Sequence record: OR532817.1
Length of the DNA stretch: 64,000 nucleotides
Strand: one strand, 5' to 3'
A program made the translations under genes and the position numbers. The notes beneath the pieces were generated by a model. The model was not told where the DNA came from and searched no databases. It worked only from the letters and a program-made list of their open reading frames with translations. Below, one piece after another: positions 1-64,000 of this stretch (within the stretch, counting starts at the first letter, position 1; the number at the start of each line of letters is the position of its first letter).

Positions 1-504
1 AATCTTTATAATGTTTCTAAACAAGTATCTGGTGGTGATTTAATAAGTTATCATCCATACAAAGAAGAAATTTCCAAAAAGAAATCTGAAACAGCCAAAC
101 GTCAATATAAAGATGGTACTAGAGATCCAAAAACAAATTCTAGACCGGGAAGCAAAAATGGAAGATGGAATGGTGGTTCAGTTGCTAAACATGAAACATG
201 TAAGTGTGGTAAGTGGAAACAATATAGTGCTAAACAATGTATATCATGTTATGATAAAAATGGAGAAAATAACCCTTTTTATGGAAAAGAACATACAGAA
301 GAAACCAAAAAAATATTATCAGAAAAGATGAAAAAACGTTCAGAAAATGGTTATCTTCCACCTAATACCAATAAAATAGAAATCGATGGAATAATATATA
401 AATCACAAGCTGAAGCTGCTAGAAAGCTTGGTGTATGTGATGGTACAATAATTCATCGTTTAAAATCAACAAATCAAAAATATAAAAATTACAAACGTCT
501 ATAA
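1..504 (+). CDS. I-TevI-like GIY-YIG intron homing endonuclease, C-terminal part (5' end outside window; missed by the ORF track)
   Basis: Frame 1 is open from base 1 to TAA at 502-504: NLYNVSKQVSGGDLISYHPYKEEISKKKSETAK...SRPGSKNGRWNGG...CKCGK...CISC...GENNPFYGKEHTEETKKILSEKM...KIEIDGIIYKSQAEAARKLG. This is colinear with the I-TevI linker, zinc finger (CxC..CxxC), NUMOD3 and HTH as I recall them. Confidence 0.9.
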   Translation, partial: NLYNVSKQVSGGDLISYHPYKEEISKKKSETAKRQYKDGTRDPKTNSRPGSKNGRWNGGSVAKHETCKCGKWKQYSAKQCISCYDKNGENNPFYGKEHTEETKKILSEKMKKRSENGYLPPNTNKIEIDGIIYKSQAEAARKLGVCDGTIIHRLKSTNQKYKNYKRL

Positions 505-682
505 TGCCGAACGACTATCAAACGCACATAGAAATATGGAAGCAAGTAGAGTACACTCAAGCGAGTGGAAACGGGGTGGGACTTCATTATGAAGTTCGTG
601 ATATAGTCTTATCTATATGGTAACATATAGCAGTACTGTTTAAGTACGGATACAGAGGTAGCGAACTGTATTGAAAATAATG
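1..682 (+). mobile_element. Group I (IA2, td-like) self-splicing intron in thymidylate synthase, 3' portion
   Basis: P7 strands GACTAT (513-518) and ATAGTC (603-608); P7.1 CATA-GAAA-TATG; P7.2 CACTC-AAGC-GAGTG; P8 GACTTCA-TTA-TGAAGTT; P9 CTATATG-GTAA-CATATAG; P9.2 ATACAG...CTGTAT. Ends ATAATG (omega G at 682) like the T4 td intron, followed directly by in-frame TS coding sequence. Confidence 0.9.
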
Positions 683-979
683 TCAGCAGATACATTCTTG
701 GGGGTTCCACTGAATATCACATCATATTCAGTACTCACCCATATGATAGCACAAATTACTGGATTAGAAGTTGGTGAATTTATCTGGAACGGTGGAGATT
801 GTCATATTTACTTGAATCATATCGAACAAGTAAAAGAACAATTATCACGAGATACAAAAGAATTACCAAAATTGTGGATAGACCCAAGAGTTACAGATAT
901 TACAAAATTTACAATGGATTCTGTTAAATTGATTGGATATGATCCACACCCGGTAATCAAAGCACCAATGGCAGTATAA
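683..979 (+). CDS. thyA: Thymidylate synthase, 3' exon
   Basis: [15 protein letters not shown]...GDCHIYLNH...[14 protein letters not shown] carries the ThyA motifs (R)SxD, N and HIY and the typical C-terminus. The track's start at 671 lies in intron sequence. Confidence 0.93.
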
Positions 980-982
980 TAT

Positions 983-1012
983 AAAAGGGAGACATTAAGT
1001 CTCCCTTTTTTT
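983..1012. terminator. Bidirectional intrinsic terminator
   Basis: AAAAGGGAGAC-attaa-GTCTCCCTTTT between convergent genes. Confidence 0.85.
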
Positions 1013-2543
1013 ATACACCTACAACACAACGACCGAGGAATCTCATATCAGGTTCCATCGGAACTTGTAGTTTTACTTTATCCAGTTCAATTGACATATT
1101 CTCTACTGCAACATTTTCATAAAACCCATTTGACATAAGTTCTTGTACCTGTACTGACTTTGGTTCATCTACGGTAATGACCAATTCATAGTTGATACCA
1201 TCACTTGAAGGTACCCACGAAGACATATCAGAAATGTTTATTGTTTCGGAACCACTGATGCGTTTCCATTTACCACTGATTTTTTGAATTAATGTATTAA
1301 AGCTAGGAGAAAAAGCTAACATACCATTTTCACCTAAAGTATTATTGGATGCATCAATAAATGGTGGTCTAAACCCGATCTCTGTTAATTTAGTTTCCCC
1401 ATTATAGCCATCAACCGTCGGATTTTGTGGGAAAAATAAAATTTCAGTATTTTTCCAACGCTGAACTTCTTTCGATGAGGCAGTTGCAGAAAACTCACCA
1501 GTTACCGAACCCCTGTGATATAAACCAGTACTACTATCAGACCATTTACTTGGGTCAATTCCGGGGTTTTCAGTTGGATCATAGGTCTTGTTGTTAAATG
1601 TAATCGCTGGTTTATCAACAGTACCATATGTTGCTGCAAAACGTCCCTCAGCTTCTGAAATACCATCATCATACATTGCATCACCGGTTCTACGTAAACC
1701 ATCTAAACCATATAAATCAAGTACGGATTGTACATCGGAAACTGATGTTGGGAATTGTCGTCCATATGAATTTACTAGTTTATTATCAAATGTAACACTT
1801 GTGGCTGCAATACGGGTAGCATATTGACGAAGACTTTGCCATTTAGTACCAGTACTGATGATCCAGTCACTATCACGTAAGCCTGGGTCATAACTAGCAT
1901 TACCAACCTCGAATTGTTCTGTTAGATCTGGGTCTGATGTTAATGATATAAGACCTTCATGACCAGTAGTTGGGATTTGATCTACATTAAATCTTGCATA
2001 AGCAGAGGTAACTGATTTAGAACCATTACCATCTGTGGTAAAATAATATTTAATTTCCAACCAGTCACCCTCACCTGATGGGTTGGTTGGTGTGAATATA
2101 ACTGGTGATGTTGAAGGATTTGTAGTACTCATGTGAGTAGTAGCTAGATCAACAATACCACGAGTTACGTAATAATGACCTGAATTGGTTGAGTCCGTTG
2201 GTGGTAGATTATCGTAAACCGAAATTTCTGATGGTGGATCTACATCATCGGTATTTGGATTAAAAGTACCTTTATATGTCATACCATTCAATAATGTATC
2301 TGGTAAATTTGCAATTGAAATTTTACCATTAGCATCTAATTGAACAAAACGTCGATATTCTACTGTATCATCTAATAATTGTAATGTACCTTCAAAAGCT
2401 TCCCATTCACTATTATAACGAATCATTCCCGGACGTTTAATGTCATTTGGTGGATTTTTCAATAGTGCTTTTGGTAATTCCAAGAAGCCATTAGTACTAT
2501 CGATAATAACACCAGAATCACCACGTATTCTATATATACTCAT
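1011..2543 (-). CDS. Putative virion structural/fibre-associated protein (510 aa)
   Basis: GMIRYNSEWEAFEG and QLDANGKI motifs typical of T4-like fibre and structural proteins; upstream TAAATA near 2578; structural neighbourhood. Confidence 0.55.
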   Translation of the reverse strand: MSIYRIRGDSGVIIDSTNGFLELPKALLKNPPNDIKRPGMIRYNSEWEAFEGTLQLLDDTVEYRRFVQLDANGKISIANLPDTLLNGMTYKGTFNPNTDDVDPPSEISVYDNLPPTDSTNSGHYYVTRGIVDLATTHMSTTNPSTSPVIFTPTNPSGEGDWLEIKYYFTTDGNGSKSVTSAYARFNVDQIPTTGHEGLISLTSDPDLTEQFEVGNASYDPGLRDSDWIISTGTKWQSLRQYATRIAATSVTFDNKLVNSYGRQFPTSVSDVQSVLDLYGLDGLRRTGDAMYDDGISEAEGRFAATYGTVDKPAITFNNKTYDPTENPGIDPSKWSDSSTGLYHRGSVTGEFSATASSKEVQRWKNTEILFFPQNPTVDGYNGETKLTEIGFRPPFIDASNNTLGENGMLAFSPSFNTLIQKISGKWKRISGSETINISDMSSWVPSSDGINYELVITVDEPKSVQVQELMSNGFYENVAVENMSIELDKVKLQVPMEPDMRFLGRCVVGV

Positions 2544-2707
2544 TTATATATTTCCTCAATAAGTAATATTGTATATGGTATTTATTTTTCGATAATAAAA
2601 AAAGTTATTCTTGGAATTATATGTTTACACACAAACTACGGTACTTTTTCCATGAAAAATATATTCTTTATTTTTAATAAATTATTATATCAAAATCTTG
2701 AACCGTA

Positions 2708-3055
2708 TTATACAGATGGTATACTAATAAGGGGTTTCCATATACCGTTGTCTTTGATAAAAATATTAACGATGTTGGTTGTATCAATTTGGTAATATAC
2801 ATTACCATCTTCACCTGTACTGGAATCTGGAATATCTGTTCCTCGTAATATAGTACTGTTCAATTTAGTATTAAGATGGTTTAATGTAACCAGATGTTGA
2901 TCTTTGGTAGGTTCACCAGCTTCCACTGGCAATAATAGTGTGCCTTCGTAATTATAAATTTTTACATCGGTACCATCTGTGCTTAATTTTGCACCATTTT
3001 TACCAAGAACAAAATCCTTCTTCATAGTCCCTTCTAAGTTAGAAAAAATTGCCAT
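2708..3055 (-). CDS. Putative virion structural protein (115 aa)
   Basis: Fibre-type motifs EPTKDQHLVTLNHL and GTDIPDSSTGEDGNVYY. Confidence 0.5.
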   Translation of the reverse strand: MAIFSNLEGTMKKDFVLGKNGAKLSTDGTDVKIYNYEGTLLLPVEAGEPTKDQHLVTLNHLNTKLNSTILRGTDIPDSSTGEDGNVYYQIDTTNIVNIFIKDNGIWKPLISIPSV

Positions 3056-3067
3056 TATATCATCTCC

Positions 3068-4183
3068 TTAGATATTGTCGCTAATAGGCAGAGTTGGTGC
3101 TTGCCATGATAGTGTACAAATAATTGTCATATTACCATATGAACTTAAATTAACTGATTCATTAAAAATACAAGAAATTATTTCGTCTTTATCAGAAACA
3201 ATGTGATTTGTTTCATTGATTACATATCTACTTTGCATTGATATATCAAAATAATCATAACCAGCAATAACAGTACCACCAATATCCTCATTTGCTTCCC
3301 CACTGAAACGAATTTTCATATCAGTTACTGGTGGTTCATACCCCTGTGTTACATTTACTTCGATATTAGTGACAAGATATCCAGCAGGACAAGTACCAAT
3401 AACCAGTACTGTATTAGTGTATGAATGATCGATAGTGTTCACTATAACAACTATATCCTTACCGGCATCTCCTTTATCACCCTTCTCACCTTGCAAGCCT
3501 TCTTTACCACGAAATTCAATGCCAGTGCTCCATTCTTTTTGTACTGGATCTGTATTTTCCACAATATCTACATAATATAATTTACCATCACTTGTGTTAT
3601 AGAAACAATAATCTTCTGGAAGATTAGTAATATCAGGGAAAGTGCTTCCGGTACTATCAATGTGGAATCTACCGCGTGGACCTACTTCACCCCTGAAGCT
3701 AATACCGCTCGACCACGTTTGAGTACTGGAATCATAAAAATAAAGTTTTCCATCATTGGTATTATAGAAAGTATAACCATCAAATAAACCCGAAGTAGGG
3801 AATACCGTACCAGAACTATCTATATGGAATGGTTTACCCTGTTCACCTTGCTCACCTTTTCCAAATTCAACCGAATTCCATGTGCTTGACTCACCTGGAT
3901 TTGAAGTTTTAAAATACAAAACACTTGTGGAATTTGCTAAGCTCAGATAGCTCCACCCAATAGTTTTATCTGTATTAAAATCACTGTCAGGTATTTCAAA
4001 ACCAATTTCGTTTGGATAAAAATTACTTCCATCAGAACCGTCATGACCGACAACCAGACCTAAATCTTCAATGGTATTATCTGCATAAGTTACAATCAAA
4101 TGACCATCTGTGCTGATTTTCATACTTTTAATACCAGAATTATTACATGAGCAATTGGACCCATTATTAAATGAAATTGTCAT
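3068..4183 (-). CDS. Structural protein with short collagen-like G-X-Y segments (371 aa)
   Basis: GKGEQGEQGKP and GKEGLQGEKGDKGDAGKD; duplicated F(H/R)IDSxG..FP...FYNTxDGKLY module; TAAATA on the minus strand at 4216-4221. Confidence 0.6.
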   Translation of the reverse strand: MTISFNNGSNCSCNNSGIKSMKISTDGHLIVTYADNTIEDLGLVVGHDGSDGSNFYPNEIGFEIPDSDFNTDKTIGWSYLSLANSTSVLYFKTSNPGESSTWNSVEFGKGEQGEQGKPFHIDSSGTVFPTSGLFDGYTFYNTNDGKLYFYDSSTQTWSSGISFRGEVGPRGRFHIDSTGSTFPDITNLPEDYCFYNTSDGKLYYVDIVENTDPVQKEWSTGIEFRGKEGLQGEKGDKGDAGKDIVVIVNTIDHSYTNTVLVIGTCPAGYLVTNIEVNVTQGYEPPVTDMKIRFSGEANEDIGGTVIAGYDYFDISMQSRYVINETNHIVSDKDEIISCIFNESVNLSSYGNMTIICTLSWQAPTLPISDNI

Positions 4184-4299
4184 ATTTATATCCTTTAATG
4201 AATATCATCTAGAAATATTTATCCAGTACTATACTCTTTTGGTTAGTATATAAAGCACAATAAATAAGTTAAAGTTCATAATAAAAGGGCTTAACGATT

Positions 4300-4797
4300 A
4301 TGGCATTACGTTCAAAAAATTTTCTATTCAACAGAAAAGACAGAGATGGAGAATATAAAGATTTTCCAAATAGTGATGTGTGGTATCCAAACAATGTAGA
4401 TTATTACTGGGATGAGCAATCAACTCCAATGGCAAGTGGTGGATATTATGGAAGTACTACAGGTTTGCACACAATTTCTTTTACACTACGCGAATTTACT
4501 GGAAGAATTTATGTACTTGCTACACTAGCAAGCAACCCAACAGATCAAGACTGGTTTCCAATTAAATTTAAAGAAAGTTGTAAATATTATCTTGAATTTA
4601 CGGATATGTCGGTTTATAACCCAATTACCGCAGAAATAAACCGCGAACGTGGTACAACTGGTACTTTTGCTGAAACATTAACTGGTAATTTTACATACAT
4701 TAAAATTGGTATCGATAGAGATTATATCAGTGAAAATCCAAGTGATATACAAAAAGGTGCAGTAGGGTACTTAGAATCTATATTAATTAATTTTTAA
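4300..4797 (+). CDS. Hypothetical protein, probably virion-associated (165 aa)
   Basis: Clean ORF after TAAATA at 4261-4266; first gene of a three-gene run. Confidence 0.55.
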   Translation: MALRSKNFLFNRKDRDGEYKDFPNSDVWYPNNVDYYWDEQSTPMASGGYYGSTTGLHTISFTLREFTGRIYVLATLASNPTDQDWFPIKFKESCKYYLEFTDMSVYNPITAEINRERGTTGTFAETLTGNFTYIKIGIDRDYISENPSDIQKGAVGYLESILINF

Positions 4798-4807
4798 GGA
4801 ATAAGAA

Positions 4808-5413
4808 ATGCTACACAAAGAACAACCAAAATTATTTGTAAAAGGACATGTATTAATAACTGATATCACGGATCCAAATAATGTTATTACAGTTTTAGAT
4901 CGTAGTAATGCGATTCACAGTGAAAATATGTCATATGCAATAGCGAATTCATTATCATATGTTCAAGATAGTACTGGGGTTCCTATTGGATCTATTAGTT
5001 CTATGCATTTTGGTAACGGTGGTAGTACTATCATCGGTACTGGACGTATTTTATATAAGCAGCCAAGAGTAACATCTTTTGGTGGATTATATTCAGAAAC
5101 TTATAAAAAAAATATTAATGCCAGAATTAATCCTGGAATTGATGAACAGTACAACTATATTAGTACTGTTCATATCCCAGGTCAATCATACTCAGATGTT
5201 GTATGTATTTGTACTCTAGGTTTAGGTGAACCAGTTGATCAAAACGCAAGTAGTAGTAATGATTTAGATGGTACCTATGTGTTTGATGAATTAGGTCTGT
5301 ATACTGATGGTGATAGTGGTTCACCACTGTCTCATATTATTTTCCACCCAGTGGAAAAATCAGCCAACCGTGTTTTGCAAATTAAATACACTGTACGCAT
5401 TCAATTACAATAA
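4808..5413 (+). CDS. Putative baseplate/fibre-attachment structural protein (201 aa)
   Basis: FDELGLY...HPVEKSANRVLQIKYTVRIQ resembles fibre-anchoring modules; same operon as neighbours. Confidence 0.5.
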   Translation: MLHKEQPKLFVKGHVLITDITDPNNVITVLDRSNAIHSENMSYAIANSLSYVQDSTGVPIGSISSMHFGNGGSTIIGTGRILYKQPRVTSFGGLYSETYKKNINARINPGIDEQYNYISTVHIPGQSYSDVVCICTLGLGEPVDQNASSSNDLDGTYVFDELGLYTDGDSGSPLSHIIFHPVEKSANRVLQIKYTVRIQLQ

Positions 5414-5426
5414 TAAGAGGTATATA

Positions 5427-6539
5427 ATGGCAACGGTTAATTATGTAATCAAAAGAAGTGATGGTACTACATATGCTACCATCCCCAACGATGTTATACT
5501 AGGTCCAAATCAACCTGGTAGCAACCCAGTACCTCTTAATTTTGTAGGAAGGAATAAGGTTGGATATGGTCAGGCATCAAACGAAAACTTTCTACACTTA
5601 GTTGAAAACTTCACAAGTTCAAATGCACCTTATGGTAACGTTAAAGGGCAATTATGGTATAAAGCCACTGGTAGTACACCTGGTGAATTTCTTTTAGCAT
5701 TACAGGATAATGCTCAACAACCCGTAGATACTGCAACAGAAGGACAATGGGCTTCTATACCAATGATTACATTGTTTAATACCATACCAGATGGTACTAA
5801 CAGTGTGATGGGTAGAATGATCCTCACCAATAATGGTGATACTCTTCGTGTTCTTATGAAAAATAAAGAATGGAGGGAAGTTTTAACTCGTAAACCACAA
5901 GCAAAAGAATATGAAGCACTGCTTGATATTAATTATGATAGTTCAGTAAATTATATTGAATTCACACAAACTAACAGTACTAAACCTATTGCTTATTTTA
6001 ATACTGGTGGTGATATGAGCATTGACTCAAATGGTTGGGCTAGTTTTGAAACAGGCAATGGTGTGTTCCAATTTGGAACTAACTATTTTTATGAAATGAA
6101 AATAATGTTCAGGGAAGTTTCGATGGATAGTGGCTCATTATTATCTGTCCCTTCTAACTACAAAACGTGGAAAATTAATGGTAGCTTTTATGTTGATAAT
6201 AAAGGAACCATTACACCGGGTTCTGTTCCGTGCAGTGATTTACCAGATCCACGTCGTATTGCAAGTTTGGAAACTATTAAAGATGTAATCACCAGTGCTA
6301 CGCTACAAAATGACTGGGACGTTAGTATGGTAATTAATGATATAGATTCATCCATTCCTAACCCTACTGGGGTTACTAAAGCAGCATATGAACAATGGGT
6401 TATTAATTCACTTAATAGTAGCAAAACGCTAGGTTTTAGAGTAGATGGTACTGTATCAGGATTAAGTACCGGACAAACTGTAAAAATTCAACCTAACATT
6501 TCAATTAAAATTCTTGGGATCCCGGCACTCGGTGTATAA
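5427..6539 (+). CDS. Putative virion structural protein (~370 aa)
   Basis: Start placed at ATG 5427 after AGAGG rather than the track's 5307. LNFVGRNKVGYGQASNENFLHLVENF...P...GQLWY is a jumbo-phage structural motif. Confidence 0.6.
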   Translation: MATVNYVIKRSDGTTYATIPNDVILGPNQPGSNPVPLNFVGRNKVGYGQASNENFLHLVENFTSSNAPYGNVKGQLWYKATGSTPGEFLLALQDNAQQPVDTATEGQWASIPMITLFNTIPDGTNSVMGRMILTNNGDTLRVLMKNKEWREVLTRKPQAKEYEALLDINYDSSVNYIEFTQTNSTKPIAYFNTGGDMSIDSNGWASFETGNGVFQFGTNYFYEMKIMFREVSMDSGSLLSVPSNYKTWKINGSFYVDNKGTITPGSVPCSDLPDPRRIASLETIKDVITSATLQNDWDVSMVINDIDSSIPNPTGVTKAAYEQWVINSLNSSKTLGFRVDGTVSGLSTGQTVKIQPNISIKILGIPALGV

Positions 6540-6547
6540 CAAAAATA

Positions 6548-6574
6548 AAAAAGGAGCCGATTGGCTCCTTTTTT
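6548..6574. terminator. Bidirectional intrinsic terminator
   Basis: AAAAAGGAGCC-gatt-GGCTCCTTTTT between convergent genes. Confidence 0.85.
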
Positions 6575-6575
6575 G

Positions 6576-7049
6576 TTAAAAATATGGTTCACTATTTAAA
6601 CTGTTGACAAACACAGTCCCTTTCTTTATACTTTCATACAGAGATTTAAAATCCTTCATTAAATTTTCATTAAGTAGTGTGCTTTTAGCACCCGGATGTA
6701 ATCTTAGACTTTTATACGAACCAATTTCTACCCAAGAATATCCAGAGCTTTCGTGATTCAGTACAGGAATAAATTCATTTTCAACTACTATAACAAATGA
6801 ATAATATTTGAATTTACCATTTTTAGTACTGAATACATCAAAAGGTATAATATCTTCAATATCGGGAACAGAATTACCTAATTCTTCTTGTATTTCTCTG
6901 TACAATGCTTGTAATGGTGTTTCATTATTTTGAAGTTTTCCTCCTACAAATCCCCAGTTATTACTATAGGTAGCACTTTCCGAACGTAAATTGAGCATCA
7001 TTCTTCCTGTATTCTTGGATAGGAATATAGCACCAACTGCTTCATTCAT
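6576..7049 (-). CDS. NUDIX hydrolase
   Basis: Nudix box GGKLQNNETPLQALYREIQEELG (GX5EX7REUXEEXG), preceded by WGFVGG; C-terminal LNHESSGYSW. Confidence 0.88.
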   Translation of the reverse strand: MNEAVGAIFLSKNTGRMMLNLRSESATYSNNWGFVGGKLQNNETPLQALYREIQEELGNSVPDIEDIIPFDVFSTKNGKFKYYSFVIVVENEFIPVLNHESSGYSWVEIGSYKSLRLHPGAKSTLLNENLMKDFKSLYESIKKGTVFVNSLNSEPYF

Positions 7050-7061
7050 AGAAACTCCTTG

Positions 7062-8387
7062 TTAGTTTTTATCACGAAATGTAATACGCCAATAACCAGC
7101 AGTGTATTTTGGTTTAACCGATCTAGACCAACCCAAACGCTTATTATATTTGTAATAATGAGTATCATCTCTGTTATAGATATAATTTGATACAGTTTCT
7201 GGATCAATCAAATCTGCACCTGTGTTGGTTATTTTAAATAGCATATTAGGTTCAATTGATGTATCTTTGTATTGAATAGAACATTTTGAATTATTAACAT
7301 AATATTGTTCTGGTATAGCATTATTTAGTTCAGAAATTTTAGATACTAATTTGATAATATTAAAATTCGTACTATACTGCAAAGGATCAATTTCAACTGT
7401 TAACTTATTTGCATCATCACCACTACCAATAGATGTTACTATCCCCTTTAATGGGTTAGTTTCTTCGATTGCAGTTTGGAATCTTATGGTGATTTCTTTA
7501 TCTTCATAATCTGGATCTAAATACTGGAAATATTTTTTCCATGAATAAATCCCACCAGTATCTGCTTTTGGACTTCCTGATTGAGAGATTAAAGTAATTT
7601 CAAAAATATTATCCGTTTGTTCTTCAGTACCTATACCCAAATTCTTTGGTGTAAAAACATCAACGATTGGATCTTCAAAATCAAAGTTCATATCCTTTTC
7701 AGGAACATACGTTGTCATATTAGTGTTTATTTGGTTAATTAGTTTTGGTTTTTCAACCCTAGCAGGTAAAGAAAACCATATAGTAGTTTCGAATTTAAAT
7801 ACTGCAATATCCAAATCAGTATCATTACCCTGTGGTACACCCCTTGTACTAAATGTTGTATCTACCAATTCCACATTTTCAATACTAGTCCAATCAAGTG
7901 GGTTATTGGACATTTGCATTTGTACGCTTGGTGCAAAGAGTGTACAAATTTGTTCCCACAATTCCATTTTAGCTTGCAATTGTGTAGTCCATATGTTAAG
8001 ATTGAATACAAATTTATATGGTACTGGATTGTGTCGTGTAACTTTGTACATTTTATCGATTTCGTGTATATAATTACCATTATCATCAGTTTTATTAGTT
8101 GCGAATACAGAAATATCATCTGCATTAGAACGCGTTGATTTTCTATCAACATTTAAGCTTTCTACACTGATAGTCATGATAGGTGCTGAATTTATGATAT
8201 TTTCACTACCACTATTAATAATATAAGCAGCCATTTTTGAAATATCTGCATAACGCACCGGAACTTCTCTGTATCGTGGTTTGCCTTCATCATCAACACC
8301 ATTTTGTACAGTAAAACCACTGAATAAACGAATAAGATGAGTTAATTCTCTATGAAATTGTCCATCATAATAATAATCTAGTTTCAT
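7062..8387 (-). CDS. Tail terminator / sheath stabiliser, T4 gp15-like, with C-terminal extension
   Basis: YYDGQFHR..LIRLFSGFTV...VPVRYAD...VPYKFVFNLNIWT...WEQICTLFAP follows the gp15 pattern. Confidence 0.7.
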   Translation of the reverse strand: MKLDYYYDGQFHRELTHLIRLFSGFTVQNGVDDEGKPRYREVPVRYADISKMAAYIINSGSENIINSAPIMTISVESLNVDRKSTRSNADDISVFATNKTDDNGNYIHEIDKMYKVTRHNPVPYKFVFNLNIWTTQLQAKMELWEQICTLFAPSVQMQMSNNPLDWTSIENVELVDTTFSTRGVPQGNDTDLDIAVFKFETTIWFSLPARVEKPKLINQINTNMTTYVPEKDMNFDFEDPIVDVFTPKNLGIGTEEQTDNIFEITLISQSGSPKADTGGIYSWKKYFQYLDPDYEDKEITIRFQTAIEETNPLKGIVTSIGSGDDANKLTVEIDPLQYSTNFNIIKLVSKISELNNAIPEQYYVNNSKCSIQYKDTSIEPNMLFKITNTGADLIDPETVSNYIYNRDDTHYYKYNKRLGWSRSVKPKYTAGYWRITFRDKN

Positions 8388-8389
8388 TG

Positions 8390-9853
8390 TTATTCTTTCC
8401 TATATTTTGGTGTACTTGCAATATCATGCAATGGCATTCTATCTGAACTGTTGACGAAATTTACAAGTTCTGGGTCTGAACCTAACCATGGAATTCTGTT
8501 ACCATAATCGAATACTACCCATGATTGACTGTCGGCATTGTATTTCCAACATGTGACAGGATTATAGTCAGTTCTGAAAAAATATTCTCCATCAGTTGGT
8601 GTAGATGGAAACTCGGTACCTTCTGGTACTGAACCCCTTTGTGGTGGAATTTCCGGTCTGTAGTTATTAGGATCATCAATAATATCATTAATATTAGAAG
8701 TATTGAAATTAAATTTTCCTGGGAAATTAGATGGAATAATCCACGAATCATCTTTGTATTGATATACTTGTGAATCACTATATTTTACATAAAACTCTAT
8801 GTTGTTCTTAGGTTGTTTATCTTCCTTACTATATTCAACATCACATAGCAACCAACTATTACTTGAGTTATCGTACTGGTACAATGAAAAACCACTTACA
8901 TTAGTACTATCTTCTTTAAAGAAGAAATCACCATCAGTTGGATTGGATGGGAAGTTAATATCATACCCAGTACTGACAACATTCCACACATCATCAACAT
9001 TCTCTTTAAGTACAGGTTTAGTCTTTTTAAGATATAGCATATTATTAGCTGGTTCTTCTGGGAAGTCATATCCATTTAGCATACTTTTAGATAGGTCTAC
9101 ATAGTCAATTCGTGGATCATAAAACTGTTCATTATCAAAATTGAGATAAGGTACATCATTTTCAGCTATTGTGATTATTTTATTCATTATATCCATTTCA
9201 TTTTGATAATTACTGTTGTTATTACCATTACCGTTGCCATTATTTGGATCATCTGGGTTATCTGGATAACTATTGTTTTGTAGTAAATCTGAGTATTCAG
9301 GTGAATCAGTAATGGGTTTGACTCGAATTTTCCATATATGAGCTTGCCACGTAGCAGAATATCCTTCATATGTTTTAAAAGCATCCTGAACTACATAAAA
9401 ACGGTTTATACCACTATCTTTACCAATAACATCGAAATCACGTAAATTTGGTAGTTCAATAACATCACCCGGAAGAATCTTTCTTCCTAAACGTTTCATC
9501 ATATCGTTATAATGAACAGTTATATCCATTGTATTAAAATCAAAAAACAGGCCAGGGAGTTTCATGTCGGGAGTTGCTTCTTGCACTTGATAGACACATG
9601 AAAATGTGATAGCCTCTAGATTATATTTTCTATTCGAGGTGTCACCAAAAACCCAATCGCTAACACTGTTGATATCAAAGCTTGACTCTGAACTGGAAGT
9701 TGTTGTATAATCACCAGTACTGGACGTTGGTTTTTCACCACAGTACGCGTAAAGCCACATGTCAACGCCACCTATGTTGTATTGTTCGGCAATGGCAGAA
9801 TCAATAAAAGAGTAATCATTCGTTCTGCCTTTTTTCCACATCTTATAAGCCAT
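8390..9853 (-). CDS. Neck/head-completion protein, gp14-like, with repeated FPxxP modules
   Basis: Adjacent to the gp15-like gene; AEQYNIGGVDMWLY and LPGDVIELP motifs; three FPxxP(T/A) repeats in the C-terminal half. Confidence 0.5.
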   Translation of the reverse strand: MAYKMWKKGRTNDYSFIDSAIAEQYNIGGVDMWLYAYCGEKPTSSTGDYTTTSSSESSFDINSVSDWVFGDTSNRKYNLEAITFSCVYQVQEATPDMKLPGLFFDFNTMDITVHYNDMMKRLGRKILPGDVIELPNLRDFDVIGKDSGINRFYVVQDAFKTYEGYSATWQAHIWKIRVKPITDSPEYSDLLQNNSYPDNPDDPNNGNGNGNNNSNYQNEMDIMNKIITIAENDVPYLNFDNEQFYDPRIDYVDLSKSMLNGYDFPEEPANNMLYLKKTKPVLKENVDDVWNVVSTGYDINFPSNPTDGDFFFKEDSTNVSGFSLYQYDNSSNSWLLCDVEYSKEDKQPKNNIEFYVKYSDSQVYQYKDDSWIIPSNFPGKFNFNTSNINDIIDDPNNYRPEIPPQRGSVPEGTEFPSTPTDGEYFFRTDYNPVTCWKYNADSQSWVVFDYGNRIPWLGSDPELVNFVNSSDRMPLHDIASTPKYRKE

Positions 9854-9908
9854 TTGAATTCTCCAAATGCATTTTTTATATAGTATTTAGAGAAGATAAA
9901 AAAAAGAG

Positions 9909-9938
9909 TTGACATTGCAATTTAATTTCTGATATAAT
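9909..9938 (+). promoter_or_regulatory. Sigma70-type early promoter of the Clp ATPase gene
   Basis: TTGACA (9909-9914), 18 nt spacer with extended TG, TATAAT (9933-9938). Confidence 0.75.
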
Positions 9939-9985
9939 GTAATCATAGTTCAATACAAAAGAGACATTTTACAAAAGGAAAATCA

Positions 9986-12295
9986 ATGAATCTACAAAAA
10001 CTATTTAAAGTAAGCGATGATCTGGCAACTTCTCTTGGTCATACATATCTTACTATTGACCATATTAGTGCTACACTTCTTGAAGTTGATAGTATTGTAG
10101 AACTATTCAATACCATGAATATTGATACAAATAAACTTCACAGTCGTGTGATGAATTTTCTGAAAAGTACTGAATATCCAAATCAACCGGCTAGTATGTC
10201 AGCTAATGGGACTAACAGTAGTTCTTTGTTGGTAAATCGCGTATTCAATGAACTGTCAAAAAAATCAGTTATTGAACAACTTAAACGTGATGATTTTACA
10301 ATTGATTCATACTTTGTACTATTTGAATGCTTGTCTTTCCCTAATACAGCACTAGAAGCTGCGTTAAAAGAAGAAGGCGTGTCTCGCACTGAAGCAGCAC
10401 GTGCATTACAAAAACATGTGGCGAAAATCGATAGTTCCATCAATCTACAAAGTATTGCTGAAGATCCTAATTCATCAGATAAGAAAGCGACGGCGGGACA
10501 AATGAATGCAATTAAACAAAAAACTCTAGAAGATTTTACTGTAAACCTGACTAAACTTGCACAGGAAGGTAAACTTGACCCAATGATCGGTCGCCAAAAA
10601 GAACTTCAATCACTAATTGAAGTAATGGCACGTAAAAACAAAAAGAATGCTATTCTTACTGGTGATGCAGGAGTCGGTAAAACTCAGATCGTCGATGGTT
10701 TTGCACAAGCCATTGCTGATGGTGACGTACCTGACTATCTGAAAGGTGTTGAGGTATTATCTCTTAACGTTTCTGCTGTAACTGCTGGTACAAAATACCG
10801 TGGTGAATTCGAAGAACGTATGGAAGGTATTATTAAAGAACTTAAAAAACGAGAAAATGTAATTTTGTTCATTGATGAAGTACATATTATGATGGGTGCT
10901 GGTGGTAGCAGTACTGGATCTATGGATATGAGCAATATCATGAAACCAGCACTTTCACGTGGTGATATTCGTGTTATCGGTGCAACAACTTATGAGGAAT
11001 ATCGCCAGAACATTGAAAAAGATGCTGCATTTTCCCGCCGATTCACCAAAATTGATGTAGTTGAACCTAGTATTAACGAAACACGTGAAATTATTAATGG
11101 ACTGAAAGGTACTTATGAAAAATATCACAACGTAACATTCAGTACTGAAACAATTAACTCAATTATTAATCTGAGTTCTAAATTTTTACAAAATAAAAAG
11201 TTTCCAGATAAAGCAATTGATCTGATGGATAGTGCTGCTGCTAAAATTCGTTCAGAAAAACGTTCAGATCTAAAAGTTACGGTACGTGATATTGAAGAAG
11301 TTGTGTCCAGAATCACAAACCTTGATATTAGTGTTATTTCTTGTACTGAAAGTGAACGCATGAATAATCTACCCGATGTTCTACGTTCGCGTGTATTTGG
11401 TCAAGATGAAGCAATCGAAAAATTGGTCGATAACGTTATGGTTGCACGTGCTGGGCTACGTGATAAATCAAGTGTTCAGGGTGCTTTCATGTTTGTTGGA
11501 CCATCTGGTACTGGCAAAACTGAAATCACAAAAGCACTTGCTGAAGCAATGGGTTCTGAGCTAATTCGTTTTGATATGTCAGAGTTTTCGCAAGACCACA
11601 CTGTATCTAAACTTATTGGTTCACCTCCTGGATATGTAGGACATGAAACAGGCAATGGTCAGCTTCTTGATAAAGTTGAACAATTCCCTAATGCAGTACT
11701 TCTACTGGATGAAATTGAAAAAGCACATCCAAAAGTACTGCTGACATTCCTACAAGTATTGGATGAAGGGCGTTTGACTGGTTCACAAGGAAAAACAGTT
11801 TACTTTAATAATATTACTGTTATTATGACTACAAACCTTGGAGCAGCAGATTCCAATAAACGTAGTATCGGTGTAAGTACAGTGGATTCTGCACAAGAAA
11901 AAGCTATTAAAGCATTTTTACCACCAGAATTCATCAATCGCATTGATAGTATTGTTAAATTCAATGAACTATCATCAGAAGCAATTGATAGTGTAATTGA
12001 CAAGTTTATGGGGGCATTGCGTGAACAAGTTAAAGAACGTGGAATTGAAGTGGTACTGACCAAACGTGCACGAGAATATCTTGCAGAGAATGGTGTTCAG
12101 AACGGCATGGGTGCTCGTCCAATGAAACGTTTGATTGAGCAATGCATTCGTGTACCTTTGGCAAAAGAAATGCTTCTAGGCTCTCTGGTGAACGGTGGTA
12201 AGGTAACGTTTGATGTGATTGGTGGTAAGATTGCAATTAAACAAAAAGTTAAAAAATCCACAAAGGAAATTGATTCAGCAGAATTAGAGGCGTAA
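9986..12295 (+). CDS. clpA: ClpA-like AAA+ ATP-dependent unfoldase (769 aa)
   Basis: Clp N-domain; Walker A GDAGVGKT and GPSGTGKT; pore loops AGTKYRGEFE and GYVG; Walker B FIDE and LLDEIEKAH; GARP. No obvious ClpB coiled-coil M domain. Confidence 0.9.
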   Translation: MNLQKLFKVSDDLATSLGHTYLTIDHISATLLEVDSIVELFNTMNIDTNKLHSRVMNFLKSTEYPNQPASMSANGTNSSSLLVNRVFNELSKKSVIEQLKRDDFTIDSYFVLFECLSFPNTALEAALKEEGVSRTEAARALQKHVAKIDSSINLQSIAEDPNSSDKKATAGQMNAIKQKTLEDFTVNLTKLAQEGKLDPMIGRQKELQSLIEVMARKNKKNAILTGDAGVGKTQIVDGFAQAIADGDVPDYLKGVEVLSLNVSAVTAGTKYRGEFEERMEGIIKELKKRENVILFIDEVHIMMGAGGSSTGSMDMSNIMKPALSRGDIRVIGATTYEEYRQNIEKDAAFSRRFTKIDVVEPSINETREIINGLKGTYEKYHNVTFSTETINSIINLSSKFLQNKKFPDKAIDLMDSAAAKIRSEKRSDLKVTVRDIEEVVSRITNLDISVISCTESERMNNLPDVLRSRVFGQDEAIEKLVDNVMVARAGLRDKSSVQGAFMFVGPSGTGKTEITKALAEAMGSELIRFDMSEFSQDHTVSKLIGSPPGYVGHETGNGQLLDKVEQFPNAVLLLDEIEKAHPKVLLTFLQVLDEGRLTGSQGKTVYFNNITVIMTTNLGAADSNKRSIGVSTVDSAQEKAIKAFLPPEFINRIDSIVKFNELSSEAIDSVIDKFMGALREQVKERGIEVVLTKRAREYLAENGVQNGMGARPMKRLIEQCIRVPLAKEMLLGSLVNGGKVTFDVIGGKIAIKQKVKKSTKEIDSAELEA

Positions 12296-12300
12296 AAACA

Positions 12301-12329
12301 AAAGGAGAGCATAAAAGCTCTCCTTTTTT
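12301..12329. terminator. Bidirectional intrinsic terminator
   Basis: AAAGGAGAGC-ataaaa-GCTCTCCTTT between convergent genes. Confidence 0.85.
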
Positions 12330-12330
12330 A

Positions 12331-15300
12331 TTATATAACATTTAACAAGTTATTGAGTACCAAACCGTCAATTTTCAATGAATTAGCATACACACTTACA
12401 TCAATTGGTTTGTAATAATTTTTATAAACACTAAAATTAAGTTCAACACCAAGATTGATACCAGTGAATGTATATGTTTCACCTTTAGCAAAATAGTGTT
12501 CAGCACTATACATATCTGAACGAAGGATATTGTTATTATTTCGCACATGAACTTTTTCATATCCAAGTACGATAATATCATCATAACTAGTACTACCAGT
12601 AATGATATTATCCTTAACACTATATGTACCAACTGAAACTGGCTCCACCACATAAGTGGTATTTTCATTCTCAACTTTAGTAACACTGGTTACTGTACAA
12701 GTTGTATCACCGATATACACTTTATCTGTTAAATCATATGAGTAAGTCCATCTTACACCATCGAACACAGGTTTAATATCATCGACGTCATATTCATATA
12801 CAGTAAACTCTAAACTTTCTGGAGTTCCAATACGAACCAGTTCATCTAATGTACCAACACCAGTATTTGGCATGAAATATCCACTATCAACCACACCATC
12901 AGAAGTTTCAACTAACTCATTAGAGATTAGCCAAACATCCAAATCTAATGGATCTATTTCATCCGTGTAATCACCATTATTCAAAGAAATATCATAGAAT
13001 ACATCATAGTCCATAACATCAACTCTGTAATTTCTTATACTTTCATACAACAAATCACCATTGTTATTGAACTCATGGTCTGCAAAACTTCTAATACGAA
13101 TAACATTTATACTTGTTTTTGTATAAGGTTCACCAGTATTATTAGTGGTTAAATTATTAAACTCAAGTTTATTTCCATTTGAATCAACCAAAGAATAAAT
13201 TCCGTTATTAAGCTCAACTTCAAACATAATAGGTCGATCATTCTCTTTGATTTTATCAGTACTGAGAATAAGTTCATGAGTAAAGTTCTGGTATCTGTAA
13301 TAATCATCACCATCTGGGGTAAACACCATAACTTTATCACCACTATTGAGATTACTATTTTTCATCAAGAATTCAGTACTGCTTATAATACTATCAATAG
13401 TACTGATATAATTATAAGAGTCTTTCTTAATTACAGTGCGGTTTACATAGTTTTGTACCAGACTATATGGAGGAATGCTCACAATAGCTTCTGTACGCTT
13501 GTATGGATTGAGAACAACAAAACCCTCTATCTGGAATCGACTAAAGTCTTTAATCTGCTGTAGAGATGTAGAATCGTTACTATAACCATCTACTGTAAAA
13601 CGCATTTGTGAAATAGCATTAGCACTTGGGTTCAACTCGGAAATATCAATGAAAACTGATTCAGTCAAATCACCTTCGTAGCTCAGTGCGACAGTTTTAT
13701 ATTGAGATTCCAAACCTAAATTATCATAAGCATTCATATCATTATAATACTTCTGCCCCTTGATTCCCTCAAGTACAACCATGTAGTCACTGTACATTGG
13801 ATTATTATCATCCATTTCCAGATCATCCATATCAATCTCAACTGCTGTAACTACTGAACCATCAGTAATGAAAAGATCTTCCATATATTCATCAATGCTA
13901 CGATCATCAGGAATACTAACATAACTACCGTTAATATTGAATCTAATATATTTTCTCGGGATCATTACAAATGCCTGAATATCCATTGATTTACGATTAC
14001 TATTCAGAATATCCTCTGCATATGCATAAGGATCATCACTGTCTTTATCAAACGTGTTACGAATAGCAGTTAGTACATGGATAGCATCTTTGTAATAACG
14101 ACCCTGAGAATCAATATCATATTTGAAACAATAGATACCGTATTCAATTTCCATTACGCTTCTGATGGTTTCTTCATCAGCATCTGGTGTTTCTTCCAAA
14201 ATAAGTTCTCTATAATGGGCGAATAAATCCTCACTAATTTCAAAATATCCCATGTTGAAGTCAGAACTTGAACTAAAACCAAAAGGTAATCTCGTATTCG
14301 GATTATCATTGTAAATTTCACCACTCAGACCACAACCAATGGTATCATGGATTACATCTGAACTCATTGAACTATAAAGTTTTAATCTATTACTCAATGT
14401 ATTATATTGTGAATACATTCTAACATCTTGTGTTAAGTTAGAAGTACTATACAATTCAGAAGTGATTCTGTCTAAATCAGAAGTGAAACTTTCAGTTCTT
14501 TCAGCATCATCAACGTTCAATTTATACCATGCATTGATAGCATCAACCAAATCCAGGCTTGTATCAAAATCAGAATATAGTTCAAACATATCAACAGAAA
14601 TCTGAGTATAAATTTCATCTACCTCAACAACTGGTAGTGTATACTTGAAACGCTGGATTTCATAGTACTGTACATTATCATCAGAATTACTTACATACTT
14701 AGCATTGTTCTCTTCCAGACTTGTAACATCATATAAATCACTATCAGGCTGGCATTGAACATTATCAAATTGCATTGAGATATCAATTTCCTGGAATTTT
14801 CTATCTGGGTAAACGAAGTCGTTTGGTATTGAACCAACTACCACCCATTGTCCAGTACTTTCATTATATTCAGCATATTCATAATCCCAAATATCAGATT
14901 GTGTTTTAACCCAAATTGTACCGTTATATTCATAACCATTTGGATCTAAATCATTACAAACACCATAAACATAATCAGTGTCGGATGTTTTCTGTTCAAT
15001 TTGAGAACGAATTTTAGTCCTGTACGGTTTAACTTCATTGAAATATTCAATAATCTGATTAATCAATTCGTCATTAGTGTAATTTTGTTTAAGTGATTGT
15101 TCTAACCCAACAATATAAATGTATGAAGTTTTGAATACCCAATCAACCACACCCTGTTCAACGTGTACGTATTTAACCATGTCAAATACAATATTACTTT
15201 GAGCTAAATCGAATGTATTTTTGATTAAATCTAATGCACTTCTTACATTAATTTCCTTGTTGCTTAAAGAACCATCACTGTTATAAACTTCATACCCATC

Positions 15301-18300
15301 ATATAAAGATGAATTAAGAGCGATTGTGCTGTTTTGACGCCCAATAGCATTCCAGAATACAGTATTACGTGATGATGTTTTCACATACATTGTCCATCCA
15401 TCTGAATCAGTGATTCGAATAACATCACCAACTTGATAGTTTTTGGTATTAGCTATATCCAGGCTGGCTTCCTGTGTATAATCAGTATTTTCATCATACC
15501 CATCACTATACCAGTCAGCATATTCCCAGTACTGGGTCATGTCAAGAGAAGTACCAAGTGATTCAACATAATCACTCTGTTTAATCATACTATGTTGTCC
15601 TTCACCTAGACCTTCCAGTGTGATTGTTGATGGATTAGCATCAGTACTCTTTGTAGTCATGAATCTTATATAACCATTACTATCGTAGTGGACGAAATAT
15701 ACTGAAGTTGTATCTAGCGGGGATGGTAATACACCAGTACTACTCAAAATTACTGCATCGTTTTCATCGAATTTATCAAAATCAGTTGAGACAACAAATT
15801 CGTTATTGTATGCCAGAACCCTGAATGTAACTGAATTTTCATTCACCTCAGTAGTTTTAACATTGAAAACTTCACTCATTAATACCGTATCAGTTATGAT
15901 ATTTTGTGTTTTGTAATAATTATTTGCACTATCTACAAACGTTCTACGAGCTTCAATCAAATCCATAAACCAGGTTTTAGATGAACCCAACCCTAATTCT
16001 ACATCAGGATAAACAATTTCATTTACTACACCACTCTTCGTGGTTTCGTGTCCTTTCAGAGAATTCCACAGAGAATTCCATATATCTGAATTGAAATTAT
16101 AGCTATCTCCTTCTTTACATAGCTGATATTGTTCATGTTTAATAATATCAACACTATCTTCATGATAAGAAACTGTCAAAATGCTGGTATCATCAGTAAT
16201 TTCATATTGCATATTACTAAGAATGAATGAATTCTCGTTAATTGGTGCAAACCAAGGAACGTCCAGTAAATGTGGATCTTTAATAATACGTGCAATATCA
16301 GTACATGATTTACTTCTGGTGTTAATTGGTGGTACATAAATTGTATCTCTTACCCAGAAATAATAATACGTAACATATGAATCAGTTGTTTCATCATACT
16401 CAATGAATGAAGTATAATTATCCATGATTGCAGTACCAGAAGGTATATACATAGTGTTATTTTTATTATTTTTAGTTTGTTCCTGACAGTATTTGTCCCA
16501 ATTATATGGCTGTACTGGAGATTTAACCCACTCAAGAACATTAATATCACTATGTGGTAGCAATCTACCCCAGTTATAACGACGATATTCATTTGTAGCA
16601 TCTTCATCAATGTCACCATTCTCATCCAGTACTGGGCGAGTGTAATCCAAATAAAATGCAGTACTGGTGTCCCACCATACTTGACCAACTTTCTCAGAAC
16701 CCCATGCTTGAAGAGTTTCTCCATTGCTATTGTACTGAGCAGGGTCTACTGGAGAGATATAAGATACATCTTTCATTGCAGTCCCAGGTAAAACACCATT
16801 AATTGGGTCAAATATATTAAGATATAATTCAGTAATGTTTGTTTTTGAATTATAAGTAGATGGTCTATCAAATAAAGTACTATCTGGAACATCAAAACTG
16901 TATTTTTTATCAATATATGCCTGGCGTTCGGTTGTATCACTGAATCTGGATGTATATTTGTACAGTTTTGGTCTTGTATCTGGATCAGTGAAATTAATTG
17001 TGATACTTGTATCAAACGGAACAACAATTTTAGTTTTATCATCACCTGCCGTGAAATATTGACTTTCTACTGTTAATGCATCTGGCATAAAATATGTATC
17101 ATCAACAAAATAATAATAATCACCATCATCTAATGGAGCTTCGGCATCTAATTGAACAGTACAGTACTGTTCAGCATAAGTATCAGTATTTTCAATTGGA
17201 GTAATTGATAACATAGATACACCAGTATCAACTAAATCAAAAATGTTCCATTCCTGATTCATATCAACGAACATCCACACTGAATCTGGATTTTCACCAT
17301 TATTTTTAATATAATTCATGCGGTCTTCATATGAATCCTGATAAGTCCATGTAGTATAAGATACTTCATTTAAATTAACTGGGCCAATATCAGGTAAATG
17401 GATATTATCACTCTTTCCTGAACGCATCGGGAAGCGGAATTTACCTTTAGGACGAGTAATCCATCTGGAATCTTCACCTTGTGAACCATAATAAACTATT
17501 TCAGTACTACTTGTACTTGTATTAACATCTTTATTAAACGTAACCAGTTGTGGTTCTTGTTTAAAATCACTGTTAATTAATTGAAATTGTAAATTTTTCT
17601 TGGCATTAACGTTTCCATAAGTACCAACTTTAAAAGCCCACTCTTGTAGTGCTTTATATTCATCAGTATTATATGATTTAGATACACGAAGAACGCGTTC
17701 CATTACCAAATTAGAGCCTTTATCTCTAATAAAACCACGATAAAAATCAACACGGTTGGGATTATTAGTGATCATTTGCTGTAAGTAATCACGAGTTTGA
17801 TATCCAATAACATGAGTACTTAGATCATACAGTTGAACATCAGAAACAGGATCATTTGAATCATAATAATGTTGGAAATTAGTAACTAATGTTTCAAATG
17901 ATGGTAATGTACCAGCTTCAAGAATTATAAATCCGGGTGCTTGTAGGCGACCAACCCAGTTATCAGTGATATAACCGTACATTTTCACCAATTCCTGAAT
18001 AGAACCGAATGTAGGTTGATAAATGCTATCACCAAAAATAGTTTTATCATCAAATACCACTGCATGTTCCCATGAACATACACCTAAACGAACCAACGCC
18101 ATGCGTTTATCGGCATCTTCATTAACTCTAACAGTGAAAACATTACCAATTCTTGATGTTTCAACTTCATATGGGTAGATACCACTGTTATCATCGTCCA
18201 ACAGACTCCAGACACCACCATTTGTTTCACTAATACTTTGTACTGAGCCAAAATAAGTTCCGAATTTGGCATTTTTAGAGCTTGGTGTACATGAAATGTA

Positions 18301-21300
18301 ATCACCAATGGTTAAATCTGTGGTACTCCATTGTAAAAAGTACTTAGCAATAGTAGACCAGTCCTGTTGTACCCCAGTGTCATCAACATCTTCAAAAATC
18401 CATCCATGTTCAACAAGATATTGACCATATCCACACAGGAATGTATAAACATCCTGGAATGTGTTAAGAATAGATCCATATTCAAGCGTATCATCTTCTT
18501 TCCATTCCATATAATGAACAACAGTGCGATTTCCTTCAGTTACGGTTACTTTTTTACCATTTTTAACTGGTAATTTATAAGTAAACGTAGCATTAACCAA
18601 ATCATAACCTTTAATAATATAATTACTACCATTGAAAGTGATTTTAACTGCACTAAGAACTTCATTTTTGATATTATTAGAGCGTACCAGTCCGATTGTT
18701 TGGTTTTCTTGTGAAATTAAACCAAACGATTCAGATGTAAATGTTAATTCATTGCTCTTTGTAAATCCACCAAGCTTGTGTGCAATACTGATGTATGAAG
18801 TTCTAACTAAATCACCATATTTTGAAGTAATATTCTTACTTTGATAGGTTAAGTAGTTACTAACAGCCATTTGATAACCAAGAACACGAGTATTATTTTC
18901 ACCATGAACCACCGTATCTGAATTAAAATTCAGTCGAGTTCTGGTTTCTTTGTACTGCAATTGTAAACCACCATTTTTTACAGTTTTTAGTGTATCATTT
19001 AGTGTATCCCAGAAATAATTACAGAATTGTGCTGGTTTTGCACGATATATCTGCATCATTACATCATAACTAAACATTGCGTTATTCATATAGGTGAATT
19101 CGTTGTCACCCATATCACCATAAGACCATGGTGCACTGCGTTCTTTGATCGTACCTTTTACTAAACCAAGAACGTCAGGTTGAATATAATCAACGGTACA
19201 AATTTCTTTACCATTAGTTGAATATTCACCTGTTTTAGTAATTACAAATGGTTGAGTACCAAAACGCTTGTACTTATCATGCTGTCCCTTACGATCTCCA
19301 TATAAAATGGTACCAGTACTGGCATCACCTTTAACACCATTAACATCCCAAAGACCACTTGGTACTAATTCACCACTTTCATTAACAACCAATGCTTCAT
19401 ATACATATAAAATGTCATCTTCATTCGTTCCTACCTGAACTTCAGTTGGTTCATATTCCTGATTCCACCAGGTTGGACGAACACCAAAGCCAAACATTTC
19501 CCATGGATGAGTTGCAGGGCGATAAGTCCCGAACTGATCAGTATATATGGCACGCCAAGAACCACGTGCAGGAAAATCGGTAATTACACCATTAACTGTA
19601 TAATAGGTACCACTATAATTCCACGTCATCCAGTTTTGTTGGTCATAATTATGAGTAGTACTGTCAATTCCGTTGGTTGCAATGAAGTTAATATACCCAC
19701 GTAGTAATAATTCATCACGTTCTTCTGCACTATACTCAGTATCCCTGTAATATGGTGTTGGAAACAGATCTGAACTATCAAGTTCAGGTTGATAATCTTC
19801 ATCTTTGAAAGTATTATCAATACTGTTATAAATTCTATTCTCAAGTTCATAGATAACATCATCCATTTTATCTACACCGTTAATAACACGATAAGATTTG
19901 GTAATTTCACCAGTATGACGAATGTTATATGGTACTTGTTTTGATGCCGCAGTCAGATATACAGTTTTTTCTGGTTTATGTACTTTAAGAACACCCATAA
20001 ATTGTGGTGTAGGTGGAATAAAAGTACGAATTGTAGTTGTAGTGCTCCCTACGCCATCATAATAGAACGCAAAAGTAGAATCTTTACCAACATTGATATT
20101 ACTTAAAATAGCATCACAAATATCACTACTTGAAGTGCTCAAAAATTTACTTGGGTCTTCTTTATACATATTAAGCATGTAGTTTTCAAATCTGTTATTA
20201 AAACGAAGATATTCACCTTGTAAAAACATTAATGCTTCAAAAAGATCAATGTCACTATTAGCAGTATGTGCCATTAGTGGAAGTAGTGATCCTTCGTTTT
20301 GAATAATTTTAGTACCAACAGCATTATCAACTAACCCTTGTTCAAGACGTTCTTCATAATTATTGATATTATCCACGGCACCAGATGTGATATTTTTTTG
20401 TACAATTTCCTGAAAATGTAAAGTATAATTACTTTGATCAATATAAGAAATATTATCACTATATGGGTTATTTTGTAAATTTACTGGAATTTCATAACTA
20501 CCAAGATCGGTATCTGGTACTTCAGTACTACTATAAGTTCTGATTTGAATTACGCTTTCGGAGTCTAAATCAACTGAATCACCAATGGTGATGCTTTGTA
20601 CTTTACCATTAGACACATTTCTAGTATAATCTTCAACTACAACACCATTGACCTGAATTTCAATGATATCTGAACTTCCATCAATGACTTTTTGTGCCAG
20701 TTCATAACTGCGGTTATACAATTCACTCTGGATACCTTCAGTGTTTACCATATGCCAGTCATAATAAGTTTCAGATTCTTCTTTGTAGTATTGATAGGTT
20801 GCATTGGTTTCAATAACATATGCATACATACCATCAATGGCTTGACTGGAAAAGCTTTCCATTTCATATACAGTACTGAACACTCTGTACATATCAGTGC
20901 GTTCAACTTGAGGTGTTTGTTTTACAAATTGTTTAGAAAATTCAGTACTACGAACCCAGTCAGTTTTTAATACACTATCTTCATCACCAATGATATTGTA
21001 ATAATAAAATCCTGGGATTTCTTTAGTTTCACCAGAACTGATGTATTCATAACGAGTACTTTCAATAAAATTTTCGTATATATAATAATTATAATCACCC
21101 AATTCTACATTATATCCATAATAACTATCAACTTTGTAGTTGTAGTTAATTTTTAGTCCAAACAGAGAAGAACCACTGAAGGTACTTGACGGATATACAG
21201 TACTATCTTGTAATTTTACACCATTTCGATCATATAACTGGAAAAGAGGGAATGCATTTGTTCCATTCTTTTTCTGAGTTGCAATCCAGTTATGCCCATT

Positions 21301-22299
21301 CCAGTACATAGTGGTATTTCCATAAACTTTACCACTTTTAATTAATACAACATCACCATCAAGTGGTTCACCACTTACACGTTCTGGTGTTTCTTCATCT
21401 GGGTCTAATGCTAAACCATAAACGCGAGTACCATCCTGCATTTGGTTGATGTATACTTTATAAATTCTGTTATTTTCACCACTGTTACCAATGCTGGTAA
21501 AAAGAATACGCATTCCGTCTAATGGGATTTGTCCATCAATACGAATACCCTGATTAATATCTTTTTGTACGATATCTTCTGGTTTTAATGAATCACTTAG
21601 TAGATCCACCACACCACGGAACTGTGTACCAAAATTGATTAGTTCGATATCTTTGTTATATTCAATAATTGGTACTTGTGCACGTACAAAACGATTATCA
21701 TATGATAATTCATCATTCAGTACTGAACCATCTGGTAAAGTATCACCAATGGTATACCAGAAGTTTTGTAATGACCATAAGTTTCCGTTTTTAGCATTAC
21801 GTTGCATTACAACATAATCAGGACTAGTGATACCATATTCATTTTCAGTATCCCAAAGATATGAACTAAAATTAATCATTTTATTTGGATTAATTGGTGG
21901 AGTCCATGAATAAATTCTTGAATTAAACAGTCGGCTTTGATTATCAGTAATTGCACCATAATGATTCATATAAGAAACCAGATCATCATAGAATTCAATA
22001 CTACGAATACTTTGATCTACATTACGGGAGACATAAGCTGGAGATAACTGATATGCTTGACGTGGTTGTGTTGATTCATTAACGAAAATCTTACCACTCG
22101 CTGCTGGAGAACCCATATCACCAAGATACCCATCAACTATTTTTTGTTCTGTGGGATTAAAGAATTGTTGAATAACATCATCACATACCTTTTGGATATC
22201 TTCCAAGCCTTGCATCCATTCTGGTAATCTCTTAATGAACAACTTTTGTTGTACTGCTTCAGCCGTTTTTGTTGGTTGAAACTTAAAATCATTAGCCAT
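12331..22299 (-). CDS. Giant (~3320 aa) virion protein, probable baseplate wedge component
   Basis: Uninterrupted 10 kb ORF downstream of gp6- and gp25-like genes. GGAG favours the start at 22299 (MANDFKF) over the track's 22311. Confidence 0.6.
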   Translation of the reverse strand: MANDFKFQPTKTAEAVQQKLFIKRLPEWMQGLEDIQKVCDDVIQQFFNPTEQKIVDGYLGDMGSPAASGKIFVNESTQPRQAYQLSPAYVSRNVDQSIRSIEFYDDLVSYMNHYGAITDNQSRLFNSRIYSWTPPINPNKMINFSSYLWDTENEYGITSPDYVVMQRNAKNGNLWSLQNFWYTIGDTLPDGSVLNDELSYDNRFVRAQVPIIEYNKDIELINFGTQFRGVVDLLSDSLKPEDIVQKDINQGIRIDGQIPLDGMRILFTSIGNSGENNRIYKVYINQMQDGTRVYGLALDPDEETPERVSGEPLDGDVVLIKSGKVYGNTTMYWNGHNWIATQKKNGTNAFPLFQLYDRNGVKLQDSTVYPSSTFSGSSLFGLKINYNYKVDSYYGYNVELGDYNYYIYENFIESTRYEYISSGETKEIPGFYYYNIIGDEDSVLKTDWVRSTEFSKQFVKQTPQVERTDMYRVFSTVYEMESFSSQAIDGMYAYVIETNATYQYYKEESETYYDWHMVNTEGIQSELYNRSYELAQKVIDGSSDIIEIQVNGVVVEDYTRNVSNGKVQSITIGDSVDLDSESVIQIRTYSSTEVPDTDLGSYEIPVNLQNNPYSDNISYIDQSNYTLHFQEIVQKNITSGAVDNINNYEERLEQGLVDNAVGTKIIQNEGSLLPLMAHTANSDIDLFEALMFLQGEYLRFNNRFENYMLNMYKEDPSKFLSTSSSDICDAILSNINVGKDSTFAFYYDGVGSTTTTIRTFIPPTPQFMGVLKVHKPEKTVYLTAASKQVPYNIRHTGEITKSYRVINGVDKMDDVIYELENRIYNSIDNTFKDEDYQPELDSSDLFPTPYYRDTEYSAEERDELLLRGYINFIATNGIDSTTHNYDQQNWMTWNYSGTYYTVNGVITDFPARGSWRAIYTDQFGTYRPATHPWEMFGFGVRPTWWNQEYEPTEVQVGTNEDDILYVYEALVVNESGELVPSGLWDVNGVKGDASTGTILYGDRKGQHDKYKRFGTQPFVITKTGEYSTNGKEICTVDYIQPDVLGLVKGTIKERSAPWSYGDMGDNEFTYMNNAMFSYDVMMQIYRAKPAQFCNYFWDTLNDTLKTVKNGGLQLQYKETRTRLNFNSDTVVHGENNTRVLGYQMAVSNYLTYQSKNITSKYGDLVRTSYISIAHKLGGFTKSNELTFTSESFGLISQENQTIGLVRSNNIKNEVLSAVKITFNGSNYIIKGYDLVNATFTYKLPVKNGKKVTVTEGNRTVVHYMEWKEDDTLEYGSILNTFQDVYTFLCGYGQYLVEHGWIFEDVDDTGVQQDWSTIAKYFLQWSTTDLTIGDYISCTPSSKNAKFGTYFGSVQSISETNGGVWSLLDDDNSGIYPYEVETSRIGNVFTVRVNEDADKRMALVRLGVCSWEHAVVFDDKTIFGDSIYQPTFGSIQELVKMYGYITDNWVGRLQAPGFIILEAGTLPSFETLVTNFQHYYDSNDPVSDVQLYDLSTHVIGYQTRDYLQQMITNNPNRVDFYRGFIRDKGSNLVMERVLRVSKSYNTDEYKALQEWAFKVGTYGNVNAKKNLQFQLINSDFKQEPQLVTFNKDVNTSTSSTEIVYYGSQGEDSRWITRPKGKFRFPMRSGKSDNIHLPDIGPVNLNEVSYTTWTYQDSYEDRMNYIKNNGENPDSVWMFVDMNQEWNIFDLVDTGVSMLSITPIENTDTYAEQYCTVQLDAEAPLDDGDYYYFVDDTYFMPDALTVESQYFTAGDDKTKIVVPFDTSITINFTDPDTRPKLYKYTSRFSDTTERQAYIDKKYSFDVPDSTLFDRPSTYNSKTNITELYLNIFDPINGVLPGTAMKDVSYISPVDPAQYNSNGETLQAWGSEKVGQVWWDTSTAFYLDYTRPVLDENGDIDEDATNEYRRYNWGRLLPHSDINVLEWVKSPVQPYNWDKYCQEQTKNNKNNTMYIPSGTAIMDNYTSFIEYDETTDSYVTYYYFWVRDTIYVPPINTRSKSCTDIARIIKDPHLLDVPWFAPINENSFILSNMQYEITDDTSILTVSYHEDSVDIIKHEQYQLCKEGDSYNFNSDIWNSLWNSLKGHETTKSGVVNEIVYPDVELGLGSSKTWFMDLIEARRTFVDSANNYYKTQNIITDTVLMSEVFNVKTTEVNENSVTFRVLAYNNEFVVSTDFDKFDENDAVILSSTGVLPSPLDTTSVYFVHYDSNGYIRFMTTKSTDANPSTITLEGLGEGQHSMIKQSDYVESLGTSLDMTQYWEYADWYSDGYDENTDYTQEASLDIANTKNYQVGDVIRITDSDGWTMYVKTSSRNTVFWNAIGRQNSTIALNSSLYDGYEVYNSDGSLSNKEINVRSALDLIKNTFDLAQSNIVFDMVKYVHVEQGVVDWVFKTSYIYIVGLEQSLKQNYTNDELINQIIEYFNEVKPYRTKIRSQIEQKTSDTDYVYGVCNDLDPNGYEYNGTIWVKTQSDIWDYEYAEYNESTGQWVVVGSIPNDFVYPDRKFQEIDISMQFDNVQCQPDSDLYDVTSLEENNAKYVSNSDDNVQYYEIQRFKYTLPVVEVDEIYTQISVDMFELYSDFDTSLDLVDAINAWYKLNVDDAERTESFTSDLDRITSELYSTSNLTQDVRMYSQYNTLSNRLKLYSSMSSDVIHDTIGCGLSGEIYNDNPNTRLPFGFSSSSDFNMGYFEISEDLFAHYRELILEETPDADEETIRSVMEIEYGIYCFKYDIDSQGRYYKDAIHVLTAIRNTFDKDSDDPYAYAEDILNSNRKSMDIQAFVMIPRKYIRFNINGSYVSIPDDRSIDEYMEDLFITDGSVVTAVEIDMDDLEMDDNNPMYSDYMVVLEGIKGQKYYNDMNAYDNLGLESQYKTVALSYEGDLTESVFIDISELNPSANAISQMRFTVDGYSNDSTSLQQIKDFSRFQIEGFVVLNPYKRTEAIVSIPPYSLVQNYVNRTVIKKDSYNYISTIDSIISSTEFLMKNSNLNSGDKVMVFTPDGDDYYRYQNFTHELILSTDKIKENDRPIMFEVELNNGIYSLVDSNGNKLEFNNLTTNNTGEPYTKTSINVIRIRSFADHEFNNNGDLLYESIRNYRVDVMDYDVFYDISLNNGDYTDEIDPLDLDVWLISNELVETSDGVVDSGYFMPNTGVGTLDELVRIGTPESLEFTVYEYDVDDIKPVFDGVRWTYSYDLTDKVYIGDTTCTVTSVTKVENENTTYVVEPVSVGTYSVKDNIITGSTSYDDIIVLGYEKVHVRNNNNILRSDMYSAEHYFAKGETYTFTGINLGVELNFSVYKNYYKPIDVSVYANSLKIDGLVLNNLLNVI

Positions 22300-22352
22300 G
22301 TTTAGCTCCATAAATTCTTTCTTATATCATATGTTTTTATTTATTACATAAA

Positions 22353-22375
22353 AAGGCGTCCACTGTGGACGCCTT
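22353..22375 (-). terminator. Hairpin / probable terminator between baseplate genes
   Basis: AAGGCGTCCA-ctg-TGGACGCCTT, followed by a T-run on the minus strand. Confidence 0.6.
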
Positions 22376-22378
22376 AAA

Positions 22379-25300
22379 TTATGAACCAATATTGATATTA
22401 GTCTTAGCAAGGGATTTGACAATTTGTACATTATCAACTGTTGCAGTACTAATAAAAATCTGATCACTTTGAGATGGTATTTCAAATAAAGAACCAAATT
22501 TAGAATCTGGATTTTGTGATACAATAACGATTGTACTAATATACCTACCTAAATTACTTTGAATATAAGTACACAAATCAGTATAATAGAAACTTTCACC
22601 AAAGTCCCAGTTATCTATACTGAAGTATTCATTACAAAGAGAAATAACATTTTGTCTTATTTCATCATCACTCATAGTAGTATTTGGTAGTGGTACCACT
22701 TTGAAATCAGCCCTGTATGATTCATCTGCACTATCACCAAATAAAGGAAGATATCTTGCACTGTGCCAAATTAAACTATCACTGATTACACTCCTTAACT
22801 CAACATCGCTAAATGTTTGTTTAAGTTCAACTGAAGTTGGTGGTTTAGGAATAGTACCACTTGCACCATTCTTAATCCACAATTGTACTTCATCATGATA
22901 AGATGTTGTTAATACATACATATCAATTAGGTTAGTTTTACTTGGATCTATGCGATTATCATCTGGTGCATAATGTTTCCAGTGGAAATATACACCGCTT
23001 CTTGCACCAACTTTAACATCGTATTGAGTACTTACATCATCATATCCATAATAACTGAGTTTTTGGTTTTCATCAACATCAGATGAGCCGTTATTCATAA
23101 TAGCTCTATAAAACGCAGTTTCTGGTGTAATAGCCGAAGTATCATCAGATGAAGTCATATTTGTAATTAAATTATTAAGACGATCATTGTTATTTCCCAC
23201 ATTTTGTTCAATGAAGTAATAATTATCATTGTACGCAAATCCAATAACAAAACCTGAACCTTTATTGAACAAATCACTCAATAAGGTACTTCTGATTTCC
23301 ACGTTTCTGGTAAATTCTTTTCGTTTATATGCATTGGTTTCTGCTAATGCATCAGAATTAGTATATTTCCATGAAGAATCTAATAAAGTAAAATCATCAT
23401 CTGGTAAATTTAATGCTTCTACTGTGAAATCTTCATTTTGCTGGAATATCAAAATTGCACCATATTTTTTGAGATCAGTTGATTCCCAGTCCGGTACTAT
23501 ATTACTGAATTGATTTGGCTCAAGTGGGATACCATTGGTATCTATTTTAGTACTACTGATAACTACACGAGAACCATCTATATAACCATTATCCTGTTCA
23601 ATATTATCAATAATCTGGAACTGGATATCACTAGACAGACCCAAATTACTGGTATCAGTAGTATTTGAACTTAAAATTGTTATTTTATCGTTCTGTACTG
23701 TACCACTGTTGATATCATTAATTTTATTTGGGTTAACAAAATAAAAACGAACTTTAGAACCACCAACGAAGATATATTCAATACCATTTGATTCAAAACT
23801 CCATGATTCAGATGTGTACTTGATATTAACCATTACTGGAACAGTAATACCCTGATATGAGATTTCTTCTTTATCAGTACTGATTTCAACTGGAACCCAG
23901 CGTGAAATAGATGTATCATAAATGAGTACAAAATCCGTTTTTTTATCCAGTTCAGCGGAAATAGATTGAATTTCGACTGAATTGAAACTAATTCGGTAAG
24001 GTTTGATATATTCCTGAATATACATAGATGTAGGAACAGTAGTACTTAAAATATAATACCCATTCTCAAGGACATTAGTGATACTACTCCATATCGTCGT
24101 GTTTCCATCAGTGAATAAAATTAAAGTACCAACTTGGTAATCATACAAGGTCTTTCCTGTACTATCAAGTATTTTACCATATGTATTGTTTGTATAATTT
24201 GAATTATATTCAGGAGTCCAGATATTTCTCAATTCAAGTGTGACAGTATTACTTGGATATGATTGATATTTCTGTATAACTGCATTTTCACCAATTAATG
24301 GTTGGATACTATCAACTACTATACTTGCATTTGGTTTAGATGTTGGCAATGATACTGTATTTTTATAAGTAACTTTATCTTTATACATACTACCATCATC
24401 ACTGAATACATCAGTGTTTTGATATTTCCCGGTTGGGTCATTAATGTCAATGAATCGTGACTGACCACTATATATTCGGTTAATAGCTTTTGCTTTTTGA
24501 ACCAAATTACCCTGACTTAATGGTGCAATATCATAATCCTCACCATTGACAAATCGGTTTTGGGTGTAATATAATTGTGGAGCACGAGCTTTAATCTGTT
24601 CCAGAGTTTCAGCACTTTGTGCACGACTACTTTCGTACTGTAATGTAAATTTAACTTCAAGGATACTCTGTTCGTAGTTTGATTGTGCATTAGTTCTGTA
24701 CTGATATTTTATACTTTTATTTTGGATATCAGTTGTTTTAATACTGTATGTCATCCCATTACTAACACGATACCACGTTCTGAATGTTCCACGTGGAACA
24801 ACACCACTTCTTGAATCAGGAAACTTAATACTAATTTGATCATTATCACGCGTGGTTACAGCGAAAATAGTTTGTTTTTTTCTGTCTACACTGTTATAAG
24901 CAACACTTTCCATTGCAGGAACTTTAGTCCATTTGGTTCTTACTAAACCGTCCTGATTAATTTCTTGTACCCAAACATCTGTTTCATTAATATTATTAAC
25001 ATTAATATCCTGTAAACGATTTTCAATACTCACACTATAATCGAAGTCTTGTTTAGAAAGTGTGCCTTGTTTGAAATAAACGAAAAATCCAGTATTGATT
25101 GAATTAAAACCATTACCATCATTCTGATAAATGATATATTTTTGTTCTTGTGGTTCAGGATGACGTTCATCGACACCAGAAGAGCTAATATCAGGGTTTA
25201 CTACTTCAAATTTCATACTTTCACCATTTACGTTTGCACTAAATGGGATAGCTGGTGATTGCATTTGATTAGTATTCATTTTATACAAATGAGTACTCAG

Positions 25301-25843
25301 CCCATTCACATTAGTTTTCTTAACTGGATTACCAAACTGGTTGGTACTCACAAAAACATTGTTCATAACCAGAATAAAGTTCTCGTACCAGTTAGGATCA
25401 GTAGGGTCATTCCATCTAATCGTTTTATCTTTAAGTGATTTATTAAAACTATTTCGTACATCCTGGTTTGTTTTTATTTCAGTGACTTTAGCTAATGCAC
25501 GACCTGGATATGAACGTCTTGGAGCATAAGAGATCATTTTAGCAAGTTTAAGTACCGAAGCCCTGCGGGTTGCAGTATCCATAAAGTTTTCACGAGTGTT
25601 CATGTCCATACGAAATGCAAGGTTTTGACCAAGCATGGCAATCGTGTCCAGAATGAATAAAAATTCATCATTTGCAATCCAGTCATTGAATGTATCAGGA
25701 TAGTTAGTACTAAGATAGTCAACCATACTTTGACGTATACTATCGAAATCATATGAATTCAATGAAATTTGATAAAAACTTTCATATATTTGCGACCAGT
25801 CTTCACCAGCGTATAAATTAGATTGTCTTCTTTGCTGAGACAT
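22379..25843 (-). CDS. Baseplate wedge subunit, T4 gp6-like (1154 aa)
   Basis: YDFDSIRQSMVDYL, FRMDMNTRENFMDTATRRASVLKLAKMISYAPRR and ETLEQIKARAPQLYYTQNRFVNGEDY are gp6/baseplate-J motifs. Confidence 0.8.
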   Translation of the reverse strand: MSQQRRQSNLYAGEDWSQIYESFYQISLNSYDFDSIRQSMVDYLSTNYPDTFNDWIANDEFLFILDTIAMLGQNLAFRMDMNTRENFMDTATRRASVLKLAKMISYAPRRSYPGRALAKVTEIKTNQDVRNSFNKSLKDKTIRWNDPTDPNWYENFILVMNNVFVSTNQFGNPVKKTNVNGLSTHLYKMNTNQMQSPAIPFSANVNGESMKFEVVNPDISSSGVDERHPEPQEQKYIIYQNDGNGFNSINTGFFVYFKQGTLSKQDFDYSVSIENRLQDINVNNINETDVWVQEINQDGLVRTKWTKVPAMESVAYNSVDRKKQTIFAVTTRDNDQISIKFPDSRSGVVPRGTFRTWYRVSNGMTYSIKTTDIQNKSIKYQYRTNAQSNYEQSILEVKFTLQYESSRAQSAETLEQIKARAPQLYYTQNRFVNGEDYDIAPLSQGNLVQKAKAINRIYSGQSRFIDINDPTGKYQNTDVFSDDGSMYKDKVTYKNTVSLPTSKPNASIVVDSIQPLIGENAVIQKYQSYPSNTVTLELRNIWTPEYNSNYTNNTYGKILDSTGKTLYDYQVGTLILFTDGNTTIWSSITNVLENGYYILSTTVPTSMYIQEYIKPYRISFNSVEIQSISAELDKKTDFVLIYDTSISRWVPVEISTDKEEISYQGITVPVMVNIKYTSESWSFESNGIEYIFVGGSKVRFYFVNPNKINDINSGTVQNDKITILSSNTTDTSNLGLSSDIQFQIIDNIEQDNGYIDGSRVVISSTKIDTNGIPLEPNQFSNIVPDWESTDLKKYGAILIFQQNEDFTVEALNLPDDDFTLLDSSWKYTNSDALAETNAYKRKEFTRNVEIRSTLLSDLFNKGSGFVIGFAYNDNYYFIEQNVGNNNDRLNNLITNMTSSDDTSAITPETAFYRAIMNNGSSDVDENQKLSYYGYDDVSTQYDVKVGARSGVYFHWKHYAPDDNRIDPSKTNLIDMYVLTTSYHDEVQLWIKNGASGTIPKPPTSVELKQTFSDVELRSVISDSLIWHSARYLPLFGDSADESYRADFKVVPLPNTTMSDDEIRQNVISLCNEYFSIDNWDFGESFYYTDLCTYIQSNLGRYISTIVIVSQNPDSKFGSLFEIPSQSDQIFISTATVDNVQIVKSLAKTNINIGS

Positions 25844-26046
25844 ATATGTTATTCCTTTAAAATTATGTTGAATGTATTTTTAAAGTGCTGTATAAGTACT
25901 GAAATATGATTTTCATCATATCTAATTCTCAATAGTCATTCTTTATACACGTAATTATGTTTTCTAATGATTCATTATTACTTTGGTATTGTAAATTGAT
26001 TCATTTAACCATATAAAATACTATCCAGTACTATATTCTATGAAGA

Positions 26047-26054
26047 TATTTATA
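26047..26054 (-). promoter_or_regulatory. T4-type late promoter TATAAATA
   Basis: Exact T4 late consensus upstream of the gp6-like gene; a gp55-like sigma factor is encoded in the window. Confidence 0.6.
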
Positions 26055-26060
26055 AAATAA

Positions 26061-26085
26061 TAAAGGCTCCATATCGGAGCCTTTA
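26061..26085 (-). terminator. Intrinsic terminator
   Basis: TAAAGGCTCC-atatc-GGAGCCTTTA just downstream of the gp25-like gene. Confidence 0.7.
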
Positions 26086-26091
26086 ATGTTA

Positions 26092-26481
26092 TTATGAAAC
26101 AACATAAGATGACATTTTATCAGTGTTTCTGTTATCAAATACCATACGAAGAGTTTCAACTGAATTTAGAATTACATACTTCAGTTGTAATTCAACTACA
26201 TAACCGTAATCAATTTTTTCGGCTGCAATATTCAATAGTTCAACTCTTGGTTCTTCATACACAATTCTCCTACAGTCAGCTTCAATAAGATTGAGTGTGT
26301 TGTAGCTATCCAGTGAGAAGATTAAATCCCAACCAATAAACCCGTAGTTAGCATCAAATGCTCTCTCTCCTTTTCTGGTATTGAAGTGATTGAGAAGGTC
26401 TTGACGAATCAATTCTTCATTGTATAATGTTTTTGTTCTACCCTGTGATGGAGTAGAGAATCCTTTAAAAACAACAGCCAT
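26092..26481 (-). CDS. Baseplate wedge subunit, gp25-like
   Basis: LIRQDLLNHFNTRKGERAFDANYG...EPRVEL matches the gp25/GPW family. Confidence 0.85.
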   Translation of the reverse strand: MAVVFKGFSTPSQGRTKTLYNEELIRQDLLNHFNTRKGERAFDANYGFIGWDLIFSLDSYNTLNLIEADCRRIVYEEPRVELLNIAAEKIDYGYVVELQLKYVILNSVETLRMVFDNRNTDKMSSYVVS

Positions 26482-26495
26482 ATATTAATTTCCTG

Positions 26496-26984
26496 TTATG
26501 CAGCAGATTCGACGATTTTAGCCATTTTATCTGCACGAGATGTAGTTTGACGATACCACAGTGAATCACGCATCTGACGTCCTGCTTCTTTATAATCAGC
26601 ACGACCTAAAGCAGCAAGTGCTTTTTTGAAGTTAAGCACTTTTGATTTACCCATTTGAAATACCATTAGCCATAGAACACGCTGTACGCTCTCTGGAGCA
26701 GTCATACCGAATTGTTGATAGATTGCCTTAGCATCATTGTATGCTTGCTTAGCGTCTTTCAGGAGCAGTGCATCAGCCTCTTTTTCAGTTAGTCCGTTTT
26801 TAAAGTTCTCACCTTTTAAAACCAGATGACCATAACCAATAGTATCTAGACCTAAACTGTCTTTGTATACCCAGAATTTGTTATTTTTAAAATAACCAAG
26901 TTTAGACTGATACGCGATAGTACCTTCAAACTCTTTGACTTCAGTAAAAAACTGTTTATCATCACTAGAAATAGACCAGCCCAT
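26496..26984 (-). CDS. T4-type lysozyme (GH24), probable endolysin
   Basis: EFEG...YKDSLGLDTIGYGHL...MVFQMG...A...MRDSLWYRQTTSRA; exact late promoter TATAAATA at 27021-27028 (minus strand). Confidence 0.88.
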   Translation of the reverse strand: MGWSISSDDKQFFTEVKEFEGTIAYQSKLGYFKNNKFWVYKDSLGLDTIGYGHLVLKGENFKNGLTEKEADALLLKDAKQAYNDAKAIYQQFGMTAPESVQRVLWLMVFQMGKSKVLNFKKALAALGRADYKEAGRQMRDSLWYRQTTSRADKMAKIVESAA

Positions 26985-27011
26985 ATTTTTACCTCTTTTA
27001 CTTAAATTTAC

Positions 27012-27040
27012 TTGACTTTGTATTTATATTAGAGTACATT
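27012..27040 (+). promoter_or_regulatory. Sigma70-like promoter overlapping a divergent late promoter
   Basis: TTGACT-17 nt-TACATT upstream of ORF 27095; the spacer contains TATAAATA on the minus strand. Confidence 0.5.
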
Positions 27041-27094
27041 TGTGTAGTAAAAATATTTGAATACTAAAAGTTGTTAATTATTTAAGGTGTTTAA

Positions 27095-27517
27095 ATGAGA
27101 TATGATGTTATAAATGATGTTAGATCTGTTTCTGTGGTTAATAAAAAGTACTTCTATAAACCAAAAGGTAAAAACAATAAGAAGTATGAAACCATGATTG
27201 ATGAATACGGAACAGAAGTGATTTGTAGTGATGTACCACTTGATTTACCAGAATTATCATATGAATACAATTCTTCAATTGAATACAATGGTGTTGAATT
27301 TATTTATAGAACGTATATTCGTGATAATTATGAAATAGAAGATGATGTAATATACAGACGTATGACAGATTACACTGAAATGGATGAAGATGAGCTATTC
27401 CAGTACTCATTGGTATTCGAGAATGATAATTTTTCATTTCATGATGCAGTTAAAATACAAAAATGGTTAATTATGAGATATCGTGTTGTTAATACCACGA
27501 TTAATGTGGATTTATAA
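27095..27517 (+). CDS. Hypothetical protein (140 aa)
   Basis: ORF with AAGGTG RBS; C-terminal MDEDELFQYSLVF resembles a motif I recall from small paralogous proteins of this jumbo-phage group (inference). Confidence 0.55.
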   Translation: MRYDVINDVRSVSVVNKKYFYKPKGKNNKKYETMIDEYGTEVICSDVPLDLPELSYEYNSSIEYNGVEFIYRTYIRDNYEIEDDVIYRRMTDYTEMDEDELFQYSLVFENDNFSFHDAVKIQKWLIMRYRVVNTTINVDL

Positions 27518-27528
27518 GAGAGATTATA

Positions 27529-27987
27529 ATGCCTGGAAAACCAGAGAATATTTATGACAATACAGAATTAACCATTATACTGAAAAATGTAAACAATTAC
27601 AAGAATCTAAGTCCAGAAGCAAGGGAGATATTCAAAGAAACGAATATCAAGTACAAACCGAGTGGTGCTGAAAGACCCTATGATATGGATCATATTTACT
27701 ATATGATTAGAGTTCTAACTGAGGTGTCACTTGATTCAGTACGAAAGAGTTTAATTCTAAGAACAGGTGTTGTATTATCTAACAAGTCAATACAAAGATA
27801 TAAGCGTGTTGTAATAGAAGTATCAAAAGCATTGTTATGTACACACAGAAATGGTATTGCTTTGCATATCAAAAAAGAAGAAGGAAAACACTATTTGACA
27901 GATCAACAAAGTTCCAGATTGAACACTTTAAGGAAAAAGGGTGTCCCTATTGAGGACATGATAAATTACCTACAGAAACTGCTCTAG
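27529..27987 (+). CDS. Hypothetical basic protein, possibly DNA-binding (152 aa)
   Basis: K/R-rich; SLDSVRKSLILRTGVVLSNKSIQRYKR is HTH-like; its stop codon abuts the repeat block. Confidence 0.45.
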   Translation: MPGKPENIYDNTELTIILKNVNNYKNLSPEAREIFKETNIKYKPSGAERPYDMDHIYYMIRVLTEVSLDSVRKSLILRTGVVLSNKSIQRYKRVVIEVSKALLCTHRNGIALHIKKEEGKHYLTDQQSSRLNTLRKKGVPIEDMINYLQKLL

Positions 27988-28143
27988 CCCAGTATTCATG
28001 CGGGTTGTAGGAATTAGGGACACCTTTTTGTGTGTTTTTTTGGTGCAGTGTCCCTAATTCAGACCAAGAACCCAGTATTCATGCGGGTTGTAGGAATTAG
28101 GGACACTCTATTATTAAATTCATACTTTTCCTGTCCTTAATTC
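27988..28143. repeat. Two tandem units with 83-bp period: 36-bp exact direct repeat plus 13-bp inverted arm flanking a 24-nt variable spacer
   Basis: CCCAGTATTCATGCGGGTTGTAGGAATTAGGGACAC at 27988-28023 and 28071-28106; inverted arms GTGTCCCTAATTC (28048-28060) and CTGTCCTTAATTC (28131-28143). Confidence 0.9.
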
Positions 28144-28401
28144 AATAGGTCGCTACGCTCAAATATTGATCTTCGTCACTCCGTTCCTCGATCAATATTA
28201 AAATCGGCAATTTGCGTTTTGTTCTCGATTCGCAAGCGAACCAATCACAAACCCGCAGCGAATTGCGAATCTCCCTTCTGTCAGTCAGTAATACTGCTTT
28301 TTGGAGAAAGCAACTCTCGGAGTGATGAAAAACGAATTCCATTCGCCTCATGAAAAACCAACGAATAGTCGGTTCTGTTGAATTACTTGAATTATAATTG
28401 T

Positions 28402-28708
28402 CTGTATTCACTTCTAAGGAGTTTTATACACTTCCTTAGTGGTTCTATGTCTTAAACAAGAAAACACATCAGAATGCAATACAGGAATTCTCGTAGCTAT
28501 TATCAAAGCAGTTACTATCCATTGTAATATCTGCTCCATTAAAAGGACGCCCAATTCAGTACTGAAAAACTTTTGTGAGTAAGTCATTTCAAACTGATTA
28601 ATTTAAGGACACCCATTCAAATTAGCTGTATCCACTTCTAAGAAGTTTTATACAATTCCTTGGTGGTTTTATGTCTTAAACAAGAAAACGCATCAGAATG
28701 CGATACAG
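28402..28708. repeat. Two dispersed 83-nt imperfect direct repeats
   Basis: 28402-28484 and 28626-28708, 76/83 identical by manual alignment; each copy is bounded by CTGTAT...ATACAG. Confidence 0.9.
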
Positions 28709-28737
28709 AGCGTTTTATGTGGTGTTACAGAAATAAC

Positions 28738-28760
28738 AAAAGGAGCACAAGGCTCCCTTT
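28738..28760 (-). terminator. Intrinsic terminator of the gp5-like operon
   Basis: AAAAGGAGC-acaag-GCTCCCTTT just past the stop at 28768. Confidence 0.7.
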
Positions 28761-28767
28761 GTTATTA

Positions 28768-31428
28768 TTACTGACATGCCTCAAGACGACGTGCCATAAA
28801 CTCGGCACGTCTTGTTGTTTGTCCATACCATGCAGAGTTGCGAATGTGGGCCGCTGCCAGGCGATAGTTTCCCTGTGCCATAGCACCAAGCATACCCGTA
28901 AATTGTTGTACACCCCCTTTACCCATCTGGAATACCATCTCGACTAGTACAAGTTGAGCCATATATGGGGTTTTCATCTTATAAGATGCATAGATAGAAC
29001 TGGCATCGTTGATTGCCTTTGTACTATCACGAACCAACATTGCATCAGCTTGTTCTTCGGTAATACCTGAACTGAAGTTTTCACCACGTAATACTAGGTG
29101 TCCATAACCAATAGTTGGGAATCCTCTACTATCAGTATAAGTCCAGAATTTATCATTTCTAAAGTACCCTTTTGCTTGTTGATATTGTTTAGTACCTTCA
29201 AACTCTTTGAGTTCTGGCATTAATGTAGAATCACCTGGTTTGATTTGCCAATCCACCGCAGTTTTATCTACTGTACCAATATTCATTTCTTGTGGGGAGT
29301 AATTAACCACTGTACTGCTTTTTGATGTTCTTGGTCGTCTAACCGGAACATGACGAGATCCACGTTGTGCATAACCAGAACCAATTGTTTGTATCTTGGT
29401 ACTAACAACCAGTTCATTACTATCATTACCAGACACCACTACTGTGTTAGATGATGTTTCTTTAGTAGCTTTACCTTGTATTAGTGTTTTATTTGCACAT
29501 TCTGAACCCGTACCAGTTTGGGTAGCATAGAATAGACCAGGATCTACCGTACCACTAAAACCATATAAATTGGCTGAATCGACGCGAATTTCAAATTTCA
29601 AAATACCACTTGCAGTACCAATTTCTTGTCCTTTTTGTACTACATCTTTACTATACAATGAAGTTTTCAAACCATAAAATACTGATTTATACCCAGAATT
29701 ATGTACAATATACACTGCATTATTATATATACCAACTGTACCGGCATCAGGTGCAACTACAGTAGAATTACATTGTATTTCCCAGCCATTATGATCTGTT
29801 GTACTTCCTTTATTGTCAGTTATATTTTTACCCCAATACCCGTACTGACGAATAATACCATTACATGGCATTAACATGTGAAGACCTTCATATGTTTGGG
29901 AATAACCATTCATACCAGTATCAGTCATTAAATCTTGTGTCTGCACTTGAGATGTTTCTGGGGCGTATGAGATGAACTGTACGGCCTCCTGTTGTTGAGC
30001 CTGTACCAACTGTGGCTGGACGTCATTCGCAGGTTGTGGATGTACTGGTGCCGTAGTTGAACCACTTCCTGAACCATTGTAACCTGTATCTACTGTACTA
30101 CCATGATTTGATGCATCCTGCCAGTTTGAAATATTATGAATATGTTCATTAAGTCCTGCATTTGGTGTTTTAAAGTCCGGTGCCATAAATTCAGCAGTAC
30201 CCTTATTACCTGAAGCATCAACTGTAAGATTCTGCCCACCACCACTGATATTAGTGGATGAATCACCGATGATGTTAGCAGTTGAACCTTTCATGGAAAC
30301 ATTACTACCAGCAGTCACATCAGTACTACTACCGCTTTGTAAACGTAAAGAAGCAGCCGTCACCAATCGTAAATCTGCACCACTATTGATAACTACTTGT
30401 CCTTCTATTTTAGAATCCAATGAACCAAGTAATTCAAGTTTAGTATTACCACTAATACGAGCATTAAGATCCTGTCCAGTTTCTATATTACATGATCTAC
30501 CAGCAACCATATTAATATCCTGACCAGCACGAATGTTAATATTTTTATCGCAGTGAATATTAATATCTCCATCACCGGTAAATGATATACGAGCAGTACC
30601 ATCACGATTGATTAATAAAATATCACCAGTTGCCTCAGATAACATCAACTGAGCACCACTACGAGTACGCAAAACAATACCTTCATTGGTTCTTGCTCCA
30701 ACCCTGGTATCATTCACTGGGTTGTTGAATTGTGTATCCTGATAAGTATCTGGATCATCATCCCATGAAGGAACATTAAGTTCATCATCGGTATATCCAT
30801 CATCTAGTACAAAACTATTACCCCTTGGTGTACTCATACCATATACTGTACTAATCATTTGTCTGGTACTACTTCTGTTAGCTACACCAGCTTCTTTGTC
30901 GTATAAAAGGTTTTGTTTTTTTAAACCTTCAACGATAGGAACATTGACATATTTTTCATTTTGATCAGTACTGATGGTATTTCTGTCATAATCGGTAACT
31001 GGTAATGGAGAATCTGTACCACTATATTGTGATGTAGTGGAAGTTGCCATACCTGGAACCATTGTGTTCATTCGTTGTTCGTATATACAACCAATCCAGT
31101 AAGCTTCATGTGATCTACCCTGAATGAATATAACAATTACTGGACAGCCTACATCGGGAGGTACCGCCCAGAATCCATAACCTTTTGGATACTGACCGTA
31201 TGCATCAGCACTCGGTACACCTGGGGTTTTACCTGCAAATGGAGACATATAAGAACATTCAATCCATGATTTCTTATCGTCTCGTTCACTTTGTGAACCC
31301 TGAACCCATACTTTAATTTTACCACTCATAGTAGGATCTCGGTTGTCCATAACAATCGCTACCTGTGGATAAGCTGGGTCAAAACGACCCAACTGTTCTT
31401 TTGCATACTGTTTACTTGTATCTACCAT
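28768..31428 (-). CDS. Baseplate hub/spike protein, gp5-like: OB fold, beta-helix, degenerate M23-like domain and C-terminal GH24 lysozyme (886 aa)
   Basis: VMDNRDPTMSGKIKVWV and WAVPPDVGCPVIVIF (gp5 OB fold); RTRSGAQLML and beta-repeats; HNGWE...GQEIG..KFEIR; EFEG...TDSRGFPTIGYGHL. Confidence 0.82.
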   Translation of the reverse strand: MVDTSKQYAKEQLGRFDPAYPQVAIVMDNRDPTMSGKIKVWVQGSQSERDDKKSWIECSYMSPFAGKTPGVPSADAYGQYPKGYGFWAVPPDVGCPVIVIFIQGRSHEAYWIGCIYEQRMNTMVPGMATSTTSQYSGTDSPLPVTDYDRNTISTDQNEKYVNVPIVEGLKKQNLLYDKEAGVANRSSTRQMISTVYGMSTPRGNSFVLDDGYTDDELNVPSWDDDPDTYQDTQFNNPVNDTRVGARTNEGIVLRTRSGAQLMLSEATGDILLINRDGTARISFTGDGDINIHCDKNINIRAGQDINMVAGRSCNIETGQDLNARISGNTKLELLGSLDSKIEGQVVINSGADLRLVTAASLRLQSGSSTDVTAGSNVSMKGSTANIIGDSSTNISGGGQNLTVDASGNKGTAEFMAPDFKTPNAGLNEHIHNISNWQDASNHGSTVDTGYNGSGSGSTTAPVHPQPANDVQPQLVQAQQQEAVQFISYAPETSQVQTQDLMTDTGMNGYSQTYEGLHMLMPCNGIIRQYGYWGKNITDNKGSTTDHNGWEIQCNSTVVAPDAGTVGIYNNAVYIVHNSGYKSVFYGLKTSLYSKDVVQKGQEIGTASGILKFEIRVDSANLYGFSGTVDPGLFYATQTGTGSECANKTLIQGKATKETSSNTVVVSGNDSNELVVSTKIQTIGSGYAQRGSRHVPVRRPRTSKSSTVVNYSPQEMNIGTVDKTAVDWQIKPGDSTLMPELKEFEGTKQYQQAKGYFRNDKFWTYTDSRGFPTIGYGHLVLRGENFSSGITEEQADAMLVRDSTKAINDASSIYASYKMKTPYMAQLVLVEMVFQMGKGGVQQFTGMLGAMAQGNYRLAAAHIRNSAWYGQTTRRAEFMARRLEACQ

Positions 31429-31439
31429 TATTATTTCCT

Positions 31440-33773
31440 TTAATTGGTATCAGAATTAGAATTTGATGTAGAATCTGAACGTTTTAATGCACGAACTACT
31501 AATGCTGCCTGAAGTTGTTGTGTAAATGAACCACCATTAGAGAACGTACTAACTACTTTATTAACTCTATAAAAAGAACTATTAAAAATTGTTGGGGTAC
31601 TTACATCCAAAATACCGGTATTATCATTAATAGAAACAACTGGTTTAATATTAAGTAAAAGATATGCTTCAGTATCCAGATAGTTAGCATAATAAAAATC
31701 ATCAACATCCAATGATATTTCTTGTCCATCCTGAACAATTTGTTTAATGTATTTTAAAAAAGAATAATCACTCCATCCCAACCAGTAAGGATCTCCAACA
31801 ACTTTCATGTCAAGATTCATTAGAAAAGGGCGAACATAATAATTATCACGCATGTTACGCCTAACCATTTCTTCTGAACTACTATTATCATTAACGGAAG
31901 CACTTGTGGTAGTGTAGTTATTCTCTGCTTCAGTAGGAACTGCGTAAATTAAATTATCACGAGTGGTAATATTACCAGTATCGCTTCCAGTACCACTGTG
32001 CTCAGATGAAACGTTGTCATTGTAATCTTCTACGTATTCTCGGTTAACTTGAACTTTGAAGTTATTAAGTTCATCCTGTTCTTCTTGTGCTCCAACTTTT
32101 TGTAATGGAATAAGTGATTCATTAACTTTTTTAACGAATTGTTTTTGTTCATCTGTTAATACAGTACCAAGTTTTTCTTTTGTTTTTAAATCATAAGCAA
32201 CTTCCCATGCATCCGGTAGTGTTTTGTACTGAACACCGTCCAGAATAAACGGAGTACTGGCATGAGTGCCACCAATATTTTTAGTGTCTTGTATTGGTGT
32301 GGGGTTACGTGTTGTAGCAACAAAAAACTGTTGATCGAATTTTAAATCTAAATTTAAAATTTCCTGGTTAAGACCCGTAAAATGATAATTATAAGTTTTG
32401 GCTTTTATTTTTGTTTTGTTATCACTTGGATCTATATATTTCTTAGCCTCATTAAAAAATGTTTCAAAATTAAATCTTTCTTTTTCCAAATCTTTCTCAT
32501 GAACAATATCACCGAGTTTATATGGTAAAATATTAAAAATAACTTTATATACAGTAGTATTTCGATATGGATCAAACCCCACATATTCCTGTACTGGAAT
32601 GATATTAACAAATTGACGAACACTTTGTACATCTGCTGGATTACCACAGTTATCAAGTACATCATCGATTATTCTTGAAATTGGTGTACTGGCATTCCAT
32701 GACAAATACTTTGAACCTTGTTGACCTGTACTTGTCTTACCTACTTCGGAACTTTGTTTAGAATCATAATTGATATATAAATCTTTAAGAGAAGGAGTGA
32801 CTCTTAATTCAAAGAATTTTTGATCAGAAAGTTCACTAAACAATGGGACAAGATAACCATATTGTCTCATTGACATTTCATTTAATTTATCTTCTAAATC
32901 AGCACATAATTCGTCAAAATATGCAGCAGTGCAGTTATATTGTTCTTTTAGTGTCCATGAATTATTATCAATTAAACTTCTTGTGTTAGCCACTAATTGC
33001 ATATTGTATTTCATTACGCTACCAGTTTGAGAAGCCTGTGCCAGTACTTTAATCATACGAACCGACCATTTTCTGGTAATATCAGGAATAACTGTTGGTG
33101 CTCCATCTTTATATCCAATAAATTTTAATTCGAGAATAAGAGGTACATCACCAAATTTCTTATAGCCAAGTTTGTTGCTTAATACAATTAATGTATCATA
33201 TAAACTCATACTATTATTTTCAGTAACAGAAATTTCATATGTATTAGAGCTATAGCAAGTGGTCAAACCGGGAGAAGCCGGAACTGCGTTAGTAATTTTA
33301 ACATCAGTAATACTATAATTAGATGTAACACCACTTTCAGCAATAATATATTCTTGTGATTCCCAGTTTGGCTCTTTGTTAAACATTTTGAAATCATCCG
33401 GTGATAATGCATAAAGGGAAAAATGCCATGTGTAATTATCATACTGTAATAGAACATTTTCATAATTAACTACATAGTCATTAAAATCTTTTCCATAAAA
33501 TACACCATCTAATGGTCTATCAGTGCCATTATTTTCTGGTTGTGGGTTAGCCGCAAATTTGTTATTACTAATAGCACTAACATCATTTTTTAAAGAATTT
33601 ACTTTATTTTGTAATATAGAAGAAATGTCTTTTGTAGCACTACTTTCGGATGTTGTAGTACTTGTTGAGTTTGATACACTGCTTGTAGTACTACTTGATG
33701 CTGTTTTAGCTTGTTCTACATCATCAGCAAATGTTTGTGCCTGTTTTACTAGATTACTTAAATTGAATGCCAT
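31440..33773 (-). CDS. Putative baseplate hub protein (777 aa)
   Basis: Lies between gp53-like and gp5-like genes; C-terminal LDMKVVGDPYWLG...FYRVNKVVSTFSNGGSFTQQL resembles gp27/late-control-D family ends. Confidence 0.55.
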   Translation of the reverse strand: MAFNLSNLVKQAQTFADDVEQAKTASSSTTSSVSNSTSTTTSESSATKDISSILQNKVNSLKNDVSAISNNKFAANPQPENNGTDRPLDGVFYGKDFNDYVVNYENVLLQYDNYTWHFSLYALSPDDFKMFNKEPNWESQEYIIAESGVTSNYSITDVKITNAVPASPGLTTCYSSNTYEISVTENNSMSLYDTLIVLSNKLGYKKFGDVPLILELKFIGYKDGAPTVIPDITRKWSVRMIKVLAQASQTGSVMKYNMQLVANTRSLIDNNSWTLKEQYNCTAAYFDELCADLEDKLNEMSMRQYGYLVPLFSELSDQKFFELRVTPSLKDLYINYDSKQSSEVGKTSTGQQGSKYLSWNASTPISRIIDDVLDNCGNPADVQSVRQFVNIIPVQEYVGFDPYRNTTVYKVIFNILPYKLGDIVHEKDLEKERFNFETFFNEAKKYIDPSDNKTKIKAKTYNYHFTGLNQEILNLDLKFDQQFFVATTRNPTPIQDTKNIGGTHASTPFILDGVQYKTLPDAWEVAYDLKTKEKLGTVLTDEQKQFVKKVNESLIPLQKVGAQEEQDELNNFKVQVNREYVEDYNDNVSSEHSGTGSDTGNITTRDNLIYAVPTEAENNYTTTSASVNDNSSSEEMVRRNMRDNYYVRPFLMNLDMKVVGDPYWLGWSDYSFLKYIKQIVQDGQEISLDVDDFYYANYLDTEAYLLLNIKPVVSINDNTGILDVSTPTIFNSSFYRVNKVVSTFSNGGSFTQQLQAALVVRALKRSDSTSNSNSDTN

Positions 33774-33782
33774 AATAACCTC

Positions 33783-34109
33783 TTATTGGACGTTTCTCGA
33801 AGTCCCAAGATACGTTTGAATTCTTTGTGGTGTGGGTACTTTAATAACTAAACCACTTTTAAAATTATAAATTGGATCTTCACCTAATAAATCTGGATTA
33901 AGAAGTGCAAAAATATAATACAAACGTTCATTGCCGTATAATTCATATGATAATCTCCACGGCTGTTCATCGTATTTGGCAGGAATTTCGTAATCCTGAT
34001 CACTATCTGCCGCCACCATATCTCTTGGTAAATTATAATCCAGATACCACGTCTTTTCAGTCTTTGCGTATGGAGAAAATTGACTTGGGCTTGCATTAGA
34101 ATTTGACAT
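33783..34109 (-). CDS. Baseplate wedge protein, gp53-like (LysM-type)
   Basis: YEIPAKYDEQPWRLSYELYGNERLYYIFALLN...VIKVPT. Confidence 0.75.
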   Translation of the reverse strand: MSNSNASPSQFSPYAKTEKTWYLDYNLPRDMVAADSDQDYEIPAKYDEQPWRLSYELYGNERLYYIFALLNPDLLGEDPIYNFKSGLVIKVPTPQRIQTYLGTSRNVQ

Positions 34110-34840
34110 TAAATAAATCCTCCTTTGCGTAATAAGTCTCCACGCTTAAATGAATTGAGATTGAAATTCTTGGTAACATAATCCGATGTGGGTTGCTCTT
34201 CTAATTGGATAGTTACAGGGACTTTGTGTGGAACCCATACTTCGTTTTGTTGATTCATATAACCATTACTTCTTAATTGATCAAAAAAAGTTCTGGTATC
34301 CGCATCACTTAAATTAAATGTAGTAGTGCTACTATCAACTGGAACCTGAATATAATCAACATCGTTGGTTAAAGAAAAATTATAACTTTTTAAAATAACA
34401 GGAATATCATTATATACATATCTTCCATAAGCACTTAGTAGTAAAATCGGTGGAGGTGCACCAGCAACAGCATAATCGTTATTACTACTCATAGCAGCCT
34501 GTCTACCAAAATCCATCAATGATACGCTTCTTATGAAATGCATACATGCTAAAGTATACAGTGCTTCTGTTGGTGTATTACTAATGAATTCACCTTGAAT
34601 ATTAAAAATAGTATTAGATGTGTTTTTATAATTATTATAATTTGAATTCGAATGCACTGGTGATTGTGTTTCATAAACTACCGAACGTTGTTCTGTAATA
34701 GTTGGGGTAACATTCCATACTAAACCATTAGAACTTCTAAGAAAGGATAGTAACGTTGGTTTGGAAGCATCTCCGTAATCACCGTATACATAATTCGCAC
34801 CCGCATCTTTTGGTCTTAATCTTACACGGCGGTCAATCAT
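34109..34840 (-). CDS. Baseplate tail-tube cap/initiator-like protein
   Basis: PPPILLLSAYGRYVYNDIPVILKSYNFSL..DVDY pattern of tube-initiator proteins; exact TATAAATA at 34870-34877 (minus strand). Confidence 0.55.
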   Translation of the reverse strand: MIDRRVRLRPKDAGANYVYGDYGDASKPTLLSFLRSSNGLVWNVTPTITEQRSVVYETQSPVHSNSNYNNYKNTSNTIFNIQGEFISNTPTEALYTLACMHFIRSVSLMDFGRQAAMSSNNDYAVAGAPPPILLLSAYGRYVYNDIPVILKSYNFSLTNDVDYIQVPVDSSTTTFNLSDADTRTFFDQLRSNGYMNQQNEVWVPHKVPVTIQLEEQPTSDYVTKNFNLNSFKRGDLLRKGGFI

Positions 34841-34958
34841 TTTTTATTTCTCCATTAGGACATTTATAATATTTATATTTGAATAAAAACTATTTTTTGT
34901 ACTATAATATATACAATGATCCATATTATGGACAACGTGCAATCAAAAGGATTTGTAA

Positions 34959-35828
34959 ATGACACGCCCACGCAGAAAAAAATATCTCAATAATGCAGAT
35001 CTATTGAGAGAAATTCAAAAAAGTAAAATGACATATTGTTCTGTAATAGATCCTATATACAATATGTATGATTTCATTGTTTTTGATGAATCAGAAATCG
35101 ATGAAGAGATTCTACAAAAAGCAAAAACTGCAAGAATCAAACGTCTAAATAATGAAATCCTCGAAAATACAAGGAATGTTCTGAATTGTGGAACTAAAAA
35201 GGCCCGAGAACATTGCATTGAACAGGATTTATTCTTAAAAGATGTACCAGATGATGAAGTTGTTATTAGAGTAATCACAAATGAACACATTCCAGAAGGA
35301 ACACGTACAAATTTCGAAGCATTTAAGCAATATATTATCAGTACTGATGGTGAATTGATTGAAGTTGCTAGAAGTCACTGGAAAGGTGATTTTGAAACCG
35401 GAGAATTCACTGTTAATGGTGGTAAGTTAACTAATGAGCTTGGTAAAATGTTCATTAAGCTGGTTGAAGAGATTTCACATAAAGCTAATTTTAGAAATTA
35501 TACATACTTAGATGAAATGCAAGGTGAAGCACGAATTCAGTTGGTAAAAAATGCTCTACTTTTCAAAGAAAGTATGTTGTACAAAAAAGATAAACCTACT
35601 AATCAACTAAATCCATTTTCTTATTATACAAGTTTCGTAACTAATTCGTTTCGTTCTGTTCTTAATAGTGAAAAAACGGTTCGTAATATCCGAGATGATT
35701 TATTAGAAATAAACGGTTTCACTCCATCTCACACACGTCAATTGGAAATTGAAGTACAAATGATTGAACGAAAGAAAGAAGAAGAACAAGAAGAGAAAGA
35801 TATCGATGAAAACCGACATTTTATTTGA
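34959..35828 (+). CDS. gp55: Late-transcription sigma factor, T4 gp55-like
   Basis: KKYLNNADLL; TNELGKMFIKLVEEISHKANFRNYTYLDEMQGEA; NPFSYYTSFVTNSF. Lies directly upstream of gp47/gp46, as in T4-like phages. Confidence 0.85.
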   Translation: MTRPRRKKYLNNADLLREIQKSKMTYCSVIDPIYNMYDFIVFDESEIDEEILQKAKTARIKRLNNEILENTRNVLNCGTKKAREHCIEQDLFLKDVPDDEVVIRVITNEHIPEGTRTNFEAFKQYIISTDGELIEVARSHWKGDFETGEFTVNGGKLTNELGKMFIKLVEEISHKANFRNYTYLDEMQGEARIQLVKNALLFKESMLYKKDKPTNQLNPFSYYTSFVTNSFRSVLNSEKTVRNIRDDLLEINGFTPSHTRQLEIEVQMIERKKEEEQEEKDIDENRHFI

Positions 35829-36846
35829 TAAAGCGATAACATTCACTGATATTCATTTCGGAATGAAGAATAACAGTAAACAACACAATGAAGATTGTGT
35901 TAATTTTGTCAAATTCATGATTGAAGAAGCAAAAAAGAACGAAATAAGAGTTGCTATTTTTATGGGTGACTATTTTCACAACAGAAGTAATATTAATATT
36001 CAAACACTTAATTACGGTCTTGAAGTTCTTCAGATGCTTAATGATAATTTTGATAAAGTTTACTTTCTTGTTGGCAATCATGATATGTATCACAAAAATA
36101 AACGAGATATAACCAGCATTAATATGGCTAAAGTATACAATAATATTGTATTCATTAATGAAATTACAACAATTAAAGATTGTACTTTTATCCCGTTTAT
36201 GATTGATGATGAATATAAACAATTACCACATATTAAATCCAAATATGTTTTTGGGCATCTTGAATTGCCTGGATATTTGTTGAATAAAATGGTAGAAATG
36301 CCTGATTGTGGAAAAGAGAATGAAGATTCTTTTAGTTCATGTGAATATGTTTTTAGTGGACACTTTCATAAACGTCAGGCTAAATTAACCAGACATGGTA
36401 CTAAAATTGTATACACTGGAAACTGTTTCCCTCATAACTTTTCTGATACATGGGATGATGCTCGTGGTGTTATGATTCTTGAACACGGAAAAGAGCCACA
36501 ATTTAAAGCATGGGAACATGCACCCAAATACAGAACATTCACCTTATCCGAATTTTTGTCTAACCCACAGTATTACGCTCAAGATGATACTATCAACAAA
36601 GTGTTAATTGATGTTAATATCAGTACTGATGAAATTAGTTTCATTCGTGAAATATTCAGTTCTCAATATAATATCAGAGAATTTAATGCTGTTGCTAATA
36701 AACAAAATATAAAAGAATTACTTGAATCTGAACAGGAATTCGAAAATACAGAATCAGTCGATGAAATTGTAATTCAACAAATTATGGAACTTGATAGTAC
36801 AATGTTCGATAAATCACTACTTATACAAATATATAATTCTTTATAA
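35806..36846 (+). CDS. gp47: Recombination endonuclease subunit, gp47 / SbcD-Mre11 family
   Basis: Metallophosphoesterase motifs TDIHFG, GDYFH, VGNHD, GHLE and SGHFH. ATG at 35806 overlaps the gp55 end. Confidence 0.9.
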   Translation: MKTDILFDKAITFTDIHFGMKNNSKQHNEDCVNFVKFMIEEAKKNEIRVAIFMGDYFHNRSNINIQTLNYGLEVLQMLNDNFDKVYFLVGNHDMYHKNKRDITSINMAKVYNNIVFINEITTIKDCTFIPFMIDDEYKQLPHIKSKYVFGHLELPGYLLNKMVEMPDCGKENEDSFSSCEYVFSGHFHKRQAKLTRHGTKIVYTGNCFPHNFSDTWDDARGVMILEHGKEPQFKAWEHAPKYRTFTLSEFLSNPQYYAQDDTINKVLIDVNISTDEISFIREIFSSQYNIREFNAVANKQNIKELLESEQEFENTESVDEIVIQQIMELDSTMFDKSLLIQIYNSL

Positions 36847-36855
36847 GGAAATAAA

Positions 36856-39000
36856 GTGTTAACATTTAAACGTATTACTATGCGAAATTTTTTCTCCTTT
36901 GGTAATGCACCACAAACAATTGATCTAGATAGTTCAGATATTACACTTGTTCTTGGTCAAAATAATGATGCAGTTATTGAAGGAAATGATAGTTCAGGAA
37001 GAAGAAATGGTGTTGGTAAATCCGCTATTATTCAGGGAATTGTTTTTGGTTTGTACGGAAAAAGTATTGCAAATGAAATTAAAATTCCCAATTTAGTGAA
37101 TAAAATAAACGGAAAGAACTGTGAAGTAAAAATTGAATTTGAAAAAGATGGAATTTCTTATATTGTAGAACGTGGGCGTAATCCTGCGTTTTTTAATTTC
37201 ATCAAACTCAGTGATGATCAAATAAATGACGAAAGTCGTGGTGAAAAGAAAGATACACAAGAAGATTTAAATGAAATTTTGGGTATTTCACAATTTCTGT
37301 TTGAACACATTGTAGTACTGAATGCTAATGTCGAACCTTTTCTTTCTATGTCTGCACAAAAACAACGTGATATGATCGAAGAACTTCTCGGTATTACACA
37401 ATTAACCGAAAAAGCACAACTTCTTAAAGATATGCAGAAGGAAACTAAGCGTTTAGCAGAGCAAGAGCGTTTTAAAAATGAAACGATACAAGCAAGTAAT
37501 GAACGAATTCAAAAAAGTATAGAAACTCTTCAGGAACAAGCAAATAAATTCGAAATTGATAAGTCAAACCGAATCAGTGAACTTGAAAAGCAGATTGAAA
37601 CGTATTCTGTTCTAAATTTCGAAGAACTATATGAACAAGCAAATATAAAAGAAGAATCATTAATTCATAATGCAAAGAAATCCAATTTAGAAAATCGCGT
37701 ATCTGATTTAGTACTGAAATATGAATCGTATAAACGAGATATTGAACATAATAAAGCAATACTAAAGATTAATATCGAACGCCTTCAACAAGTTGACATT
37801 GTAAGTGAATTAAAGAATCATGAAGAACTTGAATTGTGGAAACAACTTGAATCTATACTAAAAGAGAACATAACACAAAAGAATTATAAAGAACAAAAAA
37901 TAAATTTATTAAAAAGTACGTTACAAAGTTCTAAATCTTCTCTTGAATTGGAAAAAAACAAACTAGATGTGGTACTGAATAGTAAATGCCCACTGTGTAA
38001 ATCAAGTCTAGAGCATAATGAGCATAGTTCTGATATTAAATCAAAAATTCTGAAAACGATTACTGATATTGAGAACTCTATATTAAGTACTGAATATGAT
38101 ATTAGTATACTTTATGAAGAAGTTGATTCAATTGACGTGTTTGATATGCCCCCTAAGCCTGAAACTGTGTATAATACACTGACTGAAGCACAAATGCATG
38201 AGCATAAGTTACAGGAGTTAATTAAACAGTACGAAATTGATCAAATCAATATTTTTGAATCAGAATTAATGTCATCATATGAAGAATTAAATTCTTTTGA
38301 ACTAAAAGATGTACCAGATGCACTAACCAAGACTGAAGTTCGTGAACTGGAACTTGCTTATGATTCATTAAAACAACAATTACAACGAGAATTTAGTACA
38401 GTAAACACATATATTAGTCAAATTAACACACTTCAGAATGAATCCATTGTTGTGGTTAATTATGACTCTTATAATGAACTGGATAAGCTACAAAATCATC
38501 AAGATTTTATGGTTAAACTTCTTCTCAATAAAGATTCATACTTGAGAAAGCGTATCATCGAACAAAATATTTCATTTTTAAACAACAGACTTCAGTACTA
38601 TATTGATATGTGTGGTTCAGAGCACAATGTTAAGTTCTTGACTGATTTGAGTGTTGAAATTGAAAAGAATGACCAGTACTTTGACTATAAACAGCTTAGT
38701 CGCGGTGAACGTACTCGTGTTAATATCGCACTGTCTTGTGCCTTCAGGGATACATATGAATCATTATATCAAAATATCAATTTAATTTGTTGTGATGAGG
38801 CATTAGAAACTGGCTTGGATGCTAGTGGTGTATTGAGAGCATGGATGATATTTCAGGACATGGCATCAATCAGAAATAAAAATGTCTTTGTTATTTCACA
38901 CAGAGATGAACTTATTTCAAAAACCGAAAATATCATGAAAGTTACTAAAGAGGATGGATTCAGTACTGTTCAGTACTGTACATTAGACGATATATATTAA
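36856..39000 (+). CDS. gp46: Recombination ATPase, gp46 / SbcC-Rad50 family
   Basis: GTG start; Walker A NGVGKS, zinc hook CPLC, signature LSRGE, Walker B CCDE, ISH. Confidence 0.92.
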   Translation: MLTFKRITMRNFFSFGNAPQTIDLDSSDITLVLGQNNDAVIEGNDSSGRRNGVGKSAIIQGIVFGLYGKSIANEIKIPNLVNKINGKNCEVKIEFEKDGISYIVERGRNPAFFNFIKLSDDQINDESRGEKKDTQEDLNEILGISQFLFEHIVVLNANVEPFLSMSAQKQRDMIEELLGITQLTEKAQLLKDMQKETKRLAEQERFKNETIQASNERIQKSIETLQEQANKFEIDKSNRISELEKQIETYSVLNFEELYEQANIKEESLIHNAKKSNLENRVSDLVLKYESYKRDIEHNKAILKINIERLQQVDIVSELKNHEELELWKQLESILKENITQKNYKEQKINLLKSTLQSSKSSLELEKNKLDVVLNSKCPLCKSSLEHNEHSSDIKSKILKTITDIENSILSTEYDISILYEEVDSIDVFDMPPKPETVYNTLTEAQMHEHKLQELIKQYEIDQINIFESELMSSYEELNSFELKDVPDALTKTEVRELELAYDSLKQQLQREFSTVNTYISQINTLQNESIVVVNYDSYNELDKLQNHQDFMVKLLLNKDSYLRKRIIEQNISFLNNRLQYYIDMCGSEHNVKFLTDLSVEIEKNDQYFDYKQLSRGERTRVNIALSCAFRDTYESLYQNINLICCDEALETGLDASGVLRAWMIFQDMASIRNKNVFVISHRDELISKTENIMKVTKEDGFSTVQYCTLDDIY

Positions 39001-39030
39001 AAAAAGGGGAGCATATTAGCTCCCCTTTTT
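39001..39030. terminator. Bidirectional intrinsic terminator
   Basis: AAAAAGGGGAGC-atatta-GCTCCCCTTTTT. Confidence 0.85.
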
Positions 39031-40047
39031 TATTATTGTCATAATTTCATTCAAAGATGTAGGTGATACGGTTTCGGTCCACCCATCACCGAATAATTCT
39101 TTTGTTAAGTGTCTTGCTTTTATGGTTCTTTTTATTTCTTTTTCTATGTTAAATGCATCATTACAATTTTCATATACTTTGTGGTATACAACATTCAATT
39201 TGTACTTACATTTATTTTTATATGAACCCATTCTGTGTTTGATATTCTTTGTTATACCGAATTTATAACCAACTATATTATTATAATCATCAGATACTTC
39301 TAAAATGTATATACCTGAACTAAAATCAGAAGATTTATAACCATTTTTGTAACTAACAGAATTACACAAAGGACACCCTTTATCTCGCATAAAATTGTCA
39401 TATGTCATAGACCATGTATAATTGCATTTACAAGTTAAAATGACTTTACTAAAAACACCATTAAAGTTCTTTTCATCTATTAATTCAAATTTAATGCCAG
39501 TTTCTTTGCTTTTAATTTTTAAATTCTCATTTAATTCATTTATACTGTATTTGTGAGTACCTGAACATTTCAAACAACCAATATTATTACTGAAAAATGA
39601 ATCATAAGTGGTAGTATTCCATTCGTATGCTTCAGAATGTTTAGTATTGTCATTGCATTTTAGTTTTAAATATGTTTTTGTTTTATTATATTCATCAAAC
39701 CCGAGGAATTCCAGTGTCCCACCTCGTTTAATGCATTCATTTTCCACATTTTGAATTAAAATTTCAGGTGTTAACTTATTCAATGAAGGCTTTCTGAACT
39801 TTTTTGATTCTATATTTCTCAGATATCTATATAATTTGTTAATTCTGTAATTATTATAAGTTATATTATCATGTGTTATTGAAGTAAGTGTATTATTACC
39901 TAACCATTTTTCTTCAATAATGAATCCATTGAATTTTATATTAAATTTGGATAACCTTTTCGATAAATCGTTGAAATATTCCCATGGAGTTCTGGAATTA
40001 TAGTTAACGTGAACTAAAATAATATCATCTGGTAAAGATATTATCAT
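39016..40047 (-). CDS. Putative free-standing homing endonuclease (Cys/zinc repeats plus C-terminal GIY-YIG-like domain)
   Basis: Repeated xxC...W...YDxF....GCxxC units; C-terminal SGIYIL...YKFGITKN..HR...IEKEIK...FGDGWTET. Confidence 0.65.
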   Translation of the reverse strand: MIISLPDDIILVHVNYNSRTPWEYFNDLSKRLSKFNIKFNGFIIEEKWLGNNTLTSITHDNITYNNYRINKLYRYLRNIESKKFRKPSLNKLTPEILIQNVENECIKRGGTLEFLGFDEYNKTKTYLKLKCNDNTKHSEAYEWNTTTYDSFFSNNIGCLKCSGTHKYSINELNENLKIKSKETGIKFELIDEKNFNGVFSKVILTCKCNYTWSMTYDNFMRDKGCPLCNSVSYKNGYKSSDFSSGIYILEVSDDYNNIVGYKFGITKNIKHRMGSYKNKCKYKLNVVYHKVYENCNDAFNIEKEIKRTIKARHLTKELFGDGWTETVSPTSLNEIMTIIKKGS

Positions 40048-40538
40048 TTTTGATCTCTTTTTATATCATTCATATTCAATTGACCACTTTGTATTAGCTT
40101 TCTGGCTTGTTTGGAACGTTCTTTGATGTTACTACCGGGTACTAACCCCAAATCACTAAGAATTTCGCTCTGTTGGTTTGCTGGAAGTCGTTTGAAGCGA
40201 TTTACATCAACGGTAAGTGCCGTGTGATGTATAACTTGTTCATCTGGTGAAACAGAATCGTGGTATTCCAGATAATCTGCTAAATTTCTCAATACTTCGT
40301 ATAACGGTTTATCTGTTAAATGTTTACAATATCGGTGGAAGCTATTATAAACTTTACCTTCGAACGCATTCACCTCATTTTGTAATACTCCCCTACAACT
40401 CTGTGTATCATAATGTCTGTGATCAAGAACGGGTCTTATTATTTTAATTCCAATAATTGGATCAATGCCATTTTGTTCCTTCAGTTTTCCATTTCTATAT
40501 TTGGCAGCTTCATTGCTATTTTTTAATCTACGTTTCAT
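40044..40538 (-). CDS. gp49: Recombination endonuclease VII (gp49-like Holliday junction resolvase)
   Basis: EQNG...VLDHRH...RGVL..VNAFEG...LRNLADYL aligns with T4 Endo VII; catalytic D-H, N and E are present. Confidence 0.8.
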   Translation of the reverse strand: MKRRLKNSNEAAKYRNGKLKEQNGIDPIIGIKIIRPVLDHRHYDTQSCRGVLQNEVNAFEGKVYNSFHRYCKHLTDKPLYEVLRNLADYLEYHDSVSPDEQVIHHTALTVDVNRFKRLPANQQSEILSDLGLVPGSNIKERSKQARKLIQSGQLNMNDIKRDQK

Positions 40539-40663
40539 GATATAATCTCTTATATTATATATCTAATAAATTTATTTACTTCAATAAATACCTATGTAAA
40601 TAATCTTTCTGTATAATGCATAATTCAATACATAATTTCTTGATACGTTAGATACGGAATAGC

Positions 40664-40702
40664 AAAATAGGTCAGTACTGAAAAGTACTGACCTATTTTT
40701 TT
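40664..40702 (-). terminator. Intrinsic terminator after the frameshifted chaperone extension
   Basis: Perfect 16-bp stem AAAATAGGTCAGTACT-gaaa-AGTACTGACCTATTTT, a few nt beyond the stop at 40709-40711. Confidence 0.8.
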
Positions 40703-40708
40703 CTGATT

Positions 40709-40930
40709 TTATCGCCCCTCATTTTGTTTACGGACTTTCTTGTTGTATGCTTTAACCATCAAGTCTCGTTCAGTTACTGGCATATTAAGTAACATTTCAT
40801 ACGAGGTATTATCAATATATACAGCAGCTTCCATTAATGCTTGTTTAATTTCTTGCTGATTAAACTCTATGTCTCGTATGTATTTTTCTATTTCAGTTGC
40901 CTCTAACTGGAGAAGCTGAGATCGAAAAAA
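40709..40930 (-). CDS. T-frame extension of the tail assembly chaperone, reached by -1 frameshift (missed by the ORF track)
   Basis: 74 codons from the slippery site: FFRSQLLQLEATEIEKYIRDIEFNQQEIKQALMEAAVYIDNTSYEMLLNMPVTERDLMVKAYNKKVRKQNEGR*. Confidence 0.75.
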   Translation of the reverse strand, partial: FFRSQLLQLEATEIEKYIRDIEFNQQEIKQALMEAAVYIDNTSYEMLLNMPVTERDLMVKAYNKKVRKQNEGR

Positions 40931-41763
40931 CGGGTAATATCATACACCAAATCTTCAATAACCCATTCATGATTACATTCACTACATTCAACCTGCATCG
41001 TGTGTTCAACACCAGTATTTTGCATTGTGTTGATTTCATCCTGAATAGTTTTAAGAACGTCTTTTGACTGATCTCCTACCCATTCTGAAATAAATTCTCG
41101 TTCAGTCACTTCATCCCCGTCTGGAGTGATAATTTTAGAGATACTATAAACGATACCGTCGAAGTTAATTTTAGTGATAGGTTCAAAAATATCAGAAATG
41201 AATAGTTTTGCTCGGTCTTCATCACTTAACGACTCATCTAAATCGAGATATTTGGATTTGGACTGAATATTGAACATTCGCTCATTTATATCACATTGTT
41301 CTTTCCATGTAAGTGGTTTAAGTTCAATACTTAATCCATTATTTAAAACTACAGTAGGGATTTCTTTAATATATTTTACTGTATTCAATAGCACATTCAA
41401 ATCACGTTCGATACGACCTTCATGGTCACATTCGGGACATTTTACATTAATATCATAAGTATATTCTTTGGTTGCAACTTTAATTGCAATAAGCAGTTGT
41501 TCGATATCATTGATGTATAATTCATCTGCATTAAGGACGTTCGGGCAGCAATTTTCAATAACTCGTGATACCGCATCCCCGGACATAAGCATATCAGGAG
41601 TATTCAGTACTATTTCATCACGAGCACTGCGAGCACATACCCCAACTTTAATACCTTTATTTCCTAATACGCCATCGGGATATTTAATTACATCATTTGA
41701 AATAAGTTTAGCACTAAGTACTTCAATTTTTGTGTACTTGGCTAGTGGGTTCATTTTACTCAT
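40903..41763 (-). CDS. Baseplate hub / tail assembly chaperone, T4 gp26-like
   Basis: ARDEIVLNTPD; DIEQLLIAIKVAT; two CxxC motifs (CPEC, CSEC); GGAG RBS favours the start at 41763; TATAAATA at 41806-41813 (minus strand). Confidence 0.75.
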   Translation of the reverse strand: MSKMNPLAKYTKIEVLSAKLISNDVIKYPDGVLGNKGIKVGVCARSARDEIVLNTPDMLMSGDAVSRVIENCCPNVLNADELYINDIEQLLIAIKVATKEYTYDINVKCPECDHEGRIERDLNVLLNTVKYIKEIPTVVLNNGLSIELKPLTWKEQCDINERMFNIQSKSKYLDLDESLSDEDRAKLFISDIFEPITKINFDGIVYSISKIITPDGDEVTEREFISEWVGDQSKDVLKTIQDEINTMQNTGVEHTMQVECSECNHEWVIEDLVYDITRFFDLSFSS

Positions 41764-41833
41764 AAAGACTCCAATCAATGAACAAAATAAATAATCTATA
41801 TGACATATTTATAAATGTTTAAAAGGATAAAAA

Positions 41834-43996
41834 ATGGCTGGTACAAGTACGGATTATCTATTACAACAATTGTTAACCAGTAATGAAAAAGCTAATGATA
41901 ATTTATCTGCGATGAGAGATTTATTATCAGAAAATTTGAAAAAAAACGGTTCAAATAATAACAATAATAATAATCCAGGAAACGGAAATAATAGAAGAAA
42001 GAAAGAAAAGATATCATTAAATGATGCTTTAAAAAATATATCCAGAGATGTTAGTGGATTTAGTAGAACTCTCATTAACGGTAGTGCGGATGTTGGAACT
42101 GTTACGAATTCGCTTGGTACCGGAATGAGTAGTGTAATCGGTACATTAGGAAAGGCTGTTCCAGCTATTAGTGGTGTAACTACTGCATTCCAGTTACTAA
42201 TTGAAGCAGGACTATCTGTTTATAATTATCTAAATCAACAACTGGAAATGTATAATAAAATTAATTCCAGTGGTGTTAGTTTATCAAATGGTATGAACTC
42301 TATTCGTACTGGTAGTGCTAATGCGTTAATGAGTATGGACAAATTCGGTAATTCCGTAGTAAAACATGCTGGTGTTATTGCACAATTAAATGGTATATAC
42401 GGTGATGGTGTTAAGGAATATGGTGATTTGCTTGGAACATTACAATTAGCACAGGATAAAATAGGTATATATGGTGTATCACAGGAACAAATGGCAGACT
42501 TAACCGCGAGGAATATTAAATTCCAGAAACAATTTGGTGGTGCAGAATTAATTAGACAAACTAACCAGGAAAAAAGCACACAAGAATTTATTAAAAATAT
42601 GACATCTTTTAGTAAATCAATGGGTGAATCAGTTGATGCAATTTTAAAGAAAACTCAGGATTTTGATAATTCACTTGATGCTCGTGGTTTAGAAGCTGCA
42701 TTGGAAAACTGGGCTGGATTAAGTAATAAAGCTGCTACATTAACTACTGATGCATTTATTCAAGCCGCTGCTGGTATGGGCGATGCAGGAAAATCTTTTT
42801 TTAAAATAATTTCATCACAAGCTGTCACTGGTGCATTACCCACTGAATATATGACTGGTGTTATTGCAGAATTTGCCGAAGAAAACAAAAAAATGTTTAT
42901 GGGTGGTATTACTGATGCAAAGGAAATACGCTCAGCTAACATCAAATGGGTTAGAATGCATAAAGATCAGATTAAGCGTGACATGATGAACCAGATACAA
43001 CTTGGAAACATCGAAGCTGCTAACTTCAACCGAAATCTTCTTGATCTGGAAGCGTCTGCAAATGATCCAAAAAATGGACCAAAACAACGTTTAGAGGAAT
43101 TAACTAATAGATTTAATAATTGGATTAGTAATACATTTATAAAGCCATTTAATCTTTTAATGGATGCTGGGGTTACATGGTTATTAGATATTTCAGATCA
43201 AACAACATCATTTAACCAATTTATATCTACTGTATTCAGTCAGGGAATCGACAAAATAATGAGTATGGTAACTAACTTTTTTAAGAACTTTCCAGTACTT
43301 AGTGATATAGGAAAAACTTTATTCGGTGATTCTTATAATACATTGGTTGATAATGTTGGTGGTTTTATTGGTAATTTAGTAAAAATACCTATACAACTGA
43401 TATCAGTTGTAACAGATATATGGAATGGTAATTTAGCTGGTGCAAGGGAAACTGTACAAAATGCAATTGCTTCATTTAAACAGAATTTCTTGGGTATGTG
43501 GGAAGGTATAAAAGATATCAAATTCAGTTTCAGTGACGTTAAAGACCGCTTGGTTAATATTGTAGAAACACTAAAAAATAAATTAATTAATGCATTTGAC
43601 ATTCTTAAATATGTTTTCGGTGTCAGTGATGAAATGCCAAAAACTGAAAATACAAAAACACCAAGTGCTGAAAAACCAAAAAATGAAAACATAAATACAC
43701 CCAGTAACAGTAAACCGACTGTTAATGATAATAACAGAAAACAACCACAAGTTGATCAAAATGCTTCTAATTATACCCCACCAACTCGTGTGGATGAAGC
43801 TCAAGATAATTACAAAAAATCTCCTGATGATGAAAAAGTTGATAATAATTTACAACCAGTAAATTACGATGAATCAATGGTTGAATTATTAGGACGTGTA
43901 ACATCTGCGTTAGAAAAAGCTAACGAATACAATGTACAGAATTCAAATTATCTTAGAACTATATCTGATAATACTCAAATACAACGTAATAGTTAA
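41834..43996 (+). CDS. Tape measure protein (gp29-like, 720 aa)
   Basis: Ala/Gly/Gln-rich, helical-looking with periodic W/F; head-to-head with the gp26-like gene; TAAATA at 41788-41793. Confidence 0.65.
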   Translation: MAGTSTDYLLQQLLTSNEKANDNLSAMRDLLSENLKKNGSNNNNNNNPGNGNNRRKKEKISLNDALKNISRDVSGFSRTLINGSADVGTVTNSLGTGMSSVIGTLGKAVPAISGVTTAFQLLIEAGLSVYNYLNQQLEMYNKINSSGVSLSNGMNSIRTGSANALMSMDKFGNSVVKHAGVIAQLNGIYGDGVKEYGDLLGTLQLAQDKIGIYGVSQEQMADLTARNIKFQKQFGGAELIRQTNQEKSTQEFIKNMTSFSKSMGESVDAILKKTQDFDNSLDARGLEAALENWAGLSNKAATLTTDAFIQAAAGMGDAGKSFFKIISSQAVTGALPTEYMTGVIAEFAEENKKMFMGGITDAKEIRSANIKWVRMHKDQIKRDMMNQIQLGNIEAANFNRNLLDLEASANDPKNGPKQRLEELTNRFNNWISNTFIKPFNLLMDAGVTWLLDISDQTTSFNQFISTVFSQGIDKIMSMVTNFFKNFPVLSDIGKTLFGDSYNTLVDNVGGFIGNLVKIPIQLISVVTDIWNGNLAGARETVQNAIASFKQNFLGMWEGIKDIKFSFSDVKDRLVNIVETLKNKLINAFDILKYVFGVSDEMPKTENTKTPSAEKPKNENINTPSNSKPTVNDNNRKQPQVDQNASNYTPPTRVDEAQDNYKKSPDDEKVDNNLQPVNYDESMVELLGRVTSALEKANEYNVQNSNYLRTISDNTQIQRNS

Positions 43997-44008
43997 GGAA
44001 GTTAATAA

Positions 44009-45742
44009 ATGTCATGGAAACGTCACATGAGTACTGCTCGACCACGAGTATCAGTACAAAAAAATACAAGTTCAGATAAAGCGGCAGGAAGCAAGTCAAA
44101 TTTTGCTTCTTATCTTCCACAAGTATATCAAGGATTACCAAATCGAACTGATCGATATCGACAATATGAAGAAATGGATCAAGATCCTGAAATCAGAACT
44201 GCATTGAATATCATTGCTGATTTCTGTACTCAGAGTGATGTTGATTTTGGATTACCTTACAAAATTAAGTACAAAGATAATATCGGTGATACTGAAGTTA
44301 CTACAATCGAAGACCGCCTGGATGCATGGACTGACCAGAATGATTTTAAAATCAGAATGTATGAAATTGTACGCGGTTTGTTGAAATATGGTGATCAATT
44401 TTTTATTCGTGATCCAGAAACTTATGATTGGTACTGGGTTGATCCTAGTAATGTTGAACAGGTATTTGTAAACCAAGCAACAGGTAAAAACCCTGTAGTT
44501 TATTATATCAGGGATGTATCTTTGAATCTAAAAGATAAAGTACTTAGTAATGTACATATTGGATTTAACCAAAGTGCTTATACTGGTGCTGCACCTAATT
44601 TACTTGGTTCTAATTCATCCTCTGCATCAGTTGGTGGATTGGCTGGTATTACAAGTTCTGGCTCTTCTGGTTCATCAGATCCATTTAATACAAGTGGTAG
44701 AATGGATGTATTACCAGTTGCTGCTGAACACGTCATTCATTTTAGTCTAAACACAGGACAAGATGGTGTGTGGCCATTTGGTACCAGTATTCTGGAAAAT
44801 GTTTTTAAAACATATAAGCAAAAATCACTTCTTGAAGACAGTATTATTATATATCGAGTACAACGTGCACCCGAACGCAGGGTATTTCGTATTGATGTAG
44901 GTGATATGCAAACTCATCAGGCAATGGCTTATGTTGAACGTTTTAAAAATGAAATTCATCAACGAAGAATCCCTTCAAATAAAGGAGGAAGTACTTCAAT
45001 GATGGATGCAGCATATAACCCATTAAGTATTTTAGAAGATTACTACTTCCCACAAACTGCTGATGGTCGTGGTTCATCCGTTGATACATTACCAGGTGGC
45101 GACAATCTTGGGCAGATTGATGATTTGAGATACTTTAATAATAAACTTATTAGGGGATTACAAATTCCTTCATCATATCTACCACAAGGTCCAGATGATG
45201 GAGGTGTTTCATTATTTGGTGATGGTGCAACTCAGGCAATGGCAAGTGAAATTCGTTTTAATAATGAATGTATGCGTTATCAACGTCTGGTAGCAAAAGT
45301 ATTCGATGCTGAATTTAAACGATTTATGCTACATAACGGTTATAACATAAGTACTGCATCATTTGAGGTAGTATTGAATGCTCCAATTAACCTTGCAACT
45401 TATCGTAGAGCGGAATTGGATGCTAAATTGATTACTACTTACTTACCTCTTAATGATTTACCATATATGGCAAAACAAACCATTCTACAAAAAATGGGCT
45501 TTGAACAGAAAGATATTGTACAGAATGAAGAATTACTTCGTCAGGAACTTGGTATGGATATTAACACCGCTAATAGTACTGAACAAGCATCACTTCAATC
45601 AGTCGGTATTGAAGCACCAAATAATTCTGAACAAGATCTCGGTGTAGATGAAAATGGTGAGCTAGAAAGTGCAGATAAAGAATATCAGGATTCACAAGAA
45701 ACATCAAATTTTAACCCAAATGGTTTAGGTGATTCTTTTTAA
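44009..45742 (+). CDS. gp20: Portal protein
   Basis: YRQYEEMDQDPEI; IYRVQRAPERRVFRIDVGDM; EDYYFPQTADGRGSSVDTLPGGDNLGQIDDLRYFNNKL. Confidence 0.93.
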   Translation: MSWKRHMSTARPRVSVQKNTSSDKAAGSKSNFASYLPQVYQGLPNRTDRYRQYEEMDQDPEIRTALNIIADFCTQSDVDFGLPYKIKYKDNIGDTEVTTIEDRLDAWTDQNDFKIRMYEIVRGLLKYGDQFFIRDPETYDWYWVDPSNVEQVFVNQATGKNPVVYYIRDVSLNLKDKVLSNVHIGFNQSAYTGAAPNLLGSNSSSASVGGLAGITSSGSSGSSDPFNTSGRMDVLPVAAEHVIHFSLNTGQDGVWPFGTSILENVFKTYKQKSLLEDSIIIYRVQRAPERRVFRIDVGDMQTHQAMAYVERFKNEIHQRRIPSNKGGSTSMMDAAYNPLSILEDYYFPQTADGRGSSVDTLPGGDNLGQIDDLRYFNNKLIRGLQIPSSYLPQGPDDGGVSLFGDGATQAMASEIRFNNECMRYQRLVAKVFDAEFKRFMLHNGYNISTASFEVVLNAPINLATYRRAELDAKLITTYLPLNDLPYMAKQTILQKMGFEQKDIVQNEELLRQELGMDINTANSTEQASLQSVGIEAPNNSEQDLGVDENGELESADKEYQDSQETSNFNPNGLGDSF

Positions 45743-45775
45743 AAATAAATAAAAGAGTACAAAAGGAATACTATC

Positions 45776-46006
45776 ATGCTTTTTAAAGATATTTTTGAGA
45801 GTACCAATGATTCAATGTACGATCCAGAAGACGATAAAAGTGTATATAAAATTACAGATACTCGCAAACCAAAATTAACTTTGCAGGCTCTGAATAATCT
45901 ACGCAAGTACAGAGAATTTAAAGCTAAAGAAGACCAAAACCGAGATGCAAATGTAGCTGCTCTGTATAAATCTTCTCATGCTGCACCGAATAACGGTGAA
46001 ATGTAA
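45776..46006 (+). CDS. Small hypothetical protein in the head module
   Basis: 76 aa between portal and core genes; TAAATA at 45746-45751. Confidence 0.55.
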   Translation: MLFKDIFESTNDSMYDPEDDKSVYKITDTRKPKLTLQALNNLRKYREFKAKEDQNRDANVAALYKSSHAAPNNGEM

Positions 46007-46102
46007 TATATAAAAATGGCATTTTTTAAGCTCTTTTAATAATGCCATTTTTCATTAAACTAAATACTACATATTAATGATTAAAATCATTAGGAGAATA
46101 TA

Positions 46103-46885
46103 ATGGCTAATCTAAAACTACTACAAGAAGCGATTCAGGCTTTTGCAAATGGCGAGCAAGAAGTCGCGGATACTAAAATGCGTCAATATTTCATTGAAGC
46201 TGCAAGTGATATTAATAAAAAACTTGAAGAAGAAATGGAAGACGAAACTGACGAAACTGACGATGAAGTAATGGAAGACTTCTCTATGTCTCCATCTCAA
46301 GATCTGAATACCGATGTACAATACCCAATGGAAGAAGCTGAAGAAGAACCAACTGACGTTGAAGTTGATTTCCAAGCTGATGATGAAGGTGCAGATGATT
46401 CTGCTGAAGCAGAACTACCAAGTGCTGATCAATGGGCTGATATCCAGGATGCATATCGCGGTCTACAGAAAATGTTTGATGAAATCGCTGGTTCCGACGA
46501 AGTTGAACTAGGTGACGAAGAAGAACCTACTGAAGACGGTTTCGAAGATGTTTCTTTTGGTGACGAAAAAGTTGGTGAATCTTATAAAATGAAAGATGCT
46601 CCAAGTGTAGATAAAACTGAAAAACCAGGAGTTAACAAAAAGTCTCCAATTGCTTCTACTGCTAAGTCTCCAGTACAAGGTGTTGAACCAATTAAAACTG
46701 GTAAAAACACCACTCCAGTAGTTGACGATACTTTTGACGGTTCTGATGCTGAATCTTTCACTATCCCACGTGATAATGACAATGTTCTTAATAAAGCAAC
46801 TGATGCAATGAAAGATGCTAAGCAACCAAAAAATACCGCTACTAAAGCTAGTTCAGTACTACCTAAAAAAGCACCTAAACTATAA
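46103..46885 (+). CDS. Highly acidic prohead core protein
   Basis: D/E-rich N-terminal half; positioned between portal and protease as T4 core genes are; TAAATA at 46061-46066. Confidence 0.55.
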   Translation: MANLKLLQEAIQAFANGEQEVADTKMRQYFIEAASDINKKLEEEMEDETDETDDEVMEDFSMSPSQDLNTDVQYPMEEAEEEPTDVEVDFQADDEGADDSAEAELPSADQWADIQDAYRGLQKMFDEIAGSDEVELGDEEEPTEDGFEDVSFGDEKVGESYKMKDAPSVDKTEKPGVNKKSPIASTAKSPVQGVEPIKTGKNTTPVVDDTFDGSDAESFTIPRDNDNVLNKATDAMKDAKQPKNTATKASSVLPKKAPKL

Positions 46886-46909
46886 TCATAAAAGGGAGAT
46901 CATTTAAAT

Positions 46910-47530
46910 ATGAGTATGCTACGTGAATGGTCTTCATTCGAGGATTCTAAAGTACTAACTGAATACAGAGATAATGGTGTAGGTGGTAAAGATTGTTATC
47001 TGCGTGGAATTGCTATTCAGGCAGATAAAAGAAATCACAACGAACGTGTATATCCACTGAACGAAATTACTAAAGCAGTCCAAAACATGCAACAGCGTAT
47101 TGCCAGTACTGGTGGTATTGCTGTTGAATGTGATCACCCAGAATCATTGAACATTAATATGGATCGTGTTGCTGGTATGATTACTAAAGTGTGGATGGAA
47201 GGTTCTAATGGTATGGCTGAAATTAAACTATTCAATACTGATCATGGAAAAAATATTCGTGCGATGATTGAAGGTGGTCTTCGTCCTGGTGTTAGTTCAC
47301 GTGGCTCTGGTAATGTTGATTATAATGGTGTTGTTAGTGATTTCGAAATTGTTACTATTGATATTGTAGCTCAACCTAGTGCTCCTGATGCTTATCCAAT
47401 GGCAGTATTTGAGTCTCTTAATAATAAGTATGGATATGGACAAACACAGAAACCTGTTAATGAATCAAAGTCAGTTTCTAAAAATATGGATTCTGAAATC
47501 TATGATTTTTTCAAGAAATTAAAAGGTTAA
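46910..47530 (+). CDS. gp21: Prohead protease
   Basis: QADKRNHNERVYP; ECDHP; GVSSRGSG; TIDIVAQPSAPDAY. Confidence 0.92.
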   Translation: MSMLREWSSFEDSKVLTEYRDNGVGGKDCYLRGIAIQADKRNHNERVYPLNEITKAVQNMQQRIASTGGIAVECDHPESLNINMDRVAGMITKVWMEGSNGMAEIKLFNTDHGKNIRAMIEGGLRPGVSSRGSGNVDYNGVVSDFEIVTIDIVAQPSAPDAYPMAVFESLNNKYGYGQTQKPVNESKSVSKNMDSEIYDFFKKLKG

Positions 47531-47574
47531 TATTTTTATAAACATAAATATTTGTATATTAAAGGAGATGTAAA

Positions 47575-48687
47575 ATGACTAAATTGGAAAAGCTTCTAAA
47601 AGAATCATCCCTTTCTGATGAAGCAAAACAACTCATCCAGGAAGCATGGAATGAAGAAAAAAATAATCTAGCCGCAGAAATGCGTCAGGAAATGAAAGAA
47701 CGTTATAAACAAGATCTTGCTGAACTAACTGAAGGTCTTGATCAGATGATGAGTACTGTTATCGCTGAAGAAATGAATGCGGTATATGATGAAAAACGCA
47801 AACTCGTTGAAGATCGCGTAACTCTTCGTAAAACTCTGAGTAATTTCTCTGGTTTTGCTAATTCAGTACTAGCTGAAGAAGTGAAACAAATGCGTAATGA
47901 ACGTAAACTTATTAAAGAAAGTATGAATAAATTCGTCAATTTCTCTAATAACATTCTTGCAGAAGAACTTAAAGAATTCCACGTTGAAAAACGTCAACTG
48001 GTAGAAAGTCGTGTTAAATTGCTTGCTGAAGGTTCTAAAAAAATCAATGAAGCTCGTGATAATTTTATTAAACGTACTTCCGAAAGTGCTGCAAAATATA
48101 TTACGGAAACTACACAGAAACATCTTAGTGCACTAAAACAGGATATCGCTGAAGCTAAGCAAAATACTTTCGGGCGTAAACTATATGAAGCATTTTCTAA
48201 TGAATTTTATTCACAACAATTCAATGAAAATGTCCTACTACGTTCACTGAATGAATCTCTGAAAACTAAAGAAGATGAAATTGTTCAAGTTAAACAAGCT
48301 CTTTCAGAAAGTACTAAAGCAGTTAAAGAAGTTCAACATAAACTTCGTGTTATGGAAGATACTCAAGCACGAAATGCAATTATCTCTGAACTAACTAAAC
48401 CACTTAATGTACAACAAAAGCAAATTATGGAATCACTTCTGGCTACTTCTCCAACTGAAAAGCTAAAAGACGATTTCAATAAGTACCACAAGTCAGTACT
48501 AAATGGTACTAAAGTAACAGAATCTGTAAAAGACGTTCAACCTAAAAAGAAAACTCTTTCAGAAGGTTCAGTTGTTACCGGCAATCGCCAACAAGCAAAA
48601 GTTATCGTTGAAAATTCAGAAATTGATGAAGACGATATGAAGTACCTCGAAGAACTATCTATTCTAAGTGGTATTATTAAAAAGTAA
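47575..48687 (+). CDS. gp22: Prohead scaffold (core) protein
   Basis: Coiled-coil E/K-rich protein between protease and major capsid genes; TAAATA at 47545-47550. Confidence 0.8.
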   Translation: MTKLEKLLKESSLSDEAKQLIQEAWNEEKNNLAAEMRQEMKERYKQDLAELTEGLDQMMSTVIAEEMNAVYDEKRKLVEDRVTLRKTLSNFSGFANSVLAEEVKQMRNERKLIKESMNKFVNFSNNILAEELKEFHVEKRQLVESRVKLLAEGSKKINEARDNFIKRTSESAAKYITETTQKHLSALKQDIAEAKQNTFGRKLYEAFSNEFYSQQFNENVLLRSLNESLKTKEDEIVQVKQALSESTKAVKEVQHKLRVMEDTQARNAIISELTKPLNVQQKQIMESLLATSPTEKLKDDFNKYHKSVLNGTKVTESVKDVQPKKKTLSEGSVVTGNRQQAKVIVENSEIDEDDMKYLEELSILSGIIKK

Positions 48688-48782
48688 TATTTTTAACGCA
48701 TATTTTAACCACCTTTTTCAGTACTGATAAATAACTTTATATTGAAAAAGATTTTAATAAAATTATCTAAAGGAGACTTTAA

Positions 48783-49964
48783 ATGTCTAATAAACTACTA
48801 ACTGAATCTCAATGGGCCGTGACCAAAGAACGTATTACCGAAGGTCTAAAAGGCAGTCGTAAACGTGTGATGGATATTACTATGGATAACTATCGTCGTG
48901 AGCGTGCATTATTTGAATCTGCTACTGCTGGTGCTACCACTGCTGGTAACATTGCTTCTGTTAACAAAGTAATTCTACCAATCATGCGTCGTGTAATGCC
49001 AACCGTTATCGCTAACGAAATTATTGGTGTACAACCAATGACTGGTCCATACTGCCAGATTCATACTCTACGTGTTCAATATGCAACCAATGCTCCAGGT
49101 GTTGCTGCTGGTGAAGAAGCTCTATCTCCATACAAAATCGCCAAATCTTATACTGGTGAACTGAATTCTGATAACACTAGCCCACAAGCCGCTCCTACTT
49201 CTCAACTAGAAGGTACTATGGGTCGTCAGGTAAATATCAACATTCTACGTGAAATCGTTGAAGCCAAATCCCGTCGTCTCTCTGCTCGTTGGACTGTTGA
49301 ATCTATGCAAGATGCACAATCTCAACACGGTGTTGATATTGAAGCTGAACTGGTTAACGCAATTGCTCAAGAAATTACTGTAGAAATCGACCAAGAACTA
49401 CTTTCTCGTCTACGTGCACTACCTGGTGCTCCAGCAGTGACCTATGACCAAACCAAAGTAACTGGTGTTGCTACTTTTATTGCTGATGAACACGCTTCTC
49501 TGGCAATTCTAATCAACCGTCAGGCAAACGAAATTGCTCGTCGTACCAAACGTGGTGCAGCTAACTGGGCTGTTGTTTCTCCAGAAGCACTATCTATTAT
49601 TCAGTCTGCAACTACTTCTAGTTTTGCACGCAGTACTGAAGGTACTTTCGAAGCACCAACCAACGTTAAATTTGCTGGTACTCTAAATGGTACTATGCGT
49701 ATCTACGTTGATACCTATGCTTCTGATCTGGAAGATATCCTGATTGGTTATAAAGGTGCTAACGAAACTGACGCTGGTGCATTCTATTGCCCATACGTTC
49801 CACTGATGGCTACCGGTACTGTAATGGATCCAAATACCTCCGAGCTAGTGACTTCCTTCCTGACTCGTTACGGTTATCTGGAATTCGTGGATTCATCCTC
49901 TTCCTTTGCAAACTCAGCCGATTACTTCAGCAAAATTGCTGTTCGTAACGTTACTTTCATGTAA
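48783..49964 (+). CDS. gp23: Major capsid protein
   Basis: EIIGVQPMTGP; AKSRRLSARWT; AQEITVEIDQE; YCPYVPL; strongly biased codon usage; TAAATA at 48728-48733. Confidence 0.93.
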   Translation: MSNKLLTESQWAVTKERITEGLKGSRKRVMDITMDNYRRERALFESATAGATTAGNIASVNKVILPIMRRVMPTVIANEIIGVQPMTGPYCQIHTLRVQYATNAPGVAAGEEALSPYKIAKSYTGELNSDNTSPQAAPTSQLEGTMGRQVNINILREIVEAKSRRLSARWTVESMQDAQSQHGVDIEAELVNAIAQEITVEIDQELLSRLRALPGAPAVTYDQTKVTGVATFIADEHASLAILINRQANEIARRTKRGAANWAVVSPEALSIIQSATTSSFARSTEGTFEAPTNVKFAGTLNGTMRIYVDTYASDLEDILIGYKGANETDAGAFYCPYVPLMATGTVMDPNTSELVTSFLTRYGYLEFVDSSSSFANSADYFSKIAVRNVTFM

Positions 49965-50007
49965 TAAAATAAAAAAACTAAAAATAATATAAAATATTGT
50001 ATTTTTT

Positions 50008-50037
50008 ATGGGACTTCACTTTGAAGTCCCATTTTTT
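50008..50037 (+). terminator. Intrinsic terminator after the major capsid gene
   Basis: ATGGGACTTCA-ctt-TGAAGTCCCAT followed by a T-run. Confidence 0.85.
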
Positions 50038-50079
50038 ATAGCATTAATTTGTTGAACAAAGTAACAAGGATGTTTTATA

Positions 50080-51306
50080 ATGATGACATTTGATGAAGTG
50101 CATGAACAATTTATTAAAATTGGTAATAAGAGAGAACCATCTTATTTTAAAAAAATAATTTTAAAAGAAATTGAAATGTATAATTTAAATTATGAATTTA
50201 TTGGGTTTAATATTAATTCTATTATTGAATTTAAAGGAGCAAGAACGAAGTTAGTACTAAAATGTCCAGTACATGGTATTTTTTCTGATTGTACTTTCAA
50301 TAATTTTACAAAATCTAATGCACAGGGTCGCCGCTGTCCTGAATGTGCTAAAGAATCTAAAGCTTTGAAACAACGTTGTTGTACTGAAGAATTTATTGAA
50401 AAATGTAAAAGAGTACATAATGATTTTTATGATTACAGTAAGACTATATACGGAAAAAATGCTCATGAACACGTTGTTGTTACCTGTAAATTACCAAATC
50501 ATGGAGATTTCAAAATACGTCCTTCATGTCATTATAATAAAGCACAAGGTTGTCCTATATGTGCAAAAGAAAAAAGAAAAATTGATGAACAGGATATAAT
50601 AACCAGATTAAATGAAATACATAATAATCACTTTGGATTTGATAAATTCGTATATAATGGATCGGAAAATAAATCTATAGTAACTTGTTTAGTGCATAAT
50701 AAAAATTATGAAGTTAAAGTTGGGAGTTTACTTTATGATCATGGCTGTGCATTGTGTTCAACAAGAGCAAAACACACAAAAGAATCATTCATATCGATGG
50801 CAGTACTGAAACATGGTAATGTATATGATTACAGTAAAGTACAATATGTAGATTTATTCACTAAAGTTGAAGTTGTTTGTAATAAAGATAATCATGGTTC
50901 ATTCTTTATTACTCCAACAAGTCATATACATGGTTTAAAACCAAATGCATGTCCAAAATGTTCAAAATATGGATTTCAACCAAATAAACCTGGATTCTTT
51001 TATATTCAAAAAATAACTAATTCATGTAAAGAAGTTATATCTTATAAGTACGGTATTACATGTGATTTAATAAGACGATTGAATGAGCATAACAGAAATT
51101 CTATATATGTGCATGAATATATTTTTCATGAATACTTTGATAATGGGTATGAAGCAATTGAACTTGAAAAGCTTATAAAAAAATCAATTACTTCTTGGTA
51201 TTTGAATTCTAATGAATTTGGTGATGGTTTCACTGAAACATACGATCCTAAATACCACAAAGATGTTATTAATATAATCAAAAAACAACAAAGGAGAAAT
51301 CCATGA
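50080..51306 (+). CDS. Putative free-standing homing endonuclease (DUF723-like Cys/His repeats plus GIY-YIG-like C-terminus)
   Basis: Four C..HG.F....H....GCP.C type repeats with H..xYDYSK spacers; GFFYIQK...YKYGIT..L.RR...LEKLIK...FGDGFTET. Confidence 0.7.
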   Translation: MMTFDEVHEQFIKIGNKREPSYFKKIILKEIEMYNLNYEFIGFNINSIIEFKGARTKLVLKCPVHGIFSDCTFNNFTKSNAQGRRCPECAKESKALKQRCCTEEFIEKCKRVHNDFYDYSKTIYGKNAHEHVVVTCKLPNHGDFKIRPSCHYNKAQGCPICAKEKRKIDEQDIITRLNEIHNNHFGFDKFVYNGSENKSIVTCLVHNKNYEVKVGSLLYDHGCALCSTRAKHTKESFISMAVLKHGNVYDYSKVQYVDLFTKVEVVCNKDNHGSFFITPTSHIHGLKPNACPKCSKYGFQPNKPGFFYIQKITNSCKEVISYKYGITCDLIRRLNEHNRNSIYVHEYIFHEYFDNGYEAIELEKLIKKSITSWYLNSNEFGDGFTETYDPKYHKDVINIIKKQQRRNP

Positions 51307-51656
51307 AAACTGTAGTAGTATTCAAAACAATTAAGGAAGAATACATAAAAAGCTCAGTATCTAATATGAAAACGTTTGTTCCACAAGGAACACTTGTTGC
51401 ATTTGATGAGAATGATTCAATACTGTATTATTCGGATGATAGATTAGAATTCAGTACAGAAAAATTTATAGATATTGCAATGATAGTTGATACTGAAGAA
51501 ATGGAATACTCAGAGTACATGAAAAAGTACAAAGAATACCTTATGAAGTTTCATGGTAATGCACCCGTAATTAAATTGCATGAATCCAGTGAATTCTCCC
51601 CACATAACCCGTTTCAACGTTTGGTTGATCTGGGTGTGTCCTTCAAACTTTTCTGA
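51303..51656 (+). CDS. Hypothetical protein (117 aa)
   Basis: AGGAGA RBS; ATGA overlap with the upstream stop. Confidence 0.6.
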   Translation: MKTVVVFKTIKEEYIKSSVSNMKTFVPQGTLVAFDENDSILYYSDDRLEFSTEKFIDIAMIVDTEEMEYSEYMKKYKEYLMKFHGNAPVIKLHESSEFSPHNPFQRLVDLGVSFKLF

Positions 51657-51715
51657 ACAAAAATTACCCATATGATATAATTTGCGAGAATAAAATTAAA
51701 AAAAGGAAATTTTAT

Positions 51716-52450
51716 ATGGGTACTTATATACTAAAACATACGTTGTTTGATAATCAGATAAACAAAGGATATACTTATCTTCCATCTTGTATCATTGAAC
51801 TTTATAAAGAAACAGAAAATAATTCATTTCTGAGTATTCGTTATCAGGGAAAATATGATAATAAGGTAAAAATAAAAAATGAACTGATTATTGATGATTT
51901 AATTAAACAAAACATCATTACACAAGATATTCTATCTGAACTGTTTATTGACAGATTTTTATTGAATGCATCCAAAACATTATCATCCTCAGTCAAGTCT
52001 ATACTGAACACCGATAACAGAACTATTTGTATTAACCCGTTTCTGGTGAAAGAGTTTTTGAAATACAAAAAACAATATAACATTGATATTAATAATACGA
52101 TACTTAATAATGCAATGCTTGAAAATGTTAAGTATGAATTCATGGAAGTGGTAACGTATAACAATTCACATGTAGGTAAAACTGCAAAACAAATTAGCAA
52201 AACTTCTGAAGAAAAACGATTCACATCTTTACTTGATGATAATTTTATTGATTACGATGGAATAGAAAAATATCTACCTTTGGTGTTTGATGTATTCAAA
52301 TTTTCATTATCTGATAATGAATTCACCTCAAACGGTAGATTGAAACATAATGGATATTATTATTCTAATAAAGCCAGAGTTATCAAATTCAGGATTAATG
52401 ATGATTCATCCATTGAATATGTCAAATTATCAAATGAAGAAATTAAATAG
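51716..52450 (+). CDS. Hypothetical protein (244 aa)
   Basis: ORF with AAGGA RBS and an upstream CTGAAC-17-TATAAT promoter. Confidence 0.55.
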   Translation: MGTYILKHTLFDNQINKGYTYLPSCIIELYKETENNSFLSIRYQGKYDNKVKIKNELIIDDLIKQNIITQDILSELFIDRFLLNASKTLSSSVKSILNTDNRTICINPFLVKEFLKYKKQYNIDINNTILNNAMLENVKYEFMEVVTYNNSHVGKTAKQISKTSEEKRFTSLLDDNFIDYDGIEKYLPLVFDVFKFSLSDNEFTSNGRLKHNGYYYSNKARVIKFRINDDSSIEYVKLSNEEIK

Positions 52451-52502
52451 ATTAATATCTTGTTATAAATAATTAATATACATATCGAAAAGGATTTTAA
52501 TA

Positions 52503-54290
52503 ATGAGTATTAGTTTTAATCACCCCCAGAATACTATAACTAGTACTGGAAATTCTGGATCATTAAATCTAGTGGTTCTTGGTGGTTCTCCTACAAACCC
52601 AAGACCAATACGTTTTAATTCTTCATCCGTTATTATGCCTGTGCAATCACTACCCACAGGTGAAGCTGGTGCTATTGTTTTTGACAAAAGCACAAAAACC
52701 ATGAAATATCATGATGGCTCTAACTGGGTTGAATTATTAAGTGCTTCCGATGTTGTAGCACCCCTTAATGTTCAAATCAATAACATTATCAATTCAATGG
52801 GAACAAAAATTGATACTGTTAATTATTCAAGTGCTGCAATACCGATGGCTAGTATTAGTGGTACTAATTTGAATATAGTATTTCCCAATTCCAATCCAAC
52901 TGTTGGTAGTACCGGATTGTATACCAGTGCAAAAACTGGTAGTATTATGTACTATAGTTTAGCGTCAGGCCAAACATATGCCAGTATTCGTGAACAAATG
53001 TCAGGAAAAACCAATGGTCAAAGTGGTAGAACCGGTTCTCAAACTTCTCCGTGGTTAACTTCAGATGGATGGTGTTTGGCTGATGGTATGTGGTGGACGT
53101 GGCAAGGAGAGAATGGTACAGTACTAAAACAAACACCAAACCTGAATCAAAGTGCATATTTTAAGGGTTTATCTTCTGGTGGAATTACAAAAACTGATTC
53201 ACCAATTGGGCAAAGTGGTTCTCTTGATACCTATACATTCACAATCCCAGATCATTATCACGGTGTAGGACAAATGAATGGAAATTCTGGACCTACTGGT
53301 GACGATGGTTCATTTATATTTGGAAGATCTTGGAATGATGGAAATTCATATAGAGGACTTACTATTACTGGAGATCTCAACCGACGTGAAGAACGTTCGA
53401 TTAATGGGAGTGATCCAAATATTGCATTGAGTACAACGAATTCTATTTATTTAAATGCATCTCAACGTACAATTTCACACTCACATAACTTACAGAACTT
53501 CGACGTAGCACACTTCAATGTTGCAGTACTGTATAATATTGCTGAACCAAGCTTGGCATTATCGGAAAGTGTGGCAAATACAAAATTCGTACTAAAATCC
53601 GGTGATACTATGACTGGCAACTTGAATGTAGCCAACACTCTTAGAATCGCAGGTAATAGTACTAACATTCAGTTATATTTTACCAACTCTACTTTATCTG
53701 AAAGAGCAGCAATTTATCACCAAAGTACAACAAATACATTAAGACTGCGTTCAAATGGTGGTTCTGAAGTATATATTAATGGTGATGGTTCTCTGTATGT
53801 TCCAGGTTCCACAACCGTTACTGGTAATTTTGTATCACAAGGTTCCGCAACTGTTTCTGGTAACATTATATCACAGGGTTCTGCAACAGTTTCTGGTAAC
53901 ATTACATCACAAGGTTCTGCAACTGTCTCTGGTAACATTACATCACAAGGTAGAAATGTAGTAAGAGCTATTAATGGGATAACTGCTGATGGTAATGGAA
54001 ACTTAAATGTAACGAATTCTAGTGGTACTACTTCCGGCTGGCATAAAGATGAAGGTACCGGTATTATCACACAATGGGGTTACATCCAAAGTACTGGTAA
54101 TGATATCCATGTAAACTTTCCACGAACTTTCAGTTCAGCATGTTACTGTGTAACATTGGGTCAAATTTTCAACTCTCATGCTGACCAAGGACGAACTGCA
54201 CGTTTATTAGCACCTGCGTCAGTTTCTGGATTTGATTTTTATATCGGTTCATCAGAAACTGGGTGTTACTGGCAAGCAATCGGTCGATAA
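52503..54290 (+). CDS. Tail fibre protein with collar-like segment and gp53-like C-terminal domain (595 aa)
   Basis: TGEAGAIVFDKST..YHDGSNW; GWCLADG; FVLKSGDTMTGNL; SQGSATVSGNI repeats; GWHKDEGTGIITQWG..FPRTFSSAC; exact TATAAATA at 52464-52471. Confidence 0.75.
   Translation: MSISFNHPQNTITSTGNSGSLNLVVLGGSPTNPRPIRFNSSSVIMPVQSLPTGEAGAIVFDKSTKTMKYHDGSNWVELLSASDVVAPLNVQINNIINSMGTKIDTVNYSSAAIPMASISGTNLNIVFPNSNPTVGSTGLYTSAKTGSIMYYSLASGQTYASIREQMSGKTNGQSGRTGSQTSPWLTSDGWCLADGMWWTWQGENGTVLKQTPNLNQSAYFKGLSSGGITKTDSPIGQSGSLDTYTFTIPDHYHGVGQMNGNSGPTGDDGSFIFGRSWNDGNSYRGLTITGDLNRREERSINGSDPNIALSTTNSIYLNASQRTISHSHNLQNFDVAHFNVAVLYNIAEPSLALSESVANTKFVLKSGDTMTGNLNVANTLRIAGNSTNIQLYFTNSTLSERAAIYHQSTTNTLRLRSNGGSEVYINGDGSLYVPGSTTVTGNFVSQGSATVSGNIISQGSATVSGNITSQGSATVSGNITSQGRNVVRAINGITADGNGNLNVTNSSGTTSGWHKDEGTGIITQWGYIQSTGNDIHVNFPRTFSSACYCVTLGQIFNSHADQGRTARLLAPASVSGFDFYIGSSETGCYWQAIGR
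53818..53950 (+). repeat. 36-bp in-frame tandem repeat (about 3.5-4 units) in the tail fibre
   Basis: Encodes (TVSGNITSQGSA)n with third-position variation. Confidence 0.85.
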
Positions 54291-54296
54291 TTTTTT

Positions 54297-54326
54297 TTGA
54301 ACGAAAATAACATATAACGATATAAT
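54297..54326 (+). promoter_or_regulatory. TTGAAC-N18-TATAAT promoter upstream of dsbA/DNA polymerase
   Basis: Member of a recurring class also seen at 50052, 51653, 58157 and 61759. Confidence 0.6.
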
Positions 54327-54388
54327 TAAAGCATCTGACACACAGTCAGGTGCTTTTTATATAATAATGACAAAGAAGGAAATTAATT

Positions 54389-54682
54389 ATGGCTAAACAT
54401 GAAGACAAAGTACAAATTGAAGATCTAAATAATGAACAACGCAAACGTCTTAGTGACGGTCTGAACAATGCAGTAGTTCAACTTACTTTTATTGATGATA
54501 CCAAAGCCTCACTGAAAGATTTTATTGATTCACTGGCTGACGAACTCGGTATCGATGCGAGTGATATCAAACAAGCCGCTAATACTATCTATAAACAAAA
54601 CTTCTTCGATAAATCCAGTAAGCATGATAAAATCGAAACTATTCTAAGTATTACTGGTAATCTTCCACAAGCCGACGATTAA
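54389..54682 (+). CDS. dsbA: dsDNA-binding protein, T4 DsbA-like
   Basis: LKDFIDSLADELGIDASDIKQAANTIYKQN aligns with T4 DsbA (IKDIRIRAKDELGVDGKMFNRLLALYHKDN, from memory). Confidence 0.65.
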   Translation: MAKHEDKVQIEDLNNEQRKRLSDGLNNAVVQLTFIDDTKASLKDFIDSLADELGIDASDIKQAANTIYKQNFFDKSSKHDKIETILSITGNLPQADD

Positions 54683-54757
54683 TACATTATAAATAAAAGC
54701 CTCCTTTTCTGGAGGCTTTTTCTATCTGTTAAGTGCAATTAAAAATAAGGAAATTTA

Positions 54758-57700
54758 ATGTATATTGATGCATATATGGAACGAAAACGTAGTGGTGATG
54801 TGTTGCACGTAGTAGAACGAAAAAATGGAAAGCGTATTCTACGAGAATTACAACCACTATATGAGTATTATGTAGAAAATGTTAATGGTAATCACAAAAC
54901 CATTTATGGTACTAAAGCAGAAAAACTGGAATTCGATACTGCATCTGAACTAAAACGAAGTATAGAAAAAAATGTAGCAAATGGAATCAGAACATTTGAA
55001 GGTAAATTCAATGTTGTATTCAAAACACTTGCTCAATATTATATGGGTACTGAATCACCAGATTTAAACATTGTATTCTTCGATATAGAAACTGATTTTC
55101 ATAAGAAATTTGGTTATGCATCTCCATCTAATCCCTTTAATCGTGTAACAGCCATTTCATTATATCAGTCATGGACAGGTAAAGATTATGTACTTACCCT
55201 TGCTCCAGAAGATATGACAACAACAGAAGCACAGGATATTGTCAATAAACTAAATGCGGAAACTAATGATCCAAATTCAAGTGTAATTCTTTATACTGAT
55301 GAAAAGGAAATGTTCATGGATTTCTTTAGTCTAATTGATGATAGTGATGTATTATCTGGATGGAATAGTGAATTTTTTGATATTCCTTACATGATTAACA
55401 GAACCAAAATTATCTTCAATGAAGCCATGACTGCTCGTTGGTGTTTATGGAATAAAAAACCAATTGCACGTGAAGCGGATAACTTTGGTAAATTGGTACA
55501 GACTTATGATTTGGTTGGTCGAGTTCATCTTGATTATCTTGCTCTTTATAAGAAACACGCTGCTCAGGTAGAGCAATCGTATAAACTTGATTATATCGCA
55601 GAAAAAATCACAAAAGAAAATAAAGTACAGTACGAAGGATCTCTGGATAAATTATATAGAGAAGATTATATGACTTTCCTTCGATATTCTAAACAGGATA
55701 GCATTCTTCTCAAAAAAATCGATTCTATTCTTGACTATATTAGTCTGCATAACCGACTTGCACATAAAGAATGTGTTCTCATCAAAACTACTATGGGTTC
55801 AGTAGCACTGATTGACACTTCAATTATCAATCTAGCACACAAACGTGGTGAAGTGGTATTTGATAAAAAAGAAGAGGTTGAAATTGATCCAGAACTTGAG
55901 TACTATGATGGATACGATGATGATGAAGACAATAATGATTCAAAACTCAGTGCAAAAGCAGCAGGTGCATGGGTACAAGACCCAATATTAGGATTAGTTG
56001 AATACTTGGGTTGTACTGACTTTAACTCACTTTACCCAACTGTACTTCGAACTCTAGGAATGAGTACTGAATGTATTCTTGGGCAAATTAGACAAGATTA
56101 TACAGAAAAATACTTAGAAGAACGTATATCTGAACAAAAAGCAAAGTCTAAATCAAAATCATTTGAACCGGAGTGGACAGCAGCATGGCATGGTTTATTC
56201 GCCGCCGTGGAGTTTACGATGGTACATGAAAGAAGTGAAAAACTACTGACTATTGATTTAGAAGATGGTAGTTCTTTCCAGGCAACTGGTTCACAGTTAT
56301 ATGATATTATATTCAGTCCAGAAAGTACTATTGTACTTAGTGCAAATGGAACACTATTTGATAAATCAAAATATGGTGTTATTCCAGATATCCTAACGCA
56401 ATGGTATTCTGAGCGTAAAGCCCAGCAAAAAATGGTAATTGATTATAAACATATGGCTTCAGATGGTTGGGAAATTCCATCACCTGATATTGTTCAAAAT
56501 ATGTTTTCACAATTCAGTACTAAATCATACTATAAAACAAACCTTCATGAAGAAGATCCAGTATATCTTCTACGTAAAGCTATAGGTGATAATAATCTTG
56601 AAGAAATTGCTCGTCTTATTGTAGAAAATAATTTAGTACTAAAAGATGGACGTATTTTTTGTTCAGATGAGGATAAAAAATATTTCAAACAACAAAGTGC
56701 TTTCTGGAAACAAAACCAACAAATTCGTAAAATTCTTCTAAACAGTCTTTATGGTGCACTATTGAACAAAGGAAGTACTTTCTTTGATAAACGACTTGGA
56801 CAATCAGTAACACTAACTGGCCGCTCAATGACAAAACACATGGCAAGTCGCATTAATGAAATTACTACTGGGGTTTATAATCACACTGGTGGTAGTGTTA
56901 TATATGGTGATACCGATTCTGTGTACTTCAGTGTTGTTCATTATTTAAAAGAACAAAACATTCCATGTGATCTAAGTAAAGAAGAGATTGTGGATATGTA
57001 TATAAAAATTGGCGATGAAGTGGGTGAATCTTTTCCTGAATTTATGGACAAAATGTTCAATACTGGAATCGAAAAAGGTAAAATTGTAGGTGCTGATCTG
57101 GAAATGGTTGGCTCCCGAGGTCTGTTCCTTAAAAAGAAACGTTATGCTATACTGAAATATTGGGAAGATGGGTTCCGTAAAGATGTTGATGGTAAACCTG
57201 GTGAAATCAAAGCAATGGGGCTTGAGATTAAGCGTTCAGATACACCAAAATACATCCAGAACTTCCTTGAAGAGACTTTAATGGCATTACTGGTAGGGGA
57301 GTCCGAGAGTGAATTAAAACAGCGTGTACGTGATTTTAAGGCGGTATTTAAGGACAAACCAGCACACGAAAAGGGTTCGCCTAGAACAGTGAAAAATTAT
57401 TCAAACCTTGAAGCTGATTTTAAAAATACTGGTAAATGTCATGTAGGTCACGTCCTCGCTGGTATTCAATGGAATATGTTACGCAATGCATATGATGATA
57501 AAACTGTGCCAGAAGTTACTGATGGTACTAAAGTGATTGTATGTGATTTGAAACCAAATCCACTTGGAATTACTAAAATTGGTTATCCAATTGATTGTGC
57601 TGAGTACTTACCTGAGTGGTTCCTTGAATTACCGTTCGATACAGATAAAATGGAAGAAATTATCTTAACTAAAAAACTGGATAATATCTTTGGTATTCTT

Positions 57701-57760
57701 GATATGGATATTGGTATTCATGAAAAAAGTACTGCACAGGATTTTGGATTTTTCTCGTAA
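54758..57760 (+). CDS. gp43: Family B DNA polymerase
   Basis: Exo motifs DIETD, GWNSEFFDIPY and YSKQD; polymerase motifs DFNSLYP, KILLNSLYGAL and YGDTDS; C-terminal clamp-binding-like QDFGFF. Confidence 0.96.
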   Translation: MYIDAYMERKRSGDVLHVVERKNGKRILRELQPLYEYYVENVNGNHKTIYGTKAEKLEFDTASELKRSIEKNVANGIRTFEGKFNVVFKTLAQYYMGTESPDLNIVFFDIETDFHKKFGYASPSNPFNRVTAISLYQSWTGKDYVLTLAPEDMTTTEAQDIVNKLNAETNDPNSSVILYTDEKEMFMDFFSLIDDSDVLSGWNSEFFDIPYMINRTKIIFNEAMTARWCLWNKKPIAREADNFGKLVQTYDLVGRVHLDYLALYKKHAAQVEQSYKLDYIAEKITKENKVQYEGSLDKLYREDYMTFLRYSKQDSILLKKIDSILDYISLHNRLAHKECVLIKTTMGSVALIDTSIINLAHKRGEVVFDKKEEVEIDPELEYYDGYDDDEDNNDSKLSAKAAGAWVQDPILGLVEYLGCTDFNSLYPTVLRTLGMSTECILGQIRQDYTEKYLEERISEQKAKSKSKSFEPEWTAAWHGLFAAVEFTMVHERSEKLLTIDLEDGSSFQATGSQLYDIIFSPESTIVLSANGTLFDKSKYGVIPDILTQWYSERKAQQKMVIDYKHMASDGWEIPSPDIVQNMFSQFSTKSYYKTNLHEEDPVYLLRKAIGDNNLEEIARLIVENNLVLKDGRIFCSDEDKKYFKQQSAFWKQNQQIRKILLNSLYGALLNKGSTFFDKRLGQSVTLTGRSMTKHMASRINEITTGVYNHTGGSVIYGDTDSVYFSVVHYLKEQNIPCDLSKEEIVDMYIKIGDEVGESFPEFMDKMFNTGIEKGKIVGADLEMVGSRGLFLKKKRYAILKYWEDGFRKDVDGKPGEIKAMGLEIKRSDTPKYIQNFLEETLMALLVGESESELKQRVRDFKAVFKDKPAHEKGSPRTVKNYSNLEADFKNTGKCHVGHVLAGIQWNMLRNAYDDKTVPEVTDGTKVIVCDLKPNPLGITKIGYPIDCAEYLPEWFLELPFDTDKMEEIILTKKLDNIFGILDMDIGIHEKSTAQDFGFFS

Positions 57761-57772
57761 TGATGGTGATAT

Positions 57773-58135
57773 ATGTTTGAAGATGAAATTCAAAGGAATA
57801 ATGAATTGTATGAAGAGTATAAAAAAATGAAATCTGAAACAAAACAAAAGAACATTAACATAAGAATTACAGAATGTCTAATGAGTAATACTATCGATTC
57901 AGTACTGGCATATGATGCAATAGATGAGGACATTCTAACCAAGAATGGTTTCGTTAGAACAGGAACTATTTCTTTGTGTAATGAGATTGTTGGTGTTTAT
58001 AGAAACCCAGTAAATAAAAAAACTTTTACTATAGAAATTGGTGATGATGTAGAACATCCATCAAATTTCATTGAAAAGGTTAACAATGAAATAATTAAAA
58101 AATCAGATAAACACTATCTGTACAACTGGAAATAA
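57773..58135 (+). CDS. Hypothetical protein (120 aa)
   Basis: ORF directly after the polymerase gene with a GGTG RBS. Confidence 0.5.
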   Translation: MFEDEIQRNNELYEEYKKMKSETKQKNINIRITECLMSNTIDSVLAYDAIDEDILTKNGFVRTGTISLCNEIVGVYRNPVNKKTFTIEIGDDVEHPSNFIEKVNNEIIKKSDKHYLYNWK

Positions 58136-58248
58136 TTATTTTTTTTATTAAAAAATCTGAACAAGACAAGCATTTGTGATAAAATGCTTGTGTTGGAAAA
58201 GCAAAGAAACAACGATTAAATTTATAAAATAACAAAGAGGAATTAAAT

Positions 58249-58992
58249 ATGGATCTACGCAGTGTACTACGCGATCTGATGAACACTACTTCTAGTATGA
58301 ATTTTGATAAAATTTCCATTACTAAAGAAGATCGTGGCGATGGTGAAAAAATTTATATGGAAAGTAAAGCAGATCAAAATGCTATTGTAATGCGTGCGTA
58401 TGTAAAAGAGTCCGTACCTGAACTGGTTGAACTAAGTGGTCGTTTTGGTCTAGGTCAACTAGGTTTACTACAAGGTCTTCTGAATCTTAATACATTTAAG
58501 ACTGAAGACACAAAAATTGTACCAATTATCAAAGATGGTGCTGTTAAAAGTCTAACCTTTACATCACCAGAAGCAACAACCAATTTTGTTGTTATTTCTG
58601 ATAAACTAACACCACAGGCTGTTAAAGTTGCTGAGCGTGGTTATGAAATTCAAGTAACACCAAGTGCTTCTAAAATTCAGGAACTCAAAAGCTTTAGTTC
58701 TCTGTTCAAATCAATGAGTACTAAAATTACTCCTTACACCGAAAATGGGACTCTATATTTCTCTTGTGGTGAGAAAAATAAAAATACTTCAGGTGGTGTA
58801 CTTGCATTCTGCCTGTGTGATGTTGAATACCCAATGCTACAAGGCTATGAAATTGATTCAGTACTATCAGCTACTGCTCGTGTAGCAAACGCAGAAAGTA
58901 CTGAAATGTTTATTACAAATAAAGGTCTAATGAAAATTAAAGTTGATACTGGAATTGCAGTATACGAATTTTTCATGCAAGGTTCAGTATAA
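58249..58992 (+). CDS. Sliding clamp, gp45-like
   Basis: 247 aa with PCNA/gp45-like alpha-beta periodicity (RFGLGQLGLLQGLL); close to the polymerase; GAGG RBS. Confidence 0.6.
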   Translation: MDLRSVLRDLMNTTSSMNFDKISITKEDRGDGEKIYMESKADQNAIVMRAYVKESVPELVELSGRFGLGQLGLLQGLLNLNTFKTEDTKIVPIIKDGAVKSLTFTSPEATTNFVVISDKLTPQAVKVAERGYEIQVTPSASKIQELKSFSSLFKSMSTKITPYTENGTLYFSCGEKNKNTSGGVLAFCLCDVEYPMLQGYEIDSVLSATARVANAESTEMFITNKGLMKIKVDTGIAVYEFFMQGSV

Positions 58993-59050
58993 GTAATAAC
59001 TAAAATGGGGAAATGAATTTCCCCATTATAATAAAGGAGAAAATATAAAA

Positions 59051-59257
59051 ATGCCAATTTATACTTATCGTTGTAGTACCGAAAATTGTACTAATGTAGA
59101 AGATAAAATTGTTAAATATTCAGAACGTGAAAATCCAAAAGACTGTAAAGTGTGTGGTTCTGAAAAATCAATGCATTTTGAAAATTTCACACCGGGTGAC
59201 AAAGGTGCAGCTTTTAACTACAAAGGAAATTGGTTGAATACCACAGGGAGATATTAA
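59051..59257 (+). CDS. FmdB-family zinc-ribbon protein
   Basis: MPIYTYRC...C...CKVCG...FNYKGNW family signature; AGGAGA RBS. Confidence 0.75.
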   Translation: MPIYTYRCSTENCTNVEDKIVKYSERENPKDCKVCGSEKSMHFENFTPGDKGAAFNYKGNWLNTTGRY

Positions 59258-59258
59258 T

Positions 59259-59558
59259 ATGAAATTAAAAATGATTAATGATTATGTACTGGTAAAACTT
59301 ATTAAAGCAGAGGATACCAGTGCTGGTGGTATTATTCTAAGCAATGTTGAACCGCCTTGCGTCGGTCTTGTATTGTCAGTAGGTAAGGGTAAAGTTCTAC
59401 CTAATGGCGAAATTGCTGAACATGATATTAAAGAAGGTGATATGGTTATTTTTGGTAAATCATCCCTTAATATACCAATTGAAGAAGATCTTGGTGGTGG
59501 AAAGGATACTTATCATGTAATGAAAATTGAAGAAGTGTTTGGTAAGAAATATGCATAA
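59259..59558 (+). CDS. groES: Co-chaperonin GroES
   Basis: DYVLVK; mobile loop TSAGGIIL; GLVLSVGKG; IKEGDMVIF. Confidence 0.88.
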   Translation: MKLKMINDYVLVKLIKAEDTSAGGIILSNVEPPCVGLVLSVGKGKVLPNGEIAEHDIKEGDMVIFGKSSLNIPIEEDLGGGKDTYHVMKIEEVFGKKYA

Positions 59559-60258
59559 GAAAAAACGTCTCTTTCCATTTTGGTTAATTCCAGCCCATTG
59601 GGGATTAACTGGAAAAGCAAAAGAACTCGCTAAAATCAATTATTATTATTCAGGAAAAGATGCTGATCTTATGAGTGCAGAACATATGTACTTAACTCCA
59701 TATGAAATTGATAAAGCCAAAATGGAAATCAACAAAAAATATGATGATATTAGTGAACTACTATATCGTATCGGTGTTGTTGATTTGGATTTAAAATACA
59801 ATCGAATTTCTAAACTGGAGCACAGTAATTTAGTACTGGACATTCGATATGAATTAAAAGAACTGGATGAAAAAGAGTACGAAGCTCAAAAAATCGAATT
59901 ACTTCATGATGGTGTGGAAAAGAAATTAGCTGCAATTGAATATTCATATAAGTATCATGAGATTACTGAAAATGAATATCATAAAGAAATCGCAACTATT
60001 AACAAAGAACCATGGGGTCAATTATATTCATCATATAATCCAGAAGAAGGTTCAATTGAATTTTCTTTTGATTATAATGAATATTTTTGGAAAAAACTAA
60101 AAGCTGATGGTCATCCGGGTAATGACGAAGATGAGATTATCGATAATTATATCAGATATTGTTGTCGAAACATTGCACAGGATGATAATGAAGTTTCTGA
60201 AAGTGATGATGTGGTAATTCCAGACATTCTTCCCGAAGGATTTAAATCTTACAAATAA
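59551..60258 (+). CDS. Hypothetical protein (~235 aa)
   Basis: Start taken at ATG 59551, overlapping the groES stop; terminator at 60261-60291. Confidence 0.6.
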   Translation: MHKKKRLFPFWLIPAHWGLTGKAKELAKINYYYSGKDADLMSAEHMYLTPYEIDKAKMEINKKYDDISELLYRIGVVDLDLKYNRISKLEHSNLVLDIRYELKELDEKEYEAQKIELLHDGVEKKLAAIEYSYKYHEITENEYHKEIATINKEPWGQLYSSYNPEEGSIEFSFDYNEYFWKKLKADGHPGNDEDEIIDNYIRYCCRNIAQDDNEVSESDDVVIPDILPEGFKSYK

Positions 60259-60260
60259 TA

Positions 60261-60291
60261 AAAAAGGAGAATCATTTTGATTCTCCTTTTT
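60261..60291. terminator. Bidirectional intrinsic terminator
   Basis: AAAAAGGAGAATCA-ttt-TGATTCTCCTTTTT. Confidence 0.85.
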
Positions 60292-60305
60292 TTATATATT
60301 AAAAA

Positions 60306-61001
60306 TTAGCTTACCAGAGCAGGGATCCATTTATACATCTTAATTGCGAAATCACCAGCAGCATCAGCAGCGGTACTCAGTAGTGGAACTACGGTAACGC
60401 CATCTTTAGCCAGCATTGGAACACCAGTGAGATCATCAATCAACAGACGACCTACTTCTTTTTCAGTACTTGGAACACCCTGGAAAGAACGAATGTTTTT
60501 ATCAAATACATCAGCACGTTCGATCATAAAGGTAACAACAGTAGCAGCAGCGATTGAAGCAGTACCTACAGAAAGAACACCATTTGGTGCATTGGTAAAA
60601 TCTTCAATAGCAACACCAGTAGGATTGCCAGCGATTTCAGAAGTACTCAGAATAACTGCACGTTGTTGGACAATATCAACAATACGTTGTAGATTCAGTT
60701 GAGCAGCATAGGCAGCATTGTAATCAGCTTCAAGAGTTGCAACAACGAATGGAGTACCGTCAACGCGGATAATACCTTTTTCGTTAAGATAAGCAACGAT
60801 TACTTCTGGTAGTTCAGTGTTTAGAAAACGTTGAACACCGACAAATGAACTAATTGCACCAGTAACCATAAAATCAACATTACCTAGTTTACTTACAGCG
60901 ATTGATGCAAGGGCATTCTTACCATAGAAGTAGCCAAGTACTTTATCATAAGAAAAGCCATTAATACGTTCAAATTCGGTATTAGTAGTATTAGTAGCCA
61001 T
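60306..61001 (-). CDS. Putative abundant virion protein (Ala/Val-rich, 231 aa)
   Basis: Paralogous motifs shared with the upstream gene; codon bias similar to the major capsid gene. Confidence 0.55.
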   Translation of the reverse strand: MATNTTNTEFERINGFSYDKVLGYFYGKNALASIAVSKLGNVDFMVTGAISSFVGVQRFLNTELPEVIVAYLNEKGIIRVDGTPFVVATLEADYNAAYAAQLNLQRIVDIVQQRAVILSTSEIAGNPTGVAIEDFTNAPNGVLSVGTASIAAATVVTFMIERADVFDKNIRSFQGVPSTEKEVGRLLIDDLTGVPMLAKDGVTVVPLLSTAADAAGDFAIKMYKWIPALVS

Positions 61002-61016
61002 AGTTAATTCCCCTTA

Positions 61017-61625
61017 TTATAGTTGTACTGGTAGAGCAGCACGTACTTTAACAGCAGCAGCAGTTGCAGCACCGGCATTACCGCTTGCACCAGTACCACT
61101 TAGAGCATCGACAACGGCATCTTTAGTACGGAAAATACCAGCCTGCACCAGTGCTTTAGCTAGATCTTCTGCTGGGTTAACAGGGACGTCATAAGCAGCA
61201 CCTGGACGTTTATCTTGTTTGTTGAATACGTCTTGGCGTTCGATGATCCAAGTAATAGCAACAGAACCAGCACCACCAGCAACATCAACGCCGCTGGTTG
61301 CAAATGCAACTACATTAGCAGAAGCGGTTTTGAAATTGGAAGGGATAACAACATCAGTATCAAATGCAATTGTAGAAGTAGTAACCAGTACTGCACGTTG
61401 ACGTAGCAGTGAAGTAATTACGAACTGATTGTATTGAGCATTGGTTAGTGCAGTTTGAAGTGCTTGATCTTGTTCTTCAGAACCATCAGAGGTTACTTTG
61501 GTATGACCAACTTCAACATCAGTTGGTAGATCAATTACTACGGTTACAAAACCGTTATTACCACCCCACCATTCGCGGCTATCAGCACTCATACCATAGT
61601 TGCGGTTAAAAGAGTTAAGACTCAT
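61017..61625 (-). CDS. Putative abundant virion protein (Ala/Val-rich, 202 aa)
   Basis: AGGAGA RBS; TAAATA at 61677-61682 (minus strand); shares QRAV(I/L) and IERxDVF motifs with the downstream gene. Confidence 0.55.
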   Translation of the reverse strand: MSLNSFNRNYGMSADSREWWGGNNGFVTVVIDLPTDVEVGHTKVTSDGSEEQDQALQTALTNAQYNQFVITSLLRQRAVLVTTSTIAFDTDVVIPSNFKTASANVVAFATSGVDVAGGAGSVAITWIIERQDVFNKQDKRPGAAYDVPVNPAEDLAKALVQAGIFRTKDAVVDALSGTGASGNAGAATAAAVKVRAALPVQL

Positions 61626-61824
61626 AAAAAAATCTCCTTAGTCAATTTTGTTGTAAGTTTTCACCTTACTTAAAGTTATTTATCAAAATAAATCAGACCC
61701 CATTAAAATATAATAAAAAAGTCCAATTTTAACATAATAATATTTATCTTTTAAATATTTGAACGAATTAAAATCTAAATGATATAATATTATTGCTTAT
61801 TATGAAATGAAACGGAGTTCATAA

Positions 61825-63296
<1,472 letters not shown>

Positions 63297-63306
63297 TTCA
63301 GGAGAA

Positions 63307-64000
63307 ATGATAAGGATATCATTTTATTTTTTTATGAAAGGAACTGAATTCTTTAAACGATACACACCACACGAAAGTTCCTATCTATATGAAGATATGA
63401 TAGATAGTACTGAACATGTATATATGAACGTAGTCCCTAGACAAACTGGGACTACTACTTCTCTTATTGTGTATTCTGTATATAAAATAATGGAAAATAA
63501 AAACAAATATAATATTGCGTATGTTTTATCAAATAAAGAATTTGTAAAACATATGTTCTATGAATTCGACAGTTATCTTGATTATTTTTGTATAGAATAT
63601 AACAAAGAGCATAGTCATGAAATGACTTATGAAATCCATAATAATAACAAGTATGTATTATTATTAGATTCAAACGAAATCGGGTGTATAAATCTCTGTA
63701 AAGTTAGTGATTCATTATATGGGTATAAATTCAATGAAAGAATTTATGAAAATCCAACAATGACTAATGTAGACGTACATCAGTTAATGGACGAAATATA
63801 TTCATTGAAAGAACCATCAAAAATAATACACAATAGCAATATGATTCATGTTAAAAATGTTGATTTGAGTATATACAATCCTAAATATACACCATGTTTT
63901 CAATTTTGGCATATAGATTTATTTCAGTATCAACAACGTATGCTAAATATATTAGGTAAAGAGCTATATACAAAGGATTGCCTATTGAAAGGGATATGTT
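63307..64000 (+). CDS. Partial ORF with degenerate terminase-ATPase-like motifs (runs off the window; missed by the ORF track)
   Basis: GGAGA RBS; open frame MIRISF...YEDMIDSTEHVYMNVVPRQTGTTTS...LFQYQQRMLNIL... Confidence 0.55.
   Translation, partial: MIRISFYFFMKGTEFFKRYTPHESSYLYEDMIDSTEHVYMNVVPRQTGTTTSLIVYSVYKIMENKNKYNIAYVLSNKEFVKHMFYEFDSYLDYFCIEYNKEHSHEMTYEIHNNNKYVLLLDSNEIGCINLCKVSDSLYGYKFNERIYENPTMTNVDVHQLMDEIYSLKEPSKIIHNSNMIHVKNVDLSIYNPKYTPCFQFWHIDLFQYQQRMLNILGKELYTKDCLLKGIC

Follow-up and report, generated by a model that had tools for sequence, protein, structure and literature searches.

Organization of the thymidylate synthase locus

The stretch of DNA analysed here, 64,000 nucleotides of record OR532817.1 and referred to as the window, belongs to the 350-kb Klebsiella jumbo phage RCIP0023 from sewage (bases 1-3000, 100% identity), in agreement with an earlier note on this DNA, which had predicted a jumbo phage with a Gram-negative host. 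From its first base the window contains the 3′ part of an endonuclease gene, the 3′ half of a ribozyme, the second exon of a thymidylate synthase (TS) gene and a short hairpin (Table 1).

Table 1. Coordinates of features at the TS locus in the window.
Feature	Position	Strand	Basis
3′ part of GIY-YIG homing endonuclease gene	1..504	+	last 167 codons and TAA stop (502-504); ORF list, Pfam
3′ half of group I ribozyme	505..682	+	RNAalifold on 10 related introns; terminal G (omega-G) at 682
P7	513-518 with 603-608	+	RNAalifold, 10 introns; P7 invariant
P7.1	524-543	+	pairing added by hand; compensatory changes
P7.2	554-567	+	RNAalifold; compensatory changes
P3, 3′ strand	573-578	+	
P8	579-597	+	RNAalifold
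P9	613-630	+	RNAalifold
P9.1	633-647	+	RNAalifold
P9.2	649-672	+	RNAalifold
TS exon 2	683..979	+	98 codons from SADTFLG, stop 977-979; Pfam Thymidylat_synt 169-266, E 2.4e-38; colinear with K64-1, RaK2 and Muenster
Predicted endonuclease binding region in exon 2	683..723	+	homology to the td sequence bound by I-TevI
G+C-rich hairpin GGGAGAC / GTCTCCC between runs of A and T	987..1005	.	read from sequence

A second isolate, vB_KpnM_W12-3, matched bases 1-3000 at 99.4% and also carries the intron, which is absent from eight of the ten Alcyoneusvirus records. The match of these eight records to the window begins only at base 683, as in K64-1, RaK2, Muenster and OU509535, or at base 713, as in KP13-7 and phiKp_21. 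The step in homology at base 683 therefore places the 3′ splice site at 682/683 (...AATAATG / TCAGCAGAT), where the earlier note had read it. Alignment of the record upstream of the window (L001) to the intronless K64-1 locus (L002) placed the 5′ splice site after ...ACT CAA CGT at L001 2654/2655. The intron is thus 1028 nt long (L001 2655-3682), starts approximately 345 nt upstream of the window and ends at window base 682; it begins with TAATCTGAGCG and ends with AATAATG, followed by TCA GCA GAT, and the intronless K64-1 sequence reads ...ACC CAA CGC TCA GCA GAT... across the site. The intron that had been assigned to window positions 1-979 is therefore real, but only its 3′ 682 nt (the 3′ two-thirds) lie inside the window, with P1-P6 and the GIY-YIG domain just outside. 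The upstream sequence also bore out the expectation that exon 1 ends with CAA CGT (Gln-Arg) and that the GIY-YIG domain is complete.

The TS gene of RCIP0023 is interrupted between conserved Arg and Ser codons (CAA CGT / TCA GCA). Exon 1 (211 codons) and exon 2 (98 codons) together encode a 309-aa TS, equal in length to the TS of K64-1; both are intact and in frame, and the exon 1 protein is 100% identical to its K64-1 counterpart. In tblastn the break falls at residues 211/212 in RCIP0023 and at 218/219 in T4. Since CAACGC in T4 (L003) is followed by 21 nt (TCAG...TTGGGT) and then by the td intron, the RCIP0023 site lies exactly 21 nt, or seven codons, upstream of the T4 site; the distance given in the earlier note was exact in the T4 and K64-1 alignments as well as in tblastn.

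In the GenBank record, TS is annotated as two separate fragments, and a 39-codon ORF is called inside the ribozyme core. Both annotations should be corrected.

Conserved secondary structure of the intron

A search via the endonuclease protein yielded closer relatives from metagenomes, seven of them on contigs (L007-L012 and L014) with the gene order of RCIP0023 and a TS gene split at the same point. These seven introns and that of RCIP0023, hereafter the eight jumbo-phage introns, were aligned with the introns of Bacillus phage TimeGriffin (L004) and T4 td. The 5′ and 3′ intron halves were aligned separately, and pairs joining the two halves were counted between the two alignments. RNAalifold recovered P1, P2, P4 and P5 in the 5′ half across the 10 introns. 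In the 3′ half, 99% of 405 cells were standard pairs, and both sides had changed in 25 of 42 pairs; none of 500 shuffles reached the observed values, and partners slid by 1-3 columns paired in 27-46% of cells. The names P7.1 and P7.2 were given by position, between the P7 5′ strand and the P3 3′ strand, and by comparison with T4 td. P3, which joins both halves, was paired in all 60 cells, with variation in five of its six pairs (CACCUC/GGGGUG in RCIP0023, CAUCUC/GGGAUG in L009, UCUAUC/GAUAGA in T4). A conserved P6 pairing was sought across the aligned introns and none that was convincing was found. The earlier note had called for an upstream thyA exon and P1-P6 elements; the exon and P1-P5 are present, and P6 is the part that was not recovered.

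P1 consists of ACGU/U, the slash marking the splice site, paired with AGCGU, and comprises only 4-5 pairs, the flanking ones covarying with T4. A U.G wobble is present at the 5′ splice site in all 10 aligned introns, and all eight jumbo-phage copies have a terminal G followed by TCA. Complementarity between the guide sequence CUGAGCGU and the joined exon ends ACGU-UCAG indicates that the ribozyme is fitted to the RCIP0023 insertion site. In P10, the guide segment CUGA pairs with UCAG of exon 2 in RCIP0023, and the pairing is weaker in L009, L012 and L014.

An Rfam group I scan gave no match on the window or on L001 2000-4000, likely because the core is broken up by the 744-nt endonuclease ORF and because the 5′ half falls outside the window. 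At the same TS site TimeGriffin has an intron free of an ORF, which scored 64.6 bits on Rfam Intron_gpI against a gathering score of 50; it aligns with the RCIP0023 intron helix for helix, and its P1 begins at the same exon bases. By its conserved helices, the RCIP0023 intron is classified as a td-like group I intron of IA type. The core had previously been called T4-like; the td-like group I assignment stands, but a specific kinship with T4 does not, as core identity was 58% to T4 td and 55-64% to Firmicute introns at the same site. P7.2 is identical to that of TimeGriffin, and a specifically closer relationship to Bacillus-phage introns was considered on this ground and rejected on the same overall core identities.

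The annotation of two TS fragments in GenBank would agree with a TS gene broken by an insertion that does not splice, in which case the phage would rely on host thyA. The four sequencing runs examined were contigs and held no splice joints; those labelled RNA probably consist of DNA or contain only a small part of the stretch. A broken gene is extremely improbable, since both exons are intact and in frame and exon 1 matches K64-1 completely at the protein level, the RNA structure has been kept by many compensatory changes while the exons of the lineage diverged to 61-84%, and the guide sequence matches both exon ends.

The intron-encoded endonuclease

The full endonuclease ORF encodes 247 aa (L001 2761-3504), starts 240 nt upstream of the window and lies in the interval flanked by the two P6 strands; a GAGG ribosome-binding site precedes its ATG by 6 nt. 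The GIY-YIG, I-TevI_ZnF, NUMOD3 and I-TevI_DNA-bd domains all scored above their Pfam cut-offs (GIY-YIG, 26.9 bits against 22.6). Over its full length, the product shares 42-43% identity with I-TevI, and it matched the structures of both I-TevI domains, the nuclease domain 1MK0 (E 8e-10) and, with residues 127-238, the DNA-binding domain 1I3J (E 4.8e-22). In an alignment of 13 proteins, seven catalytic residues were kept (Y5, Y16, R26, H30, H39, E71 and N84, corresponding to Y6, Y17, R27, H31, H40, E75 and N90 of I-TevI), and the zinc-finger residues C147, C149, C160 and C163 aligned with C151, C153, C164 and C167 of I-TevI. All eight jumbo-phage copies retain these catalytic and zinc-binding residues. 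The nuclease domain is followed by a linker with the four-Cys zinc finger, the NUMOD3 helix and a C-terminal helix-turn-helix, and 63 residues separate the nuclease Asn from the first zinc-finger Cys, compared with 61 in I-TevI. Five residues inserted between the NUMOD3 helix and the helix-turn-helix are absent from I-TevI and common to the two closest relatives; this insertion could shift the footprint of the endonuclease. The presence of an intact I-TevI homologue in a td-like group I intron, as first proposed from the window, is thus upheld by the 247-aa ORF, its four Pfam domains, the kept residues and the covariation of the surrounding RNA.

The deep nodes of the endonuclease tree were without resolution, and the two T4-site enzymes stood apart; neither a donor nor the order of site switches can therefore be named. 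The tree also does not show which of the relatives at the same site is closest to RCIP0023.

Predicted target site and cleavage geometry

The nicks of I-TevI fall inside CA^AC^G, upstream of the sequence it binds, and C1 and G5 of this motif are required (PMC5009752). The intronless Alcyoneusvirus alleles carry CAACG at positions -6 to -2 of the RCIP0023 insertion site, and the approximately 50 nt that follow, like the predicted binding region at 683..723, show approximately 74% identity with the homing site of T4 td in a hand count. The cut, predicted at CAAC/G, would fall in exon 1, outside the window. Exon 2 follows ...AAUAAUG in the intron-bearing allele, and both C-6 and G-2 of the motif are lost; position -2 is U in all eight jumbo-phage introns, the loss of C-6 being noted for RCIP0023. 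A comparable situation has been described for I-BmoI, which nicks the same TS DNA positions as I-TevI and needs a G.C pair at -2 (PMC3161791), although its intron and that of I-TevI occupy different places in TS (PMC5009752). DNA with and without the intron is bound equally well by I-BmoI, but cleavage is abolished by the base changes upstream of the insertion site (PMC3664794).

The earlier note had proposed that, because the position lies very close to where I-TevI cleaves, this enzyme probably has a binding-to-cleavage geometry different from that of I-TevI. Such an enzyme might, for example, bind across its own insertion site and cut some 23-25 nt further upstream. Only 43% identity to I-TevI, the 5-residue insertion before the helix-turn-helix, and a primary binding site that spans the insertion site in T4 would all be compatible with such a change. 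It is improbable, however, given that all DNA-binding modules are present and that the Asn-to-Cys spacing is nearly that of I-TevI, in which the zinc finger is the distance determinant according to work cited in PMC3161791; that CAACG stands immediately before the site in intronless alleles; and that I-BmoI provides a precedent for unchanged nick positions at a different intron position (PMC3161791, PMC5009752). It is simpler to assume that the geometry is that of I-TevI and the position of the intron is different; the enzyme would accordingly be expected to bind in exon 2 and to cut 2-4 nt before its own intron, as I-BmoI does. On this analysis, a combination of I-TevI-like reach with I-BmoI-like placement and discrimination is the best model.

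Distribution of the intron and evidence for mobility

K64-1, without the intron, differs from RCIP0023 at 11 of 7972 flanking bases (6 of 2654 upstream and 5 of 5318 downstream), and three of these 11 differences fall at -7, -1 and +21. At -7 and -1, T is found in both isolates with the intron and C in K64-1, RaK2 and Muenster; the T at -1 supplies the U of the U.G pair. Among the sequencing runs listed, 13 contained half or more of the words sampled from window 1-979, and these are mostly wastewater metagenomes. In one run (X3), a single contig equals window 1-680 without a difference, and the contigs that follow carry 14 differences in 390 positions and 25 in 298. In another (X1), bases 1-1500 are covered by a 21.5-kb contig with 54 differences, every listed one at base 739 or later, and the change at base 739 is the RaK2 base. 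The identity over bases 1-680 together with the RaK2 base at 739 indicates that the same intron, with G at +21, is present in RaK2-like and K64-1-like backbones. The presence/absence pattern and the identical intron in a diverged backbone suggest recent homing with co-conversion.

The same pattern might be left by a resident passenger that still splices and is immobile, its endonuclease being inactive or otherwise used and the intron having been lost from some phages. Precise loss could account for the eight of ten Alcyoneusvirus records without it, and the lineage is old in this phage group, with endonucleases at the same site down to 44-58% identity. Such a passenger is hardly probable, given that no jumbo-phage copy has lost a catalytic or zinc-binding residue, that an identical 680-nt intron segment lies in a backbone 5-8% diverged just downstream, and that the exon differences cluster around the site, as co-conversion predicts.

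The sequence comparisons show directly where the splice sites lie, that the RNA structure is conserved, that the enzyme modules are intact and which phages have or lack the intron. From these we infer splicing, cutting and homing, and consider it probable (approximately 0.85) that the RCIP0023 TS gene carries a mobile td-like IA group I intron of 1028 nt with an I-TevI-family homing enzyme. In this scheme, the RNA would splice itself, with the guide CUGAGCGU and the exon 1 end ACGU forming P1, its U.G wobble falling at the splice site, and the same guide forming P10 with the exon 2 start UCAG, with G at the intron end. The GIY-YIG enzyme encoded between the P6 strands would bind approximately 30-40 bp of exon 2 DNA via its zinc finger, minor-groove helix and helix-turn-helix, as predicted by homology, and would reach upstream to nick both strands in CAACG, 2-4 nt before the insertion site of an intronless allele. 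Repair off the intron-bearing copy would then transfer the intron with nearby exon markers, and the intron-bearing allele would escape cutting, its intron 3′ end ...AAUAAUG replacing C-6 and G-2. Discrimination by a replaced motif is the strategy shown for I-BmoI (PMC3664794).

Comparison with other TS introns

From its nicks at -2/-4, against -23/-25 for I-TevI at the same TS positions (PMC3161791), the I-BmoI intron, in the thyA gene of Bacillus mojavensis, can be deduced to lie between the Arg and Ser codons. By sequence comparison and with the I-BmoI site so deduced, the RCIP0023 intron is at the I-BmoI-type site, 21 nt upstream of td and directly 3′ of the cleavage motif. Like I-BmoI, the RCIP0023 protein is a GIY-YIG enzyme aimed at the homologous TS stretch, with predicted nicks 2-4 nt upstream of its own insertion and with G-2 adjoining the top-strand nick on the 3′ side (PMC3161791). 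Its predicted binding site is also wholly in exon 2, as for I-BmoI, and discrimination must therefore come from the replaced cleavage motif (PMC3664794). Unlike I-BmoI, which is reported to have no zinc finger and to be encoded elsewhere in its intron (PMC5009752), the RCIP0023 enzyme has a four-Cys finger and an ORF between the P6 strands, its motif is CAACG (as for I-TevI) rather than GCCCG, and its host is a Gram-negative jumbo phage. The finger and the ORF position make it I-TevI-like and not an I-BmoI orthologue, I-BmoI having been compared by description.

With T4 td, the RCIP0023 intron shares the ribozyme class and helix set including P7.1 and P7.2, the place of the ORF in the intron and an in-frame UAA directly after the 5′ splice site; with I-TevI, its enzyme shares the same four modules at near-identical spacing and the CAACG target motif. 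The two introns differ in that the RCIP0023 insertion, 21 nt upstream, separates the motif from the binding site, whereas that of T4 splits the binding site. The guide is GCGU in RCIP0023 and GCCU in T4, rewritten for the exon context, the stretch from P6 to the ATG is far shorter in RCIP0023 (5′ segment of 106 nt against 132 nt), and core identity is limited to the 58% given above.

Group I introns at the Arg/Ser site were also found in Clostridium rhizosphaerae, C. nigeriense, a Clostridiales MAG and a Bacillales MAG, and the site is also used in TimeGriffin and in the IMG/VR contigs L108, L138 and L140-L142 (up to 254 kb). The intron of another contig (L139, 307 kb) starts at the same CGT and resumes elsewhere in exon 2. 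The td position was used only by L013, L109, L112 and T4 among the loci compared. The same-site introns of Firmicutes and uncultivated phages share with RCIP0023 the junction CA(A/G)CGT / ... G / TC(A/N), the guide core GAGCG(C/U)C and the 3′ end motif UAGCGA...UUGAA, and most have an I-TevI-like ORF; they differ in core sequence (55-64% identity to RCIP0023) and in their hosts, which, where known, belong to other phyla. A search of IMG/VR for the exact junction pattern gave 0 matches. Judged from these alignments, the RCIP0023 site is not unusual and is the known I-BmoI-type position. The intron in the thy gene of Bacillus phage beta22, described by Bechhofer et al. in 1994 and reportedly placed 21 bp upstream of the T4 site, presumably occupies this RCIP0023-type TS site as well.

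Implications

The RCIP0023 element mixes both model systems, having a zinc finger, an ORF between the P6 strands and a CAACG target together with an I-BmoI-type position. In the searchable literature we found no description of an I-TevI-type zinc-finger enzyme with a CAACG target at an I-BmoI-type position, no mention of RCIP0023 and no intron described for Alcyoneusvirus. The combination bears on the published idea that an altered cleavage preference lets such introns move between TS sites (PMC5009752). We tentatively raise, as a rather doubtful proposal, that this lineage, with its td-type ribozyme, I-TevI-type enzyme and I-BmoI insertion site, is a natural intermediate between the two textbook TS introns, in which the endonuclease target stayed fixed and the intron moved by 21 nt; the layout adjacent to the cut would be the common and probably older one, and the remote layout of T4 derived.

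The TS Arg/Ser site is used well beyond the Firmicutes, in Gram-negative jumbo phages and many uncultivated phages, and the T4 position consequently looks exceptional. Near-identical intron-plus and intron-minus Klebsiella phages exist in culture, making homing directly testable; if the proposed mobility is correct, RCIP0023/K64-1 and the RaK2-like backbones would form a culturable system in which to measure homing and co-conversion. I-TevI nuclease domains are used in genome-editing fusions, and natural relatives that share the motif at 43-70% identity may serve as useful variants.

Downstream of exon 2, the hairpin at 987..1005 is likely a two-way terminator between TS and a converging structural gene (1011-2543). 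Weak Rfam sRNA matches at 923-1120 were driven only by this hairpin.

Translation signals and annotation of the intron

The intron of the RCIP0023 thymidylate synthase (TS) gene opens with an in-frame UAA, as does the T4 td intron, and ribosomes translating exon 1 are therefore halted at the splice site. Among the metagenome contigs with RCIP0023-like gene order and TS split at the same point, L010 has UGA at this position where RCIP0023 has UAA, while L012 and L014 lack an immediate stop. The GAGG ribosome-binding site of the endonuclease, 6 nt 5′ of the ATG, lies where the P6 5′ strand is expected to form, and the endonuclease stop codon adjoins the expected P6 3′ strand. Endonuclease translation and ribozyme folding may compete in this intron. 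In T4, P6 and the ATG are much farther apart than in RCIP0023, and the intervening sequence holds a late promoter and a regulatory hairpin.

The public record gives TS as two separate CDSs with no intron feature, and annotates RCIP0023_00513 within the intron. This ORF is very likely spurious, because it coincides with the P7-P8 core of the ribozyme, whose evolution is shaped by compensatory RNA changes. Many unrelated short contigs from wastewater runs matched the window only at two segments of the ribozyme, one at P7.2 and the other at P9 plus the 3′ strand of P7. The contigs do not represent this phage but other group I introns, matched at their conserved cores. Beyond TS, between this gene and the converging structural gene, lies a hairpin that, judging from its sequence, is probably a bidirectional terminator.

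Features in and around the window (L001, RCIP0023 record around the window; L094, KP13-7 locus)
Feature	Location	Strand	Description
UAA	L001 2655-2657		Intron bases 1-3, just 5′ of the window
GAGG site and ATG	L001 2747-2763		Likewise just 5′ of the window
RCIP0023_00513	window 504-623	+	39-codon hypothetical protein
P7.2	window 535-576		Extent of the wastewater-contig matches at P7.2
P7 3′ strand with P9	window 592-635		Extent of the wastewater-contig matches at these helices
Hairpin	window 987-1005		GGGAGAC-ATTAA-GTCTCCC, flanked by A run and T run
Structural gene	window 1011-2543	−	510 aa, converges on TS
KP13-7 TS	L094 105-1658		Annotated as single 517-aa protein

TS alleles and I-TevI-like genes in other genomes

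The TS of Klebsiella phage KP13-7 (accession no. OP617745.1) contains an in-frame insert of approximately 200 residues, which generated no match in Pfam, and the allele is divergent in its 5′ part. The homing site, TAT ATG CGT/AGC ACA GAT, thus has neither the C of CAACG nor the TCA codon. Resemblance to RCIP0023 begins only 31 nt 3′ of the insertion site (from window 713). The KP13-7 allele could be resistant to the endonuclease or have arisen by recombination.

In uncultivated phages and some MAGs, most of the I-TevI-like endonuclease genes recovered sit outside introns (L016 and L019 in bacterial MAGs; L095-L106, L110-L137 and others in IMG/VR). These genes are free-standing, on either strand, directly beside a TS gene that is itself uninterrupted, and the arrangement suggests homing to the same target without an intron. 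The 171-kb IMG/VR contig L107 carries a TS intron with an I-TevI-like ORF. Its exon 2 seems to restart at ...GAT ACA TTT TTA GGT, which differs from both the Arg/Ser site and the td site, and L107 may therefore represent a third insertion position for TS introns.

Follow-up and report, generated by a model that had tools for sequence, protein, structure and literature searches.

We propose that the inverted arms of a small repeat cassette in the genome of a Klebsiella jumbo myophage are recognition sites of the protein encoded by the adjacent gene, ORF075, and that gene and array together form a two-part unit; we put the probability of this reading at roughly 0.6. The DNA analysed is a 64,000-nt stretch of sequence record OR532817.1 (the window, to which all coordinates refer unless a locus is named). 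It belongs to the genus Alcyoneusvirus, the RaK2-like phages, and in the 2 kb tested it has 100% identity to phage RCIP0023; RaK2, K64-1, Muenster, and others are ~99% identical. The sequence motif of the arms co-varies with the neighbouring protein, keeps its place, and is partly helically phased, which argues that the arms are cognate DNA sites. A first-pass annotation of the locus, made from the letters alone, had suggested a paired array bound by a sequence-specific protein and had named the neighbouring 152-aa protein as a candidate partner. Both suggestions gained support, the former from motif arrays beside ORF075 homologues in nine loci that follow the protein tree, and the latter from the way motif and protein vary together. 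Integrative islands carry a unit of this kind behind their serine recombinase gene. We infer binding, a DNA rather than an RNA target, and the function of the complex each from sequence comparison.

Location and anatomy of the cassette

The cassette sits in 780 bp of gene-free DNA between ORF075 on the plus strand and the baseplate hub gene gp5 on the minus strand (Table 1). In phage 121Q, a member of the sister genus, only 36 bp separate gp5 from the lysozyme and gp25 genes that come next; judged from this comparison, the ~1.8 kb from 26985 to 28767, which contain ORF074, ORF075, and the 780 bp of non-coding DNA, are an Alcyoneusvirus-specific insert in the late baseplate operon. The sigma-70-like promoter 5' of ORF074-ORF075 suggests an early transcription unit that opposes the late baseplate genes, while the T4-type late promoter on the other strand is proposed to restart late transcription past the insert. 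The hairpin that ends gp5 is bidirectional and probably ends the ORF074-075 transcript as well. From this layout of promoters and terminator, the insert looks like an early unit transcribed against the late genes. The late promoter octamer was also found at 4183-4190, 26047-26054, 34870-34877, 41806-41813, 52464-52471, and 54688-54695, directly 5' of structural genes; its total count in the window is in no excess over chance. ORF074 has a weak relative in one of the islands (locus L268). Promoters, terminators, and the cassette locus all go unmentioned in the RaK2 genome paper, and a search for tRNA genes found none.

Table 1. Features of the insert and its surroundings, and a small ORF conserved at homologous loci (last six rows, in locus coordinates).
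Feature	Position	Strand	Remarks
Sigma-70-like promoter, 5' of ORF074-ORF075	27012-27040	+	TTGACT, 17 nt, TACATT; consensus match only
T4-type late promoter TATAAATA	27021-27028	-	37 nt ahead of the lysozyme start; octamer precedes several late genes
ORF074	27095-27517	+	140 aa; small-protein family with paralogues in RaK2-like phages
ORF075	27529-27987	+	152 aa; all-helical; candidate arm binder
Site S0, core ATAGGGACAC	27941-27950	-	in the last ORF075 codons (encodes G-V-P-I)
36-bp repeat, copy 1	27988-28023	+	small hairpin (base includes the ORF075 stop codon), linker GTAG, site S1
Site S1, arm GAATTAGGGACAC	28011-28023	+	
Spacer 1	28024-28047		24 nt; T-rich
Site S2	28048-28060	-	perfect inverted copy of S1 (13 bp)
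36-bp repeat, copy 2	28071-28106	+	contains site S3 (28094-28106)
Spacer 2	28107-28130		24 nt; AT-rich, TATA-like
Site S4	28131-28143	-	GAATTAAGGACAG on the minus strand
G+C-richer stretch	28144-28400		non-coding; folds well on both strands
TTCAGTACTGAA box	28555-28566		one copy of an over-represented palindrome
Distal site TTAAGGACAC	28603-28612	+	one mismatch to the core
Terminator hairpin	28732-28766	both	bidirectional; ends gp5 (minus)
gp5	28768-31428	-	baseplate hub gene
48-62-aa ORF	L263:2203-2349		
48-62-aa ORF	L268:3285-3455		
48-62-aa ORF	L267:3798-3953		
48-62-aa ORF	L273:2508-2666		
48-62-aa ORF	L275:2655-2801		
48-62-aa ORF	L271:3685-3873		

The exact 36-bp direct repeat with a period of 83 bp that had been described at this locus was confirmed, and so were the inverted arms: S1 and S2 are perfect complements across a gap of 24 nt, and S3 and S4, across an equal gap, pair at 12 of 13 positions, one of them as G.T. 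The two spacers are indeed unrelated to each other in sequence; they are not free of constraint, however, as T-rich and AT-rich stretches recur by position in the homologous loci. Site S0, inside the 3' end of ORF075, is an extra copy absent from the first-pass annotation, and once it is added five arms alternate in orientation. Of the two more distant half-sites that had been noted, the one near 28606 is a good copy with a single mismatch (Table 1), whereas the one near 28543 is weaker. The sequence TWRGGACAC occurs seven times in the whole 346-kb RaK2 genome, with five of the copies within 673 bp at the cassette. Outside the cassette, that genome has neither the 36-bp repeat nor either spacer. 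Neither 24-nt spacer has a second match in the RaK2 genome at three or fewer mismatches, and a role of the spacers as guides was rejected on this ground.

Two other elements lie in the non-coding DNA beyond S4. A hypothetical-protein ORF annotated in K64-1 and RaK2 (28142-28411, minus) carries indels of +1, +2, -1, and -2 among near-identical relatives; as these break the frame, the annotated ORF is very likely no real gene. Twin 94-nt direct repeats (28391-28484 and 28615-28708; 88% identity, 224 bp apart) each hold a hairpin and a minus-strand terminator-like stem with a T run, and phage Muenster has a single copy. The twin repeats were rejected as part of the 83-bp units, to which they are unrelated in sequence.

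When the close relatives are aligned, the arms are intact in all nine genomes and the length of the spacers is not constant. Spacer 2 measures 24 nt in four genomes and 25 nt in five (RaK2, K64-1, OU509535, phiKp_21, and contig L072), which contradicts the earlier description of exactly 24 nt and of a fixed geometry; the latter is also at odds with the wide variation of site spacing and orientation among the homologous loci. K64-1 has one change in spacer 1. In KP13-7 the first G of GGG in S3 is changed to A, by which S3:S4 becomes fully Watson-Crick, and a contig from wastewater runs (Logan; the contigs are few in depth and scattered) has T in place of the complementary C of S2. The fixed difference of S4, a T, falls at the same position, and because the three changes coincide, all arm variation is on a single core R/Y position. 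The two 36-bp repeats are mutually identical in eight of the nine genomes. Contig L072, the most diverged at 98.2% identity, carries the same A-to-G change in both repeats, a concerted change, and by a count on the alignment its divergence is ~1.3% in the cassette vs ~4.7% in the next 277 bp of non-coding DNA.

The ORF075 family and the motif arrays of homologous loci

A word-based protein search with ORF075 returned its own cluster only, giving it the appearance of an orphan, and an atlas search found nothing; a full HMMER search yielded 15 homologues of 153-186 aa with 26-37% identity over the full length. One of them is a protein of the enteric bacterium Kluyvera cryocrescens, and at another homologous locus the flanking nlpC gene is 68% identical to E. 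coli nlpC. These homologues would constitute a new, previously undescribed protein family with predicted cognate sites, common to RaK2-like phages and serine-recombinase islands, at least some of the latter apparently in enteric bacteria. An alignment-based model of ORF075 reached a pLDDT of 91.6 and has seven helices; the single-sequence fold (pLDDT 39) was useless. Compared with solved structures, the fold gave a best Z of 5.6, no Foldseek match at E 0.001, and no significant match to any solved DNA-binding protein, and searches of Pfam, PHROGs, and PDB gave no significant sequence, profile, or fold match. With no significant structural or profile relative, the ORF075 fold offers no hint of function.

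Nine homologous loci were read (L263, L266, L267, L268, L270, L271, L273, L274, and L275). In seven of them the contig carries a large serine recombinase gene upstream of the ORF075-like gene, and in eight the ORF075-like gene is followed on its 3' side by a gene-free gap of 470-870 bp; the gap is 182 bp in L267, a phage contig in which the homologue lies near an RNA_pol (PF00940) gene. Often there is an HNH endonuclease gene on the upstream side or in the vicinity (immediately upstream, and of the HNH_3 type, in L263, L268, and L270), and a conserved ORF of 48-62 aa, not present in RaK2, often stands just upstream of the ORF075-like gene or precedes the HNH gene (Table 1). The island companion ORFs gave no family match, and for the 48-62-aa ORF there was only a faint ribbon-helix-helix hint.

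In RaK2 and eight of the nine homologous loci, a motif of 10-12 nt is repeated from the stop codon to about +200, typically in both orientations (Table 2). When copies were counted from -60 to +210 around the stop codon and compared with 60 shuffles per locus, the motif was over-represented in six of ten loci including RaK2, with 0 of 60 shuffles reaching the observed count. Loci L263, L266, and L273 have two to three sites of the AATTAGGG(C/T)AAC type, with counts that are not significant alone; their AATTAGGG core is the core used in RaK2. The motif classes track the protein tree: the ATTRTGAGAA loci form one clade (support 99/97), the ATTCTGGTAAC locus is sister to it (93/92), and the loci with AATTAGGG and ATTAGCG fall outside this grouping.

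Table 2. Motif carried by RaK2 and the homologous loci, with number of copies.
Locus	Motif	Copies
RaK2	AATTAGGGACAC type	5
L263	AATTAGGGCAAC	2, direct only
L266	AATTAGGGTAAC	2, and one inverted variant
L273	AATTAGGGTAAC	1, and one inverted variant
L275	AATTAAGACA	4
L274	ATTAGCGTAT	5
L270	ATTCTGGTAAC	4
L268	ATTATGAGAA	8
L271	ATTRTGAGAA	6
L267	CATTATGAGAACCA	6, 1 kb upstream of the gene, not downstream

The position of the sites is kept as well. Of nine loci compared for this feature, eight have a first site that overlaps the stop codon or brackets it; in L266 the TAG stop is inside AATTAGGG, and in L268, L270, L271, and L275 the stop codon is enclosed by an inverted pair of sites. Direct copies are 20-22, 31-33, or 40 bp apart in L267, L268, L270, L271, and L275, and sites of the same orientation are 83-84 bp apart in RaK2. 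These spacings are close to whole DNA turns, with 20-22 and 31-33 bp corresponding to two and three turns, and are as expected for a protein that contacts one face of the double helix. Behind the first site comes a T-rich stretch in RaK2, L263, L266, and L273, and behind the second site an AT-rich, TATA-like one in RaK2, L263, and L266.

Alternative explanations of the arms

The arms could instead work in plus-strand RNA, as part of a long 3' UTR of the early ORF074-075 transcript, with no protein recognising the core: the sites would form mutually exclusive hairpins (0:1 with 2:3, or 1:2 with 3:4), and the ribosome finishing ORF075 would choose the hairpin set and with it mRNA stability or read-through. 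We consider this unlikely. The plus strand folds at -77.4 kcal/mol with a z-score of -4.5, but the minus strand likewise folds better than shuffles. Most genomes have G.U in S3:S4 and KP13-7 has A.U, the wastewater variant turns G-C into G.U, and on the minus strand the same substitutions would give A.C mismatches; the informative substitutions, however, are only three, all at one position. Loop 2 tolerates 24 or 25 nt, and the inverted pairs around the stop codon, which differ in sequence in RaK2, L268, L270, L271, and L275, have the look of stem covariation, whereas the tandem direct copies of L267 and L268 (20-22 and 31-33 bp) cannot pair with one another and all copies in L263 are direct; these three arrays speak against hairpins as the sole explanation. 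No U run comes after the hairpins, and the Rfam search gave no family match, either at the gathering threshold or with E relaxed to 10. Plus-strand folding, pairing-preserving substitutions, and recurring stop-codon stems make it possible that the cassette works through RNA or in step with translation, either by itself or alongside protein binding. A simple intrinsic terminator was rejected as a candidate, given the 24-nt loops and the lack of a T run on either strand; the real terminators of the phage have loops of 2-6 nt.

The other explanations treat the cassette as an element of a known kind. The same 36-bp sequence has been reported as a "putative CRISPR array" in phages GBH019, RaK2, K64-1, and Muenster, with no cas genes present (Blundell-Hunter et al., 2021; PMC8253255). 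A Cas-less mini-array of two 36-bp repeats and one 47-bp spacer that uses the Cas system of the host would explain the two exact repeats at CRISPR-like spacing, which array finders flag, but the last 13 nt of the supposed spacer are the inverse of the repeat's 3' end, and the inverted arm recurs at the same distance past repeat 2 without a third repeat. On both points the statement of the first-pass annotation that this is not a CRISPR array is borne out. The homologous loci, moreover, have 10-12-nt motifs in both orientations and not repeat-spacer arrays, no protospacer-like match was found in phages, plasmids, or E. coli genomes, and the 36-bp repeat had no match among the E. coli genomes or plasmids searched. 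Repeats of Klebsiella CRISPR arrays are 28-29 nt long. The chance of a CRISPR mini-array is close to nil. Nearly as remote is the idea that a T7-type single-subunit RNA polymerase, from Klebsiella podophages such as K11, uses the arms like promoters or is decoyed by them. Annotated K11 promoters (AATTAGGACACACTATAGG or AATTAGGGCACACTATAGG) have AATTAGGG in common with the arms, a TCTAT element follows S3, and there is the polymerase gene near the ORF075 homologue of phage contig L267; the arms, however, are shifted by one base against the K11 promoters and do not have their conserved CACTATAG core, and the motifs at other homologous loci are quite different. No PF00940 match was found in RaK2, which is a weak point because the controls were silent too.

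An origin as REP- or REPIN-like hairpins, substrates or relics of a Y1 (RAYT-type) transposase system with the AATTAGGGACAG palindrome family, is very improbable. The arm core is identical over 11 nt to this family, whose inverted pairs are 20-30 nt apart and which was seen in more than 220 metagenome and MAG loci flanking ~237-aa Y1_Tnp genes on both sides, and GTAG, the classical REP flank, precedes both RaK2 arms. Against this, the cassette is present once per genome (one locus in 346 kb), RaK2 has no PF01797 (Y1 transposase) match while control genomes matched, and E. coli genomes and plasmids gave no match. Some 70% of the family elements form long, nearly perfect hairpins in which there is an inner stem and ACA is followed by G, unlike the RaK2 arms, where the inner stem is missing and ACA is followed by C; GTAG is found in only 12 of 202 family elements and reads GTGG in both L072 repeats; and the AATTAGGG motif is fully explained by the ORF075-family series. 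The common 11-nt core is treated as a coincidence. The REPIN-like family itself (AATTAGGGACAG, covarying inner stem, CTGTCCCTAATT), flanking RAYT-like Y1_Tnp genes, was observed at L080:3284-4068, L225:701-1485, L139:1636-2420, L029, and L117, and is multi-copy in MAGs of Verrucomicrobiota, Omnitrophota, Chlamydiae, Bdellovibrionales, Firestonebacteria, and others. Only marginally more credible, and still very unlikely, is a functionless relic, left by the insertion event or by local duplications. That the unit was inserted in a single lineage and that the adjacent non-coding DNA evolves fast would suit a relic; the mutual identity of the repeats in most genomes, the concerted change in L072, the lower divergence of its cassette than of the DNA that follows, and the recurrence of the same architecture in loci with proteins only ~30% identical all speak against it. 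One further resemblance was set aside: in L025, an IMG/VR temperate-phage contig, two TTAGGGACA N23 TGTCCCTAA palindromes (L025:2600-3006, 215 bp apart) lie between a CI-like repressor gene and an ERF/YqaJ/SSB operon; they are probably that phage's operators, and their likeness to the arms is probably a coincidence.

Proposed function and comparison with known systems

If the arms are protein sites, ORF075 would be made early from a host-type promoter and would bind the 10-12-bp core TTAGGGACAC in double-stranded DNA, with five sites close together (27941-28140) and one or two farther away. The sites would bracket the ORF075 stop codon as well as the short T-rich and AT-rich spacers, and the resulting multi-site protein-DNA complex would amount to an iteron-type control region, located where early plus-strand and late minus-strand transcription meet. 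Its most likely role would be the replication start of the unit or a switch for transcription through it; a packaging or a recombination site, both proposed in the first-pass annotation, would be further candidates. An AT-rich segment of the unwinding type is present beside the sites (the 24-25-nt spacer between S3 and S4). A check of GC skew, which had been suggested for an origin, gave no origin signal at 28 kb, and the cumulative minimum is at ~34 kb, where the direction of transcription switches. The stronger statement that ORF075 and its sites are a self-contained replication or control module, with a fold without known relatives, in both RaK2-like phages and islands seems to us rather improbable.

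The window also contains 33 copies of the palindrome CAGTACTG where 0.66 are expected (~50-fold), about 1 per 2 kb and mostly inside genes (for example at 11140-11147, 21718-21725, 28557-28564, and 40673-40680). The extended form TTCAGTACTGAA is enriched too, with dozens of copies across the RaK2 genome. A similar AGTACTG box was found 320-440 nt after the ORF075-like gene (in one case at +524) in six island loci, and also in L267. As this box is common to islands and phage, the serine-recombinase islands could be satellites or sensors that read signals of RaK2-group phages; another possibility is that the phage locus serves RaK2-like phages as one of their replication origins. The analysis corrects a published "putative CRISPR array" annotation that spans a whole genus of therapeutic-candidate Klebsiella phages, and it provides a first handle on an uncharacterised protein family in the form of a predicted specific DNA target for each member. 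It also brings out a candidate control or origin region of jumbo phages and connects it with the mobile islands of enteric bacteria; these islands may interact with RaK2-like phages.

The proposed two-part unit resembles several known systems in part. As with the operators of temperate-phage repressors, several sites of ~10 nt in both orientations occupy the gap between a regulator and the next genes, and the island unit is found in a regulatory neighbourhood beside an integrase-type recombinase. Unlike such operators, the half-sites vary in spacing and lie at the 3' end of the gene and not at its promoter, and ORF075 has no HTH family match. In the P1 parB-parS and F sopB-sopC systems a centromere site is located downstream of the gene for its binder, and the units of sopC are exact direct repeats that each hold an inverted repeat. 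The 83-bp units of RaK2 are likewise exact direct repeats with an inverted repeat; differences are that here no partition ATPase gene is nearby, that there are only two units, and that the fold is unrelated as far as testable. At oriE of phage T4, in the 3' part of gene 5, there are 12-nt repeats, and early transcripts cross against the late baseplate transcripts (PMC3016281). The parallel with the RaK2 cassette is one of position only: the T4 repeats are inside gene 5, and repEA and repEB are antisense ORFs of 45-50 aa within that gene, unrelated to ORF075. Initiators with adjacent iterons in general (SaPI/PICI rep-ori, plasmid Rep-iteron, and T4 oriE) differ from ORF075, which has only 152 aa and no helicase, primase, or known initiator domain, and from the cassette, where the sites are in both orientations and start inside the last codons of the gene. 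What these systems would have in common with the RaK2 locus are several short copies of the site directly after the gene of the binder, partly in helical phase around AT-rich DNA.

What the first reader, a model, noticed from the sequence alone, without database searches (positions are those of the whole stretch)
40709..41763. Unannotated -1 programmed frameshift extends the gp26-like tail chaperone (lambda G/GT-type)
Seen: the gp26-like ORF ends ...ACC CGT TTT TTC GAT..., giving a T TTT TTC slippery heptamer at 40924-40930 (minus strand). The -1 frame stays open for 73 sense codons to TAA at 40709-40711, and a strong terminator follows only after that second stop. The extension has no ATG with a convincing RBS near its start. 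Its YEMLLNMPVTERDLMVKAY segment resembles the T-parts of tail chaperones. Known: lambda G/GT-type -1 frameshifts are conserved next to tape measure genes. Inference: the gene makes a ~286 aa product and a ~350 aa fusion. Here the chaperone is head-to-head with the tape measure gene, which links T4-type gp26/gp51 to the G/GT paradigm.
Basis: partly seen in the sequence, partly recalled or inferred. Interest (0 to 1): 0.75.

Follow-up and report, generated by a model that had tools for sequence, protein, structure and literature searches.

The report
Frameshift joins phage hub chaperones gp26/gp51
A slippery U UUU UUC site at the end of this Klebsiella jumbo phage's "gp26" gene almost certainly lets some ribosomes slip back one base and add a 71-residue tail, and the long product has the same layout as phage T4's separately encoded gp51, so one gene here seems to make both of T4's two little-understood baseplate-hub assembly chaperones.

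Summary
The window is a RaK2-like Klebsiella jumbo phage. Its PF12322 "gp26" ORF (41763-40903, minus strand) carries an in-frame T TTT TTC at 40930-40924. The -1 frame opens 9 nt upstream of the heptamer and stays open to the TAA at 40711-40709.

The frameshift reading is strongly supported by comparison, not by experiment. The same in-frame heptamer and a 59-91 codon -1 ORF occur in every relative examined but one. These include about 25 divergent lineages and 61 of 61 non-redundant marine contigs. The -1 ORF is under purifying selection from the slip site on (pN/pS 0.10-0.46). It has no conserved start codon. Gene callers start it at different, non-homologous Met positions.

In cyanophages and vibriophages the -1 ORF is the small ORF annotated "gp51 hub assembly catalyst". 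T4 gp51 (249 aa) carries both parts in one frame and aligns across the junction. T4 gp26 is its paralogue and stops just after the FF motif, as the short form does here.

The lambda G/GT analogy is plausible as a mechanism, but family membership is not shown. The tape-measure identity of the neighbouring gene is also unconfirmed. I found no report of this frameshift in the searchable literature.

The parts
40903..41763 (-). 0-frame ORF, the 'gp26-like' baseplate hub assembly chaperone of the PF12322 family. It gives a 286-aa short product, has two CxxC pairs and ends ...RFFDLSFSS. Stop TAG is at 40905-40903.
   Evidence: Pfam PF12322 at 2e-20 and phrog_150 at 1.6e-30. AlphaFold model pLDDT 92.4. 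BFVD matches to 'baseplate hub assembly' proteins of many myoviruses.
40924..40930 (-). Slippery heptamer T TTT TTC (X XXY YYZ) in phase with the 0-frame codons CGT TTT TTC. This is the proposed -1 shift site.
   Evidence: The phase and the T-run are conserved in 24 of 24 lineages and 61 of 61 marine loci. U_UU.U_UU.Y belongs to the efficient class of -1 motifs in E. coli (PMC4066793).
40709..40930 (-). -1 frame ORF read from the heptamer: 73 codons (FFRSQLLQL...) plus stop TAA 40711-40709. It would add 71 new residues to the long product (about 351 aa). It is the homologue of the small 'gp51' ORF of cyanophages and vibriophages and of the C-terminal module of T4 gp51.
   Evidence: phrog_18291 at 6e-31. 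tblastn finds it in 74 phage records with alignments from residue 1. pN/pS is 0.10-0.46 in this frame only. hhalign to T4-type gp51 C-terminus gives E 3e-4 for RaK2-like sequences alone and 4e-6 with all. The model shows three helices, pLDDT 85.
40903..40930 (-). Overlap zone where both frames are coding, from the heptamer to the 0-frame stop.
40899..40916 (-). Weak local hairpin (6 bp, about -6.7 kcal/mol) starting 7 nt after the heptamer. It is only a candidate stimulator and is not supported statistically.
   Evidence: z = -0.5. RNAalifold finds no conserved pairs across 17 relatives.
40664..40699 (.). Perfect 16-bp palindromic hairpin, terminator-like, 10 nt after the -1 ORF stop.
41834..43996 (+). 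Divergent 720-aa neighbour, a virion structural protein. It is called tape-measure-like in the RaK2 record, and that identity was not confirmed here. Context only.
   Evidence: phrog_14121. No Pfam or PDB match. The CBB homologue was detected in virions with 29 peptides (PMC5259590).

Best explanation
The gene at 41763-40903 (minus strand) is the single-gene counterpart of T4 genes 26 and 51, the baseplate-hub assembly chaperones of family PF12322.

Most ribosomes terminate at TAG 40905-40903 and make a 286-aa short form, equivalent to T4 gp26. A fraction slip back one base on U UUU UUC (40930-40924). The P-site and A-site tRNA-Phe re-pair with UUU UUU. Translation then continues in the -1 frame to TAA 40711-40709 and makes a product of about 351 aa. 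Its added three-helix module is the module that sets T4 gp51 apart from gp26.

The two forms share the N-terminal body and differ in one C-terminal adaptor, made at a ratio fixed by the slip rate. This is the logic of lambda gpG/gpGT.

Shown: the heptamer, the open frame, their conservation, purifying selection on the -1 frame from the slip site, the absence of a conserved start, and collinearity with T4 gp51.

Inferred: that ribosomal slippage, rather than another route, joins the frames; the ratio of the two forms; that the common body binds the tape-measure/hub protein and the added module binds a second partner; and that the frameshift layout is ancestral, with T4-type phages having replaced it by two paralogous genes.
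For: 1. Site and frames in the window.

2. Conservation. The in-frame NNT TTT TT[C/T] plus an open -1 ORF is present in the following phages and contigs. RaK2-like jumbo phages: 121Q, Munch, CBB, GAP32, BF, Yen9-04, Kaldavass, XbC2, Vibrio 2.275.O. Other large myoviruses: Phosso, Atu_ph07, RsoM2USA, PA5oct, RAS14. Metagenomic relatives. Cyanophages S-SSM6a, S-WAM1 and S-TIM4, Aeromonas Aeh1, Vibrio nt-1 and Sinorhizobium phiM19. 61 of 61 non-redundant IMG/VR loci. Identity of the 0-frame protein falls to about 21% across these.

3. Constraint at nucleotide level. The wobble T and TTT are kept in 24 of 24 lineages, even where TTT makes up 11-30% of the other Phe codons. The product of the gene-specific probabilities is about 1e-11, which is an upper bound on significance. 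The base after the heptamer is G in 61 of 61 loci. This makes CGN, Arg, in the -1 frame, while the 0-frame residue varies among D, E, G, V and A.

4. The -1 ORF is coding from the slip site. pN/pS is 0.10-0.46 in that frame and 0.5-8 in the other two, and this holds for the first 33 codons.

5. There is no conserved start. The first Met falls at residue 4 to 36 in different lineages. Gene callers give products of 40-67 aa. The window's ATG 40834 is Val in relative L030.

6. No in-frame fusion and no loss of the layout appears among 99 protein clusters.

7. Rosetta stone. T4 gp51 is PF12322 (residues 1-201, 3.9e-52) plus phrog_634 (residues 147-246). The single profile phrog_150 covers the window's 0-frame product at positions 2-224, T4 gp26 at 14-235, T4 gp51 at 13-280, and the -1 ORFs of Aeh1 and phiM19 at 231-280. 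hhalign of the cyanophage-type -1 ORFs against T4-type gp51 gives probability 92.5%, E 5e-7. That alignment starts at the residue after the slip (FRL.. against FKL..). RaK2-type sequences alone give E 3e-4.

8. T4 gp26 and gp51 are paralogues (BLASTP 2e-6). T4 gp26 ends ...EFFELL, encoded TTC TTT, which is not slippery, and its -1 frame closes at once.

9. U_UU.U_UU.Y is in the efficient motif class in E. coli (PMC4066793).
Against: No direct evidence of the trans-frame protein exists: no peptide, no ribosome profiling, no reporter result.

No conserved stimulatory RNA structure or upstream Shine-Dalgarno-like element was found. The window's own hairpin is weak.

The FF dipeptide is also conserved in T4 gp26, where no shift is possible. 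Part of the T-run conservation is therefore protein-level conservation.

In several lineages (121Q, Phosso, nt-1, S-TIM4) a Met lies 4-7 residues after the slip site, next to the 0-frame stop. Coupled re-initiation could serve there.

One lineage (L031-L033) has T TTT TCC, a poor heptamer, yet keeps the -1 ORF.

The link from the window's own extension to T4 gp51 rests on a modest profile score (E 3e-4, probability 39%) plus context. The direct comparison with the cyanophage-type -1 ORFs is weaker still (E 0.003, probability 10%), though in the same register around the P..ER motif.

The function of either form is not shown for any phage of this group.
Confidence: 0.85

Rival explanations
1. 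The downstream ORF is an independent small gene, the 'small gp51'. It would be translated from its own start or by termination and re-initiation coupled to the gp26 stop. On this view the T-run is conserved only because the FF dipeptide matters to gp26.
For: All public records annotate it this way. Some lineages have a Met within 4-9 residues of the slip site, close to the 0-frame stop. FF is conserved in T4 gp26 without any frameshift.
Against: The Met position is not conserved. It falls at residue 22 in 38 of 61 marine loci, at residue 36 in 9, and at residue 33 in the window. The codons before it are under purifying selection and align to T4 gp51 from the first residue after the slip. The window has no ATG, GTG or TTG and no Shine-Dalgarno sequence before 40834. 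The wobble T before FF, and the G after the heptamer, are conserved although the 0-frame residues there vary. T4 gp51 shows that the two parts work as one chain.
Confidence: 0.07
2. The frames are joined at the RNA level. RNA polymerase would stutter on the T6 (A6 template) run and insert one extra U in a fraction of transcripts. This gives the same long protein without ribosomal slippage.
For: An extra U would yield the same product. Two lineages have longer runs: T9 in RsoM2USA and T7 in RAS14. Homopolymer runs are known slippage sites (PMC4066793; PMC5009743).
Against: By general knowledge of bacterial transcriptional slippage, a run of six is shorter than those that slip efficiently, which are usually about nine or more. 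The run is held at exactly T6 followed by C in nearly all lineages. The X XXY YYZ phase is invariant, as expected for tRNA re-pairing.
Confidence: 0.06
3. Chance or artefact: the open -1 frame is a by-product of AT-rich sequence, a sequencing error in a homopolymer, or a decaying gene.
For: The genome is 33% G+C, and homopolymer runs are error-prone in some sequencing chemistries.
Against: The same layout occurs in more than 100 independent genomes and contigs from different laboratories and platforms. P(73 open codons) is about 0.004. Purifying selection acts on the -1 frame.
Confidence: 0.01

Closest known systems
Lambda gpG/gpGT-type -1 frameshift in tail assembly chaperone genes (Xu, Hendrix & Duda 2004; reviewed in PMC5009743)
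   Same: A -1 slip on a heptamer near the 3' end of a phage tail-morphogenesis chaperone gene. It gives a short and a C-terminally extended form that share the N-terminal body. The layout is conserved over wide divergence without a conserved stimulatory RNA. T4 gp51 is absent from the finished virion, and gp26 is listed with it as a hub assembly chaperone (PMC3004832). In several relatives the gene sits next to tube and tape-measure genes: nt-1 and phiM19 have a tail-tube gene just upstream.
   Different: The protein family is different: PF12322, 210-290 aa, with zinc-ribbon CxxC pairs, against small helical or beta TAC families. There is no sequence match and only a faint fold hint to HK97 TAC 2ob9. 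The extension is short (about 60-75 aa). In the window the gene does not lie between the tube and tape-measure genes; it is divergent from a 720-aa virion protein. Binding partners are unknown.
T4 gp51 (baseplate hub assembly catalyst/chaperone, 249 aa)
   Same: Same family, and collinear with the predicted long product. It has the PF12322 body, then F-(K/R)-x-L-L..P-(D/E)-E-I, then a C-terminal ..M-(I)P-x-E-R.. helix module.
   Different: It is encoded in a single frame with no heptamer. It is shorter, and its second zinc motif is degenerate (CC).
T4 gp26 (baseplate hub assembly chaperone, 208 aa)
   Same: Same family. It ends a few residues after the conserved GL.(D/E)FF motif, as the short product here does.
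   Different: In T4 the FF codons are TTC TTT, the -1 frame closes at once, and gene 25 starts at the stop. T4 makes a second product from gene 26 by internal initiation (26'), not by frameshifting.
The small 'gp51 baseplate hub assembly catalyst' ORFs of cyanomyoviruses, KVP40-like vibriophages and phiM12-like rhizobiophages (phrog_634)
   Same: Same position (directly after gp26, in the -1 frame), same heptamer, and the same motif. They align with the window's extension in A6.
   Different: They are annotated as independent 55-63 aa genes. The RaK2-like version has an insertion of about 16 residues and is filed in another PHROG (18291). The direct profile match between the two groups is weak (E 0.003).

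Membership tests
Programmed -1 ribosomal frameshift site (bacterial/phage type) | An X XXY YYZ heptamer in the 0-frame phase that allows both tRNAs to re-pair | tested here: met
   CGT TTT TTC at 40932-40924. The phase is conserved in all relatives. The motif class is efficient in E. coli (PMC4066793).
Programmed -1 ribosomal frameshift site (bacterial/phage type) | The -1 frame is open from the site and encodes a conserved peptide under selection, with no start of its own | tested here: met
Programmed -1 ribosomal frameshift site (bacterial/phage type) | A stimulatory element (downstream hairpin or pseudoknot, or an upstream SD-like sequence) | tested here: not met
   RNAalifold finds 0 conserved pairs. 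The window hairpin has z = -0.5. Only 7 of 24 lineages have z < -2. This feature is not obligatory; lambda G/GT also lacks one, by established knowledge.
Programmed -1 ribosomal frameshift site (bacterial/phage type) | The trans-frame protein is observed | not testable with these tools
   No proteomic or profiling data were at hand. The CBB virion table does not list the homologue.
T4 gp26/gp51 hub assembly chaperone family (Pfam PF12322, phrog_150) | A significant match to the family profile over most of its length | tested here: met
   PF12322 at 2e-20 (73.8 bits against a cut-off of 24.5) and phrog_150 at 1.6e-30. All 60 relatives in alignment A4 match.
T4 gp26/gp51 hub assembly chaperone family (Pfam PF12322, phrog_150) | The gp51-specific C-terminal module (phrog_634 / ..MIPxER.. 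helix) | tested here: met
   It is present, but only in the -1 frame. hhalign of A8 against A7 gives E 3e-4, and A6 against A7 gives E 4e-6, at the C-terminus of gp51. The window's own peptide does not hit phrog_634 directly.
T4 gp26/gp51 hub assembly chaperone family (Pfam PF12322, phrog_150) | Required for hub assembly but absent from the virion | not testable with these tools
   Known for T4 (PMC3004832). For this phage group there is only the absence of the homologue from the CBB virion list.
Lambda G/GT-type tail assembly chaperones | Sequence or fold membership in a TAC family | tested here: inconclusive
   No TAC Pfam hit in 60 members. No PDB sequence hit. Foldseek matches HK97 TAC 2ob9_A at E 1.5, TM(target) 0.49, probability 0.38.
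Lambda G/GT-type tail assembly chaperones | The gene pair lies between the major tube gene and the tape-measure gene, on the same strand | tested here: not met
   In the window the gene is divergent from the 720-aa neighbour, and endonuclease VII follows it. In nt-1, phiM19 and Aeh1 a tail-tube-like gene does lie just upstream.
Lambda G/GT-type tail assembly chaperones | The short form binds the tape-measure protein and the extension binds the tube protein | not testable with these tools
   No interaction data.

The most novel reading that the evidence does not exclude
The -1 frameshift is the ancestral way in which the whole T4 superfamily makes its two hub/tape-measure chaperones from one gene. 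This covers cyanomyoviruses, KVP40-like and Aeh1-like phages, phiM12-like phages, and the RaK2/121Q/PA5oct/Atu_ph07 jumbo phages. In T4 and its close kin, the frameshift was resolved by duplication into a short-only gene (26) and a fused long-only gene (51), which sit head to head. T4 gp26 and gp51 would then be the functional equivalents of lambda gpG and gpGT. That would fill the long-missing 'G/GT' slot of T4-type myoviruses and give a concrete model for the 50-year-old question of what gp51 does.
Probability: 0.45. Interest if true: 0.9.

Novelty: new variant of a known kind. Interest (0 to 1): 0.8.

Why it matters

Most relatives of T4 appear to encode the gp26-like and gp51-like forms as the short and long products of one frameshifted gene. 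If so, the two proteins share one body and differ by one small adaptor module, made at a set ratio. That turns a vague pair of "catalysts" into a testable chaperone model of the G/GT kind.

It would also correct the annotation of many hundreds of phage genomes. In these, the extension is either missed, called as a 40-67 aa hypothetical protein with an arbitrary start, or called "gp51".

It would further be a clean natural example of a frameshift being replaced by gene duplication.

Tried and rejected
1. Conserved downstream RNA stimulator. RNAalifold on 17 relatives gave no pairs. A CTTCT/AGAAG helix that I saw by eye in some clades coincides with the conserved LL and PEE codons and is absent from the window, so I dropped it.

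2. A natural in-frame fusion within the close family. P0061 (345 aa) looked like one, but its extra length is N-terminal.

3. The search for related loci with the 12-sequence alignment failed because it had no conserved stretch. Single proteins were used instead.

4. Structure searches. The gp26 model has no PDB match with E below 0.4. The extension model has no informative match.

5. Direct hhalign of single T4 sequences to my profiles gave low probabilities. Profiles of T4-type gp51 were needed.

6. Tape-measure identity of the 720-aa neighbour. There is no Pfam, NCBIfam or PDB match, so it is left unconfirmed.

7. Literature. Ten searches found no report of a gp26/gp51 frameshift. Subscription journals are not covered.

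The two ORFs were searched, aligned and folded apart.
Full report
WHAT THE WINDOW IS. The region is 99.3-100% identical to Klebsiella jumbo phages of the RaK2 group (Alcyoneusvirus): RCIP0023, Muenster, K64-1 and RaK2. In these records the ORF at 41763-40903 (minus strand) is called 'baseplate hub subunit gp26' or 'baseplate protein'. The stretch after it is annotated in three different ways. In RaK2 it is left empty. In K64-1, RCIP0023 and phiKp_21 it holds a 41-aa hypothetical protein that starts at ATG 40834. In Muenster it holds a 39-aa ORF on the other strand. No record carries a joined feature.

THE OBSERVATION. Read on the minus strand, the ORF ends ...ACC CGT TTT TTC GAT CTC AGC TTC TCC AGT TAG. 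T TTT TTC is at 40930-40924 in X XXY YYZ phase. The -1 frame is closed until 40939. It then runs 73 codons from the heptamer to TAA 40711-40709. The +1 frame closes 10 nt past the stop. The -1 frame has no ATG, GTG or TTG before 40834. A perfect 16-bp hairpin at 40664-40699 follows the second stop. At this composition 73 open codons have a probability of about 0.004. Of 55 ORFs of 100 aa or more in the window, this is the only one with an in-frame heptamer inside a -1 frame that stays open for 50 or more codons.

CONSERVATION IN THE JUMBO-PHAGE CLADE. tblastn with the 73-residue -1 peptide finds 74 phage records. The alignments start at residue 1, which is at the heptamer and not at any annotated start. 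I fetched 14 divergent relatives: 121Q, Munch, CBB, GAP32, BF, fHe-Yen9-04, Kaldavass, XbC2, Vibrio 2.275.O, Phosso, Atu_ph07, RsoM2USA, PA5oct and RAS14. Identity of the 0-frame protein falls to 21-27% among them. I also fetched metagenomic contigs. Every one has NNT TTT TT[C/T] in phase near the 3' end and a -1 ORF of 72-91 codons that opens only 10-76 nt upstream of the stop. The +1 frame closes quickly in all of them. Of 99 protein clusters of the family, 97 end ...(D/N)P.xFF plus 1-15 residues, and none is an in-frame fusion.

IS THE -1 ORF TRANSLATED FROM THE SLIP SITE? Four lines of evidence say yes.

First, in eleven pairwise comparisons pN/pS in the -1 frame is 0.10-0.45, against 0.5-8 in the other two frames. 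For the first 33 codons, which lie upstream of the window's first ATG, it is 0.10-0.46.

Second, the first Met of the -1 ORF is at residue 4, 5, 8, 15, 21, 33 or about 36 in different lineages. Gene callers therefore give products of 40-67 aa with five different starts. The window's ATG 40834 is a Val codon in the 83%-identical relative L030.

Third, the nucleotides are constrained beyond the protein. The residue before FF varies (R, H, N, S, Y, D, A, V), yet its codon always ends in T. The first Phe is always TTT, even in genes where TTT makes up 11-30% of the other Phe codons. The product of these probabilities over 24 lineages is about 1e-11. This is an upper bound on significance, because the lineages are related.

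Fourth, the base after the heptamer is nearly always G. It makes CGN (Arg) in the -1 frame, while the 0-frame residue there varies among D, E, G, V and A.

THE SAME SITE FAR OUTSIDE THE JUMBO PHAGES. T4's own gene 26 (fetched as NC_000866, an accession shown in papers) ends ...GAG TTC TTT GAG TTA CTA TAA. That sequence is not slippery. Its -1 frame closes at once, and gene 25 starts at the stop. RB49-like KFS-EC is similar. Six more distant phages behave differently: cyanophages S-SSM6a, S-WAM1 and S-TIM4, Aeromonas phage Aeh1, Vibrio phage nt-1 and Sinorhizobium phage phiM19. All six have the in-phase T TTT TT[C/T] and a -1 ORF of 69-84 codons beginning FFR.... In 61 of 61 non-redundant IMG/VR loci related to S-TIM4 or nt-1, the heptamer is TTTTTTC followed by G, and the 0-frame stop lies 10 nt on. 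The -1 ORF has 59-69 codons, and its first Met is at residue 22 in 38 loci and at residue 36 in 9. tblastn with two of these -1 peptides finds 163 and 549 phage records.

WHAT THE EXTENSION IS. In those genomes the -1 ORF is the small ORF annotated 'gp51 baseplate hub assembly catalyst' (phrog_634). A 20-sequence alignment shows the window's extension to share its layout and motif, F-F-R-h-x-L ... Y..L.NMP..ERD..., with an insertion of about 16 residues.

T4 gp51 itself (249 aa) matches PF12322 over residues 1-201 (3.9e-52) and phrog_634 over residues 147-246. The single profile phrog_150 (282 positions) covers T4 gp51 at 13-280, T4 gp26 at 14-235, the window's 0-frame product at 2-224, and the -1 ORFs of Aeh1 and phiM19 at 231-280.

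The profile-profile comparisons agree:
- Cyanophage-type -1 ORFs against 30 T4-type gp51 sequences: probability 92.5%, E 5e-7. The alignment starts at the residue after the slip (FRL... against FKL...) and runs to the ...MIPxER... helix.
- All -1 ORFs against gp51: probability 87%, E 4e-6.
- RaK2-like -1 ORFs alone against gp51: E 3e-4, at the gp51 C-terminus.
- The 0-frame family against gp51: E 2e-5, in the N-terminal half.

T4 gene 51 reads through this junction in one frame with no heptamer. T4 gp26 and gp51 are paralogues (BLASTP 2e-6 over 161 residues).

So T4 gp51 is a natural single-frame version of the predicted long product, and T4 gp26 resembles the short one. The 64-kb window holds only one PF12322 ORF and one extension. 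tblastn finds one place per RaK2-like genome.

MECHANISM. U_UU.U_UU.C and U_UU.U_UU.U belong to the H_HH.U_UU.Y class, which is among the most efficient -1 motifs in E. coli. They are under-represented in its genes (PMC4066793). I found no conserved stimulator. RNAalifold gives no pairs. The window has only a 6-bp hairpin 7 nt after the site (z = -0.5). Seven of 24 lineages do have a significantly stable local fold, for example a 12-bp hairpin in S-SSM6a. In many lineages the 0-frame stop lies one codon after the heptamer. The shift rate cannot be estimated from sequence.

STRUCTURE AND FUNCTION. The 0-frame protein folds with high confidence (pLDDT 92.4). It has no solved relative. In BFVD it matches 'baseplate hub assembly' proteins of very diverse myoviruses. 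The best-probability PDB hit is the HK97 tail assembly chaperone 2ob9 (TM 0.49 on the target, E 1.5). This is a lead, not a finding. The extension is predicted as three helices and has no informative match.

T4 gp26 and gp51 are listed as hub assembly chaperones. gp51 is required for assembly but absent from the particle, and its function is unknown (PMC3004832). One record (Acinetobacter phage Octan) already names gp51 a 'tape measure protein assembly chaperone'.

The G/GT analogy, a shared body plus a sub-stoichiometric adaptor, is therefore a reasonable working model. Family membership is not shown. The synteny rule is not met in the window, and the 720-aa neighbour could not be confirmed as a tape measure. 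Its CBB homologue is an abundant virion protein.

RIVALS. Independent initiation or coupled re-initiation fits a few lineages that have a Met close to the stop. It does not fit the window, most cyanophage loci, the selection upstream of the Met, or the collinearity with gp51. Transcriptional slippage would give the same protein and cannot be excluded from sequence, but a run held at six with a fixed phase fits tRNA re-pairing better. Chance and sequencing error are excluded.

AN EXCEPTION. Three contigs of one study (L031-L033) have T TTT TCC. The change is silent in the -1 frame and changes Phe to Ser in the 0 frame, and the -1 ORF is intact. This fits selection on the long product. How the shift is made there is unexplained.

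NOVELTY. Frameshifting in phage tail chaperone genes is a known kind. What is new here is the protein family, the breadth across several virus families, and the implication that T4's genes 26 and 51 are the resolved halves of one frameshifted gene. Ten literature searches found no report. The library lacks most subscription journals, so prior description cannot be ruled out.

Noticed in passing
L031:866-1141, also L032 and L033 (Logan contigs SRR31818010-12): This is the only relative whose heptamer is degenerate (T TTT TCC; the 0 frame reads ..NFS..). The T-to-C change is silent in the -1 frame and non-synonymous in the 0 frame, and the 91-codon -1 ORF is intact.
   Followed up: partly
window 40664-40699: A perfect 16-bp palindromic hairpin lies 10 nt after the -1 ORF stop, between that ORF and the endonuclease VII gene (40538-40044, minus strand). 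It is terminator-like on both strands. The consensus scan scored it only on the + strand.
   Followed up: partly
L011 (Yersinia phage fHe-Yen9-04, NC_042116.1, g243c) and LT960552.1: The gp26/51 homologue is annotated 'Lead, cadmium, zinc and mercury transporting ATPase'. This is very likely an artefact of its CxxC motifs.
   Followed up: no
window 40740-40859 region (Muenster CPT_Muenster_324, L001:7042-7161) and window 40709-40834: Public records place a 39-aa ORF on the opposite strand inside the -1 ORF, or call only the last 41 codons of it. Both look like gene-caller artefacts.
   Followed up: yes
BFVD entries A0A343LED6 and A0A343LED7 (Leptospira phage LE4): A 290-aa protein matches the gp26 model (E 1.8e-6). 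The protein with the next accession (71 aa) is a faint hit to the extension model (E 4.7). The two-ORF layout may reach well beyond T4-related phages.
   Followed up: no
L029:7803-8090 (T4 gene 26'): T4 is annotated as making a second product of gene 26 by internal in-frame initiation, giving the C-terminal 95 aa. T4 thus makes two products that share a C-terminus, whereas its relatives make two that share an N-terminus.
   Followed up: no
MT409116.1 (Acinetobacter phage Octan), hit H356: Its full-length gp51 is annotated 'tape measure protein assembly chaperone'. The source of that name is unknown to me.
   Followed up: no
proteins P0117-P0208 (T4-type gp51): The precomputed Pfam hits include PF28602 beside PF12322. 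This family is not in the local Pfam copy, so I could not read its name or extent. The RaK2-like small ORFs (P0100-P0116) carry no Pfam hit.
   Followed up: no
window 39016-40047 (minus strand): This 343-aa ORF overlaps the stop of the endonuclease VII gene and matches phrog_681 (endonuclease, 4e-55) and an HNH endonuclease family. Relatives annotate it as hypothetical.
   Followed up: partly
L006, L008, L010, L012 (121Q, CBB, BF, Kaldavass): In these relatives about 800 nt separate the -1 ORF from endonuclease VII. That stretch is partly filled with small hypothetical ORFs in Kaldavass. In the window the gap is about 170 nt.
   Followed up: no
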